From an uncultured Prevotella sp. (lineage in GTDB: Bacteria > Bacteroidota > Bacteroidia > Bacteroidales > Bacteroidaceae), in contig OMXO01000004.1 of the NCBI GenBank assembly GCA_900315035.1, positions 6,129-70,128 of the forward strand: a stretch of DNA of 64,000 nt, given 5' to 3'. The notes below the pieces were generated by a model. It was not told the DNA's origin and did no database searches. It was given only the letters and a program-made list of their open reading frames with translations. Made by a program: the position numbers and the translations under genes. Below, piece after piece: positions 1 through 64,000 of the stretch (positions are counted from its first letter, which is position 1; each line of letters opens with the position of its first letter).

Positions 1-614
1 GCGGCCTTTACTACCTGGTCGATCGTCATCGTGTATGGCTGGTTACAGGGCAGGAAAGCGATGTCGATATCCTTCAGGTCGGCCATCTCGGGAATATCCT
101 CCGTATCACCAGCGATATAGATACGCAGACCGTCGAGGGTCAGGATGTAGCCGTTGTCGCGACCTTTGGGGTGGAACTGCTCGCGTCCAGTTGTGGTGTT
201 ATAGGCAGGCACAGCCTCGATGGTGATATCTTCGGCATATTGCACCTTGTCGCCATTCTTCATCACGAGTCCGTTCTTGAAATGTCCGAAGACTGCCTGA
301 TTGACGTAGATCGAGGTCGCTGGCGTGCGCAGCGCATGGATGGCTTCACGGTCGAAGTGGTCTTTGTGCTCGTGGGTGATAAGGATGATGTTGGCCTTAG
401 GGAAGGTGGCATAATCGGTCTCTGGTTTCAGCCACATACCAACGGGATCGACCTGAATCTCTACACCGTTATAGTTGATTTGCATACTGGCGTGCTTAAT
501 GCACGTGATCTTCACTTTCTTGCCACTCTTCGTGGTAAACTCATCTGTCTTCTGAGCGGCAAAGCACCCAACAGTCAGCAGACTGGCGAGTGCCATCACA
601 AGTAATTTTCTCAT
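1..614 (-). CDS. MBL-fold metal-dependent hydrolase with lipoprotein-type signal peptide (5' part only; 3' end is off-window)
   Basis: Absent from the ORF track because it runs off the window. My own reverse-complement translation from the ATG at 614-612 gives MRKLLVMALASLLTVGCFAAQKTDEFTTKSGKKVKITCIKHASMQ... It contains an HxHxDH zinc motif (ILITHEHKDHFD, about nt 345-385). The + strand ORFs 35-226 and 171-605 are antisense shadows. Confidence 0.75.
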   Translation of the reverse strand, partial: MRKLLVMALASLLTVGCFAAQKTDEFTTKSGKKVKITCIKHASMQINYNGVEIQVDPVGMWLKPETDYATFPKANIILITHEHKDHFDREAIHALRTPATSIYVNQAVFGHFKNGLVMKNGDKVQYAEDITIEAVPAYNTTTGREQFHPKGRDNGYILTLDGLRIYIAGDTEDIPEMADLKDIDIAFLPCNQPYTMTIDQVVKA

Positions 615-624
615 ATTGGTAGGT

Positions 625-2376
625 TTATTCAATGGGTAATCTCACAATAAATCGGGCACCTTTCTGATAGGTGGTATCGAGTTTGACGCTGCCACCAAGT
701 TTATCAGCCAACGTGCGGCAGAGCGGCAGGCCCAGACCAATGCCTTCCTTGAACGTGTCGAGTTTGACGAAGCGCTCGAAGATATGCTCTGCCTCTGCAG
801 CAGGGATACCACAACCCGTATCCTCGACAGCGAGGGTTAACATTTGCTCATCGTCTATGTCAGCCTTGATGACGATCTGGCCGTTAGTGGTATTCTTGAT
901 GGCATTGTCGAGCAGGGCATTGAGAATGCTCTTCAACAGACTCTCGTTGGTCAGAATCTTGAAATCGTCGGATAGGGTGGTCTGGAAATCCAGACGCGTA
1001 TCTTTATTGACGTTGCCCTGATTCTCCTGCAACAGGTCGCGCATCAGGTCGTTTATTTCCACATGATCGTTCTTGTTGACACTCTCCTGTGCTTCGTTCA
1101 TGGCTAAGGCGAGCATCTCGTCGATGAGTGATGTAATCTGACGGGTGTTCTTCTGCATCATGGCTGCTATATCCTTGCGCTCCTCAATACTATTGACAAG
1201 TTCGGGTTCGGCAATGACTTGTGCAAAGCCGCTGATAATGTTGAGTGGGGTGCGCACCTCGTGGCTGATGTTCTGGATGAAGGCAGTCTTGATCTTGTCG
1301 GACTCCAGCGCATGATTGTAGGCGCGTTTCAGTTGCTTCATGTGGCGACGACGCGACATGACGGTGTAGAACAGCAGGGCAACGAGAAGAGCGAGCAGAA
1401 TGGTGACGACTGTCAGCAGTATCATCTTGTTCTTGCTGGCTTTGCGCTCTACGTCGTAGAGTCTCAGTTCGTCGCGAATACGCATCATGCTGTTGGTGAG
1501 CACCACATTGTCGATGGAGTCGCTGGCAGCCGCCTCTTGTTTCTGGGCCTCGTAAGCCTCTTTCCATTTGCCGGCATTGGCATAGATTAGTGCGATAGCC
1601 TCTCCACCCTCATCGCCCAGTTCTTCACGGGCTTTCTTGACAGCCTCGTCGATACGGCCCTGATAGGCTAGGTTAAAGACATCCATACTGCGTCCGTGAA
1701 CAGACGTGAGCCCTTTGGCCACCCCTTCCTGGTAAGCCTTGTATCCCTGCGCGAATTTCTCCATATCGCCTCGGTAGTAATAACTCAGCGACTGACGCGT
1801 CTCGATGTCGAACACGCGCTCTGGCGCATGTTTTAGAGCAATGCCCTTGGCAATCTCCAGCAGACTGTCGGCTTCCTCTGGACTATCGTCGAGTTCCACA
1901 TTGACAATGTTCATATAGATCGGAGGCATATTAGCGTAATAACCTTCCTTCTCCATCATCTGAATCACCTCGAACCAGTTTTTCTTGGCTTCCTCTTTGT
2001 TGCCGCAGTAACGGTTAATATGGCCCAGCATGTTCACCGCCATATACATCTCCTTATCTACTTTCTTCTCGCGCAACTCCTTTGAGAGATCGCTGGCGCG
2101 CTTGTAAGCCTCGACGATTTTCTGACGGTTCATCAGAAAGACAATCTCATTACACCGCTGGGTGTAGTAACTGTGCAAGTCGCCTTTCTCTAAAAGGTAA
2201 TCCTCAAAATTCTGAAGTGCAGGGAAGAATGCGGCGCTGTCGTTATTGTTGAAGGCATTATGCATCGCTTCTCGCAAGTTAAGATAGGTCTTATCTTGCG
2301 AATAGTCTTCTGCCCGAACTGGGAAAACAGTCAACAGCATAGCGACCGTCAAAAGGAGTCTCCTATATGCTTTCAT
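625..2376 (-). CDS. Sensor histidine kinase with a TPR-like periplasmic domain (no adjacent response regulator)
   Basis: 583-aa ORF with a signal peptide and a helical repeat region. One TM segment (ILLTVVTILLALLVALLFYTV). H-box FIQNISHEVRTPLN, N-box LLDNAIKNT, G-boxes EDTGCGIP and GIGLGLPL. Confidence 0.85.
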   Translation of the reverse strand: MKAYRRLLLTVAMLLTVFPVRAEDYSQDKTYLNLREAMHNAFNNNDSAAFFPALQNFEDYLLEKGDLHSYYTQRCNEIVFLMNRQKIVEAYKRASDLSKELREKKVDKEMYMAVNMLGHINRYCGNKEEAKKNWFEVIQMMEKEGYYANMPPIYMNIVNVELDDSPEEADSLLEIAKGIALKHAPERVFDIETRQSLSYYYRGDMEKFAQGYKAYQEGVAKGLTSVHGRSMDVFNLAYQGRIDEAVKKAREELGDEGGEAIALIYANAGKWKEAYEAQKQEAAASDSIDNVVLTNSMMRIRDELRLYDVERKASKNKMILLTVVTILLALLVALLFYTVMSRRRHMKQLKRAYNHALESDKIKTAFIQNISHEVRTPLNIISGFAQVIAEPELVNSIEERKDIAAMMQKNTRQITSLIDEMLALAMNEAQESVNKNDHVEINDLMRDLLQENQGNVNKDTRLDFQTTLSDDFKILTNESLLKSILNALLDNAIKNTTNGQIVIKADIDDEQMLTLAVEDTGCGIPAAEAEHIFERFVKLDTFKEGIGLGLPLCRTLADKLGGSVKLDTTYQKGARFIVRLPIE

Positions 2377-2402
2377 CTTAGGTTCCGATGGTTATTTCTC
2401 GG

Positions 2403-2410
2403 CAAAAATA
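2403..2410 (-). promoter_or_regulatory. Bacteroidota sigma-A -7 box (TAnnTTTG)
   Basis: Minus-strand TAttTTTG, 26 nt upstream of the histidine kinase ATG. Confidence 0.4.
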
Positions 2411-2486
2411 CAAAATAAATATAGAAAATAAAAATTTTTTCCCATTTATTTTGTGATTTGACAATTAAATTGTAATTTCGCACATC

Positions 2487-3176
2487 ATGGAGATACAACC
2501 GATAGCATATTTCCACTCGCCTTTGAAGTCTAAATTCGGGATTCCAAGACAGAGTGGACTCGCCAGTGAACTGACGGGGCGGATTGTTTTTGAACCACCT
2601 TACAGGCACGAAGATGCCGTGCGCGGGATGGAGGATTTTGAGTATCTGTGGCTCATCTGGGAGTTCTCGGAGGCCAAGGGCGGCAGTGCCGACGGCAAGA
2701 GTCTTACCGTGCGTCCGCCACGCTTAGGCGGGAACCGTCGCATGGGGGTATTCGCTACGCGATCGCCTTTCCGTCCGAATCGTCTCGGACTCTCGTGCGT
2801 GCGTCTGAGCCGTATCATTAAAGACCCCCATCTGGGACCAGTTATCGAGGTGCTTGGGGCCGACCTGATGGACGGTACTCCCATCTACGATGTGAAGCCG
2901 TATGTCGTGTATGCTGATGCTCATCCTGAGGCTAAGAGCGGATTTGTGGATCAGACGACATGGGAACCGCTTGAGGTGGAACTGCCAGAGCCGTTAGCCC
3001 AACTGTTGCCTGACGAAGCACTTCCTGCCTTGAAGGCGGTACTGGCACAAGATCCACGACCACGATACCAGAACGATCCTGAGCGCATCTACGGGATGCC
3101 GTTCATGGACTATGACGTGCGTTTCTGCGTCAAGGGAAAAACACTAACCGTAGTTGATATCATCGCGGTTCCTTAG
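2487..3176 (+). CDS. trmO: tRNA (N6-threonylcarbamoyladenosine(37)-N6)-methyltransferase TrmO (TsaA/YaeB family)
   Basis: 229 aa. TsaA-like motifs PIAYFHSPLKSKFGIPRQSG, RSPFRPNRLG and DGTPIYDVKPYV. Confidence 0.75.
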   Translation: MEIQPIAYFHSPLKSKFGIPRQSGLASELTGRIVFEPPYRHEDAVRGMEDFEYLWLIWEFSEAKGGSADGKSLTVRPPRLGGNRRMGVFATRSPFRPNRLGLSCVRLSRIIKDPHLGPVIEVLGADLMDGTPIYDVKPYVVYADAHPEAKSGFVDQTTWEPLEVELPEPLAQLLPDEALPALKAVLAQDPRPRYQNDPERIYGMPFMDYDVRFCVKGKTLTVVDIIAVP

Positions 3177-4522
3177 TCTTCTTCGTCGAGTCTGTCGCGC
3201 CAGAGGTATTTGCGCGTTTCGTGAACGATGATGCCACTCAGGAATAGTAGTGATATCAGGTTGGGTATCGTCATCAGGGCGTTCATGCAGTCGGCCAGAT
3301 TCCATACCATTGCCAGATTCATGATACTACCAAAGAACAGGGCAATGATGAAAAGTACGCGATAGCCTTTTACCCACGATTTCCCCTTCAGGTATTCCAC
3401 CGCCCGTTCGCCGTAGTAACACCAGCCGAGAATCGTAGAGAAAGCGAAGGTGAGCAGACCGAAAGTCAGCAAGGGGCGCCCTACGACGGGAATCTTGGCG
3501 AAAGCATCCTTCGTCAGTGTGGCACCATCCGAGAAATCGATATCAGGATAAGCCAGCACGCTGCTCACAATCACCAGTCCTGTAAGCGCACAGATGACGA
3601 CAGTATCCCAAAAGGTGCCACTTGAAGATACAAGAGCCTGACGAACAGGGTTACGGGTCTGTGCCGCTGCAGCCACAATGGGGGCAGAGCCCATACCGCT
3701 CTCATTTGAGAAGAGTCCTCGGGCGATGCCGAAACGGGCTGCCATCATCACAGTGGAACCCACGAATCCGCCGCCTGCTGCCTCTGGGGAGAAGGCGGCA
3801 TGACAGATGAGTTGCAGCGCAGGCCAGATGTATGCTGCGTTGACAATGAGGATATAGATACAGCCAACGACATAGAAGACTGCCATCAAAGGTACCAGCA
3901 TGCTACACACACGAGATATCGTCTTGACGCCACCAAGCACGACAGCACACGTGAGCAGGCAGACGAAAGCGCCAGTGATATAGGGTGAGATGCCATACGA
4001 CTCATAGGCTACGGTAGCAATGGCGTTAGCCTGAACCGTATTACCGATGCCGAATGCTGCGAGCGCCGTGAAGAGTGCGAAGAGGATGGCGAGCCATTTC
4101 CAGCCGAGACCACGTTCCAAAGCATACATCGGGCCTCCGAGCATCTTGCCGTCGGCAGTCTGCACGCGGTACTTGATAGCCAGCAGACCTTCTGCATATT
4201 TCGTGGAGATACCAAACACACCAGTGAGCCAACACCAGAGGACGGCACCAGGACCGCCGAGGGCAATGGCTGTGGCTACACCGATAATATTGCCTGTGCC
4301 GATAGTGGCTGCCAATGCTGTCGCTAAGGAGCCGAATTGTGATACGTCGCCTGTGGCATCGGGATCCTTCTGTACTGACAGTCGGATGGCTTTCAGGATA
4401 TGCCTTTGAGGAAACCTCAGACGGATGGTCAGAAACAGGTGGGTTCCTAATAGCAGGATGATCATCGGCCATCCCCACAGGAAACCACTTACCTCAGTTA
4501 GAATCTCGTTGAATGTATTCAT
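3173..4522 (-). CDS. Alanine/glycine:cation symporter (AGCS family)
   Basis: 449-aa polytopic membrane protein. AGCS-like segments GTGNIIGVATAIALGGPGAVLWCW and SNESGMGSAPI. Its stop overlaps the trmO stop (convergent). Confidence 0.85.
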   Translation of the reverse strand: MNTFNEILTEVSGFLWGWPMIILLLGTHLFLTIRLRFPQRHILKAIRLSVQKDPDATGDVSQFGSLATALAATIGTGNIIGVATAIALGGPGAVLWCWLTGVFGISTKYAEGLLAIKYRVQTADGKMLGGPMYALERGLGWKWLAILFALFTALAAFGIGNTVQANAIATVAYESYGISPYITGAFVCLLTCAVVLGGVKTISRVCSMLVPLMAVFYVVGCIYILIVNAAYIWPALQLICHAAFSPEAAGGGFVGSTVMMAARFGIARGLFSNESGMGSAPIVAAAAQTRNPVRQALVSSSGTFWDTVVICALTGLVIVSSVLAYPDIDFSDGATLTKDAFAKIPVVGRPLLTFGLLTFAFSTILGWCYYGERAVEYLKGKSWVKGYRVLFIIALFFGSIMNLAMVWNLADCMNALMTIPNLISLLFLSGIIVHETRKYLWRDRLDEED

Positions 4523-4535
4523 TTATGTTCTTGGT

Positions 4536-5117
4536 TCAATGTTCAAAAATGATGTTTACGTGAGCGAACCCCATAGCTTGCATCATACGCTCAAACTGCT
4601 CGCGTCCATTGGCTTCTGCAGCCTGAAGGTTTTCTTTCGTCAGGCAGTGGCGCATCATCTGGCGGTGGGCTTTACGATACATGGCCTCACGATCGGAGGT
4701 GCTCCACTTGCCACTTTCATAAAACGACTTCGTACGGGCCTCGTCGATAAAATCTTTATCGAGCAGTCCTATCTTGGGTAAAGTTACTGTTACGGAATCG
4801 CCTGTTGTCTTGATCCATCCCGGACGCGCCTGATGCATGTTCACGCCTAGTCTGAGAGTACCGTAGTAGATGCGGGCCAACTCATCGTTGGAGAATATGC
4901 CCTTGCGCAAGGTGTCAACCAGTTCCTCGGCACTGATAGAGAGAAATTCCCATTCACCGATGGCCTTGATGCTCGTAATCTGTGTAGGCGTGACGTCGAT
5001 TTCGTTATCTGTTCCGAAATCCAGATGATCGCCTTTTGTGGCAGATCTGATCCAGAGAAATACCAGCAAGAGTAATACGGCGATGACTGCTCCTATACCT
5101 ATTTTTAATTTATTCAT
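4536..5117 (-). CDS. Membrane-anchored protein, DUF4230-like (name from memory, unverified)
   Basis: 193 aa with an N-terminal TM anchor (IGIGAVIAVLLLLVFLWI). Same architecture as the upstream paralog. 13 nt upstream of the AGCS symporter start, so likely co-transcribed. Confidence 0.6.
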   Translation of the reverse strand: MNKLKIGIGAVIAVLLLLVFLWIRSATKGDHLDFGTDNEIDVTPTQITSIKAIGEWEFLSISAEELVDTLRKGIFSNDELARIYYGTLRLGVNMHQARPGWIKTTGDSVTVTLPKIGLLDKDFIDEARTKSFYESGKWSTSDREAMYRKAHRQMMRHCLTKENLQAAEANGREQFERMMQAMGFAHVNIIFEH

Positions 5118-5119
5118 GC

Positions 5120-5812
5120 TTAATCCTCCGTTTTCAGTAATTTCATCAGGTCTGCAGTATCGTAATGCTTACGGAAGGCAATGGTGATATCTGCTTCCTG
5201 ATAGCCCATCTCCTTCAGCATCGGAACCAGCACCTTAGCAGCATTGGCTTGTGCCGTCTCTATCATGCCGAGTTCTGGAATGCTGGCGATAATGGCTTCG
5301 CGCCCTTGCTGTTGATAAGAGGCAAGTTCTGCATCAGTGAAGTGGGATCGCGTCAGCCCGATATACTCCTTGACGTTTTTCTGGTCAATCTTAGAACTGG
5401 TCATCGTCACCTTAGGGTCGGGAAGGATGATGGTTATCTTCTCGCCATGGCGCTCGATATTGCTTTCCGAAAATTCGCTGAAGTCGATGTAAGCCTTCAG
5501 TTTCGCATCCATCGGAATGGCAATCTTGCGATCGCCCAATGGCATCTTGATGTTGAAGGAATGTTTTAGAAGAGATCCTTTCAGGCGCACCACATCATCG
5601 TGGGTCAGGATCTTATGCACACGATACTCAGCGGTATAGAGTCTGGCACAGCGCTGTACCTGCGTGATCAGCATAGGTATGGTGTCGAGACCCTGAGCCG
5701 TTGTCGGGGTACTCGCATCTTCGTGCTCCACCTGGCTGTTGCACATCAGAAGACTGATGGCCAGAAGGATGAAAAGGGCGATGCCAATGATGAATAACTT
5801 GAAATTCTTCAT
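5120..5812 (-). CDS. Membrane-anchored protein, DUF4230-like paralog
   Basis: 230 aa with an N-terminal TM anchor (LFIIGIALFILLAISLLM). Collinear similarity to 4536-5117 (GEKITIILPDPKV vs GDSVTVTLPKIGL; C-terminal ...EMGY vs ...AMGF). Confidence 0.6.
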   Translation of the reverse strand: MKNFKLFIIGIALFILLAISLLMCNSQVEHEDASTPTTAQGLDTIPMLITQVQRCARLYTAEYRVHKILTHDDVVRLKGSLLKHSFNIKMPLGDRKIAIPMDAKLKAYIDFSEFSESNIERHGEKITIILPDPKVTMTSSKIDQKNVKEYIGLTRSHFTDAELASYQQQGREAIIASIPELGMIETAQANAAKVLVPMLKEMGYQEADITIAFRKHYDTADLMKLLKTED

Positions 5813-5854
5813 TCGTGTAAAAAACTAACTTCCCGTTTGCTGATAATTTGTCGG

Positions 5855-5862
5855 CAAAGATA
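5855..5862 (-). promoter_or_regulatory. -7 box TAnnTTTG
   Basis: Minus-strand TAtcTTTG, 42 nt upstream of the ATG at 5812 (DUF4230 pair plus AGCS operon). Confidence 0.45.
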
Positions 5863-5910
5863 GTAAAAAAAAGCCAATTCGCTGAAAGTTCATAAGAATT
5901 TTTGTCTATT

Positions 5911-5942
5911 GGTTAAACTTTTATGCCTTAATTCCGTCAAAT
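5911..5942 (+). promoter_or_regulatory. ECF/RpoE-type promoter candidate (GGTTAAACTT-N16-spaced-CGTCAAAT)
   Basis: The sequence is GGTTAAACTTTTATGCCTTAATTCCGTCAAAT, lying 62 nt upstream of the LTXXQ protein ATG. It is almost identical in layout to 47081-47112. AAACTT-N16-TCAAA resembles the E. coli sigma-E consensus GGAACTT-N16-TCAAA. Confidence 0.5.
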
Positions 5943-6003
5943 AGACAGTTGCAACTGAGATAAAGTAACATGAAGTCTAACATTTTTAAATAACAGGAAA
6001 GAT

Positions 6004-6489
6004 ATGAAAAAGATGGTAATAGCAATGATTGCTGCCGTGATGATGAGCTCGGCCGCTTTCGCACAGGATAATCAGGAAAAGAAGTGTTGTGAATGTAAGC
6101 GCCCTGACAAGACAGAGATGATCAAGCATCGTACGGATCGTGTTGTCGAGAAGTACAAGCTCGATGATAAGCAGGCCGCTCAACTGTTGGAACTCAACAC
6201 CAAGTATGCTGATAAGATAGGTGGACCTCGTGGTCGTCATGGTCATCATGGTCGTCATCATGGTATGAAACCAGGTGAGAAGCCGGATGCCAATACGGGT
6301 GCTACACCTCAGCGAGAGAAGAACCGCGAGGAGTTTGAGAAGATGCGTAAGGAGCGCGAGGCCAACCGCAAGGCTTATGACGCAGAGTTGCAGAAAATCA
6401 TGAATGCCGATCAGTATAAAGCGTATCAGGATGACATGAAAAAGCACGGTGGGCGCGGTCCCCGTCATCACCATAAGGACAAGAAATAG
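6004..6489 (+). CDS. Periplasmic LTXXQ-motif (Spy/CpxP-like, DUF4890-like) protein, His/Lys/Arg-rich
   Basis: 161 aa with signal peptide MKKMVIAMIAAVMMSSAAFAQ. LTXXQ-like motifs (LDDKQAAQL, MNADQYKAY). His-rich stretches GRHGHHGRHHG and PRHHHKDKK. Followed by an intrinsic terminator. Confidence 0.7.
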   Translation: MKKMVIAMIAAVMMSSAAFAQDNQEKKCCECKRPDKTEMIKHRTDRVVEKYKLDDKQAAQLLELNTKYADKIGGPRGRHGHHGRHHGMKPGEKPDANTGATPQREKNREEFEKMRKEREANRKAYDAELQKIMNADQYKAYQDDMKKHGGRGPRHHHKDKK

Positions 6490-6526
6490 TTAATAAATAG
6501 TTAGTATAGATAATGGAAAGTTGCTG

Positions 6527-6556
6527 GCCCGTTTCTTTGGAGACGGGCTTTTTTTT
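6527..6556 (+). terminator. Intrinsic terminator of the LTXXQ protein gene
   Basis: GCCCGTTTC-TTTG-GAGACGGGC forms a 9-bp stem with one G-U pair, followed by T8. Confidence 0.7.
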
Positions 6557-6588
6557 GAGTTTTTTTCTTCTAAATAGAAATAAATGCT

Positions 6589-6596
6589 TACCTTTG
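6589..6596 (+). promoter_or_regulatory. -7 box TAnnTTTG
   Basis: TAccTTTG, 21 nt upstream of the ATG at 6618. Confidence 0.45.
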
Positions 6597-6617
6597 CACT
6601 CAAATCGAATAAGACAA

Positions 6618-7187
6618 ATGAAAAGAATTCAGTTTTTGGCCGTCATCATGATGGCATTACTTGTCGCAAGTTGTGGTAAGAAAAAACAGACAGAAGATAT
6701 CATCGTGAAACCTGTGGAGACGCCTGCGCCACAAGGTCCGGTATCCATGCAACCTTATAATCAGGTCACTGATGTGAAGTGGTTGGATAGGGATTATCAA
6801 GTGGCTATTAATAGGGTGGCTAATGATACTCTTCCGATGGTGACGGATGAGAACGGGCAGAAATTTGTCGATAACACGATCACGGTGCGTGTGCTTCGTT
6901 CCGACGGTAGTGTGTTCTTCAGTCGTTCTTTCACCAAGACCAGTTTTAATGAACAACTCGATGATGATTATCGCCATACGGGTATTCTCGAGGGAATAGT
7001 TTTCGATAAGGTTGACGGTAATCATCTCGTATTGGCAGGTAGTGTGAGTCATCCTCAGACTGATGAGTATATCCCGATTGTGATGACTATCAGCAATTTC
7101 GGTGATGTCTCTATCCGTCGCGACGATCAGATGGACACAACGGGAAACCTCCCCGCAGAGGAAGCAAGCAATGAGGATGGTGTCTAA
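6618..7187 (+). CDS. Lipoprotein of unknown function (DUF4738-like, unverified)
   Basis: The track ORF starts at 6513, but nt 6527-6556 is the terminator of the upstream gene and a -7 box sits at 6589-6596. The ATG at 6618 gives MKRIQFLAVIMMALLVASCGKKK (lipobox). Confidence 0.65.
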   Translation: MKRIQFLAVIMMALLVASCGKKKQTEDIIVKPVETPAPQGPVSMQPYNQVTDVKWLDRDYQVAINRVANDTLPMVTDENGQKFVDNTITVRVLRSDGSVFFSRSFTKTSFNEQLDDDYRHTGILEGIVFDKVDGNHLVLAGSVSHPQTDEYIPIVMTISNFGDVSIRRDDQMDTTGNLPAEEASNEDGV

Positions 7188-7220
7188 AAAGTAAGTTCAC
7201 CAGAAAAATGTTGGAAATAA

Positions 7221-7250
7221 AAAAGAGAGTCTCAGTAGGGACTCTCTTTT
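7221..7250. terminator. Bidirectional hairpin between convergent genes
   Basis: AAAAGAGAGTC-8 nt loop-GACTCTCTTTT. The A/T runs give a U-tail in both orientations. Confidence 0.6.
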
Positions 7251-7254
7251 GCTG

Positions 7255-8664
7255 TTATTGCATTTTGTAAACGACTTGCATGAGTTGCTTGCCCAGTTCG
7301 TCGGCCTTTTCCATTGTCTGCGCCTCACTATAAACGCGGATAATCGGTTCGGTATTCGACTTCCTCAGATGAACCCAGCGATCGGGGAAGTCAATCTTCA
7401 CACCGTCGATATCATTGACTTGTGCACTATTGTCTTGAGCGAACATCTCTTTCACCTTGACGAGGATGGCATCGACATCTGTCTCTGGTGTGAGATCGAT
7501 GCGGTTCTTGGCAATCTGATAGCTGGGGAAAGTGGCGCGAAGCTCACTGGCAGTGCATCCTTTCTGTGCGAGAGATGACAGGAACAGGGCGATACCTACG
7601 AGGGCGTCACGACCATAGTGGCTCTCTGGGTAGATTACTCCACCATTACCTTCGCCGCCAATCACGGCATTAACTTCCTTCATCTTCGTGGTGACATTGA
7701 CTTCGCCAACGGCTGCTGCAGTGTACTGTCCACCATGATTCTGAGTTACATCGCGGAGGGCACGGGTACTACTGAGGTTGGAAACAGTGTTTCCTGGTGT
7801 GTGGCTCAAGACGTAGTCGGCCACGCTGACGAGGGTGTATTCCTCACCAAACATCACACCGTCCTCGCAGATGAAAGCAAGACGATCAACGTCTGGATCT
7901 ACTACGATACCGAGGTCGAAACCGCCTTTCTTCATCTTATCCATAATGCCTTGGAGGTTCTTCTCCAGAGGCTCTGGGTTGTGAGCAAAGTCGCCTGTGC
8001 ACTCACCATTGAGGATCTCGAATTCAACACCAAGCTGCTTGAAGAACTCGGGAAGGATGATACCGCCAACAGAATTGATGGTATCAGCACATACACGGAA
8101 CTTACGTTTCCTGATAGCCTCAAGATCCACAAGCTTCAGCTGAAGCACAGAGTCGATATGGCGCTGATTATAACTTTCGTCAATGGTACAGGTTCCGAGT
8201 TTGTCAACTTCTGCATACTGGAAATCTTCTTTCTCTGCCATGCGGAGCACCTCGTTACCGTCTGCTGCAGTTAGGAACTCTCCCTCGCTGTTGAGAAGTT
8301 TCAGAGCGTTCCACTGGCGTGGATTATGTGAAGCTGTAATGATGATGCCGCCATCGGCACCAGCCATGCGTACTGCCAGTTCTGTTGTGGGGGTTGTTGC
8401 AAAACCGATATCAATGACGTCGTAGCCCATACCCATGAGGGTACCTACCACCACATTGCGGACCATTGGTCCTGAGATACGGCCGTCACGACCAACAACA
8501 ATCAGTGGCTTCTTGTCACTGATATCGCCTTTCTGATGTTTCTGGTTCCCAATGAACTTGGCATACGCCGTTGTGAATTTCACAATGTCAAGGGGATTCA
8601 GCGTGTCGCCGGTAGGTCCACCAATAGTTCCGCGGATACCGGAGATTGATTTAATGAGTGTCAT
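7255..8664 (-). CDS. glmM: Phosphoglucosamine mutase (alpha-D-phosphohexomutase family)
   Basis: 469 aa. N-terminus MTLIKSISGIRGTIGG, phosphoserine loop TASHNP, metal loop VVDPDVDR. Confidence 0.85.
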   Translation of the reverse strand: MTLIKSISGIRGTIGGPTGDTLNPLDIVKFTTAYAKFIGNQKHQKGDISDKKPLIVVGRDGRISGPMVRNVVVGTLMGMGYDVIDIGFATTPTTELAVRMAGADGGIIITASHNPRQWNALKLLNSEGEFLTAADGNEVLRMAEKEDFQYAEVDKLGTCTIDESYNQRHIDSVLQLKLVDLEAIRKRKFRVCADTINSVGGIILPEFFKQLGVEFEILNGECTGDFAHNPEPLEKNLQGIMDKMKKGGFDLGIVVDPDVDRLAFICEDGVMFGEEYTLVSVADYVLSHTPGNTVSNLSSTRALRDVTQNHGGQYTAAAVGEVNVTTKMKEVNAVIGGEGNGGVIYPESHYGRDALVGIALFLSSLAQKGCTASELRATFPSYQIAKNRIDLTPETDVDAILVKVKEMFAQDNSAQVNDIDGVKIDFPDRWVHLRKSNTEPIIRVYSEAQTMEKADELGKQLMQVVYKMQ

Positions 8665-8683
8665 GTGAAAAATATAAAAATCG

Positions 8684-9307
8684 TTATGCTTCCTTTTCGT
8701 AGGTGATTTCGTAATAATAGGGCTTTACGTTACTGGATGCATTGGCGTGCCCCTGAGTGTGAGGAACGATGAGACGTACTTTTGCGCACTCCTCTGTCAT
8801 TGACTGCGGACGTCCTATCTTAATATAGGTAAGCGGTACGAGCCAACCAGCGGGAACAGATGCTGAATAGACACTATACATGACGCCGCCAAGGAATGAG
8901 GCTGTGTAAACGCTACTTGAACGCGATACGTACATGACATCAGGCCAACTGGCAAAGGTTGGCGTGTTATTACGGAATGTGATGCTATCCGCGATGATAT
9001 CAAACTCAGAGAAACGACATACGATGTTTGCCTTCTCTTTGTCTTTCAGTTCAGAGCCTACACCTGGACGCACAATCTGCATATAGACACCGTTCTTGTC
9101 GAACTTGACAAATTCGTTTTTGCTGACATCCGTTTTCATGCCCTGTGCCTTGAACTGGTCTTCAGAGATGACCGTAATATTATGGCTGGAGATATACTGG
9201 GAGATGGCGTTACGTTCCTTCTCCTTCTTATCGCCGTATGTCTCGTAATTGTTACAGCTGGCCAAGACGGCAGCAACGGCAATCATGATGAATAATATTT
9301 TCTTCAT
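8684..9307 (-). CDS. Lipoprotein of unknown function (DUF4827-like, unverified)
   Basis: The ATG at 9307 gives MKKILFIMIAVAAVLASCNN (lipobox). The longer track ORF (to 9334) would overlap the -7 box at 9332-9339. 19 nt upstream of glmM. Confidence 0.65.
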   Translation of the reverse strand: MKKILFIMIAVAAVLASCNNYETYGDKKEKERNAISQYISSHNITVISEDQFKAQGMKTDVSKNEFVKFDKNGVYMQIVRPGVGSELKDKEKANIVCRFSEFDIIADSITFRNNTPTFASWPDVMYVSRSSSVYTASFLGGVMYSVYSASVPAGWLVPLTYIKIGRPQSMTEECAKVRLIVPHTQGHANASSNVKPYYYEITYEKEA

Positions 9308-9331
9308 TGTCTGTAATTTCTTTGGACGGTG

Positions 9332-9339
9332 CAAAATTA
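9332..9339 (-). promoter_or_regulatory. -7 box TAnnTTTG
   Basis: Minus-strand TAatTTTG, 24 nt upstream of the ATG at 9307 (lipoprotein-glmM operon). Confidence 0.45.
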
Positions 9340-9371
9340 CGAAATATTTTGGAAATAGCGTCCAAATTTGC

Positions 9372-10406
9372 CTACTTTAACTTGTTTTCGTAAGCGATGA
9401 TGGCTTTTCTGACAATCTCAATAGCTTCTTCCATCGAACAATTGAGTCGTCCGCCCGACGCATTGAGATGTCCGCCACCATTAAAGAACTCCTCAGCCAT
9501 CTGGTTACAAGGGAAATCATCTACAGAACGAAGGCTTACCCAGATGATGTTTCCTTTCTCTGTATCTTCACGCAGTGAGATGGACAGTTTGAGTCCCTTG
9601 ATCTGCTGGGGAATGTTGACAAGTCCTTCTGCATCGCCCTTGATGAAATGAAAACGTTGCAGTTCTTCACGCGTAAGCGTATAGTAGGCTGCATGATAGT
9701 CTGCCATATAGACCAGCTTCTCATACAGTACAAAGCCCATCAGCCGGATGCGGTTTTCAGAGTAATTATGATAGACGTTACGGTAGATTTTGTCTTTGTC
9801 GATATGCTTGGTCAACAGTTCGCCAATGATGAAATATATCTCTGAACGGGTACTGTTGTAGAGAAATCCACCAGTGTCAGTCATCATACCACAATAGATG
9901 GGGATTGCGAACTGCTTGTTGAGTTGCTGAAAACCTCCGAGTTGCCATACGATACGGAAAACCAGTTCGCAGGTGCTGCTGAGTTCAGGGAAGGAGATGG
10001 TCAAAGCAGCAGGTACTGAAGGATCCAGATGATGGTCGATGAGTACCTTTGGTGCGCGAGCGCTGACGAGAGCCTGTTCCATCTCATCAACGCGTGAGGT
10101 CGCATTGTAGTCGAGGCAGAACACCAGGTCGGCAATCTTGAAGAGCAAGTCGCACTTCTCTGGGTGTTTGTCATAACGAACGATCTTCTCCGTATTGGGC
10201 AACCACTGCAGGAAGTCGGGATACTGGTCAGGGACAATGATGGTCGGCTCCTTGCCTAATGAGTGCAGATAGTCGGCCCAGCCCAGTGACGAGCCGATAG
10301 CATCACCATCAGGACTCTTGTGACAGGTTATGATAATGTTTTGTGCATCTGAAATCAGGTGGCTTAGTTGGGCCACCTGATCGCTTGTCAAGATATCAAT
10401 GTTCAT
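9372..10406 (-). CDS. nrnA: DHH/DHHA1 phosphoesterase (NrnA-type oligoribonuclease/pAp phosphatase)
   Basis: 344 aa. Motifs HKSPDGDAIGS, LIDHHLD and DHHA1 GGGHLNASGG. The start abuts the stop of the upstream gene (10406/10407). Confidence 0.8.
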   Translation of the reverse strand: MNIDILTSDQVAQLSHLISDAQNIIITCHKSPDGDAIGSSLGWADYLHSLGKEPTIIVPDQYPDFLQWLPNTEKIVRYDKHPEKCDLLFKIADLVFCLDYNATSRVDEMEQALVSARAPKVLIDHHLDPSVPAALTISFPELSSTCELVFRIVWQLGGFQQLNKQFAIPIYCGMMTDTGGFLYNSTRSEIYFIIGELLTKHIDKDKIYRNVYHNYSENRIRLMGFVLYEKLVYMADYHAAYYTLTREELQRFHFIKGDAEGLVNIPQQIKGLKLSISLREDTEKGNIIWVSLRSVDDFPCNQMAEEFFNGGGHLNASGGRLNCSMEEAIEIVRKAIIAYENKLK

Positions 10407-11348
10407 TTAAAATAGTTTATTGGGATATACTCCTTCATCCACGAGCTGCTTAATGCGGGCAACGGTAGCTTCGCGGTCTGCAGCGTATGTTACGCCAAAC
10501 CACTTAGAGGTCGTGTCGAGCACCTCAACGGTAGCCGTTCCTTCGTTGATGAGCTTGTTCACCATCAAGGGGATGAAGAACTCAGCCTTCAGGTTCTCCA
10601 TGTTCTTCGGGTCAGAGAGGAACTCCTTGAAATAAGCCTCAGAGTACTCGAAGTAATCAGGGGTGAAGCCCCACATGTTCATCGATACAGGGGTGTTGTC
10701 TGCCACCTCAACCCACTTGCCGTCTTCATCTTTATAGCGGATAGGCTCTGATGCAGCGCCTGCATTGGAACCGTCGGCAGCACAACGGACAATCTCTGTG
10801 CGCTCTACGACAGTTGTCAGATGTCCTTTATCGTTCTTTGAACAGATACCACGAGCCACTGTGCCGTTCTCAGAGAGGGTGTTGCCTACACGGAAGCCCA
10901 CCATTGCATACTGGTTCTTGGCACCCTCGGGGAGGTTGGCCAGATACTTGCCGATCACCATGAAGGCATCACGGTTGTAGAAATCATCGCAGTTGATGAC
11001 GCAGAACGGCTCCTTAATCACGTCCTTGCCCATGAGCACTGCATGGTTTGTGCCCCAAGGCTTCTGACGACCCTCTGGAACACTGAATCCCTCGGGCAGA
11101 GCGTCGAGTGCCTGGAAACAGAGTTCGCACTTCACCTTACCTTCATATTTCGAGAGAATCTGTGTACGGAACTGCTCCTCAAAGTCCTTGCGGATAACCC
11201 ATACGATTTTGCCGAATCCGGCCTCGATGGCATCATAGATACTGTAGTCCATGATGGTCTCACCATTGGGACCCAGACCATCGAGCTGTTTAAGACCGCC
11301 ATAACGGCTGCCCATACCTGCTGCAAGCAGGAAAAGAGTTGGTTTCAT
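10407..11348 (-). CDS. Sugar-phosphate nucleotidyltransferase family protein
   Basis: 313 aa. N-terminal nucleotide-binding loop LLAAGMGSRYGGLKQ. A -7 box lies 35 nt upstream. Confidence 0.7.
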   Translation of the reverse strand: MKPTLFLLAAGMGSRYGGLKQLDGLGPNGETIMDYSIYDAIEAGFGKIVWVIRKDFEEQFRTQILSKYEGKVKCELCFQALDALPEGFSVPEGRQKPWGTNHAVLMGKDVIKEPFCVINCDDFYNRDAFMVIGKYLANLPEGAKNQYAMVGFRVGNTLSENGTVARGICSKNDKGHLTTVVERTEIVRCAADGSNAGAASEPIRYKDEDGKWVEVADNTPVSMNMWGFTPDYFEYSEAYFKEFLSDPKNMENLKAEFFIPLMVNKLINEGTATVEVLDTTSKWFGVTYAADREATVARIKQLVDEGVYPNKLF

Positions 11349-11383
11349 AAGCTAATTATATTAGAGTTTTGATAAAACTGCCG

Positions 11384-11391
11384 CAAAGGTA
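11384..11391 (-). promoter_or_regulatory. -7 box TAnnTTTG
   Basis: Minus-strand TAccTTTG, 35 nt upstream of the ATG at 11348. Confidence 0.45.
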
Positions 11392-11434
11392 CTAAAAAGA
11401 TTTCTATTAAGTGACGGATTAACGCGCCTTAACA

Positions 11435-13882
11435 TTAGAATGGGTAACCGATGGCGAAATGAAGCGCCTGCGCATCTTTGAAGCTATTGATGTTGAAATA
11501 TCCTGATTTCCCTGTGTCGTAAGGCGTGTGGAGGGCAATACCCCAGTCGAGACGAATCACCAAGAATCCAAGGTCGTAACGCAATCCGATACCTGTACCG
11601 AGCGCAATGTCTTCGAAGAATCGGGAGGTCTTGAACTTCATGGGCTCAATCCATTTCATGATTCTGTTATAATTCTCGGTAGCGGTTTTTTCGTCCATTC
11701 CCTCATCTATATAGTCTTGGATATCACCTATCTCCAAGTTGCGGAGACGCCATACGTTGCCAGCATCAAGGAAGATGGCTCCTTTCAGACGGCCGAAGAG
11801 AGGGGCGCGGTACTCAAGGTTTGCTACGAGTCTCAGATCGCCGTTTCGCAAGAGATAGGCTGCTTGCTTGGCTTTTTCCACTTCGCCATATTGGTTGAGC
11901 GAGAAAGCACCTGGACCGATGTCTCTCATGCTGAACGCACGGATACTGTTGGCTCCTCCTACATAGAACTCTTCACTGAAGGGTGCCTCAAAACTGTTGC
12001 CGTAGCTGAATACCACACCAGCATTGATGTGGCCCACCAGACTTGACTCTGTACCGATTGACCATGTCTTCGTAAAATCAGTCTCCAGCTTGAAAAACTG
12101 GGAATACGGGTTCTTGAAGAGTTCTTTTCCTTTCTCATTGAACGATCGTCCGAAAGCTGCATCTATAAGCGAAACAATATTGCCCGATTCCGAAATGGTC
12201 GTTTCCCAGCGGATGGGGTTGCGCAGTCTGATGGGACTCGTATAAATATAGGTGTAGCGCATCTTGGGAATGAAATAGTCGCCCATCGTACGCTGCAGAT
12301 AGATGTTCTCGTTTTGGATGGAGTCAAACTTGGCCGTGCTGCTGTTCATGAACTGATATTTCAGTGTCAGGGGTGAAAACTCATGACGGCTTGTCTCTGA
12401 GGTCTGCCAACGATAGGTCCATTCTCCCGATACAATGTGCATCTTATAGTATTCCGGCCTACGGATGATGTCGGCCGAGATCTTCGCATAAGTGGTAGGT
12501 GTGGAATAGAATCGACGGCGCAGAGGGCGTCCGTTCTTGTCGCGACGTATGCGGTTGGTGTTGTAGAAGGGTATCAGCAGTCGGGGAAACTCGATGGCAG
12601 CATCAGCACCATACTGATAGTTACTGGCATCAGAACCTCCAGAACTGGCAAACTCGTAAGCACCGTGCAGGTTGATATCGAGTTTTTCTCCAGCGCGGAA
12701 AGCGTTGCGCTTGGTGAAACCGATTTTGGCCAGCGGACCGTATCGTCCATTGGTGCGTCCTATCCAATTGCCTTCGATGTAGAAGTCATAGGGTTTATCG
12801 AAGACGCAGTTAAGACTCAGGTCGAGGGTGTCGGTTCCCTCACGGGGCGTAAACTGGAAATCGGTTCTGCTGAAAACACCATTGCTGTTGATGCGGCTGG
12901 TTGACTCCTGGAATTTCTCATAACTAAACTCCTGACGCGGACGCAACTGCAGGTCTCTGAGTACCACATTCGGACGGATGGGCGAACTCTTGCCGTTATA
13001 GTGGATAGTCAGATGCCGGCGCTTGATGGAGTCTTTGAGTTGTTCGCGTGCGGTCTTGCGGAACTGGACGTCGATATGTCCGATATACCATTTCTTGCAC
13101 ACATCGCCAGGCAGACCGTTGGCGAGCTGGAATCGGAGTTGCGCTTTGTTCTCAATAGCGAAGGTGTCGGCCAGATAAGAGGCATAGTTGGTATTGTAAT
13201 AATAGTAGCCGTTGTTGCGGAACAGATTGTTGATGCGTGTCCGTTCTCCGTCGAGTGAGGCGATGCTGAAAGGCTTTCCCGGTTTGATAAGTTGTTCCTG
13301 TCTGGTAGAGTCGATGAGTGTCTGCATGTCCTTGGGGAAATTCACATACGCCACCGTGTCGAGGGTATAGAGTGAGTCAAACTGTATGGTATAGCCAATC
13401 TTACATTTCTTGGGGTTCTTCTGAGGTACTTTCTCATAAGTGACATTACCCCGAAAGTAACCATTGTTCTGCAACACAGAGCGAGCCACAGAGGCGCGAA
13501 GGGCCGGGTTTACCTTACTCATCAGAACGGGTGGCTTACCAAACGATTTCACCATCCATTTGGCGAATCCCGACTCTTTTCCTGCATATTTGTTATACAC
13601 CCACAGATGCCACGACCAGGGAACGGTATAATAACTGCTGCCGAAGAGTGAACCGTTAGGCTGGGTAGCAAGCGCTGCTTCCAACTCTGCCTTGGTGGCA
13701 GCCAGATGGTCCTTATAGGTCTTGTCCTCGTATTTCGGATCATCGGCATAGGCTATCTTCGTGAGTCCCGTGAAGAGCTGATCGTCTTCTGGAATCCCCT
13801 TTGTCATCGAACAGGATGAGAGAAGGTAGATGGCAGAAGCCAATAGCATCAGGTGTATGAGCCGTTTATCTTCTTTCTTCAT
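11435..13882 (-). CDS. tamA: Omp85-family outer-membrane protein (TamA/BamA-like translocation and assembly module subunit)
   Basis: 815 aa. Lipoprotein-type signal (LLSSC), a long N-terminal region, and a C-terminal barrel ending ...HFAIGYPF (terminal aromatic). The start overlaps the tamB stop by 17 nt. Confidence 0.75.
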   Translation of the reverse strand: MKKEDKRLIHLMLLASAIYLLSSCSMTKGIPEDDQLFTGLTKIAYADDPKYEDKTYKDHLAATKAELEAALATQPNGSLFGSSYYTVPWSWHLWVYNKYAGKESGFAKWMVKSFGKPPVLMSKVNPALRASVARSVLQNNGYFRGNVTYEKVPQKNPKKCKIGYTIQFDSLYTLDTVAYVNFPKDMQTLIDSTRQEQLIKPGKPFSIASLDGERTRINNLFRNNGYYYYNTNYASYLADTFAIENKAQLRFQLANGLPGDVCKKWYIGHIDVQFRKTAREQLKDSIKRRHLTIHYNGKSSPIRPNVVLRDLQLRPRQEFSYEKFQESTSRINSNGVFSRTDFQFTPREGTDTLDLSLNCVFDKPYDFYIEGNWIGRTNGRYGPLAKIGFTKRNAFRAGEKLDINLHGAYEFASSGGSDASNYQYGADAAIEFPRLLIPFYNTNRIRRDKNGRPLRRRFYSTPTTYAKISADIIRRPEYYKMHIVSGEWTYRWQTSETSRHEFSPLTLKYQFMNSSTAKFDSIQNENIYLQRTMGDYFIPKMRYTYIYTSPIRLRNPIRWETTISESGNIVSLIDAAFGRSFNEKGKELFKNPYSQFFKLETDFTKTWSIGTESSLVGHINAGVVFSYGNSFEAPFSEEFYVGGANSIRAFSMRDIGPGAFSLNQYGEVEKAKQAAYLLRNGDLRLVANLEYRAPLFGRLKGAIFLDAGNVWRLRNLEIGDIQDYIDEGMDEKTATENYNRIMKWIEPMKFKTSRFFEDIALGTGIGLRYDLGFLVIRLDWGIALHTPYDTGKSGYFNINSFKDAQALHFAIGYPF

Positions 13883-16800
13883 TTTCCTTTTTAATGATTA
13901 AACTGTCAGTCCTTACGCTGTCGCGCCGCGTGGCCGGCATATTGGATTGCATAGGACGCAAAACGGGTTGTGGCTCCTTCCGCCAGAAACGGAAGATGTC
14001 CCAGAAGTTACTCAACTTACGTCGCCAGATAAAACCGCCGCCATATTCGCTGGTATAGCCGTCGAGCCAGTCGTAAGCGTTCTGGGTATAGAACAATTTT
14101 ACGTATTGGGTAGCATCCTGGTTCAGACGATACTCCATCGTCACGTTGTCGAAGAACGATTGCTTCTGTCCTTGCAGGTTGTTTTCACCTGTAGATACCT
14201 TTCCGCCGATCTGAACCTTCAGACGGTTGTTGAGGAAACGCTTGGCAAACTTGAAGGAATAGTCGGTATGACTGCTACCTGTGGCGTCCATACTGTTATC
14301 CACACCTACACTGAGGTCGAGCGTCTTCAGGGCTGAACCTGCAATGCTGTTAATCTCACTCTGCAGGAACGAACTCAAAGCGGAGTTCATCGAGAACGTG
14401 CCTGTGCCTCCACTGGCGAGATACATGCCTGTGGTAAGCATACCTACTGCCAACTTTCCGCGTTCCTCTACCGACATCGTTGTGAGTTCAGCGCTGATCT
14501 CATTGTCCTCGGGCGATTCGATGATAAACTCGAGTCCCATGTCGTTGAGGGTCTTGGTGATGACGACACCGCAGTTGAAGAGCACTGAGCGCCCAATACC
14601 GCTCTCGTTGCTGACCGTCGCCTTTACTTGTTCTGTCGCTGTGATGTTCAGTTTGGGGTTCATCGGGTCGCCTGTAAACTCCACATAACTGCCGTCCTTG
14701 ATGGTGAAGGTCTTCAGCGGTATTACTGGCAGCGAATATTTCATTTCTCCGTTTGAGAGCGTGTAGCGTCCTGTCAGATTGATGCCTTCTGAGGTGTATC
14801 TCATTCTAAGGTCGCCTCCGCCCAAGAGGTCAATGTAGTTGGTCTGATCTACATTGAGGTCGCAGACGATGTGTGCACCTTGGGATACACTGATATTGAG
14901 ATCTACATCCAGACCGTTGGGGGCAGGACGGGTGATGACTGTCTGCGTGGAGTCGTTGAAGTCGGTAAACTTCACCAGTTCGTTCAGCCGGTTATCTGTC
15001 GATAGCGGGGAGTCGAGCAGGATATAGGTCATGTCGGTGTTGCCGAGCACGTCGAGCCTGCCTCGCATCCTCATCTCTTCTAATGGGCCTTGCAGACGGG
15101 CGAAGAAATTGACGAAGGCTTTGCCGAAGGCTACCGACTTGGGCTCCTGCTTGGAATTGATGAGCAGCAGATTACGGGCTCTCATCCGCATATCGATCTT
15201 GACACGATCAGTGTCGCTGAAATCGATGTCGCCCATGAGGTTCAAGGGCTCATCATTATACGCATAGAGTCCGAAGTTCTCCAACAACAGATGGCTGCCT
15301 ACAATGCGCACAGGGTCGTTGTCGAAACGCATCTTGACACCGTAAGGCGTACTCACCAGATAAGCGGAATCCACATAGATCTCACCATTGACCTCGGGGT
15401 GACGGGTGGTGCCTTGAATGGTCAGTGTACCATCACCGTAGCCCTCAAGTCCCACTATCTGGTCGGGCACAAATCCGTTGACGATGGCAAGTGGCATACG
15501 TGTCATCGTGAAAGTGGCATCGATACGACCTTCCTTTCCGTTCTGGTAGGAGCCGCTTAGCAGTCCGAACTCCTCGTCGTCGAGCAACAGTCTTGCCTCG
15601 ATGGCATGCGTATCGTCTTCTTTCATCATATAGACAAACTCACTGCTGATATTGCCGATGGGCGAGTGCTCGTAAGTCATATTTCGTACGGCCATATCTG
15701 AAGCGACAGAGAATTTGCCTTCCTGATCCTGTAGGATATGGTAGTCGCCGTTGAGTTTACCAGTGATACGGGGCAGATAGGGAATGACTGAGGTTATCTC
15801 GCCAAGATCGACTTGATTGAGCGAGAGGGTGAGATCCTGACGCATCGTCGAGTCTTGATGCTCGGTATAGATCTTCATACCGGCCTTGTCGTCGGCAATG
15901 AGGTCGACCTTTGCTTGGATCTTCTGGTTGCGGGCGAGGAAAATGTAGTTGTCTTTGTTCAGATTGAACTCCTTGTATCCCAGTGTAGGACGGTCGGGCA
16001 GGAGCCTGAGGCGCAAGCCGTCTTTCTCCATCTCCGCTGTGGCACCTATGCGGACGCCCATGCGCCCCTTATCGTCGTAATAGCGCAGTCCTGCCAGTGC
16101 CCCATGCTCATGGATATGGCCGTCGATGAGGGCATTGAAGACGAACTGCGGATTCCTTTTGTTGTTACATATCTGTCCTTGATATGACAAACGGTTTTCC
16201 CTCTGTATCAGACTTAGTCGGATGGTGTCGATCCTGATACTGTCGTAGTTGAGCGAGAAGATATGTCCCTTACCGTTGATGCCTGTTTCTGGCGACGTGG
16301 TGAGGTCGAGCGTCATTTCCTTGAAGTCGGTACCCGTAGCTCTCAGGAAGTTGGCCACAGGGTTGTCGCGCTTGCTCTCTAAGTGGAGGCTCATGACAGG
16401 TAGCAGGGCCTTGATAGCGGGCTGGTCGATGATATTGTCGTGGAACTGTCCCATGACGGAATCGGTGAGCACGGTGGCTTGGCTGAGCAATTTCTGATAG
16501 CCGCCTCTGGCATCGAGTTTCAGGATGAAGTCGCCACTCTGGATCCTCGCGTAGGTCGTGTCGGGGTTGGTCTTCAGTAGGATGCCTACATCCCCAGGGT
16601 TGTAGGTCTTACGGGCATCCTTCACATAGACATCGTTCAGCCGTCCACTGACGTAATGTATATTCTTCATGTCGGAGAAGACCTTGAGACTGCCGTTGGT
16701 GCCGATGGTTAGGGGTTTCCCTACAAGGCGCATCTGATAGAGGTCGGCCTTCGTGAAGTCACCGCTGACGGTGCCCTCGATCTTGCTGGTGTTGAGCAAC

Positions 16801-18575
16801 AGGTCGGCTCCAATGCAACCTTCGAGTATCTGGTTGTGACCTACGATATCGAATGCACCGTGACCGTTGGCAAGCATGACGGTGGCTATCATGTTGTCCA
16901 GATTCCAACTGCCATATTGCAGTTTGTCGATGCTGGCTTCGGCATTGAGACGACTCTTGGGCGAGAAGAAGTCAGTGCCATAGCCCGAAGCCGTGATGTC
17001 GGCGGTCAGGGCATGGATGGAGTCTTTCGGCAGGAAGTGGTGCAGGTTCAGGTTCCTGATGTCGATATCGGCATCGTACGACATCAGACTTGGCTCCAGC
17101 GATCCCTTGGCGTTGAGAGGCATCTTGACGTTGCCAACCATCTTGATGCTACCACCACCCTCGGTGAGTGTCATATTGGTGCCGTAGTTGGTTCCGTTGG
17201 CTGTCAGTTTGCCGTTGAGCGTGATGCCATCGGGGATGCGGTATATGTTACTCATCTTAGGATCGATGAGGGCGGTTATGAAATTCAGTTGTTTGGTCTG
17301 GGCTTCTACCTGTATGTCGGCTTTAAGTCGGCTGAAGTCTCTTATGTTGTCAAGTGTTCCCTTGATATTGGCGTGCAGAGAGGTGGCAAGGTCGATGTTG
17401 AGGCTCGTCAGAACCAGATGGTTCATGTTCCCGTCTGCCGATCCTCTGATGATGAGCGGCTTGTTGGGGAAATGCTCTGTGAATTTCTGTGGCAGTTTAC
17501 CCGCCACCTTGAAGATGTCCTGTTTGCCCACTTGAGCGAACAGCCGCATCTTGAAGATGCCTGGCCTCTGCTCGTCGAAAGCGTTAAAGTCCAAGTCTGC
17601 ATCGAGCATGATGTTAGAGTCGGGCGTTTTCAGCGTCATCAGCGGCATGCGGATGTGGTTGTAGGTGGAATCGAGGTTGATGCCGCCCGTCAGTTCGGTA
17701 ATCTTCAGTCCGCTCTTGTCTGCCAGCGCTGTCTGCCGGATAAAGAACGACGTGCCTGATGGGGTATAACTGATGGAGTCGATGCCCAACCGGATGCCGC
17801 TGAGAGCGATGTGGTTGGCGTCGAGGCCATCCGTCTCGGGCTTCTGGCGGTTGTCATAGGCCAGTCGTCCGTCGTTCCAGTCAAGGCTTGCTATCTTATA
17901 TACAGATTTGCCTAAGTCGATGTGGGCCTCTCGGGCTACGGCATGTCCCAACCACGCATTCACGTTCAGTGTGTCGCCTGGCAGGTGTAGAGTCAGTCCC
18001 GTGCGGTAGATGCTGAGACTGTCGGCATTGATGCGCCATTTGGTCTTCGAGGTCGTCGTATCGGCAGCGGCAGTGTCGCATAAGGCGATGTCGAGCCGTG
18101 CGTCAGCCAGTCGTGCACCATTGACTTCTACCGTCTCCTTGTCGAGGTCGATGCCTTTCGAGAAGAGCCGCAACTCGTCGAGTTCACCCTTGATGCGCAG
18201 GTCGCTGATAAAGCCGTTGGTGTTGATCTTGGCCTGATGGAGCGACAGTTCGTCGATGACGACGTGTTTCCTGAATAGTGGTATCAGTCTGACGTCGGCC
18301 ACGAGTTTCTGCACGTCGGCAATGGTGTCGTTAAGGTGGGGAATCGAGTCGTTGGGCTTGATGGCCTTGAACCCTTCGATGCCGAGGTCGAGCGGGAACT
18401 CCAGACTCACGTGCTCTACCGTGATGTCCATCCCCGTCTTCTCTGAGGCGATGGCCGTCACCTTCTGTACCGCCCAGTTCTGAACGGGCGGCAGGTAGAG
18501 TATGGCGGTGAGTATGATGAATAGCAGAATGGGTGTCAGCACCGCTATCCCCATCCACTTCAGTGCTTTCTTCAT
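13866..18575 (-). CDS. tamB: Translocation/assembly module protein TamB (AsmA-like)
   Basis: 1569 aa. N-terminal signal anchor (MGIAVLTPILLFIILTAILYL), a very long beta-rich body, and a conserved C-terminal region. Positioned directly upstream of the Omp85 partner. Confidence 0.8.
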   Translation of the reverse strand: MKKALKWMGIAVLTPILLFIILTAILYLPPVQNWAVQKVTAIASEKTGMDITVEHVSLEFPLDLGIEGFKAIKPNDSIPHLNDTIADVQKLVADVRLIPLFRKHVVIDELSLHQAKINTNGFISDLRIKGELDELRLFSKGIDLDKETVEVNGARLADARLDIALCDTAAADTTTSKTKWRINADSLSIYRTGLTLHLPGDTLNVNAWLGHAVAREAHIDLGKSVYKIASLDWNDGRLAYDNRQKPETDGLDANHIALSGIRLGIDSISYTPSGTSFFIRQTALADKSGLKITELTGGINLDSTYNHIRMPLMTLKTPDSNIMLDADLDFNAFDEQRPGIFKMRLFAQVGKQDIFKVAGKLPQKFTEHFPNKPLIIRGSADGNMNHLVLTSLNIDLATSLHANIKGTLDNIRDFSRLKADIQVEAQTKQLNFITALIDPKMSNIYRIPDGITLNGKLTANGTNYGTNMTLTEGGGSIKMVGNVKMPLNAKGSLEPSLMSYDADIDIRNLNLHHFLPKDSIHALTADITASGYGTDFFSPKSRLNAEASIDKLQYGSWNLDNMIATVMLANGHGAFDIVGHNQILEGCIGADLLLNTSKIEGTVSGDFTKADLYQMRLVGKPLTIGTNGSLKVFSDMKNIHYVSGRLNDVYVKDARKTYNPGDVGILLKTNPDTTYARIQSGDFILKLDARGGYQKLLSQATVLTDSVMGQFHDNIIDQPAIKALLPVMSLHLESKRDNPVANFLRATGTDFKEMTLDLTTSPETGINGKGHIFSLNYDSIRIDTIRLSLIQRENRLSYQGQICNNKRNPQFVFNALIDGHIHEHGALAGLRYYDDKGRMGVRIGATAEMEKDGLRLRLLPDRPTLGYKEFNLNKDNYIFLARNQKIQAKVDLIADDKAGMKIYTEHQDSTMRQDLTLSLNQVDLGEITSVIPYLPRITGKLNGDYHILQDQEGKFSVASDMAVRNMTYEHSPIGNISSEFVYMMKEDDTHAIEARLLLDDEEFGLLSGSYQNGKEGRIDATFTMTRMPLAIVNGFVPDQIVGLEGYGDGTLTIQGTTRHPEVNGEIYVDSAYLVSTPYGVKMRFDNDPVRIVGSHLLLENFGLYAYNDEPLNLMGDIDFSDTDRVKIDMRMRARNLLLINSKQEPKSVAFGKAFVNFFARLQGPLEEMRMRGRLDVLGNTDMTYILLDSPLSTDNRLNELVKFTDFNDSTQTVITRPAPNGLDVDLNISVSQGAHIVCDLNVDQTNYIDLLGGGDLRMRYTSEGINLTGRYTLSNGEMKYSLPVIPLKTFTIKDGSYVEFTGDPMNPKLNITATEQVKATVSNESGIGRSVLFNCGVVITKTLNDMGLEFIIESPEDNEISAELTTMSVEERGKLAVGMLTTGMYLASGGTGTFSMNSALSSFLQSEINSIAGSALKTLDLSVGVDNSMDATGSSHTDYSFKFAKRFLNNRLKVQIGGKVSTGENNLQGQKQSFFDNVTMEYRLNQDATQYVKLFYTQNAYDWLDGYTSEYGGGFIWRRKLSNFWDIFRFWRKEPQPVLRPMQSNMPATRRDSVRTDSLIIKKENEERR

Positions 18576-20269
18576 GTTCTGGTGTCCAGTATGTATATGT
18601 CGGCTTTAAAGTTCTGTTCGTCCTCGTAGTCGAGCCAGCCTGTTATCATGCTGTCTGTCGTGTGGTCGCTGCTTGCAGCCTGCTGTATCTGCTGTATCTG
18701 TGCCTCGTCTTCCTCTGCGAGGATAAAGAACGAGGTCTCCCCATGATAGTGGTTCCTGATGGCTATCTCACCCGTTACGATGTTGGGTAGCGTATAGACA
18801 AACAGCGACGGACTGGGGAAATAGTTGTCGTCGTCCTTGATCGATTCCAGATACTGGGTGTCGGTCTGCAGCGACGATGAGTGGTTGAACAGGATGACGG
18901 CTCTGTGCCCGTTATCCGTGAATCGCTCCTTGTCCTCCAGCTTGAGCAATAGCTCTGAGGCGATGAAGCCCAGTCGGCTCAACATGTCCATCTTGAAGAA
19001 TTTGGGATAGTCGCCCACTTCTTTTCTGTAGATATCTGTCAGAAGGGTTTTGCCTGTGGCTTCACTGGGGTAGGGGGTGCCGTCGGTCATCACGCCTGTG
19101 GGAGTGATTATGACCTCGTGGGTCTTTTCCCATTTCTTCGGAGTCTGTATCGATGGCATCTTGGGCTCCCGTGTGGCGATGATGGCGGCATTCGAGCCTC
19201 CGAAGCCTGATATCAGTTTGATGAAACTGTGCTTGTCTGTTGGCTGGTTCTCTGCTGTCACCTGTATCTTGCCCGACACACCCAGTTCCTCGAAACCGCG
19301 CGTGCCGATAATGGTGTGATCGTCGGTAGCGCACATTGTCAGGATGGTCTCCAGCACACCTGCTGCTCCCAGCGTGTGACCGTAGTAGCCCTTGTAACTG
19401 TTCACTTCGACGCCCGTCAGTCCTGCCCGCTCGATGGCCACCGACTCCATCTGGTCCATAAACATCGTTGCCGTACCGTGGGCATTCACCACAGCCAGTT
19501 CTTCGGTCTTTGTCTCCTCCAAGAGTGGTGTCAGACAGCGCCAGGCGCCTTCGCCCTTGTTCGATGGGGTACTGATGTGGTGGGCATCGTTTCTGATGGT
19601 GCCGTCACCGATGGTCCAACCGTCGCCCCGAGCTTGTGACGACAGGATGATGGTGGCCGCTGCTTCTCCCAGATTCATGCCTAATCGCTCGATGTCGAAT
19701 GGCTTGCAGGGATTGGCATCCATCGACTTAAACGACTGAAACCCAGAGATGACGAAGCGGTTCAGCACGTCGGCTCCTGTCACGATGGCGTAGTCATAGA
19801 CTTTCTGTGCCAACAGTCTTTCTGCCAGAATGATGGCCGCCAGTCCTGAGATGCAGGCATTACAAACCACGATGGGCTTCGTGTTGATGCCCAGAACCTT
19901 GCAGATGCGACGGGCACTCTCACCGGGATGCAGCATCTCTGTCGATGTCCCTGCCTGCCCCAGCAGTTCGATGTTGGCTTTCGTCGTACTGAGGATGAAG
20001 ACCACACGAGGGTTGCCGGCGTCAAGATCGGTATCCTCGAGCGCCTGTTTCACTGATGTGGCCACCAGCGATTCGAAACGTGTCAGTTGCGCTGTTTGGA
20101 GCGCCTCGTTCTGGGCGTCGCTGAAGATGGAGGCTGTGAAAGGTTCGGGAATACCCCATCGCCTGTCGTAGTGGGTCAGCGAACTGCGCCCCAGCTTCAC
20201 GGCTTGGTAGTTCTCCTCGGTGGTTAGTCCTATGGGTGATGTTATATTGTCTGCTATCTTATATGCCAT
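18572..20269 (-). CDS. Beta-ketoacyl synthase (KAS I/II-type Cys-His-His) fused to a C-terminal KS-like half domain
   Basis: 565 aa. Active-site contexts VVCNACISGLAAI (Cys), VNAHGTATMFMD (His) and YKGYYGHTLGAAG (Lys/His). About 190 extra C-terminal residues contain SPSLFVYTLPNIVTGEIAI. The TGA stop overlaps the tamB ATG (ATGA at 18572-18575). Confidence 0.8.
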   Translation of the reverse strand: MAYKIADNITSPIGLTTEENYQAVKLGRSSLTHYDRRWGIPEPFTASIFSDAQNEALQTAQLTRFESLVATSVKQALEDTDLDAGNPRVVFILSTTKANIELLGQAGTSTEMLHPGESARRICKVLGINTKPIVVCNACISGLAAIILAERLLAQKVYDYAIVTGADVLNRFVISGFQSFKSMDANPCKPFDIERLGMNLGEAAATIILSSQARGDGWTIGDGTIRNDAHHISTPSNKGEGAWRCLTPLLEETKTEELAVVNAHGTATMFMDQMESVAIERAGLTGVEVNSYKGYYGHTLGAAGVLETILTMCATDDHTIIGTRGFEELGVSGKIQVTAENQPTDKHSFIKLISGFGGSNAAIIATREPKMPSIQTPKKWEKTHEVIITPTGVMTDGTPYPSEATGKTLLTDIYRKEVGDYPKFFKMDMLSRLGFIASELLLKLEDKERFTDNGHRAVILFNHSSSLQTDTQYLESIKDDDNYFPSPSLFVYTLPNIVTGEIAIRNHYHGETSFFILAEEDEAQIQQIQQAASSDHTTDSMITGWLDYEDEQNFKADIYILDTRT

Positions 20270-20297
20270 TCGTGATGAAATCTTTCGATATCGCCTG

Positions 20298-20305
20298 CAA
20301 AATTA
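20298..20305 (-). promoter_or_regulatory. -7 box TAnnTTTG for the KS-tamB-tamA operon
   Basis: Minus-strand TAatTTTG, 28 nt upstream of the ketosynthase ATG at 20269. Confidence 0.45.
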
Positions 20306-20343
20306 CACTATTTCCGACGAATGTCAAAGGATTTTTAGATAAT

Positions 20344-21270
20344 TTATGGTTGTTTTTTGACAATATAAGGTACGCATTGGCGGATTTCTATGGGGATGGT
20401 CTCTACTTTGAGCCCGTCTTTCCCCTTGGCGATTTTCAGTCTGACGATACAGGCTTCGCTGTTTATCGGCTTCTTGGGGTCGAAGATGAAGTTGCCGATG
20501 CTGTAGTAGATACTGTGGCCCATAAACTCCTCGACGGTCTGTAGCGTGTGGGTGTGATGACACACGAGCACGTCGGCACCCGCCCTGATCAGCATGTGGG
20601 CCTCATGGCGCTGACTGGGCACTGGCTTCAGCGTATGTTCGCCTCCCCAGTGCAGCGATACGATGATCACGGCTGTGGGGTCTGCCTTCCTCAGTCTCTG
20701 CACGCGTCGTAGCAGTGAGTCCATGGGCTCCTGACTGACGCAGGGCTTGTCGGGCAGGTAGGCATAGTTTTCGAGGGCCAGTCTCAGCGAGGCCAGCAGC
20801 CATACTTTTCTCGGGTGCTTTGCCAACAGCACGGGTTCGGCGGCTTCTTTCATGTTCCTACCCGCCCCGATGGGCACCATCCCTGCCTTCACGATGTTCT
20901 GCTTGGTGTCGAGCAGTCCCTTGCGCCCCTGGTCTATCGTATGGTTGTTGGCCAGGTTCAGATGGGTTATCCCGTGGCGCTTCAGTGCCTGCAACCATTC
21001 GGGTTCGGCCCTGAAGATGTAGAATTTCTGTACGGGAGCGTTGATCTTTGAGGCAGGACACTCGAGATTGCCCACCACGACCTGTGCAGAACGGAACACG
21101 GCATCGACCTCTGTAGAAAACAGATGATCGACACCGCGTTTCTCTATCACTCGGCGCACCCCGCGGTCGAGCAGGATGTCGCCTGTCATGACGATGCTGA
21201 GCGTATCAGCGGCCTGCGCCGATACACCCAGCATGATACTAACAGCCAGAACTGTAGAATACCTCCTCAT
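20344..21270 (-). CDS. CapA/PGA_cap-family metallophosphoesterase, secreted
   Basis: 308 aa with signal peptide MRRYSTVLAVSIMLGVSAQA. Motifs MTGDILLDRG, GNLE, NLANNH, SLHWGGEH and CHHTH. Confidence 0.75.
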   Translation of the reverse strand: MRRYSTVLAVSIMLGVSAQAADTLSIVMTGDILLDRGVRRVIEKRGVDHLFSTEVDAVFRSAQVVVGNLECPASKINAPVQKFYIFRAEPEWLQALKRHGITHLNLANNHTIDQGRKGLLDTKQNIVKAGMVPIGAGRNMKEAAEPVLLAKHPRKVWLLASLRLALENYAYLPDKPCVSQEPMDSLLRRVQRLRKADPTAVIIVSLHWGGEHTLKPVPSQRHEAHMLIRAGADVLVCHHTHTLQTVEEFMGHSIYYSIGNFIFDPKKPINSEACIVRLKIAKGKDGLKVETIPIEIRQCVPYIVKKQP

Positions 21271-23680
21271 TGGCTTCGGGCATGTTGCCCAATGGCACGA
21301 TGATACGCTTCATCCACTCGGGCACTCCCTTACGCGGATTCTTCTTCAGCTGCTCCTGCCATTCCTCGTCGGTCAGACGCTGTTCGTCGATGCTCTGCAG
21401 GAACTCACGATAGCTCAGCACCGCACCGCGCGTCAGGTAGAGGTAACCCTCTATCTCGACCACCACGTAGATCTCGTCGGCATCGCCCACGGCTTCGAAG
21501 AGTATCGATTTGTTGGGGTTGTTGTCGGCATTGGCCGTATAGACGTCGGCCACGAGGGCCACCTTCTTGTCGGCACTCTGTATGTCGTTCCATTCATAGA
21601 TGTCAACGCCAGGGCTTCTCAGCAGGTCGAGACTGATGTTCTCAAACGTCGCACCGATATATTCGATATGACCATATTCTAAGTCGTCGAGCGCCTTGCC
21701 GGCCAACTCTTTCTCGCTGGCGTTCAAGAGGAACTCTGCCTCTTCGCGCAGTCGCTCGGTGGCTTGCTCCACCTTCTCTGTCAGCATGTTCTGCGACTTC
21801 AGCAGCTTCGAGGTGTTGTCGAGCAGTTCGATGGCTTTCTTCCAGAACTTCACATTAGGCTCTACATAACCCTTCAGTACGGGCTCTGGGGGACCGCCGC
21901 CTCCACACTCGGCACCCATGGGCTGCTTGGCGTAGAGTATGGCGTCGTGCTTCAGTTCTGCCCATGAGGCGAGGGCTGCATTTAGGTTCTTCTTGTCCCA
22001 CTCGGGGGTCAGCATGAAGTAAGGCAACTTGGCATTGTCATCCTTGTCGTTAAGCACCTTCAGCGTGTTCATCCATTGGGTACAGGTCGTCTCGTTCCAG
22101 TCGATCTCGCCCATGCGCTTCTTCATGGCCTTCAGACTGTCGCCCATCGCCTTCCAGTCGGTCTTCTCTTCCGACAGGATCTGTTCGGCAGCAGTTACGC
22201 CCATCGCAGCGAAGAAGTCGAGTCCCTTAGGTGTGGCACGTTTCGTGGGCTTGCCGTCATAGTCCACCATCTTCAGCAGCACTTCTCCGTCGGGCTGGTA
22301 GCGCTGTGGCATCACGTTGATCTTGTTGTGACTGGTCTTCTCGAACTTGGGGCGTATGCGTGTCTGTGCATTGCCGATCTTCGTGAGCGTACTGGCGATC
22401 TTGGCGACGGCCTGCTCGTTGTGTATGAGGTCTTGCATCTGCAGTCCGGTCTTCTCTACCTCGGCCATCACCTGCATCAGACTGAGATCGTCTGATTTGC
22501 CCATGAGGTAGGTGATCAGTTCGTTCAGCGTCTGGTAGTTCTTCTGCGATTCCTTGTCGAGTTTCAGGGCGCAGGCCTGCTGGATGGCAGCCAGCACCTC
22601 TTCCTTGTTGTCCATGCCGAAGGGTACGGTCTGCAGCCACATCATGCCTCTGAAGTAGCGTTTCAGCGCCTCTGAGCGGGTGTAGTGGCCACGCGGACGG
22701 AACAGGCTGTAGGCGAATGCTATCTCGTGGAAATCGGCCATGAAGTCACTGGGAGCGTTGACTGATGCCATCACCTTGTTCACTTCGTCGATGGCTACGT
22801 CGCCAGGCTCTGGCTCGGAGATATACTTGTCTGTAAACAGTTTGTAGGCAATGTTATAAAAGGTGGCGTTGTGGTGTGCTAACTTCTCGACGGTCTCGTC
22901 TTCACCTGCCCACCGCTCCATATTGTAGAGCATCTCGTGCATGTCGCGACAGAACTTTACCATCAGGGGCAACAGCTTGTTCTCCTCGACTTCGCGCAGC
23001 ATGCAGTCGATATAGAGGTGGAATATCTGCAGATAGAGGTCGGTTGTCACGAAACTGGGGAAGTCGGCATAGTCGTTGGCTTCATACACGTTGAAGAGTT
23101 GGTTGTAGTTTGCCGGCACGATACCGAAACCGTCTTTGGCCAGTTGCAGTGACAGTTTCTCGTCAAACTCCTTGATCTGCCGAGGGTTCGCCAGGTTGCC
23201 CACGTTGACGCGCAGTCCTTCCTCCACCTCGAAGTTCAGTTTCTTCAGTTCCTCTTCGCGGGCCTGAAGGCGCTTGATGAAGGCCAGCTCTTTCTCCGAG
23301 TAGCCCAGCACATTGGCCTCGTTGATGGCACGGTCGTAGTAGTCGTACCAGTCTTCACCCTCTTTCATGGGTATCTTCTCCATGTGGGCAGGCGACAGGT
23401 CTTCGAAGGCCCACATCAGCGAGTCGTACCAGGTGGTCGTCTCATACATAGCTCTCACGTAGGCATCCTTCATGGGAAATCCTCTGGTGGCGGCAGGCGC
23501 ATAGCTCAGCGTCCTGACGTCGCCCATCGGCAGTCCGGTGATGTCCATGTCGTAGTCGATGCTGTCTATCAGTTTCTCCAGGTCGATCTGCGACTGGGGC
23601 ACGCTGACGACAGCCTGTTTCTGCGTGCAAGCCGTCATGAGGCCTACAGCGCACACGGTCATTAATAGTAATTTTTTCAT
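21239..23680 (-). CDS. Large secreted protein of unknown function (DUF3160-like, unverified)
   Basis: 813 aa with lipoprotein-type signal MKKLLLMTVCAVGLMTACTQ. No catalytic motif recognised. The start overlaps the upstream stop (ATGA at 23677-23680). The 3' end overlaps the CapA start by 32 nt. Confidence 0.6.
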   Translation of the reverse strand: MKKLLLMTVCAVGLMTACTQKQAVVSVPQSQIDLEKLIDSIDYDMDITGLPMGDVRTLSYAPAATRGFPMKDAYVRAMYETTTWYDSLMWAFEDLSPAHMEKIPMKEGEDWYDYYDRAINEANVLGYSEKELAFIKRLQAREEELKKLNFEVEEGLRVNVGNLANPRQIKEFDEKLSLQLAKDGFGIVPANYNQLFNVYEANDYADFPSFVTTDLYLQIFHLYIDCMLREVEENKLLPLMVKFCRDMHEMLYNMERWAGEDETVEKLAHHNATFYNIAYKLFTDKYISEPEPGDVAIDEVNKVMASVNAPSDFMADFHEIAFAYSLFRPRGHYTRSEALKRYFRGMMWLQTVPFGMDNKEEVLAAIQQACALKLDKESQKNYQTLNELITYLMGKSDDLSLMQVMAEVEKTGLQMQDLIHNEQAVAKIASTLTKIGNAQTRIRPKFEKTSHNKINVMPQRYQPDGEVLLKMVDYDGKPTKRATPKGLDFFAAMGVTAAEQILSEEKTDWKAMGDSLKAMKKRMGEIDWNETTCTQWMNTLKVLNDKDDNAKLPYFMLTPEWDKKNLNAALASWAELKHDAILYAKQPMGAECGGGGPPEPVLKGYVEPNVKFWKKAIELLDNTSKLLKSQNMLTEKVEQATERLREEAEFLLNASEKELAGKALDDLEYGHIEYIGATFENISLDLLRSPGVDIYEWNDIQSADKKVALVADVYTANADNNPNKSILFEAVGDADEIYVVVEIEGYLYLTRGAVLSYREFLQSIDEQRLTDEEWQEQLKKNPRKGVPEWMKRIIVPLGNMPEANEEVFYSSGC

Positions 23681-24225
23681 TGGCTAAAGGTTTTAATTGC
23701 TGTTTGCTTATCTGTTCCTTTTTGGATGAAGCGCTCGTGCGCCATGCCGAATCCGCTCCAGGTGTAGTCGCTCACTGCGTAACGCCCGTCGCTGCCTTGC
23801 TCCAAGGCGCGCAGCTTGCCGTCGATGAATCTGAAGTCCACAAGTTTACCACCCAGTTTCGATCCCAGCCAGAGGGCGCGGGGCTTGCCGTTTACTAGCT
23901 TGAAAATAAACAGTCTGCGCCCTTTCTCTGGGTAGAAACGTGTCGCCTTGACGACACCTACCATCGCATCTGTCGAGCCATCGCCGTCCACGTCGCCCGT
24001 CTGGAATTGGTAAACGGGGTAGGGTAGTCGCCAGTCGTTCAGCCAGTACAGGCTGTCGTGGGCGCGCCTCAGCGTAAACCCGTCGGCTTCGGCTATGATG
24101 GGGGCTTTCTTCGCCAGGTGCTTGCCGCTGGCATGTCGCTCTACAGGCTGTCGCGTCTGAGCCGTCATACTGCCTGCTATCAGCAGTGCTGCCACCATGA
24201 TGTATGTCAGTGCCCTTCGTTCCAT
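23677..24225 (-). CDS. Secreted protein with an FG-GAP/VCBS-like motif
   Basis: The ATG at 24225 gives the signal-like N-terminus MERRALTYIMVAALLIAGSMTAQ. Motif QTGDVDGDGSTDAMVGV. The 72 extra codons of the track ORF (to 24441) run through the promoter region. The start is uncertain; the next Met is 9 codons downstream. Confidence 0.55.
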   Translation of the reverse strand: MERRALTYIMVAALLIAGSMTAQTRQPVERHASGKHLAKKAPIIAEADGFTLRRAHDSLYWLNDWRLPYPVYQFQTGDVDGDGSTDAMVGVVKATRFYPEKGRRLFIFKLVNGKPRALWLGSKLGGKLVDFRFIDGKLRALEQGSDGRYAVSDYTWSGFGMAHERFIQKGTDKQTAIKTFSQ

Positions 24226-24232
24226 TCGGTTG

Positions 24233-24240
24233 CAAATATA
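24233..24240 (-). promoter_or_regulatory. -7 box TAnnTTTG
   Basis: Minus-strand TAtaTTTG, only 7 nt from the ATG at 24225. This implies either a leaderless mRNA or use of a downstream Met. Confidence 0.35.
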
Positions 24241-24384
24241 AGCAATTTCTCTGAAACGTGCACGCTTTTTTGTCGAAAAACCGAAAAAATGTTGATTTTG
24301 CCCATTCTGTTGATATGAATCAAAAATACGCTGTGTGCGAACACAATTATTACTAAAACGTTTGCGTCGTTCCAAAAATCGCCG

Positions 24385-24392
24385 TACCTTTG
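24385..24392 (+). promoter_or_regulatory. -7 box TAnnTTTG for the small-ORF unit
   Basis: TAccTTTG, 72 nt upstream of the 34-codon ORF. Confidence 0.4.
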
Positions 24393-24464
24393 CAGTGTGA
24401 TTAAGAGAAATCACTGATACAAACACGAATTGTTTAACCATTTAACGAATAGGAGATTAAAAGT

Positions 24465-24569
24465 ATGATTACTTCAATGATTACACTGATGGAAATGGGC
24501 GCTTTGCTTTTGGCAGGAACAGTATTCAGTGCATGGATGGCAAAGCACAACAACCTGGAGGTTCGCTAA
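24465..24569 (+). CDS. Candidate small hydrophobic protein (34 aa)
   Basis: Below the ORF-track length cutoff. My own translation is MITSMITLMEMGALLLAGTVFSAWMAKHNNLEVR*. It is preceded by AGGAG (24451-24455) and a -7 box (24385-24392), and followed immediately by a hairpin plus T7 terminator. Confidence 0.35.
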   Translation: MITSMITLMEMGALLLAGTVFSAWMAKHNNLEVR

Positions 24570-24584
24570 CCTTCAGGTTTTTTT
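24554..24584 (+). terminator. Intrinsic terminator of the small-ORF unit
   Basis: CCTGGAGG-TTCGCTAA-CCTTCAGG forms an 8-bp stem with one G-U pair, followed by T7. The stop codon lies in the loop. Confidence 0.6.
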
Positions 24585-24733
24585 ATGCTTGAGGGTCTTT
24601 GCTTCTTACAGGTGTCTTCTGGTGCACCGAGCGGCCGCTTGGTTTGTCCAAGAATTTCGTATATTGCTGAATCGACCCGTCTTTTTCATTTCCTTTGGTT
24701 ACAAGTGCTTATTAGTTAGGTGATTTTTGTTAC

Positions 24734-24751
24734 CCAGTTAGGCCGCAAATT
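24734..24751. repeat. Conserved 18-mer CCAGTTAGGCCGCAAATT (copy 1)
   Basis: Identical to 59237-59254. In both copies it lies 22-23 nt left of the leftward -7 box and is followed by the shared TCGAC(A/G)GTGCAAAG. Confidence 0.9.
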
Positions 24752-24773
24752 CCGTATTTTTTCGTCGACAGTG

Positions 24774-24781
24774 CAAAGGTA
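24774..24781 (-). promoter_or_regulatory. Leftward -7 box at the left edge of palindromic element A (no CDS downstream)
   Basis: Minus-strand TAccTTTG within CGTACCTTTGCAC, the mirror image of the rightward box at 25085-25092. Confidence 0.35.
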
Positions 24782-24817
24782 CGAAATTTTCAGAGTACCT
24801 CCAAATTATTTCACCAT

Positions 24818-24838
24818 AAAAGCACGTTAAAAAGCACG
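24818..24838. repeat. Direct pair AAAAGCACG-TT-AAAAAGCACG (element A), mirrored at 25028-25049
   Basis: Direct repeat with a ~11-12 nt period. The mirror copies on the right arm are CGTGTCTTTT and CGTGCTTTTT. Element B has the analogous AAAACCGCACTT/AAAATCGCACTT at about 59317-59340. Confidence 0.7.
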
Positions 24839-24860
24839 CAACCACGCAAAATGCCAAAAC

Positions 24861-25013
24861 GCTACAGCGCTACAGTGCTACAGTTAGAAAACTAGCAATC
24901 AAAAAGCAAAAAAATAATTCTATATATATTTATATATATATATAAATATATATAGGCATATTTATTGAGGTGCGGTGACCATTATTTCAACTGTAGCACT
25001 GTAGCGCTGTAGC
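24861..25013. repeat. Element A core: perfect 25-bp inverted repeat of tandem octamers flanking a 103-nt interior
   Basis: The left arm 24861-24885 is GCTACAGC GCTACAGT GCTACAGT T. The right arm 24989-25013 is its exact reverse complement AACTGTAGCACTGTAGCGCTGTAGC. Confidence 0.95.
24920..24955. repeat. Element A centre: perfect 36-bp palindrome, A/T-only apart from the terminal C/G
   Basis: The sequence is CTATATATATTTATATATATATATAAATATATATAG. All 18 base pairs were checked position by position. Confidence 0.95.
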
Positions 25014-25084
25014 ACTTTTTTGTCTTCCGTGTCTTTTCCCGTGCTTTTTTTGCTTTATTATTTTTCAGTACGGTCTTTTTTGCG

Positions 25085-25092
25085 TATCTTTG
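25085..25092 (+). promoter_or_regulatory. -7 box TAnnTTTG for the carboxylesterase (right edge of element A)
   Basis: TAtcTTTG, 36 nt upstream of the ATG at 25129. Confidence 0.45.
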
Positions 25093-25128
25093 CACTCGGT
25101 TACAAAACAAATAAAAATTGCTGAATAT

Positions 25129-26703
25129 ATGAGAAATAGGCTTGCAATCGTATTGACTCTGGGTGCCTTGATGATGGCGCATAGCGTGCTGGGACAGCCG
25201 CTGCTGAGAACCCATGTGGAAACAGGTGAATTGGAGGGAATACCCGACGGAGAACTTGTCGTGTTTAAGGCCATACCCTATGCTGCACCGCCAGTGGGCG
25301 AGTTGCGTTGGCGCGAGCCGCAGCCGGCCAAGCCCTGGACTGGTGTACTGAAGGCAGAGAATTTCGGCCCCTGGCCACCACAGCCTACACGCCCGGGCCG
25401 TACGGCCGACATGATGAGTGAAGACTGCCTGTATCTGGGGATAGCAACGCCTGCGAAGAGCGTCAGCGACCGACTGCCTGTGATGGTGTGGATCCATGGT
25501 GGAGGGTTTCAGACAGAGCACTATGGCGGCGACCTTTGGCGACTGTTGGCGCAACGTGGCGTGGTGATTGTCAGCGTGGAGTATCGCACAGGCGCGCTTG
25601 GGTTTATGGCGCATCCGGAATTGGCCAAGGAGAATAAAGACGGTCATTCGGGTAACTACGGTCTGCTCGACCAGATATATGCCCTGCAATGGGTGCAGAG
25701 AAATATCGGTCAATTCGGTGGTGATGCGAACAACGTGACGATCTTTGGAGAGTCGGCTGGTGCCATCAGTTGCAGTATGCTCTGTGCCTCACCGTTGGCC
25801 AAAGGACTCTTCCACCGCTGTATCAGTCAGAGTGGCGGTTCGTTTGCCCCCTGGCACGACGCACCTCGTGCACTGGGCATGGACGCCTCGCAAAAGGGCG
25901 CAGAGCAGCAGGGACTGGCCTTTCAGAAGCATCTGAAGAAAAAGAACCTGAAACAGTTGCGCCAGATGGACGCCATGGCGCTTTGTGGCAGCGATGTGGG
26001 CTTTGGCGGATTCTGGCCATGCGTGGATGGTTACGTGATTACCGACGACCAGTATCGGCTGTATGAGCGTGGCGAGTATAACGATGTGCCTGTGATCGTG
26101 ATGACCAACAGCGACGAGGGAGCACTTTTCAGTCCGGCAAACATCAAGGCTGAAGACTATCGGAAGACTGCTCAGGCCATCTTCGGCGATTGGGCTGACG
26201 AGGCTCTGAAGGTCTATCCCGGCAACACCGACGAGGAGGCCTGGCACGGCTTTGGCGACGCTTTTCGCGATCTGGGCTTTGCATGGCCTTCGTATGTCTG
26301 GGTGAATCTGCAGGCGAAGACGGGTAAGAGCGGTGCCTATGCAGCCTATCTGGCTCAGCCCTCGACACGCAGTTTCTCGCAGAACCCGCTTCGTCGGGGT
26401 GTGGCTCATGCCGACGATATCCTCTATCTGAACGGTGAGTTCCTGACACAGCCCGACAAGTATCCTGCCGAGTCGGCCGTAGCAGAGATCATCCAGCAAT
26501 ACTGGATAAATTTCGCCAAGACGGGTAATCCTAACGGCAAAGGACTTCCTTACTGGCCTACGTTCGATGATACGAAGCCCACGACGATGCAGTTCTCAAA
26601 CGGTGCATCGCTCATCATGAGACCGAATCGTGAACAGGTGGACTTTATCGACCGATTCATCAAGGCCAAGCGCGATGAAGCAGAAAAGAAGAGGGCTCGC
26701 TGA
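25129..26703 (+). CDS. Type-B carboxylesterase/lipase family protein, secreted
   Basis: The ATG at 25129 gives the signal peptide MRNRLAIVLTLGALMMAHSVLGQP. Oxyanion-hole motif WIHGGGF and nucleophile elbow GESAGA. Confidence 0.85.
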   Translation: MRNRLAIVLTLGALMMAHSVLGQPLLRTHVETGELEGIPDGELVVFKAIPYAAPPVGELRWREPQPAKPWTGVLKAENFGPWPPQPTRPGRTADMMSEDCLYLGIATPAKSVSDRLPVMVWIHGGGFQTEHYGGDLWRLLAQRGVVIVSVEYRTGALGFMAHPELAKENKDGHSGNYGLLDQIYALQWVQRNIGQFGGDANNVTIFGESAGAISCSMLCASPLAKGLFHRCISQSGGSFAPWHDAPRALGMDASQKGAEQQGLAFQKHLKKKNLKQLRQMDAMALCGSDVGFGGFWPCVDGYVITDDQYRLYERGEYNDVPVIVMTNSDEGALFSPANIKAEDYRKTAQAIFGDWADEALKVYPGNTDEEAWHGFGDAFRDLGFAWPSYVWVNLQAKTGKSGAYAAYLAQPSTRSFSQNPLRRGVAHADDILYLNGEFLTQPDKYPAESAVAEIIQQYWINFAKTGNPNGKGLPYWPTFDDTKPTTMQFSNGASLIMRPNREQVDFIDRFIKAKRDEAEKKRAR

Positions 26704-26718
26704 AAAAGCGAGCCCTCT
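26690..26718. terminator. Hairpin between convergent esterase and aldehyde dehydrogenase genes
   Basis: Perfect 11-bp stem AGAGGGCTCGC / GCGAGCCCTCT with a 7-nt loop containing the esterase stop codon. Confidence 0.55.
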
Positions 26719-26726
26719 GGCTGTTA

Positions 26727-28169
26727 TTACATATCCTCGTAAGTGTCGAGGTAAGTGACGTGGGTGACAAGGTATTCCTCGACACCATGCTTACCGTCGG
26801 CACCACCGATACCGCTCTTCTTCACACCAGCATGGAAGCCTTGTATAGCCTCGAAGTGCTCACGGTTGATATAGGTCTCACCGAACTCGAGTTCACGGCA
26901 TGCCTTCGTGGCGATGTTCAGATCTTTGGTGAAGATGGATGATGCCAGGCCGTATTCGCAGTCGTTAGCCCAGGCGATGACCTGATCGATGGTGTCGAAC
27001 TCAACGAGCGGGATCACAGGACCGAAGGTCTCTTCGTGGATGATGTCCATCTGCTGCGTACAGTTGTCGAGCACGGTGGCAGCATAGAAGTAACCCTTGT
27101 CGCCTACACGATGGCCACCGCAGAGCAGTTTGGCTCCCTGCTTGATGGCGCGCTCCACCTTCTCGGTGACGCTATCGAGGGCGCGGGCCTCGACCAGCGG
27201 ACCCATATCGACGCTGTCGTCCTTGCAGGGATCGCCCACCTTGACGGCCGCCATCTTCTTGACGAGGATCTCGGTGAAAGCAGCCTTTACCTCCTTCTGG
27301 ACATAGACGCGCTCTGCATTGTTGCATATCTGGCCATTGTTGCCGATACGGCTATCGACAATCCACTGGGCAGCGCGCTCGAGATCGGCATCCTTGCAGA
27401 CGATGGCAGGCGCCTTACCGCCCAGTTCGAGGCTGACCTTCGTGATATTCTTAGAGGCAGCGGCCATGATACTCTCACCGGCACTCACACTACCTGTGAC
27501 AGAGACGATGTCGATCTTCGGAGAACCAGCCATCTCATTGCCAATGACGGAGCCCTTACCTGTGACGATGTTGATGACGCCTGCAGGCAGACCTGTCTCG
27601 GCGACGACCTTGGCAAACTCGGTACAGTTCTCGGGGGTAAGTTGTGAGGGCTTGATGACGATGGTACAGCCTGCGATGAGGGCAGCACCAGCCTTACGGG
27701 CGATGAGGAAGAAGGGGAAGTTCCAGGGGAGAATGCCTGCTACGACGCCGATGGGCTTCTTTGTGAGCAGGATGGTCTCGTTAGGACGGTCGCTGGGGAT
27801 AATCTCTCCCTCGATATGACGGGCGAAGGTGGCCATATACTCGAAATAGGCGATGGTGGCGCCTACCTCGATCGAAGCCCAGTTGCGGGTCTTACCCTGC
27901 TCGCGCATGATAATCTCGGTAAACTCTTTCTCGCGTTTGCGGATGCCTTCTGCCATCTTCAGCAGATAGCCGGCACGCTCGATGGCGGGCGTCTTGGCCC
28001 ACGCCTTCTGGGCAGCGCGCGCTGCGTCGAGGGCACGGTTAACATCGTCGATGGTGCCTTCGGGCTGACGGGAAATGACTTCTTCGGTAGAGGGGTTTAA
28101 CACTTCAATCCACTGGCCGTTTGAGCTCTCGCAGAACTGGCCGTTAATGTACATCTGTAAATCTTTCAT
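26727..28169 (-). CDS. NAD(P)-dependent aldehyde dehydrogenase
   Basis: The ATG at 28169 gives MKDLQMYINGQF. Motifs ELGGKAP, GQICNNAERV (catalytic Cys) and EETFGPV. Confidence 0.85.
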   Translation of the reverse strand: MKDLQMYINGQFCESSNGQWIEVLNPSTEEVISRQPEGTIDDVNRALDAARAAQKAWAKTPAIERAGYLLKMAEGIRKREKEFTEIIMREQGKTRNWASIEVGATIAYFEYMATFARHIEGEIIPSDRPNETILLTKKPIGVVAGILPWNFPFFLIARKAGAALIAGCTIVIKPSQLTPENCTEFAKVVAETGLPAGVINIVTGKGSVIGNEMAGSPKIDIVSVTGSVSAGESIMAAASKNITKVSLELGGKAPAIVCKDADLERAAQWIVDSRIGNNGQICNNAERVYVQKEVKAAFTEILVKKMAAVKVGDPCKDDSVDMGPLVEARALDSVTEKVERAIKQGAKLLCGGHRVGDKGYFYAATVLDNCTQQMDIIHEETFGPVIPLVEFDTIDQVIAWANDCEYGLASSIFTKDLNIATKACRELEFGETYINREHFEAIQGFHAGVKKSGIGGADGKHGVEEYLVTHVTYLDTYEDM

Positions 28170-28211
28170 AAAAAATGGTTTGTTTAGAGTAGATAAGTTC
28201 GTTTTCGGCAA

Positions 28212-28219
28212 CAAATTTA
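28212..28219 (-). promoter_or_regulatory. -7 box TAnnTTTG
   Basis: Minus-strand TAaaTTTG, 42 nt upstream of the aldehyde dehydrogenase ATG at 28169. Confidence 0.4.
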
Positions 28220-28292
28220 GGCAAATTCTAACAAGAAAGTCGCGAAATCGTGATAAAAAATATTAAATAAGGATTTTTTCGCAATTTTTCAG

Positions 28293-28300
28293 TAACTTTG
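28293..28300 (+). promoter_or_regulatory. -7 box TAnnTTTG
   Basis: TAacTTTG, 55 nt upstream of the pepO ATG. Confidence 0.4.
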
Positions 28301-28355
28301 CACGTCTAAACATAGAATAAAAAACGTATCCCAAATATTAACTAATTTAAAGAAG

Positions 28356-30389
28356 ATGAAGACAACACTTGTTTTAGCGATGAGTCTGCTGATGGCCGGA
28401 ACGGCTACAGCCCAGACTCTGAAGACAGGTATCGACCCTGCCAATCTCGACACATCGGTCAGTCCGGGTGAGAATTTCTTCCTGTATGCAGCTGGCGGTT
28501 GGATGAAGAACCATCCGCTCGACGACGAGCACTCCTCCAATGGTGCATTCGTCGATCTCTCGGAACAGAACACCAAGCGTATTCAGGACCTGATCCTGCA
28601 GTTTGCAAACACGCCACAGGAGAAAGGTTCGCTGGGGCAGAAGATCGGCTCACTCTATAACCTCCGTATGGACAGCGTCAGGCTGAACCGCGAAGGCTGG
28701 GCACCGTTGAAGCCGACACTGGAGCGCATCGCTGCCATCAAGGACCGTAAGGAGTATCAGCTGGTAACGGCTCAGATCGACCGTAGGGGTGAGGAAACGA
28801 TGATGTATGGTATCGGCGTGGGTGCAGATATGCGTAACGCATCGATGAACATCGTATCAGTAGGGCAGGGCGGACTCGGACTGGGTACGCGCGACTACTA
28901 CCTGAACGACGACGAGCAGACCAAGCGCGTGCGCGAGGCGTATAAGACGTATATGAAGAACCTGTTCCAGATGGTGGGCAACGACTCGGTGAAGGCCCGT
29001 CAGAAGATGGAGGCCGTGATGGCTATCGAGACGCGTATCGCCAAAGCCAGCTACGGTCGTGTGGAACTGCGTGATATCGACAAGAACTATCATAAGATGT
29101 CGTATAACCAGCTGGTGACCGATTTCCCAGGCATCGACTGGGGTAACGTGTTCCTGGCTTCAGGCTTCCCCGCCTTCGACTGTGTGGATGTAGGTCAGCC
29201 AGAGCCTATCCACGAGGTGGAGAAGATCCTGGCAGAGGCTTCGCTCGATGACCTGAAGTCGTATGCCGAGATCAAGGTGATCAGCGGTGCAGCCAGTCAG
29301 CTGAGCGACGATTTCCGTGCTGAGGACTTCAAACTGAGCAGCACCATCAGTGGTCAGACACAGGACCGTCCCCGCTGGAAGCGTGCCGTAGGTACCGTGA
29401 GCGGTGTGCTGGGTGAGGCCATCGGCAAGCTTTATGTGGAGAAATACTTCCCCGAGTCGAGCAAGAAGCGTATGCTCGACCTCGTGCACAATCTGCAGAC
29501 GGCACTGGCTCAGCGTATCGACGAGGCTACCTGGATGAGTGCAGAGACCAAGCTGAAGGCCAAGGACAAACTCGACAACTTTATCGTCAAGATCGGCTAT
29601 CCCGACAAGTGGCGCGACTATAGCGGCCTTCAGGTGGACGACAGCCTTTCACTTTACGAGAACATGGCGAATATCTCAGAGTTCTTCCTGCTCGACATGC
29701 TGAATCGCAAGGTGAACAAGCCTGTGGATAAGACCGAGTGGCACATGACACCGCAGACCATCAATGCTTACTATAACCCCACGACAAACGAGATCTGCTT
29801 CCCTGCAGCCATCCTGCAGCCGCCGTTCTTCGATCCTGAGGCCGACGATGCTGTGAACTACGGTGGTATCGGTGGTGTGATCGGTCATGAGATGAGTCAC
29901 GGATTCGACGATCAGGGTGCGCAGTTTGACAAGACCGGTAACCAGCACAACTGGTGGACTCCTGCCGACAAGCAGAACTTCGACAAGCGCACAAAGGTGC
30001 TGGCCGACTACTTCAGTACCATAGATGCTATCCCCGGATCGCCCGACAAGAAGATCAACGGTCAGCAGACACTGGGTGAGAACATCGGCGACAATGGCGG
30101 TCTGAACATCGCTTTCCGCGCCTTCCAGAATGCCATGAAGCAGAACCCGCTGCAGAAGGCAGACGGCTTTACTCCAGAGCAGCGCTTCTTCCTGAGTTGG
30201 GCTCGTGTATGGGCAGGCAACGCTCGTCCTGAGTATCTGGCATACCTCGTGACGGTGGATGTCCACTCTCCGAATCATGCCCGCGTGAATGCAGCTCTGC
30301 CGCATATCAACGCCTGGTACGACGCCTTCGGCATCAAGAAGGGCGACAAGCTCTTCATCCCGAAGAAACAGCGAGCACAGATCTGGTAA
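28356..30389 (+). CDS. pepO: M13-family zinc metallopeptidase (PepO / endothelin-converting-enzyme-like)
   Basis: 677 aa with a signal peptide. HExxH motif GHEMSHGFD plus the downstream GENIGDNGG motif. Confidence 0.9.
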   Translation: MKTTLVLAMSLLMAGTATAQTLKTGIDPANLDTSVSPGENFFLYAAGGWMKNHPLDDEHSSNGAFVDLSEQNTKRIQDLILQFANTPQEKGSLGQKIGSLYNLRMDSVRLNREGWAPLKPTLERIAAIKDRKEYQLVTAQIDRRGEETMMYGIGVGADMRNASMNIVSVGQGGLGLGTRDYYLNDDEQTKRVREAYKTYMKNLFQMVGNDSVKARQKMEAVMAIETRIAKASYGRVELRDIDKNYHKMSYNQLVTDFPGIDWGNVFLASGFPAFDCVDVGQPEPIHEVEKILAEASLDDLKSYAEIKVISGAASQLSDDFRAEDFKLSSTISGQTQDRPRWKRAVGTVSGVLGEAIGKLYVEKYFPESSKKRMLDLVHNLQTALAQRIDEATWMSAETKLKAKDKLDNFIVKIGYPDKWRDYSGLQVDDSLSLYENMANISEFFLLDMLNRKVNKPVDKTEWHMTPQTINAYYNPTTNEICFPAAILQPPFFDPEADDAVNYGGIGGVIGHEMSHGFDDQGAQFDKTGNQHNWWTPADKQNFDKRTKVLADYFSTIDAIPGSPDKKINGQQTLGENIGDNGGLNIAFRAFQNAMKQNPLQKADGFTPEQRFFLSWARVWAGNARPEYLAYLVTVDVHSPNHARVNAALPHINAWYDAFGIKKGDKLFIPKKQRAQIW

Positions 30390-30402
30390 AAGGAAACGAA
30401 TA

Positions 30403-30428
30403 AAGGGGTTGCCAATCGGCAACCCCTT
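30403..30428. terminator. Hairpin between convergent pepO and lipoprotein genes
   Basis: Perfect 11-bp stem AAGGGGTTGCC / GGCAACCCCTT with loop AATC. Confidence 0.6.
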
Positions 30429-30450
30429 ATCTTTGTTCGTCTGACTGAGA

Positions 30451-31059
30451 TTAGATACCCAGACCTTCTTTCGTCTTACTGGCAGCAGCATCGATAGCGT
30501 CGCCCGCCTTGTCCTTGGCCTTCTCCTTCAGTTCGTTAGCCTTATCCTTAGCCTTGTCTTTCAGATCGTTGGCCTTGTCTTTCAGCGATTTCTTGGCCTC
30601 CTCGGTGGCCTCCTCAGTCTTCTCCTGAGTAGCGTCGGCTGCATTGCTGATGCCCTCGCCGAGTGACGACAGACTGCTGACAATCGTCTCGGCAGGTGTC
30701 TCTGTCAGTGCAGTGATAGCGGAGTTGACAGTCTCGTTGTCGCCAACGAATGCCTTGATCTTGTCGATGTTGTCTTTCAGGAACGACTGTACCTTGACGA
30801 CATACTCCTTGGCGGCCTCAGGGTCGCTGGTGATAAACGAAGCAATCTTTTCCTTGACGGTAGCGAGCACTTCCTGCAACTTGTTGGCATCCTTGGCCTC
30901 GATTTGCTCTGTGAGTGCATCGATGGTGGCGGCAGCCTCTTGTTCTGCGTTAATGTTTGCTTCCTGCTCAATAGCATCGGTGTTAGCCTTCTGCTTGTTT
31001 CCACATGATGTGAATCCGATGGCGATCATGGCCATCACTGCAAATAAAATCTTTTTCAT
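30451..31059 (-). CDS. Helical lipoprotein with a Lys/Asp/Ala-rich repeat tail
   Basis: 202 aa. Lipobox IGFTSCGN. C-terminal KDKANDLKDKAKDKANELKEKAKDKAGD repeats. Confidence 0.6.
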   Translation of the reverse strand: MKKILFAVMAMIAIGFTSCGNKQKANTDAIEQEANINAEQEAAATIDALTEQIEAKDANKLQEVLATVKEKIASFITSDPEAAKEYVVKVQSFLKDNIDKIKAFVGDNETVNSAITALTETPAETIVSSLSSLGEGISNAADATQEKTEEATEEAKKSLKDKANDLKDKAKDKANELKEKAKDKAGDAIDAAASKTKEGLGI

Positions 31060-31105
31060 AATGAATATTGTTGTTAAAGTTTGAAATTCTCTTGATTTTT
31101 GGCAA

Positions 31106-31113
31106 CAAAAGTA
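31106..31113 (-). promoter_or_regulatory. -7 box TAnnTTTG
   Basis: Minus-strand TActTTTG, 46 nt upstream of the ATG at 31059. Confidence 0.4.
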
Positions 31114-31166
31114 AGGTATTTTTGAATAAGTTAGTTAAATTGTGGCTAGTTTTAAACTTTTTTTAG

Positions 31167-31174
31167 TAATTTTG
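31167..31174 (+). promoter_or_regulatory. -7 box TAnnTTTG
   Basis: TAatTTTG, 33 nt upstream of the SulP ATG. Confidence 0.45.
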
Positions 31175-31207
31175 CACGCGATTTCAAGATAACATAAGGA
31201 TTTTTTT

Positions 31208-32908
31208 ATGACACCATCATTATCATTCAAGCCGAAGCTCCTCTCTACCATGAGGAACTACGACCGTCGGCAGTTTACCACCGATCTTCTGGCTGGTATC
31301 ATTGTCGGTATTGTGGCCCTCCCTTTGGCCATTGCTTTCGGTATCGCGTCGGGTGTGACGCCTGAAAAGGGTATTATCACTGCCATTGTGGCTGGTCTGA
31401 TTGTCTCAGTCTTCGGAGGTTCGAAGGTGCAGATAGGCGGTCCTACGGGCGCATTCATTATTATAATATACGGCATTATCCAACAGTATGGTTTCGAAGG
31501 TCTGACCATCGCCACGCTGATGGCTGGTGTGTTCCTGATTATGTTTGGTGTGCTCCATCTGGGCACGATCATCAAGTATATCCCTTATCCTATCGTAGTA
31601 GGTTTTACAAGCGGTATCGCTCTTACAATCTTTACTACGCAGATTAAAGATCTCTTCGGACTGACGATGGCCAGTGTGCCTTCCGACTTCATCGAGAAAT
31701 GGATCGCTTATTTCAAGTCGATGCCTACTATCGATGCCTGGAGTGCTGCCGTAGGTGTCGGGTCGGTGGCAGTCATCGCCCTTTGGCCGAAGGTAGCTCG
31801 TTTCAACCATGTGCTGAAAAAACTGCCAGGCAGTCTGATTGCCATCATCGTGATGACGATAGCCGGACTGTTGCTGAAACAATATATGGGTGTGACGACG
31901 ATAGAGACCATCGGTGACCGCTTCTCTATTTCCAATCAGTTGCCGGGTGCCCAGGTGCCTGAACTGTCGTGGGAGGTGATCAAAGGGCTCGTCTCGCCTG
32001 CTATCACCATCGCCATTCTCGGTGCCATCGAGTCATTGCTCTCTGCAACGGTAGCCGACGGTGTGATTGGCGACCATCACGACTCAAACACAGAGCTGAT
32101 AGCGCAGGGTATGGCCAATCTGGCATCGCCCATCTTTGGCGGTATTCCCGCTACAGGCGCTATTGCCCGTACGATGACGAATATCAACAATGGTGGACGC
32201 ACCCCTGTGGCTGGTATCGTGCATGCCGCAGTGTTGCTGCTCATCTTCTTGTTCCTCATGCCGTTGGCACAGTATATTCCGATGGCCTGTCTGGCTGGTG
32301 TGCTCGTGATTGTCAGCTATAACATGAGTGGCTGGCGCTCATTCATGAGCATCCTGAAGAACCCCAAGAGCGATGTGATCGTATTGTGGGTCACCTTCCT
32401 GCTGACTGTGATCTTCGACCTGACCATCGCTATCGAGGTGGGGCTGATCTGTGCCTGTCTGCTCTTTATGCGCCGTATGGCAGAGACCACCGATGTCAAG
32501 GTTATCAGCGAAGAGATTAATCCTGAGGAAGAAGACAGTGACTTCCAGATGGGTAACCTGGAGCACCTGACGATTCCCGAAGGTGTGGAGGTGTATGAGA
32601 TCAACGGTCCTTACTTCTTTGGAGCCGGTAACCGTTTTGAGGAGATTATGGGAGCCCTGCATCATCAGCGCCCGAAGGTCAGGATTATCCGTATGCGTAA
32701 GGTGCCCTTCGTGGATTCAACAGGTATCCATAACCTGACGAACCTTTGTCTGATGAGTCAGCAGGAGGGCATCCAAGTGGTGCTCTCGGGCGTGAACCCT
32801 TCGGTGCAGACCGTGCTTCACAAGGCAGGCTTCGACAAGATGCTGGGTGTGGAGAATATCTGCTCACACATCAACATCGCCTTGGAGCGCGCCAAAGAAC
32901 TGCTATAG
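31208..32908 (+). CDS. SulP-family inorganic anion transporter with a C-terminal STAS domain
   Basis: 566 aa. Polytopic core (GDHHDSNTELIAQGMANL, GGIPATGAIARTM) plus a C-terminal STAS-like region (VRIIRMRKVPFVDSTGIHNL). Confidence 0.85.
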   Translation: MTPSLSFKPKLLSTMRNYDRRQFTTDLLAGIIVGIVALPLAIAFGIASGVTPEKGIITAIVAGLIVSVFGGSKVQIGGPTGAFIIIIYGIIQQYGFEGLTIATLMAGVFLIMFGVLHLGTIIKYIPYPIVVGFTSGIALTIFTTQIKDLFGLTMASVPSDFIEKWIAYFKSMPTIDAWSAAVGVGSVAVIALWPKVARFNHVLKKLPGSLIAIIVMTIAGLLLKQYMGVTTIETIGDRFSISNQLPGAQVPELSWEVIKGLVSPAITIAILGAIESLLSATVADGVIGDHHDSNTELIAQGMANLASPIFGGIPATGAIARTMTNINNGGRTPVAGIVHAAVLLLIFLFLMPLAQYIPMACLAGVLVIVSYNMSGWRSFMSILKNPKSDVIVLWVTFLLTVIFDLTIAIEVGLICACLLFMRRMAETTDVKVISEEINPEEEDSDFQMGNLEHLTIPEGVEVYEINGPYFFGAGNRFEEIMGALHHQRPKVRIIRMRKVPFVDSTGIHNLTNLCLMSQQEGIQVVLSGVNPSVQTVLHKAGFDKMLGVENICSHINIALERAKELL

Positions 32909-33634
32909 TTCGGGAATAATCTGATGATACCAGTGATCACTGAACTCCTGCATGCTGGGGAAAATGAGGTTAGCACCTGCTAACAACAGTTCCTCATCGG
33001 GCAGGGGTCCCGTGTTTACAGCCACCGTAAAGATGTGGGCAGCGTGGCCTGAACGTATGCCTAACGGGGCATTCTCGATAACAATGGCCTCGTAAGGCTT
33101 AAGGTTGCCAGCCTTCTGAAGCCCCATGAGATAGGGATCTGGCGCGGGCTTTCCATGCTTCACGTCGTAGGCCGTCGTGATGCGGCTCTTATCGACATAG
33201 TTTCCAAAGTCTTTCAGAATACGCTGAATCAGGGGGCGCTGACCGCTGCCTGTGACGATACCTATCTTTAGGCCGTCGGACTGGATCTTCGCCATGAGCG
33301 AGAGAATGCCGGGCATGATAGGCGCTTCGGGCAGGGAGTGGAACACCTCTGTCTTGACATCATACATACGCTGGGCTTCGGCCTCGTCGATGTCACGATT
33401 CTGCTGGCGACGCACCATCTCACGGATGGTATCGACACCTCGAGCACCCTCGGTGGCATAAGCATCGTCGGCAGTCATCTGCAGACCGCATCGCGCCATA
33501 CTCTCCTGCCAGGCAATCGCATGATTAGGCATAGAGTCGTAGAGCACACCGTCCATGTCGAAAAGTACGGCTTTGGGGCAAAATGCCTCAAAGCCGTGAT
33601 CTTCTAAGTATTTCTTGATAGCAATATTATACAT
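32903..33634 (-). CDS. HAD-superfamily hydrolase (beta-phosphoglucomutase-like subfamily)
   Basis: 243 aa with motif I FDMDGVLYDS. The start abuts the pgi stop (33634/33635). Confidence 0.75.
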   Translation of the reverse strand: MYNIAIKKYLEDHGFEAFCPKAVLFDMDGVLYDSMPNHAIAWQESMARCGLQMTADDAYATEGARGVDTIREMVRRQQNRDIDEAEAQRMYDVKTEVFHSLPEAPIMPGILSLMAKIQSDGLKIGIVTGSGQRPLIQRILKDFGNYVDKSRITTAYDVKHGKPAPDPYLMGLQKAGNLKPYEAIVIENAPLGIRSGHAAHIFTVAVNTGPLPDEELLLAGANLIFPSMQEFSDHWYHQIIPEL

Positions 33635-34990
33635 TTACGCTTCCTTTGCAAGACGATCCTTGATGGCCTTAGAGTCAGCCTCGTATCCAGGCTTGTCGAG
33701 CAGTGCAAACATATTCTTCTTGTAGGCCTCTACACCAGGCTGGTTGAAGGGGTTCACACCGAGCAGGTTGCCGCTGATGCCGCAGGCAATCTCGAAGAAA
33801 TAGATGAGCTGACCGAGATAACGCTCGTTCAGGCGAGGCATCGTGATACGGATGTTGGGTACACCACCATCGACGTGAGCCAGACGGGTTCCGAGCTCTG
33901 CCATCTTGTTGACCTCATCAACGCGCTTGCCTGCGAGGAAGTTCAGACCGTCAAGGTTCTCCTCATCGTTGGGGAAGAGCAGTTTCTTCTCGGGCTCCTC
34001 AACGCTGATTACCGTCTCGAAGATGGTGCGCTCACCGTCCTGAATCCACTGTCCCATAGAGTGCAGATCGGTGGTGAAATCCACTGATGCAGGGAAGATA
34101 CCCTTCTTGTCCTTACCCTCAGACTCGCCATAGAGCTGCTTCCACCACTCGCTCATGAAATGAAGCTTTGGCTGGAAGTTTACCATGATCTCAATCTTCT
34201 TGCCATTCTGATACAGACCGTTACGCAGGGCAGCGTACTGGGCAGCGGGGTTCTCTGCGAAAGGAACGTCTTTGCCGCAGGCCTTCTCCATCTCCTGAGC
34301 ACCGCCAACAAGTGCCTTGATGTCGAAACCGGCGCAGGCGATAGGCAGCAGACCTACTGGCGTGAGCACAGAGAAACGGCCGCCTACATTGTCAGGAATG
34401 ATGAATGAGGTGTAACCTTCCTTATCGGCACAGGTGCGGGCTGCACCACGCTTAGCATCGGTAACAGCTACGATCACCTTCTTGGCCTCTTCCTTGCCGC
34501 GCTGGGCTTCGCACTGCTTCTTCAGCAGACGGAAGGTGAGGGCGGTCTCTGTTGTGGTACCGCTCTTAGAGATATTGATGACACCGAACTTCTTTCCCTT
34601 CAGATACTCGGTGAGTTCGAAGAGATAGTCCTCGCCGATGTTATTGCCAGCAAAGAGGATGGTGGGATTCTTCTTATCCTGCACAAGCCATGCAAAGCTG
34701 TTGCTCAGGGCCTCGATCACGGCACGGGCGCCGAGATAAGAACCGCCGATACCTGCTACGACGATGGCTTCGCAGTTTTCGCGGAGCACGTTGGCACAAG
34801 CCTGCAACTCGTCGAGGAATGCAGGAGTGATGCTGCTGGGCAGATGGAGCCAGCCGAGGAAATCGTTACCGGGACAAGTACCGTCCTCAAGTGCCTGTTG
34901 TGCGGTTTTTACTTTTGATTCGAAGGCCTCTACTGCACCGGCTTCCAGGAAGCAGGCTGCCTTCGTGATGTCTAATTTGATGTTGCTCAT
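33635..34990 (-). CDS. pgi: Glucose-6-phosphate isomerase
   Basis: 451 aa. Motifs [11 protein letters not shown] and [11 protein letters not shown]. Confidence 0.9.
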
Positions 34991-35014
34991 AATTGTTGTT
35001 TTGTTATTTTGTTT

Positions 35015-36010
35015 TTATCTGAATGAATCTGTTAATAGTTTAATTTCAATCTGTGGTGAGATTCGCTCATACAGAATGTTATAAACAGCATCGAGGATGG
35101 GCATGTTTACATGACAGTGACGATTGATCTCCTTCATACACTTCGTGCCGAAATAGCCCTCAGCAATCATCTCCATCTCTATCTGTGCCGACTTGACGCT
35201 GTAGCCTTTGCCAATCATCGTTCCGAACGTGCGGTTACGCGAGAAATTCGAATATCCCGTCACGAGCAGGTCGCCCAGATAGACGGAGTCGTAGATATTG
35301 CGTTCCTGCGGATAGACAGCTGTAAGGAAACGGTTCATCTCCTGAACGGCATTTGCCATCAGCACAGCCTGGAAATTGTCGCCATATTTCAGTCCGCTGC
35401 AGATACCTGCTGCGATGGCATAGACATTCTTCAGTACCGAAGAATATTCGATGCCGACAACATCGGCAGACGTCTTGGTCTTGATGAAGTCGCTGGAGAG
35501 CACGTCGCAGAAGGCCTGTGCCTTGTCGCGATCAGCACAACCTACGGTGAGATAAGAGAGACGCTCAAGCGCCACCTCCTCTGCGTGTGAGGGACCGCCG
35601 ATACAGGCCAGATTCTCATAAGGTACGTCGTAAACCTGATGGAAATACTCCGAGCAGACAAGATTCTCGTCGGGCACGATACCTTTGATAGCCGTGAGGA
35701 TAAACTTATCGCGGATGCGCGTCTTAAGTTTCTTCAGATGGCTCTTCAGGTAAGGTGAGGGTGTTACGAAAACGAGCGTGTTGTATTGTTGGACAATACG
35801 ATTCAGATCGCTGTCGAAATAAATCTCGTCGGTATTGAAATGTACACTGGTAAGATAGGCTGGGTTGTGACCCAGGCGCTTGAAGTCGTCGATACGGTCG
35901 TCGCGCCGCATATACCAACCGATATGGTGGGTATGACTCACCACAATCTTGGCAATTGCCGTAGCCCAGCTACCACCGCCGATAATCGCTATCTTACCAC
36001 AGTCGTACAT
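35015..36010 (-). CDS. gpsA: NAD(P)H-dependent glycerol-3-phosphate dehydrogenase
   Basis: 331 aa. Rossmann loop IIGGGSWATAIA. Family-typical central and C-terminal regions. Confidence 0.85.
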   Translation of the reverse strand: MYDCGKIAIIGGGSWATAIAKIVVSHTHHIGWYMRRDDRIDDFKRLGHNPAYLTSVHFNTDEIYFDSDLNRIVQQYNTLVFVTPSPYLKSHLKKLKTRIRDKFILTAIKGIVPDENLVCSEYFHQVYDVPYENLACIGGPSHAEEVALERLSYLTVGCADRDKAQAFCDVLSSDFIKTKTSADVVGIEYSSVLKNVYAIAAGICSGLKYGDNFQAVLMANAVQEMNRFLTAVYPQERNIYDSVYLGDLLVTGYSNFSRNRTFGTMIGKGYSVKSAQIEMEMIAEGYFGTKCMKEINRHCHVNMPILDAVYNILYERISPQIEIKLLTDSFR

Positions 36011-36037
36011 GGTTCATTGAACATTGGACAATGACCG

Positions 36038-37765
36038 TTAGGCTTGCGCCTTTTCGATCCATGTTGCTATTTCGTCAACACTTGGTTTCTGCATCTCGAG
36101 TTTGTACTTCTTGACGATGTCGCCAATCTTCTGCTGCAGCCCCTGAGGTTTCTCGTCCTTGATGTTTGAAATCAGGTTGAAGCCTGCCTTGCGGAGCACG
36201 GGTACCCACTCTTCGGCAACACCGATCTCAGCCCATTCGGCTGGTGAGCTCTGAGGAATCTTCTTCTCTGGCTTCATCTGTGGGAAGAACAGTACTTCCT
36301 GGATGAACGTCTTGCCTGTCATGAGCATCACCAGACGGTCGATACCGATGCCGATACCCGAAGTGGGAGGCATACCGTACTGCAGAGCGCGCAGGAAGTC
36401 CTGATCGATGATCATAGCCTCGTCGTCGCCCTTATCTGCCAGACGCATCTGCTCTACGAAGCGCTCCTCCTGATCGATAGGATCGTTGAGCTCAGAGTAG
36501 GCATTAGCCAGTTCCTTACCATTCACCATCAGCTCGAAGCGCTCTGTAAGACCAGGTTTGGAGCGGTGCATCTTGGTAAGCGGACTCATCTCAACGGGAT
36601 AGTCGGTAATGAAGGTCGGCTGGATAAAGGTGCCCTCGCAGAACTCACCGAAGAGCTCATCAATGAGTTTTCCCTTACCCATCGTCTCATCGACATCCAT
36701 TCCTTTAGAGAGACAGAAAGCACGGATCTCTTCCTCGCTCTTGCCATTACAGTCGAAGCCTGTCTTCTCTTCGATAGCCTCGAGGATAGGCAGACGACGA
36801 TAAGGCGCCTTGAACGATACGATATTACCATCGATCTCGCGCTCAGGCTTGCCGTTGACAGCGATACAGATGGTCTCCAGAAGCTTCTCTGTGAACGACA
36901 TCATCCAGTTGTAGTCCTTATATTGCACATAGAGCTCCATGCAAGTGAACTCTGGGTTGTGGTTGCGGTCCATACCCTCGTTACGGAAGTTCTTGCCTAT
37001 CTCATAGACACCCTCGAAACCGCCTACGATGAGGCGCTTCAGGTAGAGTTCGGTAGCGATACGCATGTACATATCCTGATCCAAAGCATTGAAATGGGTG
37101 ATGAACGGACGAGCAGAAGCACCGCCGGCAATCATCTGCAAGGTAGGAGTCTCTACCTCTGTATAACCGGCCTCGTCGAGCACCTTTCTTAAAGTGCGGA
37201 TAACAGTAGCACGCTGCAGGAAGGTGTCCTTGACACCCTCGTTTACTACCAGGTCAACGTAGCGCTGACGGTAGCGAAGTTCGGGATCGTCGAACTTATC
37301 ATAGGCCACACCATCCTTATATTTCACAATAGGCAATGGCTTCAGACTCTTAGAGAGCAGTTTCAGTTCAGAGGCATGTACGGAAATCTCACCAGTCTGG
37401 GTGCGGAACACCTTACCCTTCACACCGATGAAGTCGCCAATGTCGAGTAAACGCTTGAACACATTATTATATAAGTCCTTATTCTCACCAGGACAGATAT
37501 CATCGCGCGTGATGTACACCTGAATACGACCTTTAGAGTCTTGAAGTTCAGCAAACGAAGCTTTACCCATGACACGACGGCTCATCATACGACCGGCGAT
37601 TGTCACTTCTCTTTCCTCGTCGTCTTTGAAATTTTCCTTAATCTCTGTACTGAATGCATTAGTAGGGAACTCGGCTGCAGGATAGGGATCGATACCCATC
37701 GAGCGCAGTTCCTGAAGGCTCTGGCGCCTTCCGATTTCCTGTTCACTAAGTTCTAAAACGTTCAT
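36038..37765 (-). CDS. lysS: Lysine--tRNA ligase (class II)
   Basis: The ATG at 37765 gives MNVLELSEQEIGRRQSL. The 32 upstream codons of the track ORF cover the -7 box at 37798-37805. Motif 2 region FRNEG and motif 3 GIGIGIDRLVMLMT. Confidence 0.9.
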   Translation of the reverse strand: MNVLELSEQEIGRRQSLQELRSMGIDPYPAAEFPTNAFSTEIKENFKDDEEREVTIAGRMMSRRVMGKASFAELQDSKGRIQVYITRDDICPGENKDLYNNVFKRLLDIGDFIGVKGKVFRTQTGEISVHASELKLLSKSLKPLPIVKYKDGVAYDKFDDPELRYRQRYVDLVVNEGVKDTFLQRATVIRTLRKVLDEAGYTEVETPTLQMIAGGASARPFITHFNALDQDMYMRIATELYLKRLIVGGFEGVYEIGKNFRNEGMDRNHNPEFTCMELYVQYKDYNWMMSFTEKLLETICIAVNGKPEREIDGNIVSFKAPYRRLPILEAIEEKTGFDCNGKSEEEIRAFCLSKGMDVDETMGKGKLIDELFGEFCEGTFIQPTFITDYPVEMSPLTKMHRSKPGLTERFELMVNGKELANAYSELNDPIDQEERFVEQMRLADKGDDEAMIIDQDFLRALQYGMPPTSGIGIGIDRLVMLMTGKTFIQEVLFFPQMKPEKKIPQSSPAEWAEIGVAEEWVPVLRKAGFNLISNIKDEKPQGLQQKIGDIVKKYKLEMQKPSVDEIATWIEKAQA

Positions 37766-37797
37766 CTTTTTCTCAAATATATTTGCATTTATGGCTG

Positions 37798-37805
37798 CAA
37801 AGTTA
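37798..37805 (-). promoter_or_regulatory. -7 box TAnnTTTG for the lysS-gpsA-pgi-HAD operon
   Basis: Minus-strand TAacTTTG, 32 nt upstream of the ATG at 37765. Confidence 0.45.
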
Positions 37806-37888
37806 CGAATTTCTATTGAAAAAAGCAAGGATAGGGTAAATATTTGCAAAAAAAAGTGCAAAGATTTGGTTGGTAATGAAAAAAAACA

Positions 37889-37896
37889 TATATTTG
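37889..37896 (+). promoter_or_regulatory. -7 box TAnnTTTG with a -33 TTTG 20 nt upstream (ROK/men operon)
   Basis: TAtaTTTG. The -33 region ATTTGGTTGGTAA (37864-37876) is identical to 63902-63914. Confidence 0.45.
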
Positions 37897-37961
37897 CAAC
37901 ACATAACTAAATACCTGTCGTGTCATACAACGGTCAAGAAAAATGTTATAGGAACGAAAAT

Positions 37962-38957
37962 ATGGATACTGTTGAGAGTGTAGACAAGATCAAAACCCGT
38001 GTAATTGGAATTGATATCCGGGTGAAGAAAACCACCTTCGCAGTGGTAGATATAAGAGGTGAGATCGTGGCACAGGATCATTTCTCTACATTGGATTTTC
38101 CCGATGTCCATGATTTCGTTGCTGCTCTCAGTGAGCGTATAGTTGCCTTGGTAGAAGAAAACGGAGGCTATGAGACAATCCGATCTGTGGGCATCAGTGC
38201 TCCCAGTGCCAATTTGATGACGGGTTGTATTGAGAATGCGGCAAATCTCCCTTGGAAGGGTAGTGTCCCGCTGGCAGCGATGCTTCGCGATCGTTTGGGC
38301 TTGGCTGTGGCTCTTGCCAACGATGCTCATATCACTGCCCTAGCCGAGAAATCATACGGTTCGGCTCACGGTATGAAAGACTTCATCGTCATTTCCATCA
38401 GTCACGGAGGCCTGGGCAGTTGTTTCTTCTCTAACGGTCAGCCACATATGGGCTATTACGGCTTTGCCGGAGAGGTGGGGCATACCTGCGTGCAGGTAAA
38501 CGGCCGTCAGTGCGGTTGCGGTCATAAAGGCTGTCTGGAGACCTATTGTTCTGAAGCAGGGTTGGTAACCACCGTCAAAGAGGTGATTGCTGACATCAAG
38601 GAACCTACGCTGCTCAGCGACCTGAAGGAGTTTTCCATCGGTTCCCTCATTGACTGTTGTGAGAAAGGCGACAAGGGCGCCGTCGAGGTGTTCCATCGTA
38701 TTGGTGATGTGTTGGGACTCGGACTGGCTAACTATGCTTCCGTGCTCGATCCTGAGGCCATCATCCTCACGGGCGACATGACAGCGGCTGGCAAATGGCT
38801 GTTGAAGCCGATGCGCGTTTCCTTCGACGAGCACGTGTTCCATAACATCAGGAATAAGACGCGTATCCTCGTATCCATCCTCAAGGAGGGTGAGCGCGAC
38901 GTGCTGGGTGCGAGCGCACTCGCCTGGGACGTCAAAGAATATTCTCTGTTTAAATAG
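37962..38957 (+). CDS. ROK-family sugar kinase/regulator paralog 1
   Basis: The ATG at 37962 gives MDTVESVDKIKTRVIGIDI. ATP-binding GIDI motif. ROK zinc motif GRQCGCGHKGCLETY. Confidence 0.8.
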   Translation: MDTVESVDKIKTRVIGIDIRVKKTTFAVVDIRGEIVAQDHFSTLDFPDVHDFVAALSERIVALVEENGGYETIRSVGISAPSANLMTGCIENAANLPWKGSVPLAAMLRDRLGLAVALANDAHITALAEKSYGSAHGMKDFIVISISHGGLGSCFFSNGQPHMGYYGFAGEVGHTCVQVNGRQCGCGHKGCLETYCSEAGLVTTVKEVIADIKEPTLLSDLKEFSIGSLIDCCEKGDKGAVEVFHRIGDVLGLGLANYASVLDPEAIILTGDMTAAGKWLLKPMRVSFDEHVFHNIRNKTRILVSILKEGERDVLGASALAWDVKEYSLFK

Positions 38958-38991
38958 ACCCCCAACAATATAACTAAAGACATTTTATTAA

Positions 38992-39972
38992 ATGGAAGAG
39001 ATCAAAATCAAATCAAGAGTCGTCGGTGTTGATATCAGTAATGAGCGTACCACTTATGCCATTATCGATATTCGTGGTAATATCATTGCTGAGGATTCGT
39101 TCCCTACGGAAGAGTTTGCTGACATCAACGACTTCGTCAAGGCCTTGAGCGAGAAAATCGTGATGCTCGTAGAGAGTAATGGAGGTTATGAGACTATTCG
39201 TTCTATCGGAGTCAGTGCGCCGAGTGCAAGTTCGGTGTCTGGTTGTATTGAGAATGCGGCAAACTTGCCTTGGAAGGGTGTCATCCCTCTGGCTGTGATG
39301 CTACGTGAGCAGATTGGTCTGGCTGTGGGCCTTTCTAATGATGCCCATATCTCTGCGCTTGGTGAACAAGCCTATGGAAGTGCCCACGGCATGCGCAACT
39401 TTATCATCCTCAGTCTGGGTGTGGGGCTCGGCAGTTGCTTCTTCGCAGAAGGCATCGAGCATCAGGGACAGTTCGGCTATGCCGGAGAGTTCGGTCATAC
39501 CTGTGTTGACGATAATGGCCGTCAGTGTGGCTGTGGTCACAGAGGTTGTCTTGAGGCCTATGTCGGTGCAAAAGGTATTGTTCAGACGGCGCGTGAACTC
39601 ATGCAGGGCTCGGATAAGCCCTCATTGATGCGCAGTCTTGATAAACTGTCACCACGTACGATTGCCGAGTGCTGCGACCAGGGCGACGAACTTGCTATAG
39701 AGGTTTATCGCCGTACAGGTTATATTCTGGGTCTGGCAATGGCCAACTATGCCTCTATCGTCGATCCTGAGGCTATCATCCTGACGGGTGGCATCTCTCA
39801 TGCTGGAAAGTGGCTCGTCGATCCGATGTACGAATCCTTTGAATCTCACGTCTTCGGGAATCTTCGTGGAAAAGTGAAGATTCTTACTTCTAAGTTAAAT
39901 GATCGTGAGCGTGACGTGCTGGGTGCTAGTGCCCTCGCCTGGAGCGTTCCTGAGTATTCTTTGTTTAAATAG
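38992..39972 (+). CDS. ROK-family sugar kinase/regulator paralog 2
   Basis: 326 aa. Motifs VVGVDIS and GRQCGCGHRGCLEAY. By eye about 60 percent identical to paralog 1 over the full length. Confidence 0.8.
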   Translation: MEEIKIKSRVVGVDISNERTTYAIIDIRGNIIAEDSFPTEEFADINDFVKALSEKIVMLVESNGGYETIRSIGVSAPSASSVSGCIENAANLPWKGVIPLAVMLREQIGLAVGLSNDAHISALGEQAYGSAHGMRNFIILSLGVGLGSCFFAEGIEHQGQFGYAGEFGHTCVDDNGRQCGCGHRGCLEAYVGAKGIVQTARELMQGSDKPSLMRSLDKLSPRTIAECCDQGDELAIEVYRRTGYILGLAMANYASIVDPEAIILTGGISHAGKWLVDPMYESFESHVFGNLRGKVKILTSKLNDRERDVLGASALAWSVPEYSLFK

Positions 39973-39973
39973 A

Positions 39974-40387
39974 ATGAATGTAGATAATATAAACGAGATT
40001 ATCAACGCTAAACCTAACCTGAGTACCGCCCTCGGCATGGAGTTTATCTCCACGCCTGAGGACGATACCTGTATGGCTCGCATGAAGGTTGACGAACGTA
40101 ATCGTCAGCCTTTCGGCTTTTTAAGTGGTGGTGCCTCTTTGGCTCTTGCAGAGAATGTCGCTGGTGTAGGCTCTTCATCGCTCTGCCCAGGATGTGCTTG
40201 TGTGGGTATCGAGGTGAGTGGCAGTCATGTGAAGGCTGTGGCCGAAGGCGACACCGTAACGGCTTATGCGCGACTACTCCATCAGGGAACCACTCTCCAC
40301 GTGTGGAATGTCGATATCCGTGATACATCCGGTGATCTTATCTCCAACGTGAGGGTCACAAACTATGTCATTAAAAGCAGGAAGTGA
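39974..40387 (+). CDS. Hotdog-fold (PaaI/YdiI-like) thioesterase, probable 1,4-dihydroxy-2-naphthoyl-CoA hydrolase
   Basis: The ATG at 39974 gives MNVDNINEIINAK, 1 nt after the ROK2 stop. About 137 aa. Assigned by its position at the head of the men operon. Confidence 0.65.
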   Translation: MNVDNINEIINAKPNLSTALGMEFISTPEDDTCMARMKVDERNRQPFGFLSGGASLALAENVAGVGSSSLCPGCACVGIEVSGSHVKAVAEGDTVTAYARLLHQGTTLHVWNVDIRDTSGDLISNVRVTNYVIKSRK

Positions 40388-41439
40388 TGTCGGGATTTGC
40401 AGTCTATCGTTTGCCATATGCCGACTATGCCACTATCGTTGAGCAGACATCGGGTGAGCCTTCCGAGTTGTTGTCGTGCAAAGAACTGAACGAACGTCGC
40501 GGTTTCGTCGTAGCCCCCTTTGAGGTGAGAGCCGATCAGCCTATCCTACTCATACATCCAGATAGGGTAGAACAGTTACCCATCAAGTCGATTCCATATA
40601 GGGCGCAGGAGTCAGAGAACTTTAATCGCGATGCTGTCCCGAACTCCACTTATGCGATTGATTTTGCTAATTATCACGCACAACTTTCTCTTGGTGCATT
40701 CCGGAAAATAGTTCTTGCACGCTGTGCCGAGGAGACCGTAGAAGAGGCGGTAGATCCTATGGTATATTTCCATACAGCCTGCAACCTGTATCCCCGCATG
40801 TTTATCGCCCTCGTCTATACCGAGAGAAGTGGATTCTGGCTTACGGCCACTCCAGAAATATTGCTTGAAGGTGGCAATCATCATTGGCGCACCATCGCCT
40901 TGGCTGGCACCATGCGGCTCGAAGGTGAGAATCTCAAAGGCGAGGGCGAGTCTGTCAGTTGGAGTACAAAGAATATTCAGGAGCAGCGTTACGTTGCTAC
41001 TTATATTGCTGAGTGCCTCGAACAGTTTACCCGTGACTTCCACGAAGAAGGCCCCTATACCGTGCGGGCTGCCAATCTCGTACATCTGCGTAGCGACTTT
41101 AATTTCACCCTTCCTTCAGATAATCATATCGGAGACCTGTTGCAGCAACTTCATCCTACGCCTGCTGTCTGTGGTCTGCCCAAGCGTGAAGCCTTTCAGT
41201 TTATTGTGCGTAATGAGCATACGCCCCGTCGATATTACAGCGGGTTCATGGGCATGCTCGATTCGGAAGGCGATACTCACCTTTACGTTTCCTTGCGCTG
41301 TATGAACATCACGGATTACCGCTATCACCTCTATGCTGGAGGCGGTCTGCTAAAGGATAGTGTCCTCGAACAGGAATGGCAGGAGACAGAGGCGAAACTT
41401 GAAACAATGAGAAGATGTATAGCAGTAAAGAAAACGTAA
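40387..41439 (+). CDS. menF: Isochorismate synthase
   Basis: About 350 aa. Chorismate-binding motifs LHPTPAVCGLP and LYAGGGL. The ATG overlaps the upstream TGA (TGATG); an in-frame GTG lies at 40384. Confidence 0.8.
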   Translation: MSGFAVYRLPYADYATIVEQTSGEPSELLSCKELNERRGFVVAPFEVRADQPILLIHPDRVEQLPIKSIPYRAQESENFNRDAVPNSTYAIDFANYHAQLSLGAFRKIVLARCAEETVEEAVDPMVYFHTACNLYPRMFIALVYTERSGFWLTATPEILLEGGNHHWRTIALAGTMRLEGENLKGEGESVSWSTKNIQEQRYVATYIAECLEQFTRDFHEEGPYTVRAANLVHLRSDFNFTLPSDNHIGDLLQQLHPTPAVCGLPKREAFQFIVRNEHTPRRYYSGFMGMLDSEGDTHLYVSLRCMNITDYRYHLYAGGGLLKDSVLEQEWQETEAKLETMRRCIAVKKT

Positions 41440-42953
41440 ACATACTCACCTCGTTGCTTGTGGCTCACGGTATCACTCATGCCGTTGTGTGTCCAGGCAG
41501 CCGTAATGCACCCATCGTGCATAATCTTGATGCGTGTCCTTCCATCCAGTGCTATCCCATTACCGACGAGCGCTCTGCTGGCTTCTATGCCCTCGGTATG
41601 GTGCAGGCTCTGAAACGGCCTGTTGCTGTCTGTGTTACTAGTGGAACGGCGCTTTTGAACCTTGCTCCCGCAGTAGCTGAGGCTTTTTATCAGCATGTGC
41701 CGCTTGTTGTGATCTCTGCTGATCGTCCAGCCGCGTGGATCGACCAACTTGATGGTCAGACACTGCCGCAGCCAGATGCTCTCGGGCGATTTGTGGCGAA
41801 GGCTGTCTCGTTGCCTGAACCTTGCGATGACGATACTCGCTGGTATTGTAACCGTCTTGTCAACGAGGCACTTGTTGTCCGTTGTGCCCCCGTCCATATT
41901 AATGTTCCCATTACGGAACCACTCTTCGACTTCAGCGTCGTAGAGTTGCCCACAGAACGAAAGATAGAGTGTCATTCTGCCGATATGTCGCCTGCAACTC
42001 TGAGCCACATCACGCGTATGTTCCTTCAGGCCAAACGCCCGATGCTTATTAGTGGCCAGCCTATGAATCCGCTCTACGACGAAGCCGTCGCTCTTGTAGG
42101 CGATGACGAGACTTACGTTCCCGACTTCGTGCTTTATACCGGCGGCTCTATCGTGAGCAAACGTCTTAAGCGTTTCCTGCGGAAGGCTAAGGAGACGTGG
42201 GTGGTGAATGAGTCGGGCGAGGTGACCGATACCTTTATGAATCTTACGCAGGTGTTTCAGGGCGACGCAGAGGCTGTAGCCGATCATATTCGCTTCATGC
42301 TGGTGATGGAACCTCATCCCTTCGTGCAGAAGTGGGATGAACTGCTGGCAGACATCCGAAGTCGCGTAACGGTTTATGAACCAGCCTACTCGTCGATGGC
42401 TGCTGTGAAGTATTTCGAACGTTATGTGGGTGATGCCGAAGTGCATTATGCCAATAGTACAGCCATCCGTCTTGCCAATAGTTTCGCTCAGCATCCTGTG
42501 TGGTGTAATCGTGGGGTCAACGGCATCGAGGGCTCTCTTTCTACGGCAGCAGGTTTTTCCTGTATCTCCGACAAACAGGTATTCTGCGTTATCGGCGACC
42601 TCAGTTTCTTCTACGATCAGAACGCATTGTGGAATCAGAATCTTTCTGGCCGTTTCCGTATTCTCCTGCTTAACAATGGATGTGGCGGTATTTTCAACAT
42701 GCTTCCAGGACTTGATCAGAGTCCTGCTCGCGATAGTTTTGTTGCTGCCTCTCATCATACCCGTGCAGAGGGTATCTGTCAGCAAAACGATATCGTTTAT
42801 CTGTCTGCCTCTGATATGCCTGAAATGCGTGCAGGAATCGATACCTTATTAAATATAGAGAGTGATCGCCCTGTGCTTCTCGAGGTGTTTACCTCTCCTC
42901 TCGATGACGAAAGTGTGCTTCGTGACTATTTTACAGCTATTAAATATAAATAA
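41415..42953 (+). CDS. menD: 2-succinyl-5-enolpyruvyl-6-hydroxy-3-cyclohexene-1-carboxylate (SEPHCHC) synthase
   Basis: 512 aa. ThDP-enzyme motifs VCPGSRNAP and IGDLSFFYDQNAL...NNGCGGIF. Confidence 0.85.
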   Translation: MYSSKENVNILTSLLVAHGITHAVVCPGSRNAPIVHNLDACPSIQCYPITDERSAGFYALGMVQALKRPVAVCVTSGTALLNLAPAVAEAFYQHVPLVVISADRPAAWIDQLDGQTLPQPDALGRFVAKAVSLPEPCDDDTRWYCNRLVNEALVVRCAPVHINVPITEPLFDFSVVELPTERKIECHSADMSPATLSHITRMFLQAKRPMLISGQPMNPLYDEAVALVGDDETYVPDFVLYTGGSIVSKRLKRFLRKAKETWVVNESGEVTDTFMNLTQVFQGDAEAVADHIRFMLVMEPHPFVQKWDELLADIRSRVTVYEPAYSSMAAVKYFERYVGDAEVHYANSTAIRLANSFAQHPVWCNRGVNGIEGSLSTAAGFSCISDKQVFCVIGDLSFFYDQNALWNQNLSGRFRILLLNNGCGGIFNMLPGLDQSPARDSFVAASHHTRAEGICQQNDIVYLSASDMPEMRAGIDTLLNIESDRPVLLEVFTSPLDDESVLRDYFTAIKYK

Positions 42954-42962
42954 TGATAGATT

Positions 42963-43817
42963 ATGTCAAGAGATTGGAAACAAATACGCGAATTTAAGGA
43001 GATTCTGTTTGAGTCTTATAATGGTATTGCCAAAATTACCATTAACCGTCCGCAATACCGTAATGCTTTTACCCCCAAGACTACATGGGAACTCTCGCAG
43101 GCCTTTTCGATGTGTCGCGAGATGCAAGACATTTCTGTAGTACTGTTGACGGGCGCGATGTCTGAGGTACCTGAGGGCAAGACTCTCGCCGATGTGAAAC
43201 ATGCGTTCTGCAGTGGTGGTGATATGCATGTGAAGGGGCGTGGCGGCTATGTCGATGAAGAAGGTGTGCCCCGTCTCAGTGTGCTCGATGTGCAGATGCA
43301 GATCCGTCGTCTGCCCAAGCCCGTTATTGCGATGGTGAATGGCTATGCTATCGGTGGTGGTCATGTACTCCACCTTGTCTGTGACCTCACTATAGCCTCC
43401 GAGAATGCCATCTTCGGACAGACGGGACCAAAGGTGGGCTCGTTCGATGCAGGCTTCGGCTCTTCGTATCTGGCTCGTATCGTAGGTCAGAAGAAAGCCC
43501 GCGAGATCTGGTTCCTCTGCCGACAATATACGGCCAAGGAGGCTGAGGAGATGGGGATGGTCAATAAGGTGGTGCCTATAGAGCGCCTCGAAGACGAGTG
43601 TGTCGAGTGGGCAGAAATCATGATGGAACGTTCTCTTCTTGCCTTGCGTATGATCAAGGCTGGACTCAATGCAGAACTCGATGGTCAGGCTGGTATTCAG
43701 GAACTCGCCGGCGACTGCACCATGCTCTACTATTTTCTCGATGAGGCTCAGGAGGGTGGAAAAGCCTTCCTCGAGAAACGCAAGCCCGACTTCAAGAAAT
43801 ATCCCAAACTGCCATGA
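42963..43817 (+). CDS. menB: 1,4-dihydroxy-2-naphthoyl-CoA synthase
   Basis: 284 aa. Crotonase fold with the MenB-typical [21 protein letters not shown]. Confidence 0.9.
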
Positions 43818-44833
43818 CCTATCAGATAGAGAAGCGTCTGCTTCATTTCAAACAGCCTGCAGGAACGTCGCGTGGAGTTTACACTACCAGGAAGATTTGG
43901 TTGGTTCACTTGTCTGATGGCGAAAAGTCTGGAATAGGAGAGTGTGCACCATTGCCTGATTTGAGTTGCGATGTGCTCAGCGATGAGATTTACGAGCAGA
44001 AACTCAACGACTTCTGTTGGGACCTCTGCCAGACGGGCAAGATTGATGTTGAGGCGGTCCGCGACTATCCCTCGATGCTCTTTGGCCTCGAGACAGCCTT
44101 ACTGAACCTTCGCAATGGTAATCTGCTTTTCGATACTCCTTTTTCACGAGGCGAAGAAGGTATCCCCATCAATGGTCTTGTCTGGATGGGGCGTTACGAC
44201 GAGATGCTTCAACGACTTGAAGAAAAGCTTGAGAAAGGCTTCCGTTGCGTCAAACTTAAGATAGGTGCCATCGACTTCGAGCAGGAACTCGATCTCGTTC
44301 GCCGCATTCGTTCTCGCTTCTCATTTCATGAAGTGGAGTTGCGCCTCGACGCTAATGGTGCTTTCCTTTACGAAGAGGCTCTCTATAAACTCGAACTTCT
44401 CTCGCAATATGCTATTCACTCAATAGAACAGCCTATCCGGCAGGGACAATGGGCCTATATGGCAGAACTTTGTCGGGAGTCGCCTCTGCCTATTGCGCTT
44501 GATGAAGAACTTATCGGTGTCAACGATCCTGAGATGAAAAGTCATATGCTCCATATCATCAAACCTCGCTATATCATCCTTAAGCCTTCGCTCCACGGTG
44601 GAATGACGGGTTGTAGGGGATGGATACAGACTGCTAAGGAACAGGGCATTGGCTCGTGGATTACTTCTGCCCTTGAGAGTAACATCGGCCTTAACGCCAT
44701 CGCACAGTTCGCCTCTGATGTCTATGGTTCTCAAATCTCTATGCCCCAGGGACTTGGCACAGGCCAACTCTTTACCGACAATATCCCCATGCCCCTTGAG
44801 ATTCGGGGCGATCAACTTTATATCGGGGCCTGA
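43814..44833 (+). CDS. menC: o-Succinylbenzoate synthase (enolase superfamily)
   Basis: 339 aa. Motifs [19 protein letters not shown] and ALDEEL. The start overlaps the menB stop. Confidence 0.8.
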
Positions 44834-44850
44834 CCCCAGCATCAAATTTT

Positions 44851-45837
44851 ATGATGTCTTTAGACGAATTTTTAGCAGAATGGCATAACGATTCTGAGTT
44901 TGTACATGTGCAGACCAGTGGTTCTACGGGTACTCCTAAGCCCATGATGATCGAGAAGCGGCGTATGCTCGCCTCTGCCCGCATCACTTGCGATTTTCTC
45001 GGTCTCCGTCCTGACGATAGTGCCTTGCTCTGTATGTCGCTCGATTATATCGCGGGTAAGATGATGGTGGTGCGCTCTCTTGAACGACAACTCCGACTCG
45101 TCACCGTTGCTCCCAGTGGTCATCCTCTCTCAAATCTCTCACCTCATAGCTCTTATTTCTCACCTCTTGTCTTTGCGGCAATGGTGCCTTTGCAGGTCTA
45201 TAATTCCCTCCAGGTGCCAGAAGAGTGTGAGCGTCTTCGTGAGATCCGTCATCTGATTATTGGCGGTGGTGCTATCGATGAGGCGATGGCTGCCCAACTA
45301 AAGACTTTTCCCCATGCCGTGTGGAGCACTTATGGTATGACCGAGACACTCTCTCACATAGCTCTTCGTCGCCTCAGTGGTCCCGAAGCCTCCGATTGGT
45401 ATACGCCCTTCCCTTCTGTCAACCTCAGTCTTTCTGTCGATGGCTGTCTGATCATCGAAGCTCCAGAGGTGTGCGAAGAGCGTCTTGTTACCAACGATAT
45501 TGCTGTCTTGTCGCCCGAAGGCCGTTTCCGTATCCTCGGACGTAAAGACAATATGATCTGTTCTGGAGGCATCAAAATTCAGGCTGAGGAGCTAGAACGC
45601 CAACTTCGTCCGCATCTGAGTGCTCCTTTCATGATCACCAAGCGTTCTGATGAGAAGTTTGGCGAGGTTGTCGTACTGCTTACTGAGGGCGACATCTCAG
45701 ATGCCCGAAACGTCTGTGAGCACATCCTCCCCAAATTCCATCATCCCCGAATCTATCTGCATGTTGCCCAGATTCCTCTGACGGCAACGGGCAAGCCTGC
45801 CCGCAAAACAGCCGAGACTATTGCAAAACTTTCGTAA
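44851..45837 (+). CDS. menE: o-Succinylbenzoate--CoA ligase (short AMP-binding enzyme)
   Basis: 328 aa. AMP-binding motifs TSGSTGTPK and YGMTET. Last gene of the men operon. Confidence 0.75.
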   Translation: MMSLDEFLAEWHNDSEFVHVQTSGSTGTPKPMMIEKRRMLASARITCDFLGLRPDDSALLCMSLDYIAGKMMVVRSLERQLRLVTVAPSGHPLSNLSPHSSYFSPLVFAAMVPLQVYNSLQVPEECERLREIRHLIIGGGAIDEAMAAQLKTFPHAVWSTYGMTETLSHIALRRLSGPEASDWYTPFPSVNLSLSVDGCLIIEAPEVCEERLVTNDIAVLSPEGRFRILGRKDNMICSGGIKIQAEELERQLRPHLSAPFMITKRSDEKFGEVVVLLTEGDISDARNVCEHILPKFHHPRIYLHVAQIPLTATGKPARKTAETIAKLS

Positions 45838-45875
45838 AAAAAGAGATAGGACTACCCTCCCGGGCAATCCTATCT
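45837..45875 (-). terminator. Hairpin plus T-run (minus orientation) downstream of aroB
   Basis: 8-bp stem AGATAGGA / TCCTATCT (45844-45851 / 45868-45875) with a 16-nt loop. On the minus strand it is followed by T7. Confidence 0.4.
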
Positions 45876-45932
45876 GCGATTAGTTAGTAATATGATCAGG
45901 TCTATTAAGTTGATTGGTTACTCTTATCATGA

Positions 45933-46982
45933 TCAGCCTTCCCGATAGAAATCGAGGGCTTCGTAGATGTCGTCTTTGCACGCTGTCTGGTTGATGCGGA
46001 TATCACCGATACCACCCAGCAGGGTGAAATTGATATCGTTGCCCACATTCTTCTTGTCGTGCGTCATCAGTTCGAGCAGGGTGGGATAGTCATCACAGGT
46101 GAAGGTCAACTTTCCATAGTGCTCCTGAATGAAACGTACTGTCTGTCGCATCTTGTCTGTGGGAAATCCCGTCTTGACGCAACTCAGGTAAAGTTCACAG
46201 ATCAGTCCATATGCTACAGCATAGCCGTGCAGTATCGGTTTATGAGCCAGTGCGAATGATTCGAAAGCATGTCCGATGGTATGCCCCAGATTCAAGGCCT
46301 TGCGGATACCTTTCTCTGTTGGATCCTCTGTCACGATGCGCTCTTTCACAGCCACGCTGTTGGCCACCATCAGGCTGAGTTGCTGCAGATTAGGGTGTTC
46401 CAAGTCGAAATTCATGAGCTCTGCCCACATTTGCTCTGTGGAGATGAGCCCGTGCTTCAGCATCTCTGCATAGCCCGAACGGATATTTTCTGCGTCGAGG
46501 GTCTTTAGGAACTGGGTGTCGAGAATGACTGTATTCGCATTGTTAAACACACCGATCTCATTTTTCAGACCTCTGAAGTTGATGCCTGTCTTTCCGCCAA
46601 CACTGGCATCTACCATCGATAGCAGGGTAGTGGGCACATTAATATAGTTGATACCGCGCTTGAAGGTCGAGGCTGCAAAGCCTCCCAGGTCTGTCACCAT
46701 ACCACCGCCTATATTTATTAATAAGGTGTGGCGCGTGGCACCGCCTGTACCCAGTTCTTCCCAGACGTGAGTCAGCGATTCGAGCGTCTTGTGGACATCT
46801 GTCGCACCAATGGTGATACGCTTAGCACCCTGTAGTGCGGCAAACCCTTCAACAACTGGCAGACAGCAACGCACCGTCGTTTCATCGGCTAAGATAAACA
46901 CGCGATCATGCGCACAAAGACTTATCGCTTCAGTCAGTGACTGCTCGAGATTTTCTGCAATGACAATCTTTTGTCGGTTCAT
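45933..46982 (-). CDS. aroB: 3-dehydroquinate synthase
   Basis: The ATG at 46982 gives MNRQKIVIAENLEQ. Motif IGGGMVTDLGGFAAS and His-rich metal-site region LNLGHTIGHAFE. Confidence 0.85.
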   Translation of the reverse strand: MNRQKIVIAENLEQSLTEAISLCAHDRVFILADETTVRCCLPVVEGFAALQGAKRITIGATDVHKTLESLTHVWEELGTGGATRHTLLINIGGGMVTDLGGFAASTFKRGINYINVPTTLLSMVDASVGGKTGINFRGLKNEIGVFNNANTVILDTQFLKTLDAENIRSGYAEMLKHGLISTEQMWAELMNFDLEHPNLQQLSLMVANSVAVKERIVTEDPTEKGIRKALNLGHTIGHAFESFALAHKPILHGYAVAYGLICELYLSCVKTGFPTDKMRQTVRFIQEHYGKLTFTCDDYPTLLELMTHDKKNVGNDINFTLLGGIGDIRINQTACKDDIYEALDFYREG

Positions 46983-47024
46983 GAATACTATGGTTACTGG
47001 TCTTGTCAGTTGATTTTTGCGGTG

Positions 47025-47032
47025 CAAAGATA
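47025..47032 (-). promoter_or_regulatory. -7 box TAnnTTTG
   Basis: Minus-strand TAtcTTTG, 42 nt upstream of the aroB ATG at 46982. Confidence 0.45.
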
Positions 47033-47080
47033 CGATTTTTATTTGAATGGCGAAAAGAAAATGGAAAAAATTTGAACTTC

Positions 47081-47112
47081 GGTTAAACTTTTCTTTCCTT
47101 TCTGCGTCAAAT
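47081..47112 (+). promoter_or_regulatory. ECF/RpoE-type promoter candidate (second copy of the motif)
   Basis: The sequence is GGTTAAACTTTTCTTTCCTTTCTGCGTCAAAT, lying 15 nt upstream of the outer-membrane barrel gene ATG. It shares GGTTAAACTTTT, CCTT and CGTCAAAT at identical spacing with 5911-5942. Confidence 0.5.
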
Positions 47113-47126
47113 GAGCAATTAATCGC

Positions 47127-50090
47127 ATGAGTAGATCAATGAAAAAAGTAATTCTCATGACTGTCGCATTGTTAATGACAGTCACGATGTTCGCCCAGAG
47201 AACAGTATCGGGCAAGGTTGTTGAACAGGATACGCAAGAGGCTGTCATTCAAGCGACGGCTGCCATCCTCAGTGGTGAGAAAGTGGTAGCAAACGCGGTG
47301 ACGAATTCAAATGGTAGTTTCTCCTTCAAGGCGCCTCGCGATGGCAACTATACCCTTAAGATTACGTATGTAGGTTTCAAGACCTATAGTAAGAAAATCT
47401 CCATTAAGGACGGTAAGGATTATCATGCAGGCACCATTACGCTTGAGCCCGATGCTATCATGCTGAAGGGCGCCACAGTAACGGCTCATGCCTCGAAGGT
47501 AACCCTTAAGGCTGACACCTTTATGTATAACGCGAGCGCGTTCCGTACACCCGAAGGCTCGGTTGTAGAGGAACTCGTCAAGCGTCTGCCAGGTGCCGAG
47601 GTGAGCGACGACGGAACCATCAAGATTAATGGTAAAGAGGTCAAGAAAATCCTCGTCGATGGCAAGGAATTTATGACGGGCGACACGAAGACTGCCCTCC
47701 AGAACTTGCCTACGAACATCATCGAGCGCATCAAGGCTTATGACCAGCAGAGCGACCTTTCTCGTGTCAGCGGTATTCAGGACGGTGAGGAAGAAACGGT
47801 GCTCGACTTTGGTATCAAGCGTGGTATGAACAAAGGTATTATGGCCAATGTCGATCTCGCCGCAGGAACGAAGCATCGCTATTCTGGTCGAGGAATGGGA
47901 GCAGTGATGCAGAACAATACCCGCGTGATGCTTTTTGCCCGTGCTAACAATGTCAACGATATGGGCTTTCCAGGTGGCGGTGGTGGAGGCCGATGGGGTC
48001 AGCAGCGACAAGGATTGAACGCAGCCAAGATGCTTGGTGTTAACTTCAACTATGAGAATAAAGATAAACTGAAGTTTGATGGTAGCATACGCTGGAACCA
48101 TTCCGATGGAGACCAACTCTCTCGTCGCTCCAGTCAGCAAATCTATGATGCTACCACCACTGTGTTTAGCAACAGCCGTACTCAGAACTATACGCGCTCC
48201 AACAACTGGAACGGACAAATGCGTATCGAGTGGCAGCCCGACTCGATGACCAACATCCTGTTCCGTCCCACCTTCCGCTATAATTCAAACGACGGTCTCG
48301 ACCTCAGCGAAGAGGCCACTTTCGACAAAGATCCCTACCAGTCGGCCGTCAATCCGCTTGATGAACTCTATAACCTCATCAATCTTGGCATCGTTAAGAA
48401 CTCACGTGAGCAGAACAACGTCAGTTATAGCGACTCAAAAAATCTGGGTGGAATGCTCCAGTTCAACCGTAAACTCAGTTCTACAGGTCGTAACCTGACC
48501 CTTCAACTCAACGGTAACTGGAGCGAGGGAGAAAGTCGCTCGATCAACGATAGTTACGTGCGCTTCTTCCAGTTGGCAAAGGACTCCTCTTACAACACGC
48601 GCCGCTATAGTTTCACTCCGACAAAGAACTGGAACTATCGTGCCCGCATCACCTATAGCGAGCCCATCTTCCGTCAGGTATATCTGCAGTTTATCTACCA
48701 GTTCCGCTATGATTACACCAAGAACGACCGCAGTACTTACGACTTCAGCAATGTGCCTGCTATCCAAAATCTTGTCATCGGTAATCTCTGGGAGCCCGAA
48801 TATCGCTCTTGGGATGCCTATTTGCAGCCTTACCAGCCTATCGACCCCTATCGCGATAGCAACCTGAGTCGTTTCTCTGAATACAAAAACTATACACATA
48901 ATATCGAACTGATGTTGCGCGTTGTGCGCAAGACGTTTAATTTCAACGTCGGTGTGCGCCTTGTTCCTCAGAAGTCACACTTCCTGCAGGACTATCAGGG
49001 GCATCATGCCGATACCACACGTACGGTTACCAATATCACACCTACTCTCGACTTCCGCTGGAAGCGCTCCGAGGTCAGCCAGCTGCGCGTGCAGTATAAT
49101 GCCAACACCAGCCAGCCTTCGATGAACGACCTGCTCGATATCACCGACAATAGCGACCCACTGAACATCCGTAAGGGTAACCCTGGTCTGAAGCCCTCGT
49201 TCACTCAGAACCTGCGTATCTTCTACAACAACTATACCCAGCGCTATCAGCGCTCTATCGCCACATGGGCAGGCTTGAACACCACGAGCAATGCTATCAG
49301 CAACAAGGTAACGCTCGACAAGACTACTGGTGCCCGCATCACGAGACCTGAGAATATCAACGGCAACTGGAGCGGCTATGCAGGTATGGTCTTCAACACC
49401 GCCCTCGATTCGGCTGCCTTCTTCAATGTGAACAGTTTTACCAATGTGGGCTACAACCATTACGTGGGTTATGCTAGTGTCGATATCAGCAAAGAGTCGC
49501 AAAAGAGTGTTACTAATTCGCTCAACCTTAGCGAGCGACTGGCAGCCAGTTATCGTAACGAGTGGCTCGAGGTGGAACTCAACGGTTCCGTAGGTTATAC
49601 CCGCTCACGTAACGATCTGCAGGAGAATAATAACCTCGACACATGGCAGTTCTCCTATGGTGGCATGATTGGCGTTACTGCACCTTGGGGTACTGCTCTC
49701 ACTACTAATATGAACATGCAGAGTCGTCGCGGCTACAACGATGCTTCGCTGAATACCAACGAACTTATCTGGAATGCTCAGTTGTCGCAGAGTTTCCTCA
49801 AGGGTAAACCCCTTACCATTTCGCTGCAACTCTACGATATCCTTCATCAGCAGTCCACGCTTAGCAGCGTTATCTCGGCTATGGGTCGTACCGATACGGA
49901 GTATAACTCCATCACGAGTTATGCTATGCTTCATGTCATCTATCGCCTGAATCTCTTCGGAAGCTCCAAGAGTATCTTCGGCAACGGTGGTCCTGGAGGT
50001 CCTGGAGGACCTGGTGGTCGTCAGGGCGGTCGTCAGGGCGGTGGTCGCCCAGGTGGCTTCGGGGGTGGCGGAGGAGGTCGTCGCTGGTAA
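47127..50090 (+). CDS. Outer-membrane beta-barrel family protein with a CarboxypepD_reg-like N-terminus and a Gly-rich C-terminal tail
   Basis: 987 aa with a signal peptide. N-terminal RTVSGKVVEQDTQEAV...GNYTLKITYVGFK, a plug-like region (GTIKINGKEVKKILVDGKEF), and a long beta-rich body. The tail is GGPGGPGGPGGRQGGRQGGGRPGGFGGGGGGRRW. An alternative start lies at 47139. Confidence 0.75.
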   Translation: MSRSMKKVILMTVALLMTVTMFAQRTVSGKVVEQDTQEAVIQATAAILSGEKVVANAVTNSNGSFSFKAPRDGNYTLKITYVGFKTYSKKISIKDGKDYHAGTITLEPDAIMLKGATVTAHASKVTLKADTFMYNASAFRTPEGSVVEELVKRLPGAEVSDDGTIKINGKEVKKILVDGKEFMTGDTKTALQNLPTNIIERIKAYDQQSDLSRVSGIQDGEEETVLDFGIKRGMNKGIMANVDLAAGTKHRYSGRGMGAVMQNNTRVMLFARANNVNDMGFPGGGGGGRWGQQRQGLNAAKMLGVNFNYENKDKLKFDGSIRWNHSDGDQLSRRSSQQIYDATTTVFSNSRTQNYTRSNNWNGQMRIEWQPDSMTNILFRPTFRYNSNDGLDLSEEATFDKDPYQSAVNPLDELYNLINLGIVKNSREQNNVSYSDSKNLGGMLQFNRKLSSTGRNLTLQLNGNWSEGESRSINDSYVRFFQLAKDSSYNTRRYSFTPTKNWNYRARITYSEPIFRQVYLQFIYQFRYDYTKNDRSTYDFSNVPAIQNLVIGNLWEPEYRSWDAYLQPYQPIDPYRDSNLSRFSEYKNYTHNIELMLRVVRKTFNFNVGVRLVPQKSHFLQDYQGHHADTTRTVTNITPTLDFRWKRSEVSQLRVQYNANTSQPSMNDLLDITDNSDPLNIRKGNPGLKPSFTQNLRIFYNNYTQRYQRSIATWAGLNTTSNAISNKVTLDKTTGARITRPENINGNWSGYAGMVFNTALDSAAFFNVNSFTNVGYNHYVGYASVDISKESQKSVTNSLNLSERLAASYRNEWLEVELNGSVGYTRSRNDLQENNNLDTWQFSYGGMIGVTAPWGTALTTNMNMQSRRGYNDASLNTNELIWNAQLSQSFLKGKPLTISLQLYDILHQQSTLSSVISAMGRTDTEYNSITSYAMLHVIYRLNLFGSSKSIFGNGGPGGPGGPGGRQGGRQGGGRPGGFGGGGGGRRW

Positions 50091-50126
50091 ACACAAAAAC
50101 TCAACATATAGATCTCAAATGGGAGA

Positions 50127-50158
50127 GGGAACTTGCTCATCAGCAGGTCCCCTTTTTT
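50127..50158 (+). terminator. Intrinsic terminator of the outer-membrane barrel gene
   Basis: GGGAACTTGCT-CATC-AGCAGGTCCCC pairs at 10 of 11 positions including one G-U, followed by T6. Confidence 0.6.
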
Positions 50159-50220
50159 GATGGTTTTTATGAAGATATGTTAAAATGTGTACAAATTGTT
50201 AATAATTAGGGAAAATTGCT

Positions 50221-50228
50221 TATCTTTG
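50221..50228 (+). promoter_or_regulatory. -7 box TAnnTTTG upstream of the SLC13 remnant (and possibly the STAS operon)
   Basis: TAtcTTTG, 27 nt upstream of nt 50256. No other box was seen before 50821. Confidence 0.4.
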
Positions 50229-50255
50229 AACTCAAATTTCTAATCTGATTGGATA

Positions 50256-50795
50256 TTGGGATTGCTCTGTGACATATTCATATTGTGGGGTCTCGGAATA
50301 GACGCTTGGATTACCATCATCACCGTGGTGGCAGTTGTCGCTGTGATGCTGATGACGAAGGTAAGAGCCGATGCCGTGATGCTCATCGCTATCGGGGTGC
50401 TTTTTGCCACGGGCGTACTCGATGCCAAAGAGATGTGCTCGGGCTTTAGCGCAGGCACAGTCGTGGTGACCGGTGTTCTGGCTGCTGCTCGTCGTGGAAA
50501 GCGCATTGAGGCTCCCCTCGTGAGGTACCGCTTCAAGCGGGCGATACATTACTTTTCGAGAGCCCGCGCAAGACGAATATCTTTACCGGAAACCTTGCGT
50601 CGATGTTGCAATTCTCTGATTGCTGCCAACGCCTCGTACGCCACACCTATTGCAGCATCGCCCAACATGTTGGTCTATGGTCCTGGCGGGTATCGCTTCA
50701 CCGACTATATGCGCATTGGTATTCCTCTGACCATTATCATCACCATTACTGGTGTCACGGCTGTGGTCTTGGCATATCCGCTTGTAAAACTATAA
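50256..50795 (+). pseudogene. Remnant of an SLC13/DASS-type permease with the internal ~70 percent of the gene missing
   Basis: A 179-aa ORF joins an N-terminal permease-like segment to the extreme C-terminal family motif. The N-terminal segment is AWITIITVVAVVAVMLMTKVRADAVMLIAIGVLFATGVLDAKEMCSGFSAGTVVV. The C-terminal motif is NASYATPIAASPNMLVYGPGGYRFTDYMRIGIPL. The linker between them is Arg-rich and does not look membrane-like. As I recall, family members are about 600 aa. Confidence 0.5.
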
Positions 50796-50820
50796 TGTCA
50801 ATTGAATAATAAGATAAAGA

Positions 50821-51132
50821 ATGATAAAGGATTATGAAATAATAAGGGATGGTCCGGTACTGACCATTGTACTGGGCGAAGAATTGGCAACAGGCAATGC
50901 GCCGGCATTGATGGAAGAGGTGGCTGGATATAAAGAACAAGGGTTTGAGAAAGTGGTGTTCGACGCCACAAGACTGAGACACCTTTCGAGTAGTGGAGTG
51001 CGCGTTATCATTTTCTGCAAGCAGAGGTTGGGCAAGAGCCCCGAACTCGTGTTTGTGAACTGCGATAATGGTGTGCTTGACGTATTAGACATTGTCGGTC
51101 TCCGACCATTCATCACTTTTGTGGAACGGTAA
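50821..51132 (+). CDS. STAS-domain protein (anti-sigma-factor antagonist, SpoIIAA/RsbV-like)
   Basis: 103 aa. STAS-like layout with the phospho-loop context FDATRLRHLSSSGVRVIIF. Confidence 0.75.
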   Translation: MIKDYEIIRDGPVLTIVLGEELATGNAPALMEEVAGYKEQGFEKVVFDATRLRHLSSSGVRVIIFCKQRLGKSPELVFVNCDNGVLDVLDIVGLRPFITFVER

Positions 51133-51172
51133 GAGTGACTGATCAAGATAACTTGACTAAAATTGGAAAAAG

Positions 51173-52339
51173 ATGGCTGTAATTAAGATATTGAGCGTCG
51201 ATGATGAGGCGCCTATGGAGTTGCTGATGAAGCAGTATTTCAGGCACAAGATACGTAATGGCGAGTATGAATTTTACTTTGCACGTAACGGTGTGGAGGC
51301 ACTTGATCTCCTGAACAGCACACCCGGCATTGAAATCATACTCTTAGACATCAATATGCCAGAGATGGATGGTCTGACGTTGTTGGCCAAGGTGAACGAG
51401 ATGCACAATCCCTTGTTGCGCGTCATCATGGTGAGTGCTTATGGCGATTTGTCCAACATCCGGCAAGCCATGAACAATGGTGCCTTCGACTTTGTCATGA
51501 AGCCTATTGACATGAACGATCTCAGCGTGACTATCGAGAAGGCCATTGAACAAATCAACTATGTCTATGAGTCGCAGAGGGAACACGCACAATTGGAGTC
51601 GCTGAAGCAAGACTTGACGACAGCCAACAGTATTCAGCAGTATTTTCTGCCACAACAGTTCCCGCCTTTCCCCGAAGTCAGTGATCATCTGAATGTGTTT
51701 GCTTCGATGGAGGCAGCAAAGAATATCGGTGGCGATTTCTATGATTTTTTCCGGGTGGATGATGACCACATCGCTTTCGTCATCGGTGATGTCTGCGGAA
51801 AAGGTATTCCCGCAGCGCTGTTTATGGCATTCTGTTGTAGTACCATACGGTCAAAAGGTGTGCTCTTCAAGAGTGCTCGCGAAAGTATAACGGAATCGAA
51901 CCGTCTGTTGGCATCATACTCGGTAGATTGCATGTTCGTAACCGTGTTCTACGCCATTTACAACACGAAGACCGGACAGGTCGATTGTTGTAATGCCGGC
52001 CATAACCCGCCTCTTTTGCTACGGCGTGACGGTAGTGTGGAAGAGCTGCTCCGATTAGAGAATCCAATGCTGGGCATATTCGAGGAGGCAACGTTCAAGG
52101 AGCACTCCTTGCAAATGGAGCCAGGCGACACATTGGTGATGTTTACCGACGGTGTGACCGAGGCCTGGAATGCCCAAAAAGAGGAACTGGGCGTAGAACG
52201 GTTAAAGGCCATCGTTAGCAGTCAGACGGGCAAGGACAGTCGACAAGTGGTAGAAGCGGTGAAGGCAGCCATCAGCGACTTTGTTGGCGAAGAGGAACAG
52301 AGCGACGATATCACGATGCTGGTCATCAATAGAAAATAG
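51173..52339 (+). CDS. Response-regulator receiver fused to a PP2C (SpoIIE/RsbU-type) phosphatase
   Basis: 388 aa. REC residues VDDE, LLDINMPEMDG and VMKP. PP2C motifs GGDFYDFF, IGDVCGKGIPAALFM, FTDGVTEA and SDDITMLVI. Confidence 0.85.
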   Translation: MAVIKILSVDDEAPMELLMKQYFRHKIRNGEYEFYFARNGVEALDLLNSTPGIEIILLDINMPEMDGLTLLAKVNEMHNPLLRVIMVSAYGDLSNIRQAMNNGAFDFVMKPIDMNDLSVTIEKAIEQINYVYESQREHAQLESLKQDLTTANSIQQYFLPQQFPPFPEVSDHLNVFASMEAAKNIGGDFYDFFRVDDDHIAFVIGDVCGKGIPAALFMAFCCSTIRSKGVLFKSARESITESNRLLASYSVDCMFVTVFYAIYNTKTGQVDCCNAGHNPPLLLRRDGSVEELLRLENPMLGIFEEATFKEHSLQMEPGDTLVMFTDGVTEAWNAQKEELGVERLKAIVSSQTGKDSRQVVEAVKAAISDFVGEEEQSDDITMLVINRK

Positions 52340-52376
52340 ATTAAAGGTGAAGTTACACAAGACGATCGTAGGAGGT

Positions 52377-53885
52377 ATGAGCGTGCTGTTGCTGTTGTTG
52401 GCGGGGGCAGTGGTCTTTATACGCCAGAGCGATGAGGCGCGCATTGGTGAACTGGAGTCGCAGATCGATGAACTGCGGCGGCAGGAGAAACAGTCGGATG
52501 TCGATCGTCGTGTGAGCCAACAGATGGAGGAGATAGCCTACGGTCAGCAGATTTTGGCCGAGGAGCGAAGCGATGAAGCCGTCCGCCAGTCGAAGATAGC
52601 CCAGGAGATGACTCTCCGGTCGGAGGCCGAGCGACAGAAAGCCATCGTGGCACAGGGAATTGCGGAAACGTCTGCCCAAGAGGCGAAGAATGCTTACCAC
52701 ATAGCCGAGCGTCGGCGTGTAGAGGCCGAGCATGCCAAATTAGTGGCCGACACCCTGAATTATATATCTCTTGGGCGAACATTAGGTTCGCAGGCGTATG
52801 CCATCTATCAGGCTGGCGATACAGAGATGGGCAACATGCTGGCCTATGCTGCTTATCGTTTCACCATCGATTACGGTGGCAATCTCTTTATACCCGCTGT
52901 GTTCCAGGCTCTCACGCAGTCGGCTGGCGGTCATCGCAGTTTTGGTGTCCACAATGGTAGCGTTTCCTGCATAAAGATCTCTCCTTACGACAATCATATC
53001 TTGACTGCGAGCACCTATGGCGAGATATTCGTTCACAACATGAATGGTACCCAGTTGCAGACCAAACGACTGATGAGCGACAAGAACTACTGCTTCCGCG
53101 ACGGCTATGCATCCAAGAATGGTAAAGACTATGTCATCAGTCATTCGGGACATCTGCTGGTTGCCGATGGTCATCAGATACGTGTCATCTATTTAGAGAA
53201 TATCGACCGTCCCTTCAGTCTGCAAGACATCCACGATGGTCGTCAACTCTTGATCGTCGGCGAGCATAGTGTCGGTCTGTTCGATTTGGCCACCGAGAAA
53301 GTCATCAGCACGCGTCGCCTCGATTTCCGTGTCGTCAGTGTTGGTAGGCGCGACAATAAACCTCTGCTTTTCGACAATCGCAGTCGCATGCATCTTGTCA
53401 GCAGTCTTGACGATGTGACTCGTGAGAAGGTCCCCGTTTCTGGCCAGGTCACGGCTTTTGTCAGGAACAACAGCAATCGGCTCTCAGCCTACGGAATGGC
53501 CGACGGTACCATTTGGCTGGTCGAGGGGAACGGCAAGGCAAATAAGTTGGTCGGACATCTCTCACAAGTGACGAGACTGGAGTTTGATGGATACCGGCTC
53601 TACTCTTCGAGTTATGACGGGAAACTGTTGTTCTGGATGGTCAATGATCCTCAGATAAAGCCCATCACTCTGTTCCAGGCCAGTAGTTGGCTCAACGATT
53701 TCACCTTCACGAAAGACAAGAGTTACATCTGGACGGGCGAATACAACGGCACAGTCTCCGAGTATCTTATTTCGCTGTCTAGGATTGCCCAACGCCTCCG
53801 CCAGAACGTGAAACGCAATTTCACACCAGAAGAGTGGAACTACTATGTGGGGGAGGGAATACCGTATCTGAAAATTAAAATGTAA
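52377..53885 (+). CDS. Membrane-anchored coiled-coil protein with a WD40-like beta-propeller
   Basis: The ATG at 52377 is preceded by AGGAGG; alternative in-frame starts are GTG 52347 and TTG 52281. TM segment SVLLLLLAGAVVFI, then about 110 aa of coiled coil (ELESQIDELRRQEKQ...). Propeller repeats follow, e.g. GHLSQVTRLEFDGYRLYSSSYDGKLLFW. Confidence 0.65.
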   Translation: MSVLLLLLAGAVVFIRQSDEARIGELESQIDELRRQEKQSDVDRRVSQQMEEIAYGQQILAEERSDEAVRQSKIAQEMTLRSEAERQKAIVAQGIAETSAQEAKNAYHIAERRRVEAEHAKLVADTLNYISLGRTLGSQAYAIYQAGDTEMGNMLAYAAYRFTIDYGGNLFIPAVFQALTQSAGGHRSFGVHNGSVSCIKISPYDNHILTASTYGEIFVHNMNGTQLQTKRLMSDKNYCFRDGYASKNGKDYVISHSGHLLVADGHQIRVIYLENIDRPFSLQDIHDGRQLLIVGEHSVGLFDLATEKVISTRRLDFRVVSVGRRDNKPLLFDNRSRMHLVSSLDDVTREKVPVSGQVTAFVRNNSNRLSAYGMADGTIWLVEGNGKANKLVGHLSQVTRLEFDGYRLYSSSYDGKLLFWMVNDPQIKPITLFQASSWLNDFTFTKDKSYIWTGEYNGTVSEYLISLSRIAQRLRQNVKRNFTPEEWNYYVGEGIPYLKIKM

Positions 53886-53903
53886 TAATAGTAAGCAGGT
53901 AAA

Positions 53904-56615
53904 ATGGAGAAGCAGAACTATCTTCAACGGATCATAGGGATGGTAAAATGGTTTTTACCTTCTTTCCCTCTTGCCCTTTTACCTTTTTTCCTTTTTACCT
54001 TTTTACCTTTACCAGCGTTGGCCCAGGGCCTTCCGCTTATCCGTAATTACACAGCAGCAGAATATGGTGGGCATAACAATTGCTACGATATAGAGATTGG
54101 CGTTGACGGTACTGTGTTTGTGGCTAACTTCGAAGGACTACTCTATTACGACCGTGCAAGGTGGCGCATTATCCATACACCCGATATCAGTCGGATCACG
54201 GTGGTCTATCGTGACAGCAAGAACACGATTTGGGTTGGCGGCTATAACCACTTGTTCCGTTTGCAGGAACGGGCCAATGGCGACTTGTTCTTGCAACAGG
54301 TGGGGCGCGACGGTCAGTTCAAGGGCGAGGTGATGGAGATCTTCGAGGATGGTGGTTCGTTGCTGTTCGTGGCCAGCGACAATAATGTCTATGAAGTCAA
54401 CGGCAGTACCATATCCTTCAAAGAGCAGACGAGTGCAAAATTCAGCCCTGGTGTCGCTTCCAGCATCGTGTCGTTGGGAGCCGTGAAAGAGGGAAGTGCA
54501 GAAGTCATTCTTGATGACATTACTCAAACGGAGAATCTGGACGGCGGGCTTCAGGTCAAGGTCAAGAAGAATTCAGGACTGATCATTGCCGATGCTCAAG
54601 GTCATGAACTCTATACCATTACAGAGGATAACGGCCTGTGTTCCAATCAAGTGGCCTATGTGGCCTACGATGGTCATGGATTGCTCTGGGGCGCAACGTT
54701 GCATGGTGTCTTCTCTATTGAGATCCCTTCACTTTTCAGCTATTTCATGGACAAGGATGGTCTCGATGGCGAGGTACATGCCATCACGGCTTTCGACGGC
54801 AAGATGTATGTGGGCACCACGAACGGCCTTTACAGCATCGCTATTCCCGAGCCAAGCATGCCTGTCCGTAGCCTTTCGTATCAATGCAAGCGTATAGCCG
54901 AAATCAAGAATATATGTTGGACTCTGGCTCCAAGTCGTGACGAACTGTTCGCTGCCACGTCCAGCGGCATCTACAAGATTGCACGAGGCGGCAAGGTAAG
55001 CAGGCTGACTTCTAATTCCACTACCGCCTTGCTAGTTGATGGCGACAAGGTCTATGCCGGAGAACCCGATGGTGTCTATGTCTATCTGCCAGACTTCCTG
55101 AAGCGTACCAAGGTCAACGATATCCCGTTGGCTACCGATATCCGGAAAAATGCTCAAGGCGGTCTCTGGAGCAAGAATGTTCACGGACAGACTGTCGGCG
55201 ATGATCCGGGCATGATACGTGAACCCCTTGCCGATCTGCCTGCTCACCTGAAGAATCCGCTCAGCGACATCGAGGTGACGGCCCAGTATCGTTATGGCAG
55301 TCAGACGTGGATAGGCGGTGATGAGATTCTTGTTGTCGTCGATACCGGTCAGAAAGACCTTGCCCGACTTTCCGATTGTCGTACCGTCCATTTCCGTTCC
55401 ATCATCATGGGCAACGACAGTGTGCTATGGGGTGGCTATGGGGAAATGCCCCAAGAACTATCCAAGTTAGCCGACGATGAGCGCCATCTGCATTTCTTCT
55501 ATGCACTCGACTATACTCCGCTGACGGGTAAGACGCTTTATCGCTATCGCCTGAACAACGACAAATGGAGTGCATGGAGCGAGAAGCAGAGCGTGGAATT
55601 TCTGAATCTGCCCTATGGGTCGTTTACCCTTAGCGTACAGGCCAGACTGGCTAACGGCGAACTGTCGGAGATCGCATCCGTCGATTTTTCCATTGCCTAC
55701 CCATTGTTCATGCGCTGGTATATGGTGGTCATCTACTTCATTCTCTTGGCCTGCCTGGTCTATCTGCTGTTCCGTTATCGTGCCGATCTCCGTCAAGCGC
55801 AACAGGAACTGATACGTCAGGAGAAAATGGCGTCGGTGGGTAAACTGACCGAGGGACTCATTGACCGACTCCTGAACCCGATGAACTATATCATCAACTT
55901 CTCGAAGATGTCAAACGACCTGCTGAAAGACTTCAAGGAGGCTATCGGGCACAAGACAGAGGCGAAGACCGATGGTCAGGTCGTTATCAGCGACAACGAC
56001 TATGAAGACATGCTCGACATCGCTGATATGCTGACCGAGAACCTGCGTAACGTTGACGATTATGGCCAGAACGCCACCCGCATGCTCAAGGCGATGGAGG
56101 AGATGCTGAAAGACCGCCAAGGCGGCTATACCGATATGGATCTCCTGCCTGTGCTTCATCAGAACGAGGAGATGTTCGCCAAATATTATGTCAACGAGAA
56201 AGAAAAGCATCATATCCGTGCAACATTTACTTTGCCCGACAGTGCGATGCCGTTGAACGGAAATCCCGCTTTGCTCAGCAAGGTCTTTATGAATATCCTG
56301 GGCAATGCGGTCTATGCCGTAGTCAGGAAGGCAGAGAGAGCGAAAGGGTTCGTCCCCGAGATATCCCTTGCCGCCACTGTTGTCGATGGACAGTACGTCG
56401 TGGCGGTTCGCGACAACGGCATCGGTATTGACGAGAAACAACTCGACAAGATCTTCAATCCTTTCTTCACCACCAAAACCACCAGCGAGGCTGCAGGCAT
56501 AGGACTCTACCTGAGTCGCGAAATCATACAGAACCACGGCGGCGACATCAGCGTGGAGAGTCGCAAGGACGATTACACAGAGTTTACCATTAGCCTTCCA
56601 AAGGTCAAAAAGTAA
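53904..56615 (+). CDS. HTCS-like periplasmic sensor (Reg_prop repeats + Y_Y_Y) fused to a histidine-kinase-like ATPase core lacking the phospho-acceptor His
   Basis: 903 aa with a signal/TM N-terminus. Propeller repeats include NTIWVGGYNHLFRL, GLLWGATLHGVFSI, KMYVGTTNGLYSI and ELFAATSSGIYKI. Y_Y_Y region is LHFFYALDYTPLTGKTLYRYRLNNDKWSAW, followed by a TM segment (MVVIYFILLACLVYLLF). The H-box-equivalent reads EKMASVGKLTEGLIDRLLNP. N-box NILGNAVYAV, G1 DNGIGI, F FNPFFTTK, G2 GIGLYLS. Confidence 0.8.
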   Translation: MEKQNYLQRIIGMVKWFLPSFPLALLPFFLFTFLPLPALAQGLPLIRNYTAAEYGGHNNCYDIEIGVDGTVFVANFEGLLYYDRARWRIIHTPDISRITVVYRDSKNTIWVGGYNHLFRLQERANGDLFLQQVGRDGQFKGEVMEIFEDGGSLLFVASDNNVYEVNGSTISFKEQTSAKFSPGVASSIVSLGAVKEGSAEVILDDITQTENLDGGLQVKVKKNSGLIIADAQGHELYTITEDNGLCSNQVAYVAYDGHGLLWGATLHGVFSIEIPSLFSYFMDKDGLDGEVHAITAFDGKMYVGTTNGLYSIAIPEPSMPVRSLSYQCKRIAEIKNICWTLAPSRDELFAATSSGIYKIARGGKVSRLTSNSTTALLVDGDKVYAGEPDGVYVYLPDFLKRTKVNDIPLATDIRKNAQGGLWSKNVHGQTVGDDPGMIREPLADLPAHLKNPLSDIEVTAQYRYGSQTWIGGDEILVVVDTGQKDLARLSDCRTVHFRSIIMGNDSVLWGGYGEMPQELSKLADDERHLHFFYALDYTPLTGKTLYRYRLNNDKWSAWSEKQSVEFLNLPYGSFTLSVQARLANGELSEIASVDFSIAYPLFMRWYMVVIYFILLACLVYLLFRYRADLRQAQQELIRQEKMASVGKLTEGLIDRLLNPMNYIINFSKMSNDLLKDFKEAIGHKTEAKTDGQVVISDNDYEDMLDIADMLTENLRNVDDYGQNATRMLKAMEEMLKDRQGGYTDMDLLPVLHQNEEMFAKYYVNEKEKHHIRATFTLPDSAMPLNGNPALLSKVFMNILGNAVYAVVRKAERAKGFVPEISLAATVVDGQYVVAVRDNGIGIDEKQLDKIFNPFFTTKTTSEAAGIGLYLSREIIQNHGGDISVESRKDDYTEFTISLPKVKK

Positions 56616-56620
56616 AAAGT

Positions 56621-59110
56621 ATGGAGCAGAAGAAATATCTATTTATCATCAGTTTCCTTGTTTGTCTTCTTGCTTTGATGCCTTTATCCGCAGGAGCGCA
56701 GACTGATACGGAGATGCGCGATATCTACACGCAGGCAGAGAGCGATTACCAGATAGGCCGAATCGAACAGGCTCGCGATGCCCTGTTGCAACATCTCACC
56801 GACTTCCATGGGAACCAGCGCCAGAGTGCGCTCCGCCTCATTGCCCTTTGCTATCTGGCACGTTTCGATATGGAGAAGACGGAGCACTATGCCTCGCTGA
56901 TATTGCAGGATAACCCTTACTACAGCCCGTCGTCGCTTGATCCCGCGATCTTTGCCGATATCGTGAACAGCATCAAGTCTGGTATGACCGCTACCATTAC
57001 CACCGCTTCCAGTCAGACAGAGAGTCTGTTAGAGGTGCCTGTTCCCTCAGCGCTCATTACCGCCGAAATGATCAGGAACAGCGGAGCCCGAAATCTGCAG
57101 GAAGTGCTTGCTACCTATGTGCCTGGCATGAACATTGTCGATTGTAACGACGATATCAACATCGCCATGCGCGGCATCTACAGTTATACGCAGGAAAAGA
57201 TTCTCATCATGCTCAATGGGCATCGTCTGAACAGTTATGCTACCAACACCGCTGCGCCCGATTTCAGCATCTCCTTGGAGAATGTGAAACAGATAGAAGT
57301 GCTGCGTGGTCCCGCCTCCTCACTTTATGGCGATGTGGCTCTTACCGGTGTGGTGAATATCATCACCAAACAAGGAGCCGATGTGGACGGCATCAAGGCG
57401 AAAGTTGCGGCAGGTAATCACGGGCAGATCAAGGCCGACGCCATCCTCGGCAAGCGTTATTTCGACATCGACCTGCTCGTCTGGGGAAGTGCCTATCGCA
57501 ACAGTGGCGATCGGCCTATCGGCAATCATCCCTCCTATGACTTAGGCCTGCAACTGGGTTATAAAGGTCTGCAACTCATGTACGACACCCATTTCTCACA
57601 GGTTGCCGCCCCGTTTACCATGGGTTGTCCTGCCATGCCATACAACCGTGAGCGCTATATTACCCAAAATGCTTACGGTCCCAGTTTTGCTACCAGTTCA
57701 CGACATCTCGACCTGAGTTACAACCATCAGATGGGCAACTTGAATCTGAAGTATGCCGCCACCTACGACAAGTCGGATATGACGCGCTATCAGGTGCTTA
57801 GCGACGAGCCGTCACACATATTGTCTTGGACGCTCCCGTTGCCTCTTTACATGATACAAGTGTATGACTCTTTGGGAGGACTCTCCCGATATGTCAACGG
57901 CCAGGATCAGCACTTCGGCTTCCAGCTGAAGGGCAACTATGCCTATACACTGAGTGCCCGACAAAAGGGCCATATCAGTTTCGGAGCCGAGTATGGTCAC
58001 TTCAAACTCGATGACATGCGCTATCAGATGGGCTATAATTTCGTAGAGACATTCGCCGGGGATGTGAAGACGCGCGGAATCGGAAAGGGTAGAGAGAACA
58101 GTGCCAATGTCTATCTGCAACTGAAGCATCAGTGGGATTTCTCTCTCTTCTCCTATCCCTCTTCACTGCTTCTGAATGCCGGTATGCGTTTCGACTACAA
58201 GAACCACTATGACGATACTCAGGTGCGTGAACTGTCGCCTCGAGTGGCCCTCATCCTGTTGCGCCCCAAGTGGAACGTCAGGCTGAGTTATTCCAAGTCG
58301 TTTGTCGATGTACCATATCTCTATCGCAAATCCAATGCCCTCGCTGCATTGATTCGTGAGCGCAAAAACGATGAAAGCCTCTCGCCTGAGCGCGCTCACT
58401 CCTTCCAACTCTCATTTGCAGGACTAAACTGGGTGAAAGGGCTGAATTTCGAAGTCAACGGTTTCTACAATCATGCCTCAGACCTCATTATGACCGATAT
58501 TCTCACCTACAAGAACACGAGCCAGAACAGAACCGGCGGACTGGAGTTGATGGCTGGTTACAGACGGCCGAGGCTCACCACTCACTGGAACCTGACCTGG
58601 ACGCACACTTTCAAGTCGACTATCGTACCCATAGAACTCTACGAGAAACTGATGCCCTATTATTCTTATAACATCGATGACAACAATAATACCCCGGTCA
58701 TCATGTCGAATCTGGTAGTCGGTTGGCAGGCTGCGTCTCGGTTGCGACTTCATGCCCATGTGCTCTTCGAGAGCAGTCAGACATCGTATAACATCGATCT
58801 TGAGCAATTTGCCAAGACTCGCACCCAATACTTCTTATACGATCTTTACTACCCCATTCATGACATGGAGAAGCTGGCCGCTATCTACTGGGCTAGCGCT
58901 GTAGATGCTGCGCAGAAGACTGTTAGCCGTCATGAGATGTCTGCCCGCTGCATCCTGAACGTCGGTGGCGAATATACGTTCGGGCCCGTCACCATCGGGC
59001 TGGACATCCACAATCTTCTGGGTACTCGCTATAACCGTAGTGGCATGAACACGATCCTGATTCCCCAGCAAGGACGTTGGCTCATGGGCAGCATTGCCGT
59101 CAGTTTATAG
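56621..59110 (+). CDS. TonB-dependent-receptor-like outer-membrane protein with an N-terminal TPR-like extension
   Basis: 829 aa with a signal peptide. About 100 aa of helical TPR-like region (YQIGRIEQARDALLQHL...ALRLIALCYLARFDMEKTEHYASLIL). Plug-like region (VPVPSALITAEMIRNSGARNLQEVLATYVPGM...EVLRGPASSLYGDVALTGVVNIITKQG), then a long beta-barrel. Confidence 0.7.
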   Translation: MEQKKYLFIISFLVCLLALMPLSAGAQTDTEMRDIYTQAESDYQIGRIEQARDALLQHLTDFHGNQRQSALRLIALCYLARFDMEKTEHYASLILQDNPYYSPSSLDPAIFADIVNSIKSGMTATITTASSQTESLLEVPVPSALITAEMIRNSGARNLQEVLATYVPGMNIVDCNDDINIAMRGIYSYTQEKILIMLNGHRLNSYATNTAAPDFSISLENVKQIEVLRGPASSLYGDVALTGVVNIITKQGADVDGIKAKVAAGNHGQIKADAILGKRYFDIDLLVWGSAYRNSGDRPIGNHPSYDLGLQLGYKGLQLMYDTHFSQVAAPFTMGCPAMPYNRERYITQNAYGPSFATSSRHLDLSYNHQMGNLNLKYAATYDKSDMTRYQVLSDEPSHILSWTLPLPLYMIQVYDSLGGLSRYVNGQDQHFGFQLKGNYAYTLSARQKGHISFGAEYGHFKLDDMRYQMGYNFVETFAGDVKTRGIGKGRENSANVYLQLKHQWDFSLFSYPSSLLLNAGMRFDYKNHYDDTQVRELSPRVALILLRPKWNVRLSYSKSFVDVPYLYRKSNALAALIRERKNDESLSPERAHSFQLSFAGLNWVKGLNFEVNGFYNHASDLIMTDILTYKNTSQNRTGGLELMAGYRRPRLTTHWNLTWTHTFKSTIVPIELYEKLMPYYSYNIDDNNNTPVIMSNLVVGWQAASRLRLHAHVLFESSQTSYNIDLEQFAKTRTQYFLYDLYYPIHDMEKLAAIYWASAVDAAQKTVSRHEMSARCILNVGGEYTFGPVTIGLDIHNLLGTRYNRSGMNTILIPQQGRWLMGSIAVSL

Positions 59111-59236
59111 GGCGAAGATTTGTATCAATAAGTCAAAGATCAATAGATTGTCAGGTAAATTCTTTGTCTGCGATTCGGCTCTGTTTTTGGCTCTGGTTAG
59201 AAAAAATTGCCTCGTGCACTAGGAAAATTTTCCGCT

Positions 59237-59254
59237 CCAGTTAGGCCGCAAATT
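59237..59254. repeat. Conserved 18-mer CCAGTTAGGCCGCAAATT (copy 2)
   Basis: Identical to 24734-24751, in the same orientation and the same position relative to the rest of the element. Confidence 0.9.
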
Positions 59255-59275
59255 TCTGCCTCATTTTCGACGGTG

Positions 59276-59283
59276 CAAAGATA
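59276..59283 (-). promoter_or_regulatory. Leftward -7 box at the left edge of palindromic element B (no CDS downstream)
   Basis: Minus-strand TAtcTTTG within TTATCTTTGCACCGTCGA. Same context as element A (TTTGCAC-GTCGA). Confidence 0.35.
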
Positions 59284-59384
59284 AGCATAAATCAAAGACC
59301 CTGCAAACTTTTTTCAAAAAACCGCACTTAAAATCGCACTTTTTGTACCCTTATTATCTATGATAATATTTCGGGTCTTGTCTT

Positions 59385-59540
59385 AGTCATTTAGTCATTT
59401 AGTCATTTAGTCATTTTCGATACACACCTCCTCAAATAAGAAACAATATATAATATAAAATATATTTTATATTATATATTGAGCATAGTAGAGCTTGTGT
59501 CTAAACGATTTTGACTAAATGACTAAATGACTAAATGACT
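59385..59540. repeat. Element B core: perfect 29-bp inverted repeat of tandem octamers flanking a 98-nt interior
   Basis: The left arm lies within (TAGTCATT)x4 at 59384-59415. The arm 59385-59413 pairs exactly with 59512-59540 (TGACTAAATGACTAAATGACTAAATGACT). Confidence 0.95.
59444..59481. repeat. Element B centre: perfect 38-bp palindrome, A/T-only apart from the terminal C/G
   Basis: The sequence is CAATATATAATATAAAATATATTTTATATTATATATTG. All 19 base pairs were checked position by position. Confidence 0.95.
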
Positions 59541-59572
59541 GAGAAATGCTTGGATTTATCGAATCTTTTGAC

Positions 59573-59580
59573 TATTTTTG
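59573..59580 (+). promoter_or_regulatory. -7 box TAnnTTTG (right edge of element B)
   Basis: TAttTTTG, 30 nt upstream of the ATG at 59611. Confidence 0.4.
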
Positions 59581-59610
59581 CCCTCAGAAATGATGAAAAT
59601 AATGAGGATA

Positions 59611-60102
59611 ATGATGAAGAAAAATCAGTTTTTGATGGTGATTTCCGTCCTTCTGGCGTTGTTTTTTGCAGGATGTGCCACGAGTGAAGAGCGTGCGGCT
59701 CAGAAAGCAGAGCGGGCAAAAAAAGTGACTGCAGCACTGAATAATCGGCATTTCAAGATAGGTATTGCCCACATGCATCCCATGAAAGGACCGTCGAAAG
59801 CGGTGTCGTATGGTTACTCTGTAGAAGTGAGAAACGACTCGCTGATTTCGTATCTGCCGTATTTCGGAAGGGCCTACAACGTGCCTTATGGCGGTGGAAA
59901 GGGCCTGAATTTCTCTGCGCCTATCGAGAGTTATAGGGAAGGAGTGGGGAAAAACGGCCAGCGCCATATCGAGATCGGGCTGACGAACGATGAGGATACT
60001 TATTTATATGTTTTAGACGTGTTTGACAATGGCAGTTCTTCGGTCAGTGTGTCGGCACGCCAGCGAGAACAGATATCTTATACTGGCGATATGGAGTTTT
60101 AG
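59611..60102 (+). CDS. Lipoprotein of unknown function (DUF4251-like, unverified)
   Basis: The ATG at 59611 or 59614 gives MMKKNQFLMVISVLLALFFAGCAT (lipobox). Earlier in-frame ATGs from 59590 lie within 10 nt of the -7 box. Confidence 0.65.
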   Translation: MMKKNQFLMVISVLLALFFAGCATSEERAAQKAERAKKVTAALNNRHFKIGIAHMHPMKGPSKAVSYGYSVEVRNDSLISYLPYFGRAYNVPYGGGKGLNFSAPIESYREGVGKNGQRHIEIGLTNDEDTYLYVLDVFDNGSSSVSVSARQREQISYTGDMEF

Positions 60103-60109
60103 CAACGAT

Positions 60110-60135
60110 AAAGGGCTCGCTGTTGCGGGCCCTTT
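60110..60135. terminator. Hairpin between convergent genes
   Basis: AAAGGGCTCGC-TGTT-GCGGGCCCTTT forms an 11-bp stem with one U-G pair. Confidence 0.55.
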
Positions 60136-60145
60136 GTCGTATCGC

Positions 60146-60583
60146 TTATTTGCGGTCGTCGATGTTATCGCCTTCAGTCGGCGCCATCTCTTCCTTGAAG
60201 TCGGTGATACCGGCCTCTACGAGGATGTTATACCATGAGATGAGCTTCTTGATGTGGCTGTTCTGCACGCGATCCTGATCCCATTCGGGCAGCACTTTGG
60301 TGAAGTAGGCGCGGAGCTCTTCGCTGCTGGCTTTCTTCTCGTTGATGCTGGCTTTCTTGCCACCCTCGAGTTGCTTGAGGTTCTCAAGTACATCCATCAG
60401 GGGCACGTCGTCGGTCTCTGTGTACATAGCGACATCGGCGAGAGATGTGATACGGTCGGTGGCAAAGGCGGGCATGCGGCGATGAGTGCCGTCGAGGGCC
60501 TCGACGATGAGGTTGTTGTTACCTCTGGTCACGAGTTTGTAAAGGCCGGGCTTTCCGGCAATTGCTAAAACGGTCTGTTGCAT
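60146..60583 (-). CDS. Conserved hypothetical protein (DUF5606-like, unverified)
   Basis: 145 aa with N-terminus MQQTVLAIAGKPGLYKLVTRGNNNLIVEAL. Overlaps the coaE 3' end by 19 nt. Confidence 0.6.
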   Translation of the reverse strand: MQQTVLAIAGKPGLYKLVTRGNNNLIVEALDGTHRRMPAFATDRITSLADVAMYTETDDVPLMDVLENLKQLEGGKKASINEKKASSEELRAYFTKVLPEWDQDRVQNSHIKKLISWYNILVEAGITDFKEEMAPTEGDNIDDRK

Positions 60584-61131
60584 TGTTCTATGATTTTATT
60601 TAATTGTTGTTCTATATCTGTTTCGCCGTCGTTGACAATCTCAAAATCCGCTCTTCCGACGACCTCTTCCTGAGGCAATTGGCGTCCCATCCACTCGAGC
60701 ACTTTTTCGCGGGATATATGGTCGCGGGCCATGACCCGGCTGATGCGCACCTCGAGCGGTGCAGTAACGACGATGACGCGGTCCATCAGGCGATAGATGC
60801 CCGATTCGTACATGATGGCGCTCTCAAGCCATTCGACACCACTCTCCTCGAAATCGCGGAAGACGGCGGGGTGTACGATGCGGTCGATGGCCTGTGCGTT
60901 CTCCTCGGAGGCAAGCAGGAACTGAGCCACTGCGCTCTTGTTCAGATTGCCGTCGGCCGTGTAGGCTTGCGGTCCTATCAGGGCGGTAAGGCCCTCTCGG
61001 ATATCTGTCGAGGTGCGAATCAGGCGCTTGGCTGCGCTGTCGCAGTCGTAAACCTCGATGCCCTGGCGCCGTAAATGGGCGCAGACATAACTCTTGCCGC
61101 TTCCGATGCCGCCTGCGATACCGATCTTCAT
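60565..61131 (-). CDS. coaE: Dephospho-CoA kinase
   Basis: 188 aa with P-loop IGIAGGIGSGKS. Confidence 0.85.
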   Translation of the reverse strand: MKIGIAGGIGSGKSYVCAHLRRQGIEVYDCDSAAKRLIRTSTDIREGLTALIGPQAYTADGNLNKSAVAQFLLASEENAQAIDRIVHPAVFRDFEESGVEWLESAIMYESGIYRLMDRVIVVTAPLEVRISRVMARDHISREKVLEWMGRQLPQEEVVGRADFEIVNDGETDIEQQLNKIIEQCNRPF

Positions 61132-61132
61132 A

Positions 61133-62113
61133 TTACTCTGACTCTATGAGGTAATCTACGAAATTGATCTCGAGTTTGGCGTGCGAGATGCCGTGAGGTA
61201 CGACTTTCAGTTGCACGCGGCATTTCTCGGTAGGATTCTGCTTGATCTCGTTGTAATCGACCACCACCGTGAAGTCTTTTGGCGTGAGGTTACGATAGGT
61301 GTTGATGCCTGTGACGAACCCCACTGCCACCTTAGAAGGGAATGTGCGGATCACCTTGCCTTCGGGCAGGTTGATGCCCTGAATAGGAATTCCCTCGATG
61401 CGCTCCTCAGTCAGCACGTCGGTCAGGAATCGTATCTTGATGTGGTCGGGCATGATCTTCACGCCTTTCATCTTGGCCAGATGACAACTCACGTTGAGCG
61501 TATCCCGGAAGTTGGCATAGTTGAGCGGCTCGGTATATACCATGTTGATGCTGTCGAGCTTCTCGTCGGAGGCATAGATGGTAACACTGTCGGGTCTGTA
61601 TTCCACGCGGGAGATGAAATAGAGTTCCTCGGGGATGACTCGGCCACTCCACCTGACTGGTACTCGTTTCTTGGCACCGTAGTTATAGGTGAACTCGAGT
61701 CTCTCGGGCTTGACGCTGATAATCTTCGAACTGCTGAGCAACCGCTGATAAATCAGTTTCTGCATCTCCTGTTGCGAGACAAGCCCCGTGCCGTTGTTAC
61801 GCATGTAGTTCCTGAAGTTGACGCTGATGCGCTTCAGTTTATCACCATAATAGTACGACAACAGGAAGATACCCTTGTCGCGGATGGTGATCTTCACCGT
61901 ATCGACATCGTTAGAGGTGAGAACGGCGTTCTTGGGGATATCAGTTACAGCGAAGGGTACGGCAAACTCCTTCTCGTAAACGTCGTTGAGTGTCAGCGAC
62001 AACCAGAAAGTGCCTGACAACGCGAGAAAGAAGAGAAACACCAGAAACTCCCTGTTAGCAGTGCTGAACAGGATGATTCTGATGTATCGCCATACCTTTC
62101 TGAGCTGGTTCAT
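61133..62113 (-). CDS. YbbR-like domain-containing membrane-anchored protein
   Basis: 326 aa. N-terminal TM segment (FLVFLFFLALSGTFWLSL) followed by repeated beta-rich modules. Sits between yajC and coaE, as I recall for Bacteroidales. Confidence 0.65.
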   Translation of the reverse strand: MNQLRKVWRYIRIILFSTANREFLVFLFFLALSGTFWLSLTLNDVYEKEFAVPFAVTDIPKNAVLTSNDVDTVKITIRDKGIFLLSYYYGDKLKRISVNFRNYMRNNGTGLVSQQEMQKLIYQRLLSSSKIISVKPERLEFTYNYGAKKRVPVRWSGRVIPEELYFISRVEYRPDSVTIYASDEKLDSINMVYTEPLNYANFRDTLNVSCHLAKMKGVKIMPDHIKIRFLTDVLTEERIEGIPIQGINLPEGKVIRTFPSKVAVGFVTGINTYRNLTPKDFTVVVDYNEIKQNPTEKCRVQLKVVPHGISHAKLEINFVDYLIESE

Positions 62114-62427
62114 TTTGTCGTGGGTACGCTGGTGGGATCCTTGAAGACGTAACTCTTATCCACGGTGATGATAACGTCGCGTGCAATCTTCACATCGACG
62201 GTGTTCTTGGCGAGGTCGATGCTCTTGACGGTACCGTAAATACCACCGCCGGTAATGACCTGCTGACCTTCGCTCAGTTCGTTCTGGAACTTCTGGATCT
62301 CTTTCTGTTTCTTCTGCTGTGGCTTGATCATGAAGAACCACATGATGGCGAAGATGGCGACCATCATGATGATCATGCTCATGCCACCTCCTTGTGCTGC
62401 CTGGGCAGCGAGTACAAAATTAGTCAT
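62110..62427 (-). CDS. yajC: Preprotein translocase subunit YajC
   Basis: 105 aa. Single TM segment (MIIMMVAIFAIMWFFMI) plus the conserved GQQVITGGGIYGTV segment. Confidence 0.8.
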   Translation of the reverse strand: MTNFVLAAQAAQGGGMSMIIMMVAIFAIMWFFMIKPQQKKQKEIQKFQNELSEGQQVITGGGIYGTVKSIDLAKNTVDVKIARDVIITVDKSYVFKDPTSVPTTK

Positions 62428-62446
62428 ATTAATATTTGATTATTGT

Positions 62447-63772
62447 TTATTGCTCGTCGTTGTTGCTTGGCTTCTCGTCGATGGGCTTTTCGCCATAGGG
62501 CTTTTCGCCATAAGGCATCCGCCTTCTGGGCTGTCTGGGCGCTCTCGGTTCACTGAACTCTCTGCGCTCTCTGGGCTCTCTGAACTCTCTGCGATCCCTT
62601 GGCTCACCGAAATCTCTGCGCTCTCTGGGCTCTCTGAATTCTCTGCGCTCCCTTGGCTCACCGAACTCTCTGCGCTCTCTCGGTTCTCTGAACTCTCTGC
62701 GCTCTCTTGGTTCTCCGAATTCTCTGCGCTCTCTCGGTTCTCTGAATTCTCTGCGCTCTCTCGGCTCCCTGAACTCTCTTGGTTCTCTCGGCTCTTTCTG
62801 CTCCCGTGGCTCTTTTGGCTCTCTTGGTTCCTTGGGCTCTTTAGGCTCCATGAATTTCAGGAGTTTCCCAGATTTGATAAGGTTGCGGCAGATAGTGTCG
62901 AGCATGCCGTTGATATAACTGCCGCTCTTGCGGGTAGAGTAGATTTTAGCCAGTTCTACATACTCGTTGATGCTGACGCTCACAGGGATGTTCGGGAAGG
63001 TCATGATCTCGGCGATGGCCAGTTGCATGAGGATGATATCCATGAAGGCCAGACGGGAGAAGTCCCAGTTGCGTGAGGTCTCGCTCATGTAGCGCTGATA
63101 ATGGTCGGAATTGAGGATGGCAGCGCGGAACAACTTACGTGCAAACTCCTGTTCCTCCTCGCTCGCCCATTCGGGCAGGAGCTCTTCCTTGCTACCGTTC
63201 TGCTCCTTGAAACGCTTGATGGTCTTCATGACGAAGGTATCGACAATATCCTTATCGTCGTTCCAGTAGAGGCTCTGTTCCTCGAGCATGCTGTCGATGT
63301 CGTCATTGTTCATGATGAAGGCCTTATAGAGATGACGCCAGAGGTCGCGGTCGGCCTCGTAACTGTCGTTCTTATCGTTCATGTATGTCTGATAGATCTC
63401 GCTGCTCTCGATTCTGTCGAGTAATTGTCCGACAATCACGTCGTTGTCGGCCCAGTTGAACTTCTGACTGCTCATGAAGTCCTGGAGCATCTTGTTTTCG
63501 CCCAGTTGTAGGGCGAAACGGTTGAGTACAAACTTCTGTGAAGGTTGGGGCGTGCCTTCGCGGAGAGCGCGCGACTGTAAGACCTCCATACGGCGGCTAG
63601 CCTCTTTAGTGATGGCTATAATGAGCGCCAGCAGATAGTTGTAGAGGTCATAAGACTTTGACAGACTGAAGAAAAGTTCCTTTTCAGCCGAGTCGATGTT
63701 CTTGTTACCGTTTTGATAGTAAGCGTAGGTTAACTGAACAATCTTGATTCTGATAATTTCCCTATTGATCAT
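62447..63772 (-). CDS. nusB: Transcription antitermination factor NusB with a ~135-aa repetitive Arg/Glu/Pro-rich C-terminal extension
   Basis: 441 aa. N-terminus MINREIIRIKIVQLTYAYYQNGNKNIDSAEKELFFSL resembles Bacteroidales NusB as I recall it. The C-terminal tail is made of REF(R/G)EPRER nonapeptide repeats. Confidence 0.75.
   Translation of the reverse strand: MINREIIRIKIVQLTYAYYQNGNKNIDSAEKELFFSLSKSYDLYNYLLALIIAITKEASRRMEVLQSRALREGTPQPSQKFVLNRFALQLGENKMLQDFMSSQKFNWADNDVIVGQLLDRIESSEIYQTYMNDKNDSYEADRDLWRHLYKAFIMNNDDIDSMLEEQSLYWNDDKDIVDTFVMKTIKRFKEQNGSKEELLPEWASEEEQEFARKLFRAAILNSDHYQRYMSETSRNWDFSRLAFMDIILMQLAIAEIMTFPNIPVSVSINEYVELAKIYSTRKSGSYINGMLDTICRNLIKSGKLLKFMEPKEPKEPREPKEPREQKEPREPREFREPRERREFREPRERREFGEPRERREFREPRERREFGEPRERREFREPRERRDFGEPRDRREFREPRERREFSEPRAPRQPRRRMPYGEKPYGEKPIDEKPSNNDEQ
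62528..62850. repeat. 27-bp tandem repeat (8 good units at 62555-62770 plus degenerate flanks), grading into a 9-bp periodicity, inside nusB
   Basis: Units start at 62555, 62582, 62609, 62636, 62663, 62690, 62717 and 62744, with consensus GAAYTCTCTGCGCTCTCTBGGYTCTCT. On the minus strand they encode REF(R/G)EPRER. The region 62790-62850 encodes the (E/K)P(K/R)E triplet-like repeat. Confidence 0.9.
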
Positions 63773-63834
63773 CTCACTTGATGTTTATGTGGTTTTACTT
63801 ATATATATTCTGTTATAAACTTAATTTGTAAGTG

Positions 63835-63842
63835 CAAAGGTA
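63835..63842 (-). promoter_or_regulatory. -7 box TAnnTTTG for the nusB operon
   Basis: Minus-strand TAccTTTG, 62 nt upstream of the ATG at 63772. Confidence 0.4.
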
Positions 63843-63926
63843 GGCATTTTTCTGCGATGCTGCAAGAAAAACGGCGAAATATTGAGTTTTTTTTAGTAAA
63901 TATTTGGTTGGTAACGGAAAAAGTAC

Positions 63927-63934
63927 TACCTTTG
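63927..63934 (+). promoter_or_regulatory. -7 box TAnnTTTG with a -33 TTTG 20 nt upstream (gene off-window)
   Basis: TAccTTTG, preceded by ATTTGGTTGGTAA at 63902-63914. Confidence 0.4.
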
Positions 63935-64000
63935 CACCGCTTTTCTCAAAGGCACTACGATTTTTCGTGTGATGGCGAATTAAGCAAAAAGAAATTTTTA

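Follow-up and report, generated by a model that had tools for sequence, protein, structure and literature searches.

The window analyzed here is a 64-kb (64,000-nt) stretch of an uncultured Prevotella sp. genome, and it contains two related elements, designated A and B. The gene to the right of element B belongs to the DUF4251 family (PF14059). Element B is a composite of a promoter and leader part (59110-59341) and an origin-like cassette (59383-59544). The features of both elements, in window coordinates, are as follows.

59110-59266, minus strand: 5' leader remnant of an HU-HIG/smalltalk operon, transcribed leftward; aligns with the leaders of ~80 family copies, with the genes absent here
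59237-59254: 18-mer CCAGTTAGGCCGCAAATT, within the leader remnant
59267-59307, minus strand: predicted leftward Bacteroidetes-type promoter, a block kept in all family copies
59276-59283, minus strand: -7 box TATCTTTG (reverse complement of CAAAGATA), a match to TAnnTTTG
59304-59307, minus strand: -33 TTTG of the leftward promoter, read as the reverse complement
59318-59341, plus strand: direct pair AAAACCGCACTT/AAAATCGCACTT, ~45-70 bp upstream of the leftward promoter
59383-59416, plus strand: left iteron array, four TAGTCATT units oriented toward the palindrome
59414-59443: left spacer, 30 nt
59444-59481: A/T-rich perfect palindrome, 38 bp, C-(A/T)36-G; candidate DNA-unwinding or cruciform-prone center
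59482-59511: right spacer, 30 nt
59512-59544, minus strand: right iteron array of AATGACTA units, inverted relative to the left array and ending at the module's right boundary
59573-59580, plus strand: TATTTTTG, the -7 box in the promoter native to the DUF4251 gene; outside the module
24734-25016: element A, second orphan copy in the window
24734-24751: 18-mer of element A
24765-24781: promoter of element A, accompanied by direct repeats AAAAGCACG
24861-24885: array of three GCTACAGY units
24920-24955: palindrome of element A, 36 bp
24990-25016: array of three ACTGTAGC units

All of the parts of element B listed in the earlier note are present and far exceed chance expectation. With up to two mismatches, CCAGTTAGGCCGCAAATT matches the window twice (59237-59254 and 24734-24751; 0 expected), and exact copies of TCGACNGTGCAAAG occur only at 59267-59280 and 24765-24778. 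Perfect palindromes of at least 18 bp number two in the window (50.7% G+C), one in element A and one in element B. In element B, four TAGTCATT units lie on each side of a 98-nt interval centered on the 38-bp palindrome. The TAGTCATT arms are perfect over 29 nt (59385-59413/59512-59540) and reach 97% complementarity when stretched to 33 nt, with one mismatch beyond the first 29 nt; the left and right spacers have no mutual complementarity. Local alignment of the element A arms gave 29 matches in 30 columns, the lone gap falling in flanking bases just inside the arrays, and the arrays by themselves are perfectly complementary. Thus, the claim that both stems are perfect in each copy applies to the 29-nt arms and 38-bp palindrome of B and to the arrays of A, but not to the full arm alignment of A or to the longer arms of B. 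Common ancestry of the A and B spacers was also considered, and no significant similarity was found in either orientation.

Several of these parts proved to belong to the surroundings rather than to the cassette. The Bacteroidetes promoter consensus is TTTG/TAnnTTTG, and CAAAGATA (59276-59283), given as contained in TCGACNGTGCAAAG, is the reverse complement of its -7 box TAnnTTTG. The 18-mer and TCGACNGTGCAAAG belong to the leftward promoter and conserved 5' leader of one HU-HIG subfamily; other cassettes have neither the 18-mer nor the leftward -7 box of that subfamily, so that these two are not constituents of the symmetric element, contrary to what had been proposed. Within the leader, RNAalifold pairs the 18-mer as CUGGG:CCUAG and UUUGCG:CGCAAA, with weak covariation. 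Approximately half of the ~80 leader-bearing copies are followed by an HU-HIG gene (PF18291), with full-length copies also encoding smalltalk (NF033879), and approximately half of the copies, A and B included, lack the HU-HIG gene. Pairs of AAAAAGCACGC or AAAATGACAC, equivalent to the direct pair of element B, occur in most family copies. The rightward -7 box was likewise misassigned to the element: it is part of the native DUF4251 promoter, and the TATTTTTG box is kept upstream of the DUF4251 orthologue in a diverged species with no cassette at the site. A search for empty sites via DUF4251 homologues yielded this one diverged species only, which sufficed to place the right boundary, as homology to the native promoter restarts directly past the right arm of B. 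The end of the right arm is also the end of homology among L002, L005, and L015.

A census of rumen Prevotella metagenomes retrieved ~100 copies of at least 57 sequence types, and further copies lacking the 18-mer. The earlier proposal of a family with fixed architecture and variable sequence is therefore borne out well beyond the two copies of the window. Common to the at least 57 types is a layout of three to five units per array with a 7- to 9-bp period, the arrays being opposed around an A/T-rich center. Copies differ completely in unit and palindrome, even inside one genome. Element B is, on balance, probably an orphan copy of a two-part module from this large family of Prevotella chromosomal elements. 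Arrays of its type are also present in five other loci (L004, L081, L110, L121, and L122), and its palindrome is identical in seven (L110, L121, L122, L146, L147, L157, and L158). The left spacer differs by three single-nucleotide polymorphisms in the orthologues L110 and L122. The element A locus is polymorphic in the metagenomes, where its alleles carry a cassette of either the GCTACAGY or the AGTCATT type or, in place of a cassette, an IS3-family insertion; the two unrelated cassettes sit in near-identical backgrounds with no element genes. Several of the sampled metagenome contigs end in or near modules, which may explain some assembly breaks.

The two kinds of symmetry in the element behave differently across the family. 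Perfect arm alignments were found in only 14/57 types, and the number of core motifs is unequal between arms in 26/59. Orthologues of element B itself carry five units on the right versus four on the left, and unit number varies between strains. The expectation that the arms always stay perfectly matched was thus contradicted: the arms of other copies are often unequal or imperfect, so it is not a stem that the arrays maintain. The arrays keep a conserved 5- to 6-bp core with variable spacing, while the spacers stay noncomplementary (mean self-complementarity across the family, 34%). In related cassettes, a one-base difference recurs in each unit of the left and right arms. The arms are complementary simply because identical units are arrayed in inverted orientation, and strict symmetry is kept only by the A/T palindrome. 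A perfect palindrome of at least 22 bp is present in 68/90 copies and a near-perfect one in 15 more, and across the family the A/T-only perfect palindrome measures 24 to 58 bp. Its symmetry is retained via mirrored substitutions and indels; in L075, of a type related to B, the palindrome differs by mirrored indels. Among 83 perfect palindromes of at least 22 bp in 958 kb of loci, 81 lie within 450 bp of the 18-mer, i.e., beside the HU-HIG promoter. We also considered the whole element as a mirrored divergent-promoter palindrome, but significant outer mirror similarity was found in 9/56 copies and mostly reflected promoter consensus. Matches at phage gene ends prompted a reading of the arrays as three-frame stop signals; however, GTTGCAGT and GGGACATT contain no stop codon.

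These observations bear on whether the element acts as RNA. Single-strand folding of 59375-59550 is strong (-44.2 kcal/mol, z = -12.9), and a long hairpin transcript with a 29-bp outer stem and a 19-bp A/U apical stem could serve as a regulatory or processing signal. A search of the whole window against Rfam 15 gave no match at gathering score, and sensitive mode gave only plant miRNA hairpins far below threshold, which reflect hairpin shape. The unequal unit number and spacing of the arms would disrupt such a stem, and the two flanking promoters both face outward, so that the cassette has no promoter reading into it. We consider a structured RNA highly improbable.

Equally, inverted repeats of 24 to 33 bp around ~100 bp, with the right arm at the right boundary of the module, resemble an inverton or a miniature transposable element in which the arms are terminal inverted repeats. 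However, the 57 same-type pairs compared included no flipped variant (assemblies represent the majority orientation only), and no promoter motif lies between the arms. Target-site duplication was not seen at the boundaries, the arrays do not recur elsewhere in the 71 loci, and the cassette almost never occurs away from an HU-HIG promoter. Copies within a genome also differ from one another, unlike those of MITE or REP families. Such mobility has almost no credence in our assessment.

Complete elements place the cassette in a gene context. Six were found at independent loci (L017/L039, L177, L179-181, L182/183, L184, and L185-187), with the cassette in the 600- to 950-bp gap that separates a minus-strand HU-HIG gene from a plus-strand operon; the last product of that operon is a protein of ~760 amino acids. 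The rightward operon encodes variable, often defense-related cargo (restriction-modification systems, helicases, and toxin-antitoxin genes), followed by a DUF3127-like protein, possibly single-stranded DNA binding, and then the ~760-residue protein; the minimal element, L185, spans ~5 kb. The cassette thus occupies a divergent promoter region ~1 to 10 kb upstream of the last gene, or farther in L172/L173, where that gene lies beyond the 10-kb flank. Most sampled copies have no such gene within reach, and the window has none at all.

The ~760-residue protein is a BT4734-like_N/DUF3987 primase-helicase judged by its sequence, with the helicase assignment made by family membership. Its identity was settled by transitive profile homology, as direct searches of Pfam, NCBIfam, PHROGs, and PDB sequences returned nothing. 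A profile search retrieved at least 1610 representative clusters at 50% identity, distant members of which carry PF08800 (BT4734-like_N) and PF13148 (DUF3987), and the alignment shows a DxD/GYH/KD motif set plus Walker A/B motifs. With an overall pLDDT of 47, the AlphaFold model is poor, and only two regions are predicted with confidence, an alpha/beta domain at the N terminus and a helix-turn-helix plus beta-hairpin at the C terminus; Foldseek found no significant match to the model. Searches with HU-HIG and with this protein each yielded at least 8,000 candidates.

Comparison of five of these proteins (84 to 95% identical) connects them to the arrays. The alignment columns that separate them by iteron type are 724, 727, 731, and 734 alone, all in one helix of the C-terminal winged-helix-like domain. 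The helix GSGDGTLRSWQSRG pairs with iteron GTTGCAGT, and the helix GDG[DE]STLRVWQNRG pairs with iteron GTTACAGT; in a sixth protein, ~78% identical to the five, the helix is GDGDSTIRTWMTRG and the iteron is GCTACAGT. The pattern runs contrary to overall phylogeny, as P0297 and P0266 are 95% identical yet have different helices and different iterons. This covariation covers six proteins and three closely related iteron types, and no cognate protein was identified for the TAGTCATT type of element B. Because the repeat unit covaries with the helix residues, the reading that we favor is that the arrays are iterons and that the cassette is an origin-like initiator site resembling those of SaPIs. 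The earlier suggestion that symmetry is kept rather than sequence therefore holds for the A/T palindrome, with its mirrored changes, and fails for the arrays, in which the sequence itself appears to count, given its covariation with a helix of the protein.

Two other candidate binders were examined and rejected. The HU domain of HU-HIG hardly changes between copies whose units are unrelated, which speaks against HU-HIG as the specific array binder. Near-identical versions of the first rightward gene product (alphaCTD-like coiled-coil, PF03118) accompany the GCTACAGT, GGTCATTAA, and TTTCAG types. A phage origin of the module was also set aside, as the 18-mer is absent from IMG/VR and HU-HIG relatives on viral contigs (51 to 58% identity) have no cassette.

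We assign a probability of roughly 0.55 to an origin-like cassette that is read by the C-terminal helix of an element-encoded primase-helicase. The C-terminal winged-helix-like domain would bind both sets of iterons, melting or cruciform formation would occur at the intervening A/T palindrome, and the adjacent HU-like protein would plausibly bend the ~30-nt spacers. Differences in iteron sequence between lineages would then arise because the iterons coevolve with the recognition helix of the initiator. With no initiator gene close to them in the window, A and B would be relics or sites acted on in trans.

The covariation speaks to recognition rather than replication, however, and a purely transcriptional operator is a possible, if unlikely, alternative. 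In that case, the cassette would control the divergent promoters of HU-HIG/smalltalk and the rightward operon, bound by an element-encoded protein, possibly through the same winged helix, as repressor or activator. The leftward promoter invariably has the cassette a short distance upstream, and a rightward TAnnTTTG promoter usually lies within 60 to 130 bp of the cassette. The iteron-binding initiators of iteron plasmids commonly autoregulate. Conversely, an A/T-only perfect palindrome of the observed lengths between opposed arrays is a signature of helicase-loading origins, the covarying helix sits in a member of a primase-helicase family, and orphan cassettes adjoin unrelated housekeeping promoters.

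It is quite unlikely that the cassette is structural or recombinogenic DNA with no sequence-specific partner. A cruciform-prone palindrome and slippage-prone repeats, kept symmetric via intrastrand template switching, would then simply persist or act as a hotspot for exchange of neighboring islands. Quasipalindrome correction is an established mutational mechanism, and it would account for a palindrome that stays perfect through mirrored changes. The strain-to-strain variation in unit number is also consistent with this reading. So are the exchange of cassettes and adjacent islands between near-identical backgrounds and the IS3-family insertions in or beside cassettes at several loci. Left unexplained are a unit that tracks four residues of one helix against phylogeny, noncomplementary spacers beside arrays with a conserved core, and the confinement of the cassette to one genomic context.

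If the cassette is an origin, a broader picture can be drawn that we offer as speculative and doubtful. Prevotella, and probably other Bacteroidales, would harbor many nonexcising mini-replicons, each joining HU-HIG and smalltalk to an iteron/palindrome origin and a slot for cargo, along with a DUF3127-like protein, a BT4734/DUF3987 primase-helicase, and a lysin. Firing in situ on a signal such as phage attack, they would amplify the cargo, for defense or surface variation, that lies between their origin and initiator. Hypervariable pairs of iteron and recognition helix would keep copies in the same cell orthogonal in the manner of plasmid incompatibility groups, and orphans (A and B among them) would serve as secondary origins activated in trans or as sinks for the initiator.

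The module gives a testable function to otherwise unexplained families, namely, the HU-HIG expansions, the 33-residue smalltalk, and the BT4734/DUF3987 proteins. It also marks a recurrent slot for defense cargo and presents a natural recognition code, unit sequence versus four helix residues, that is readable from genomes. If the cassettes are origins, they are candidate replicon parts for Prevotella, which is short of good genetic tools.

Bacteroidales clusters of HU-HIG (TIGR01201), smalltalk, DUF3987, and lysin are represented by the same families here (PF18291, NF033879/PF20096, PF08800 plus PF13148, and Peptidase_M15 or DUF5675). Aravind's group described lineage-specific HU-HIG expansions with no conserved operon partner (PMC5499826). 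In the literature searched, we found no cis element, origin, or function described for these clusters, no paper with these sequences, and none on smalltalk or DUF3987 function. The cassette and its primase-helicase link thus appear to be previously undescribed.

The earlier note could match the element to no described class, which is upheld for Rfam families and for REP, MITE, inverton, and CRISPR behavior. Like REP/BIME/REPIN and Correia elements, the copies are intergenic, hairpin capable, multicopy per genome, and sometimes associated with promoters. Those families, however, consist of near-identical copies in many contexts, whereas each copy here has its own unit and palindrome and a single context; no RAYT transposase was seen in the annotated flanks. 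In place of 24- to 48-nt CRISPR repeats with unique spacers, there are contiguous 7- to 9-nt units in inverted arrays. Protelomerase targets of the telRL type have a similar geometry (perfect palindrome plus flanking inverted repeats), but the loci here are internal to ordinary chromosomal contigs. No resolvase was found among the flanking proteins scanned against Pfam.

Closer likenesses are found among replication origins. In the origins of SV40/polyoma large T antigen, papillomavirus E1, and HSV oriS/oriL, inverted initiator sites flank or include an A/T-rich palindromic center and load two helicase assemblies head to head. These dyad origins belong to eukaryotic viruses and differ in their unrelated proteins, their units and spacing, and the absence of a hypervariable repertoire per genome. 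In satellite phage P4, ori and crr contain octamer "type I" iterons, direct and inverted, which are bound by the C-terminal domain of the alpha primase-helicase, and the element is chromosomally integrated. The module shares with P4 the octamer iterons, a primase-helicase C-terminal domain, and a chromosomal location; however, the iteron sequence of P4 is fixed, its two cis sites are separated, it has an integrase and cos packaging, and it has no A/T palindrome.

The nearest counterpart, and the exception to the lack of a described class, is the origin of staphylococcal pathogenicity islands (SaPIs), in which opposed, island-specific iterons are split around an AT-rich region and read by the C-terminal winged helix of Rep, the initiator of these SaPI/PICI-type phage satellites being a self-loading helicase or primase-helicase fusion of the Pri-Rep kind (PMC9371898). 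Units are longer here (7 to 9 bp versus 5 to 6 bp), the center is a perfect palindrome rather than merely AT rich, and the initiator family (BT4734-like_N/DUF3987) is another one. The SaPI origin lies immediately 3' of the initiator gene, whereas the cassette lies ~1 to 10 kb or more upstream, with cargo between. Unlike SaPI/PICI elements, the complete elements showed no genes for an integrase, packaging, or excision; many copies are orphans, and the origin role is putative. Nonetheless, element B has the same layout, an AT-rich region flanked on either side by at least two iterons in opposite orientation, and the family shares with these islands type-specific units that, from the sequences compared, appear to covary with the C-terminal helix of a primase-helicase family protein.

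Every part that the earlier note had listed for element B (59237-59580 in that note), a copy of the module, is present in the sequence:

59237-59254 (element B) and 24734-24751 (element A, the second copy, 24734-25016): 18-mer, its sole two occurrences in the window, with 0 expected by chance
Elements A and B: TCGACNGTGCAAAG, matched exactly in these two only in a search of the window
59318-59341: direct pair AAAANCGCAC, element B
59385-59413 and 59512-59540: perfect 29-nt arms of element B, TAGTCATT x4 in each
59444-59481: perfect 38-bp A/T palindrome of element B, with a 30-nt spacer on either side
Minus strand: promoter boxes from the alignment of copies, -7 TAnnTTTG and -33 TTTG

The arms of element B reach 33 nt at 97% complementarity, and its 176-nt core, as a single strand, has a predicted folding energy of -44 kcal/mol (z = -12.9). 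Elements A and B supply the only perfect palindromes of at least 18 bp in the window (50.7% G+C), one each. We refer to the two opposed iteron arrays (arms) and the palindrome between them as the cassette. On the right, the module ends with the right arm, beyond which the sequence of element B is homologous to the native DUF4251 promoter of a related species; that species has no cassette at this site. No HU-HIG, DUF3127, or primase-helicase gene was found in the 64-kb window. Elements A and B are orphans, consisting of a promoter/leader remnant and a cassette, and orphan cassettes retain perfect arrays.

Elsewhere in the window, a 34-aa hydrophobic open reading frame (ORF) at 24465-24569 (MITSMITLMEMGALLLAGTVFSAWMAKHNNLEVR) is followed by a hairpin and T-run, converging on what is left of the leader in element A; metagenome assemblies call this ORF as a gene, and no protein family matched it. 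A 27-bp tandem repeat (62534-62849; ~10 copies, 9-bp sub-periodicity) lies within a minus-strand ORF (62447-63772). The octamer array TTTTTACC x7 (53952-54010) is found just inside the start of a 903-aa ORF (53904-56615) whose product has a Y_Y_Y/HATPase_c homologue in L146 (L-numbers denote fetched metagenome or genome loci).

A census of the 18-mer revealed far more than two copies. The exact sequence was retrieved from 17 loci in rumen Prevotella/Prevotellaceae genomes, with several copies per genome, and from at least 120 metagenome contigs; ~100 of the matches listed are the same module. Almost every copy repeats the layout of elements A and B on the right side of the 18-mer but differs in sequence; at least 57 distinct cassette types were counted among the copies from the matches listed. 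Arrays contain 3 to 5 units with a period of 7, 8, or 9 bp (e.g., GCTACAGT, GTTGCAGT, TAGTCATT, AGTCATT, ATTACAG, TTTCAGA, TATCAGA, GGGACAWW, GGTCATTAA, TTGTCAT, ATTGTACC, and GATGGCA), and the A/T-rich palindrome between the inverted arrays spans 22 to 58 bp. Among 90 copies with enough sequence, the palindrome was perfect over at least 22 bp in 68, near-perfect in 15, and missing in 7 because of deletion or IS disruption. Within 958 kb of fetched loci, 81/83 perfect palindromes of at least 22 bp are no more than 450 bp away from the 18-mer. Rfam yielded no match to the module, and a literature search returned no paper containing these sequences.

The same exact 18-mer also occurs on the opposite strand of a repeat unrelated to the module in rumen metagenomes (context GGCACTTGGTCAATTTTCTACCCTGCATGCTTAAAAGTGAATTTGCGGCCTAACTGGAAACGACGATTGGGTACC; L032, L042, L056, L059, L108, L120, L124, L128, L135, and L142), with AT-rich, eukaryote-like flanks; the shared 18-mer may reflect chance or mark a small RNA gene.

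The earlier proposal that symmetry is maintained rather than sequence holds for the A/T palindrome, in which changes are mirrored (CACAAT...ATTGTG versus CATAAT...ATTATG; AAAATATATTTT versus AAAAATATATTTTT); quasipalindrome correction could contribute to this symmetry. It does not extend to the arms, whose preservation as a stem was the central inference of the earlier note. Only 14/57 types have arms in perfect alignment, core-motif number is unequal between arms in 26/59 types, and core spacing varies inside arrays. For instance, the element B orthologues L110 and L122 have five units in the right arm and four in the left. Spacers across the family are not complementary (34% complementarity). 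The unequal, imperfect arms and variable core spacing argue that the arrays are tandem sites with a conserved 5- to 6-bp core rather than a maintained stem.

In the alignment of copies, the 18-mer and a TCGAC..GCAAAG block correspond to a Bacteroidetes promoter and conserved leader of roughly 120 to 190 nt, transcribed leftward. An HU-HIG gene (PF18291/TIGR01201) comes after the leader in roughly half of the copies, and full-length copies then have the gene for a 33-aa protein, "smalltalk" (NF033879; Pfam DUF6486). The remaining copies, including elements A and B, keep the promoter and leader alone, which in some copies (e.g., L003 and L026) now precede another gene that the remnant promoter would drive. 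The RNAalifold consensus structure places the 18-mer in two paired helices, with covariation that is weak and biased by how the copies were found. Copies retrieved via proteins contain the cassette beside 18-mer variants (CCTAGTTGGGTCGCAATTAT and CCTAATTAGGCCGCAATTTT) or a wholly different leader; therefore, the 18-mer is part of the leader of one HU-HIG subfamily and not of the cassette.

In another Prevotella species, a cassette without the 18-mer (L153, 660-860; arrays of TCTCAAAG x4 with an A/T palindrome of 36 bp) adjoins a DUF4248 gene and a truncated HU-HIG gene, with a different leftward gene. Leaders of other HU-HIG subfamilies carry their own repeat arrays (L179, 3860-4090; L177, 3470-3560; L167, upstream region), such as inverted GTGGAGT/CTTCACT heptamers, three CCGTCATTACCTCT direct repeats, and a GC-rich duplicated insert. 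Next to HU-HIG/smalltalk, L154 (1123-1227, minus strand) and L141 (leftward of the 18-mer) have small ORFs whose peptides resemble double-glycine leaders (MVQKNEMSARALTMEEMENVNGGKRRRRNRIPCA and MKQKDEKKDAKVLSQEELENIVGGKKKPYPPFKEK), which suggests bacteriocin-like precursors. A small, often tandem repeat (approximately TTTACTTTGGGGCCTGACCCCAG; translated ..GVRPQSKV..) is inserted in coding sequences, including HU-HIG gene remnants (L015, L054, L095, L111, and L129) and a Peptidase_M15 gene of L017 (+5229 to +5870 from the 18-mer), and is a source of spurious tblastn matches between unrelated loci.

In complete elements, the genes right of the cassette are variable, often encoding restriction-modification, helicase/ATPase, or toxin-antitoxin proteins. 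Where the sequence is long enough, the rightward operon ends in a conserved set: a Cys-rich 117-aa protein, a DUF3127 or DUF3127-like small protein, another small protein, a ~760-aa protein, and lastly a small protein or lysin (Peptidase_M15 or DUF5675). Contexts of ~760-aa homologues provided five more independent complete elements, each with HU-HIG on the opposite strand and the cassette in a 600- to 950-bp gap ahead of the rightward operon. The smallest complete element (L185-187; ~5 kb) encodes, in order, HU-HIG, the cassette, and 93-aa, pRha/ANT, 759-aa, and 128-aa proteins. The L177 and L182 elements occupy the same chromosomal site with different cargo. No integrase was seen in complete elements.

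Direct searches with the ~760-aa protein gave no match in Pfam, NCBIfam, PHROGs, or PDB sequences. Searching 1.84 billion representatives with a profile retrieved 1610 clusters, and distant members carry PF08800 (BT4734-like_N) and PF13148 (DUF3987), which we take to be an archaeo-eukaryotic-primase-like domain and a P-loop domain of primase-helicase-type proteins, respectively. As expected for such proteins, DxD, GYH, and KD motifs are visible in the family alignment, together with Walker A/B motifs. AlphaFold gave a model of poor overall quality (pLDDT 47), in which two regions are predicted confidently: an alpha/beta domain at the N terminus and, at the C terminus, a helix-turn-helix leading into a beta hairpin, the latter region read as a putative winged helix. 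Foldseek gave no significant match to the model, and the best-probability local matches were Prim-Pol and winged-helix domains.

Six protein-cassette pairs were compared, with iterons GTTGCAGT (proteins P0316, P0266, and P0339), GTTACAGT (P0297 and P0252), and GCTACAGT (P0241). Among five proteins that are 84 to 95% identical, the sole columns splitting two iteron types are 724, 727, 731, and 734 (i, i+3, i+7, i+10), all in the C-terminal helix (GSGDGTLRSWQSRG versus GDG[DE]STLRVWQNRG; third type, GDGDSTIRTWMTRG). P0297 is 95% identical overall to P0266, but its helix and iteron are those of P0252. The cassettes paired with these proteins differ by one base, the same in each unit of both arms; their palindromes and spacers remain similar. 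This pattern is as would be expected for a co-evolving recognition helix and repeated site, the small sample being the main limit on confidence in that reading.

Cassettes also vary within populations. Contigs with an identical flanking esterase protein carry three alleles at the element A locus: the GCTACAGY cassette (window, L148, and L149), a cassette of unrelated type with 3 or 4 AGTCATT units (L150 and L031), and an IS3-family element replacing the cassette (L053, L134, L151, and L152). Flanks of the IS3 allele end in mutually inverted CAAAATG and CATTTTG, with no target duplication. At a second locus, one HU-HIG protein with its downstream gene is found in two combinations, with a TGGTCATT cassette and one island or with a GTTGCAGT cassette and another, and the breakpoint falls at the promoter/18-mer region. 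No inverted cassette variant was found among 57 same-type pairs. IS3-family insertions in or beside cassettes recur at several independent loci (also L103, L054, and L094). Some metagenome contigs (L151, L152, L170, L171, and many short ones) end inside or near modules, and many HU-HIG contigs are <1.5 kb, which suggests that modules may be one cause of broken assemblies in rumen Prevotella.

We read the cassette as a candidate origin-like initiator-binding site of a chromosomal HU-HIG/primase-helicase element family. Binding at the arrays could, in addition or instead, regulate the divergent promoters, and the cassette is far from the gene for the proposed initiator, the ~760-aa protein. The origin-like reading follows from a close fit to the origins of SaPIs (phage-satellite islands), in which iterons lie in opposite directions on either side of an AT-rich center and are island-specific; a self-loading helicase reads them with its winged helix (PMC9371898). 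The cassette shares with these origins the opposed arrays, the AT-rich center, and units that differ between types.
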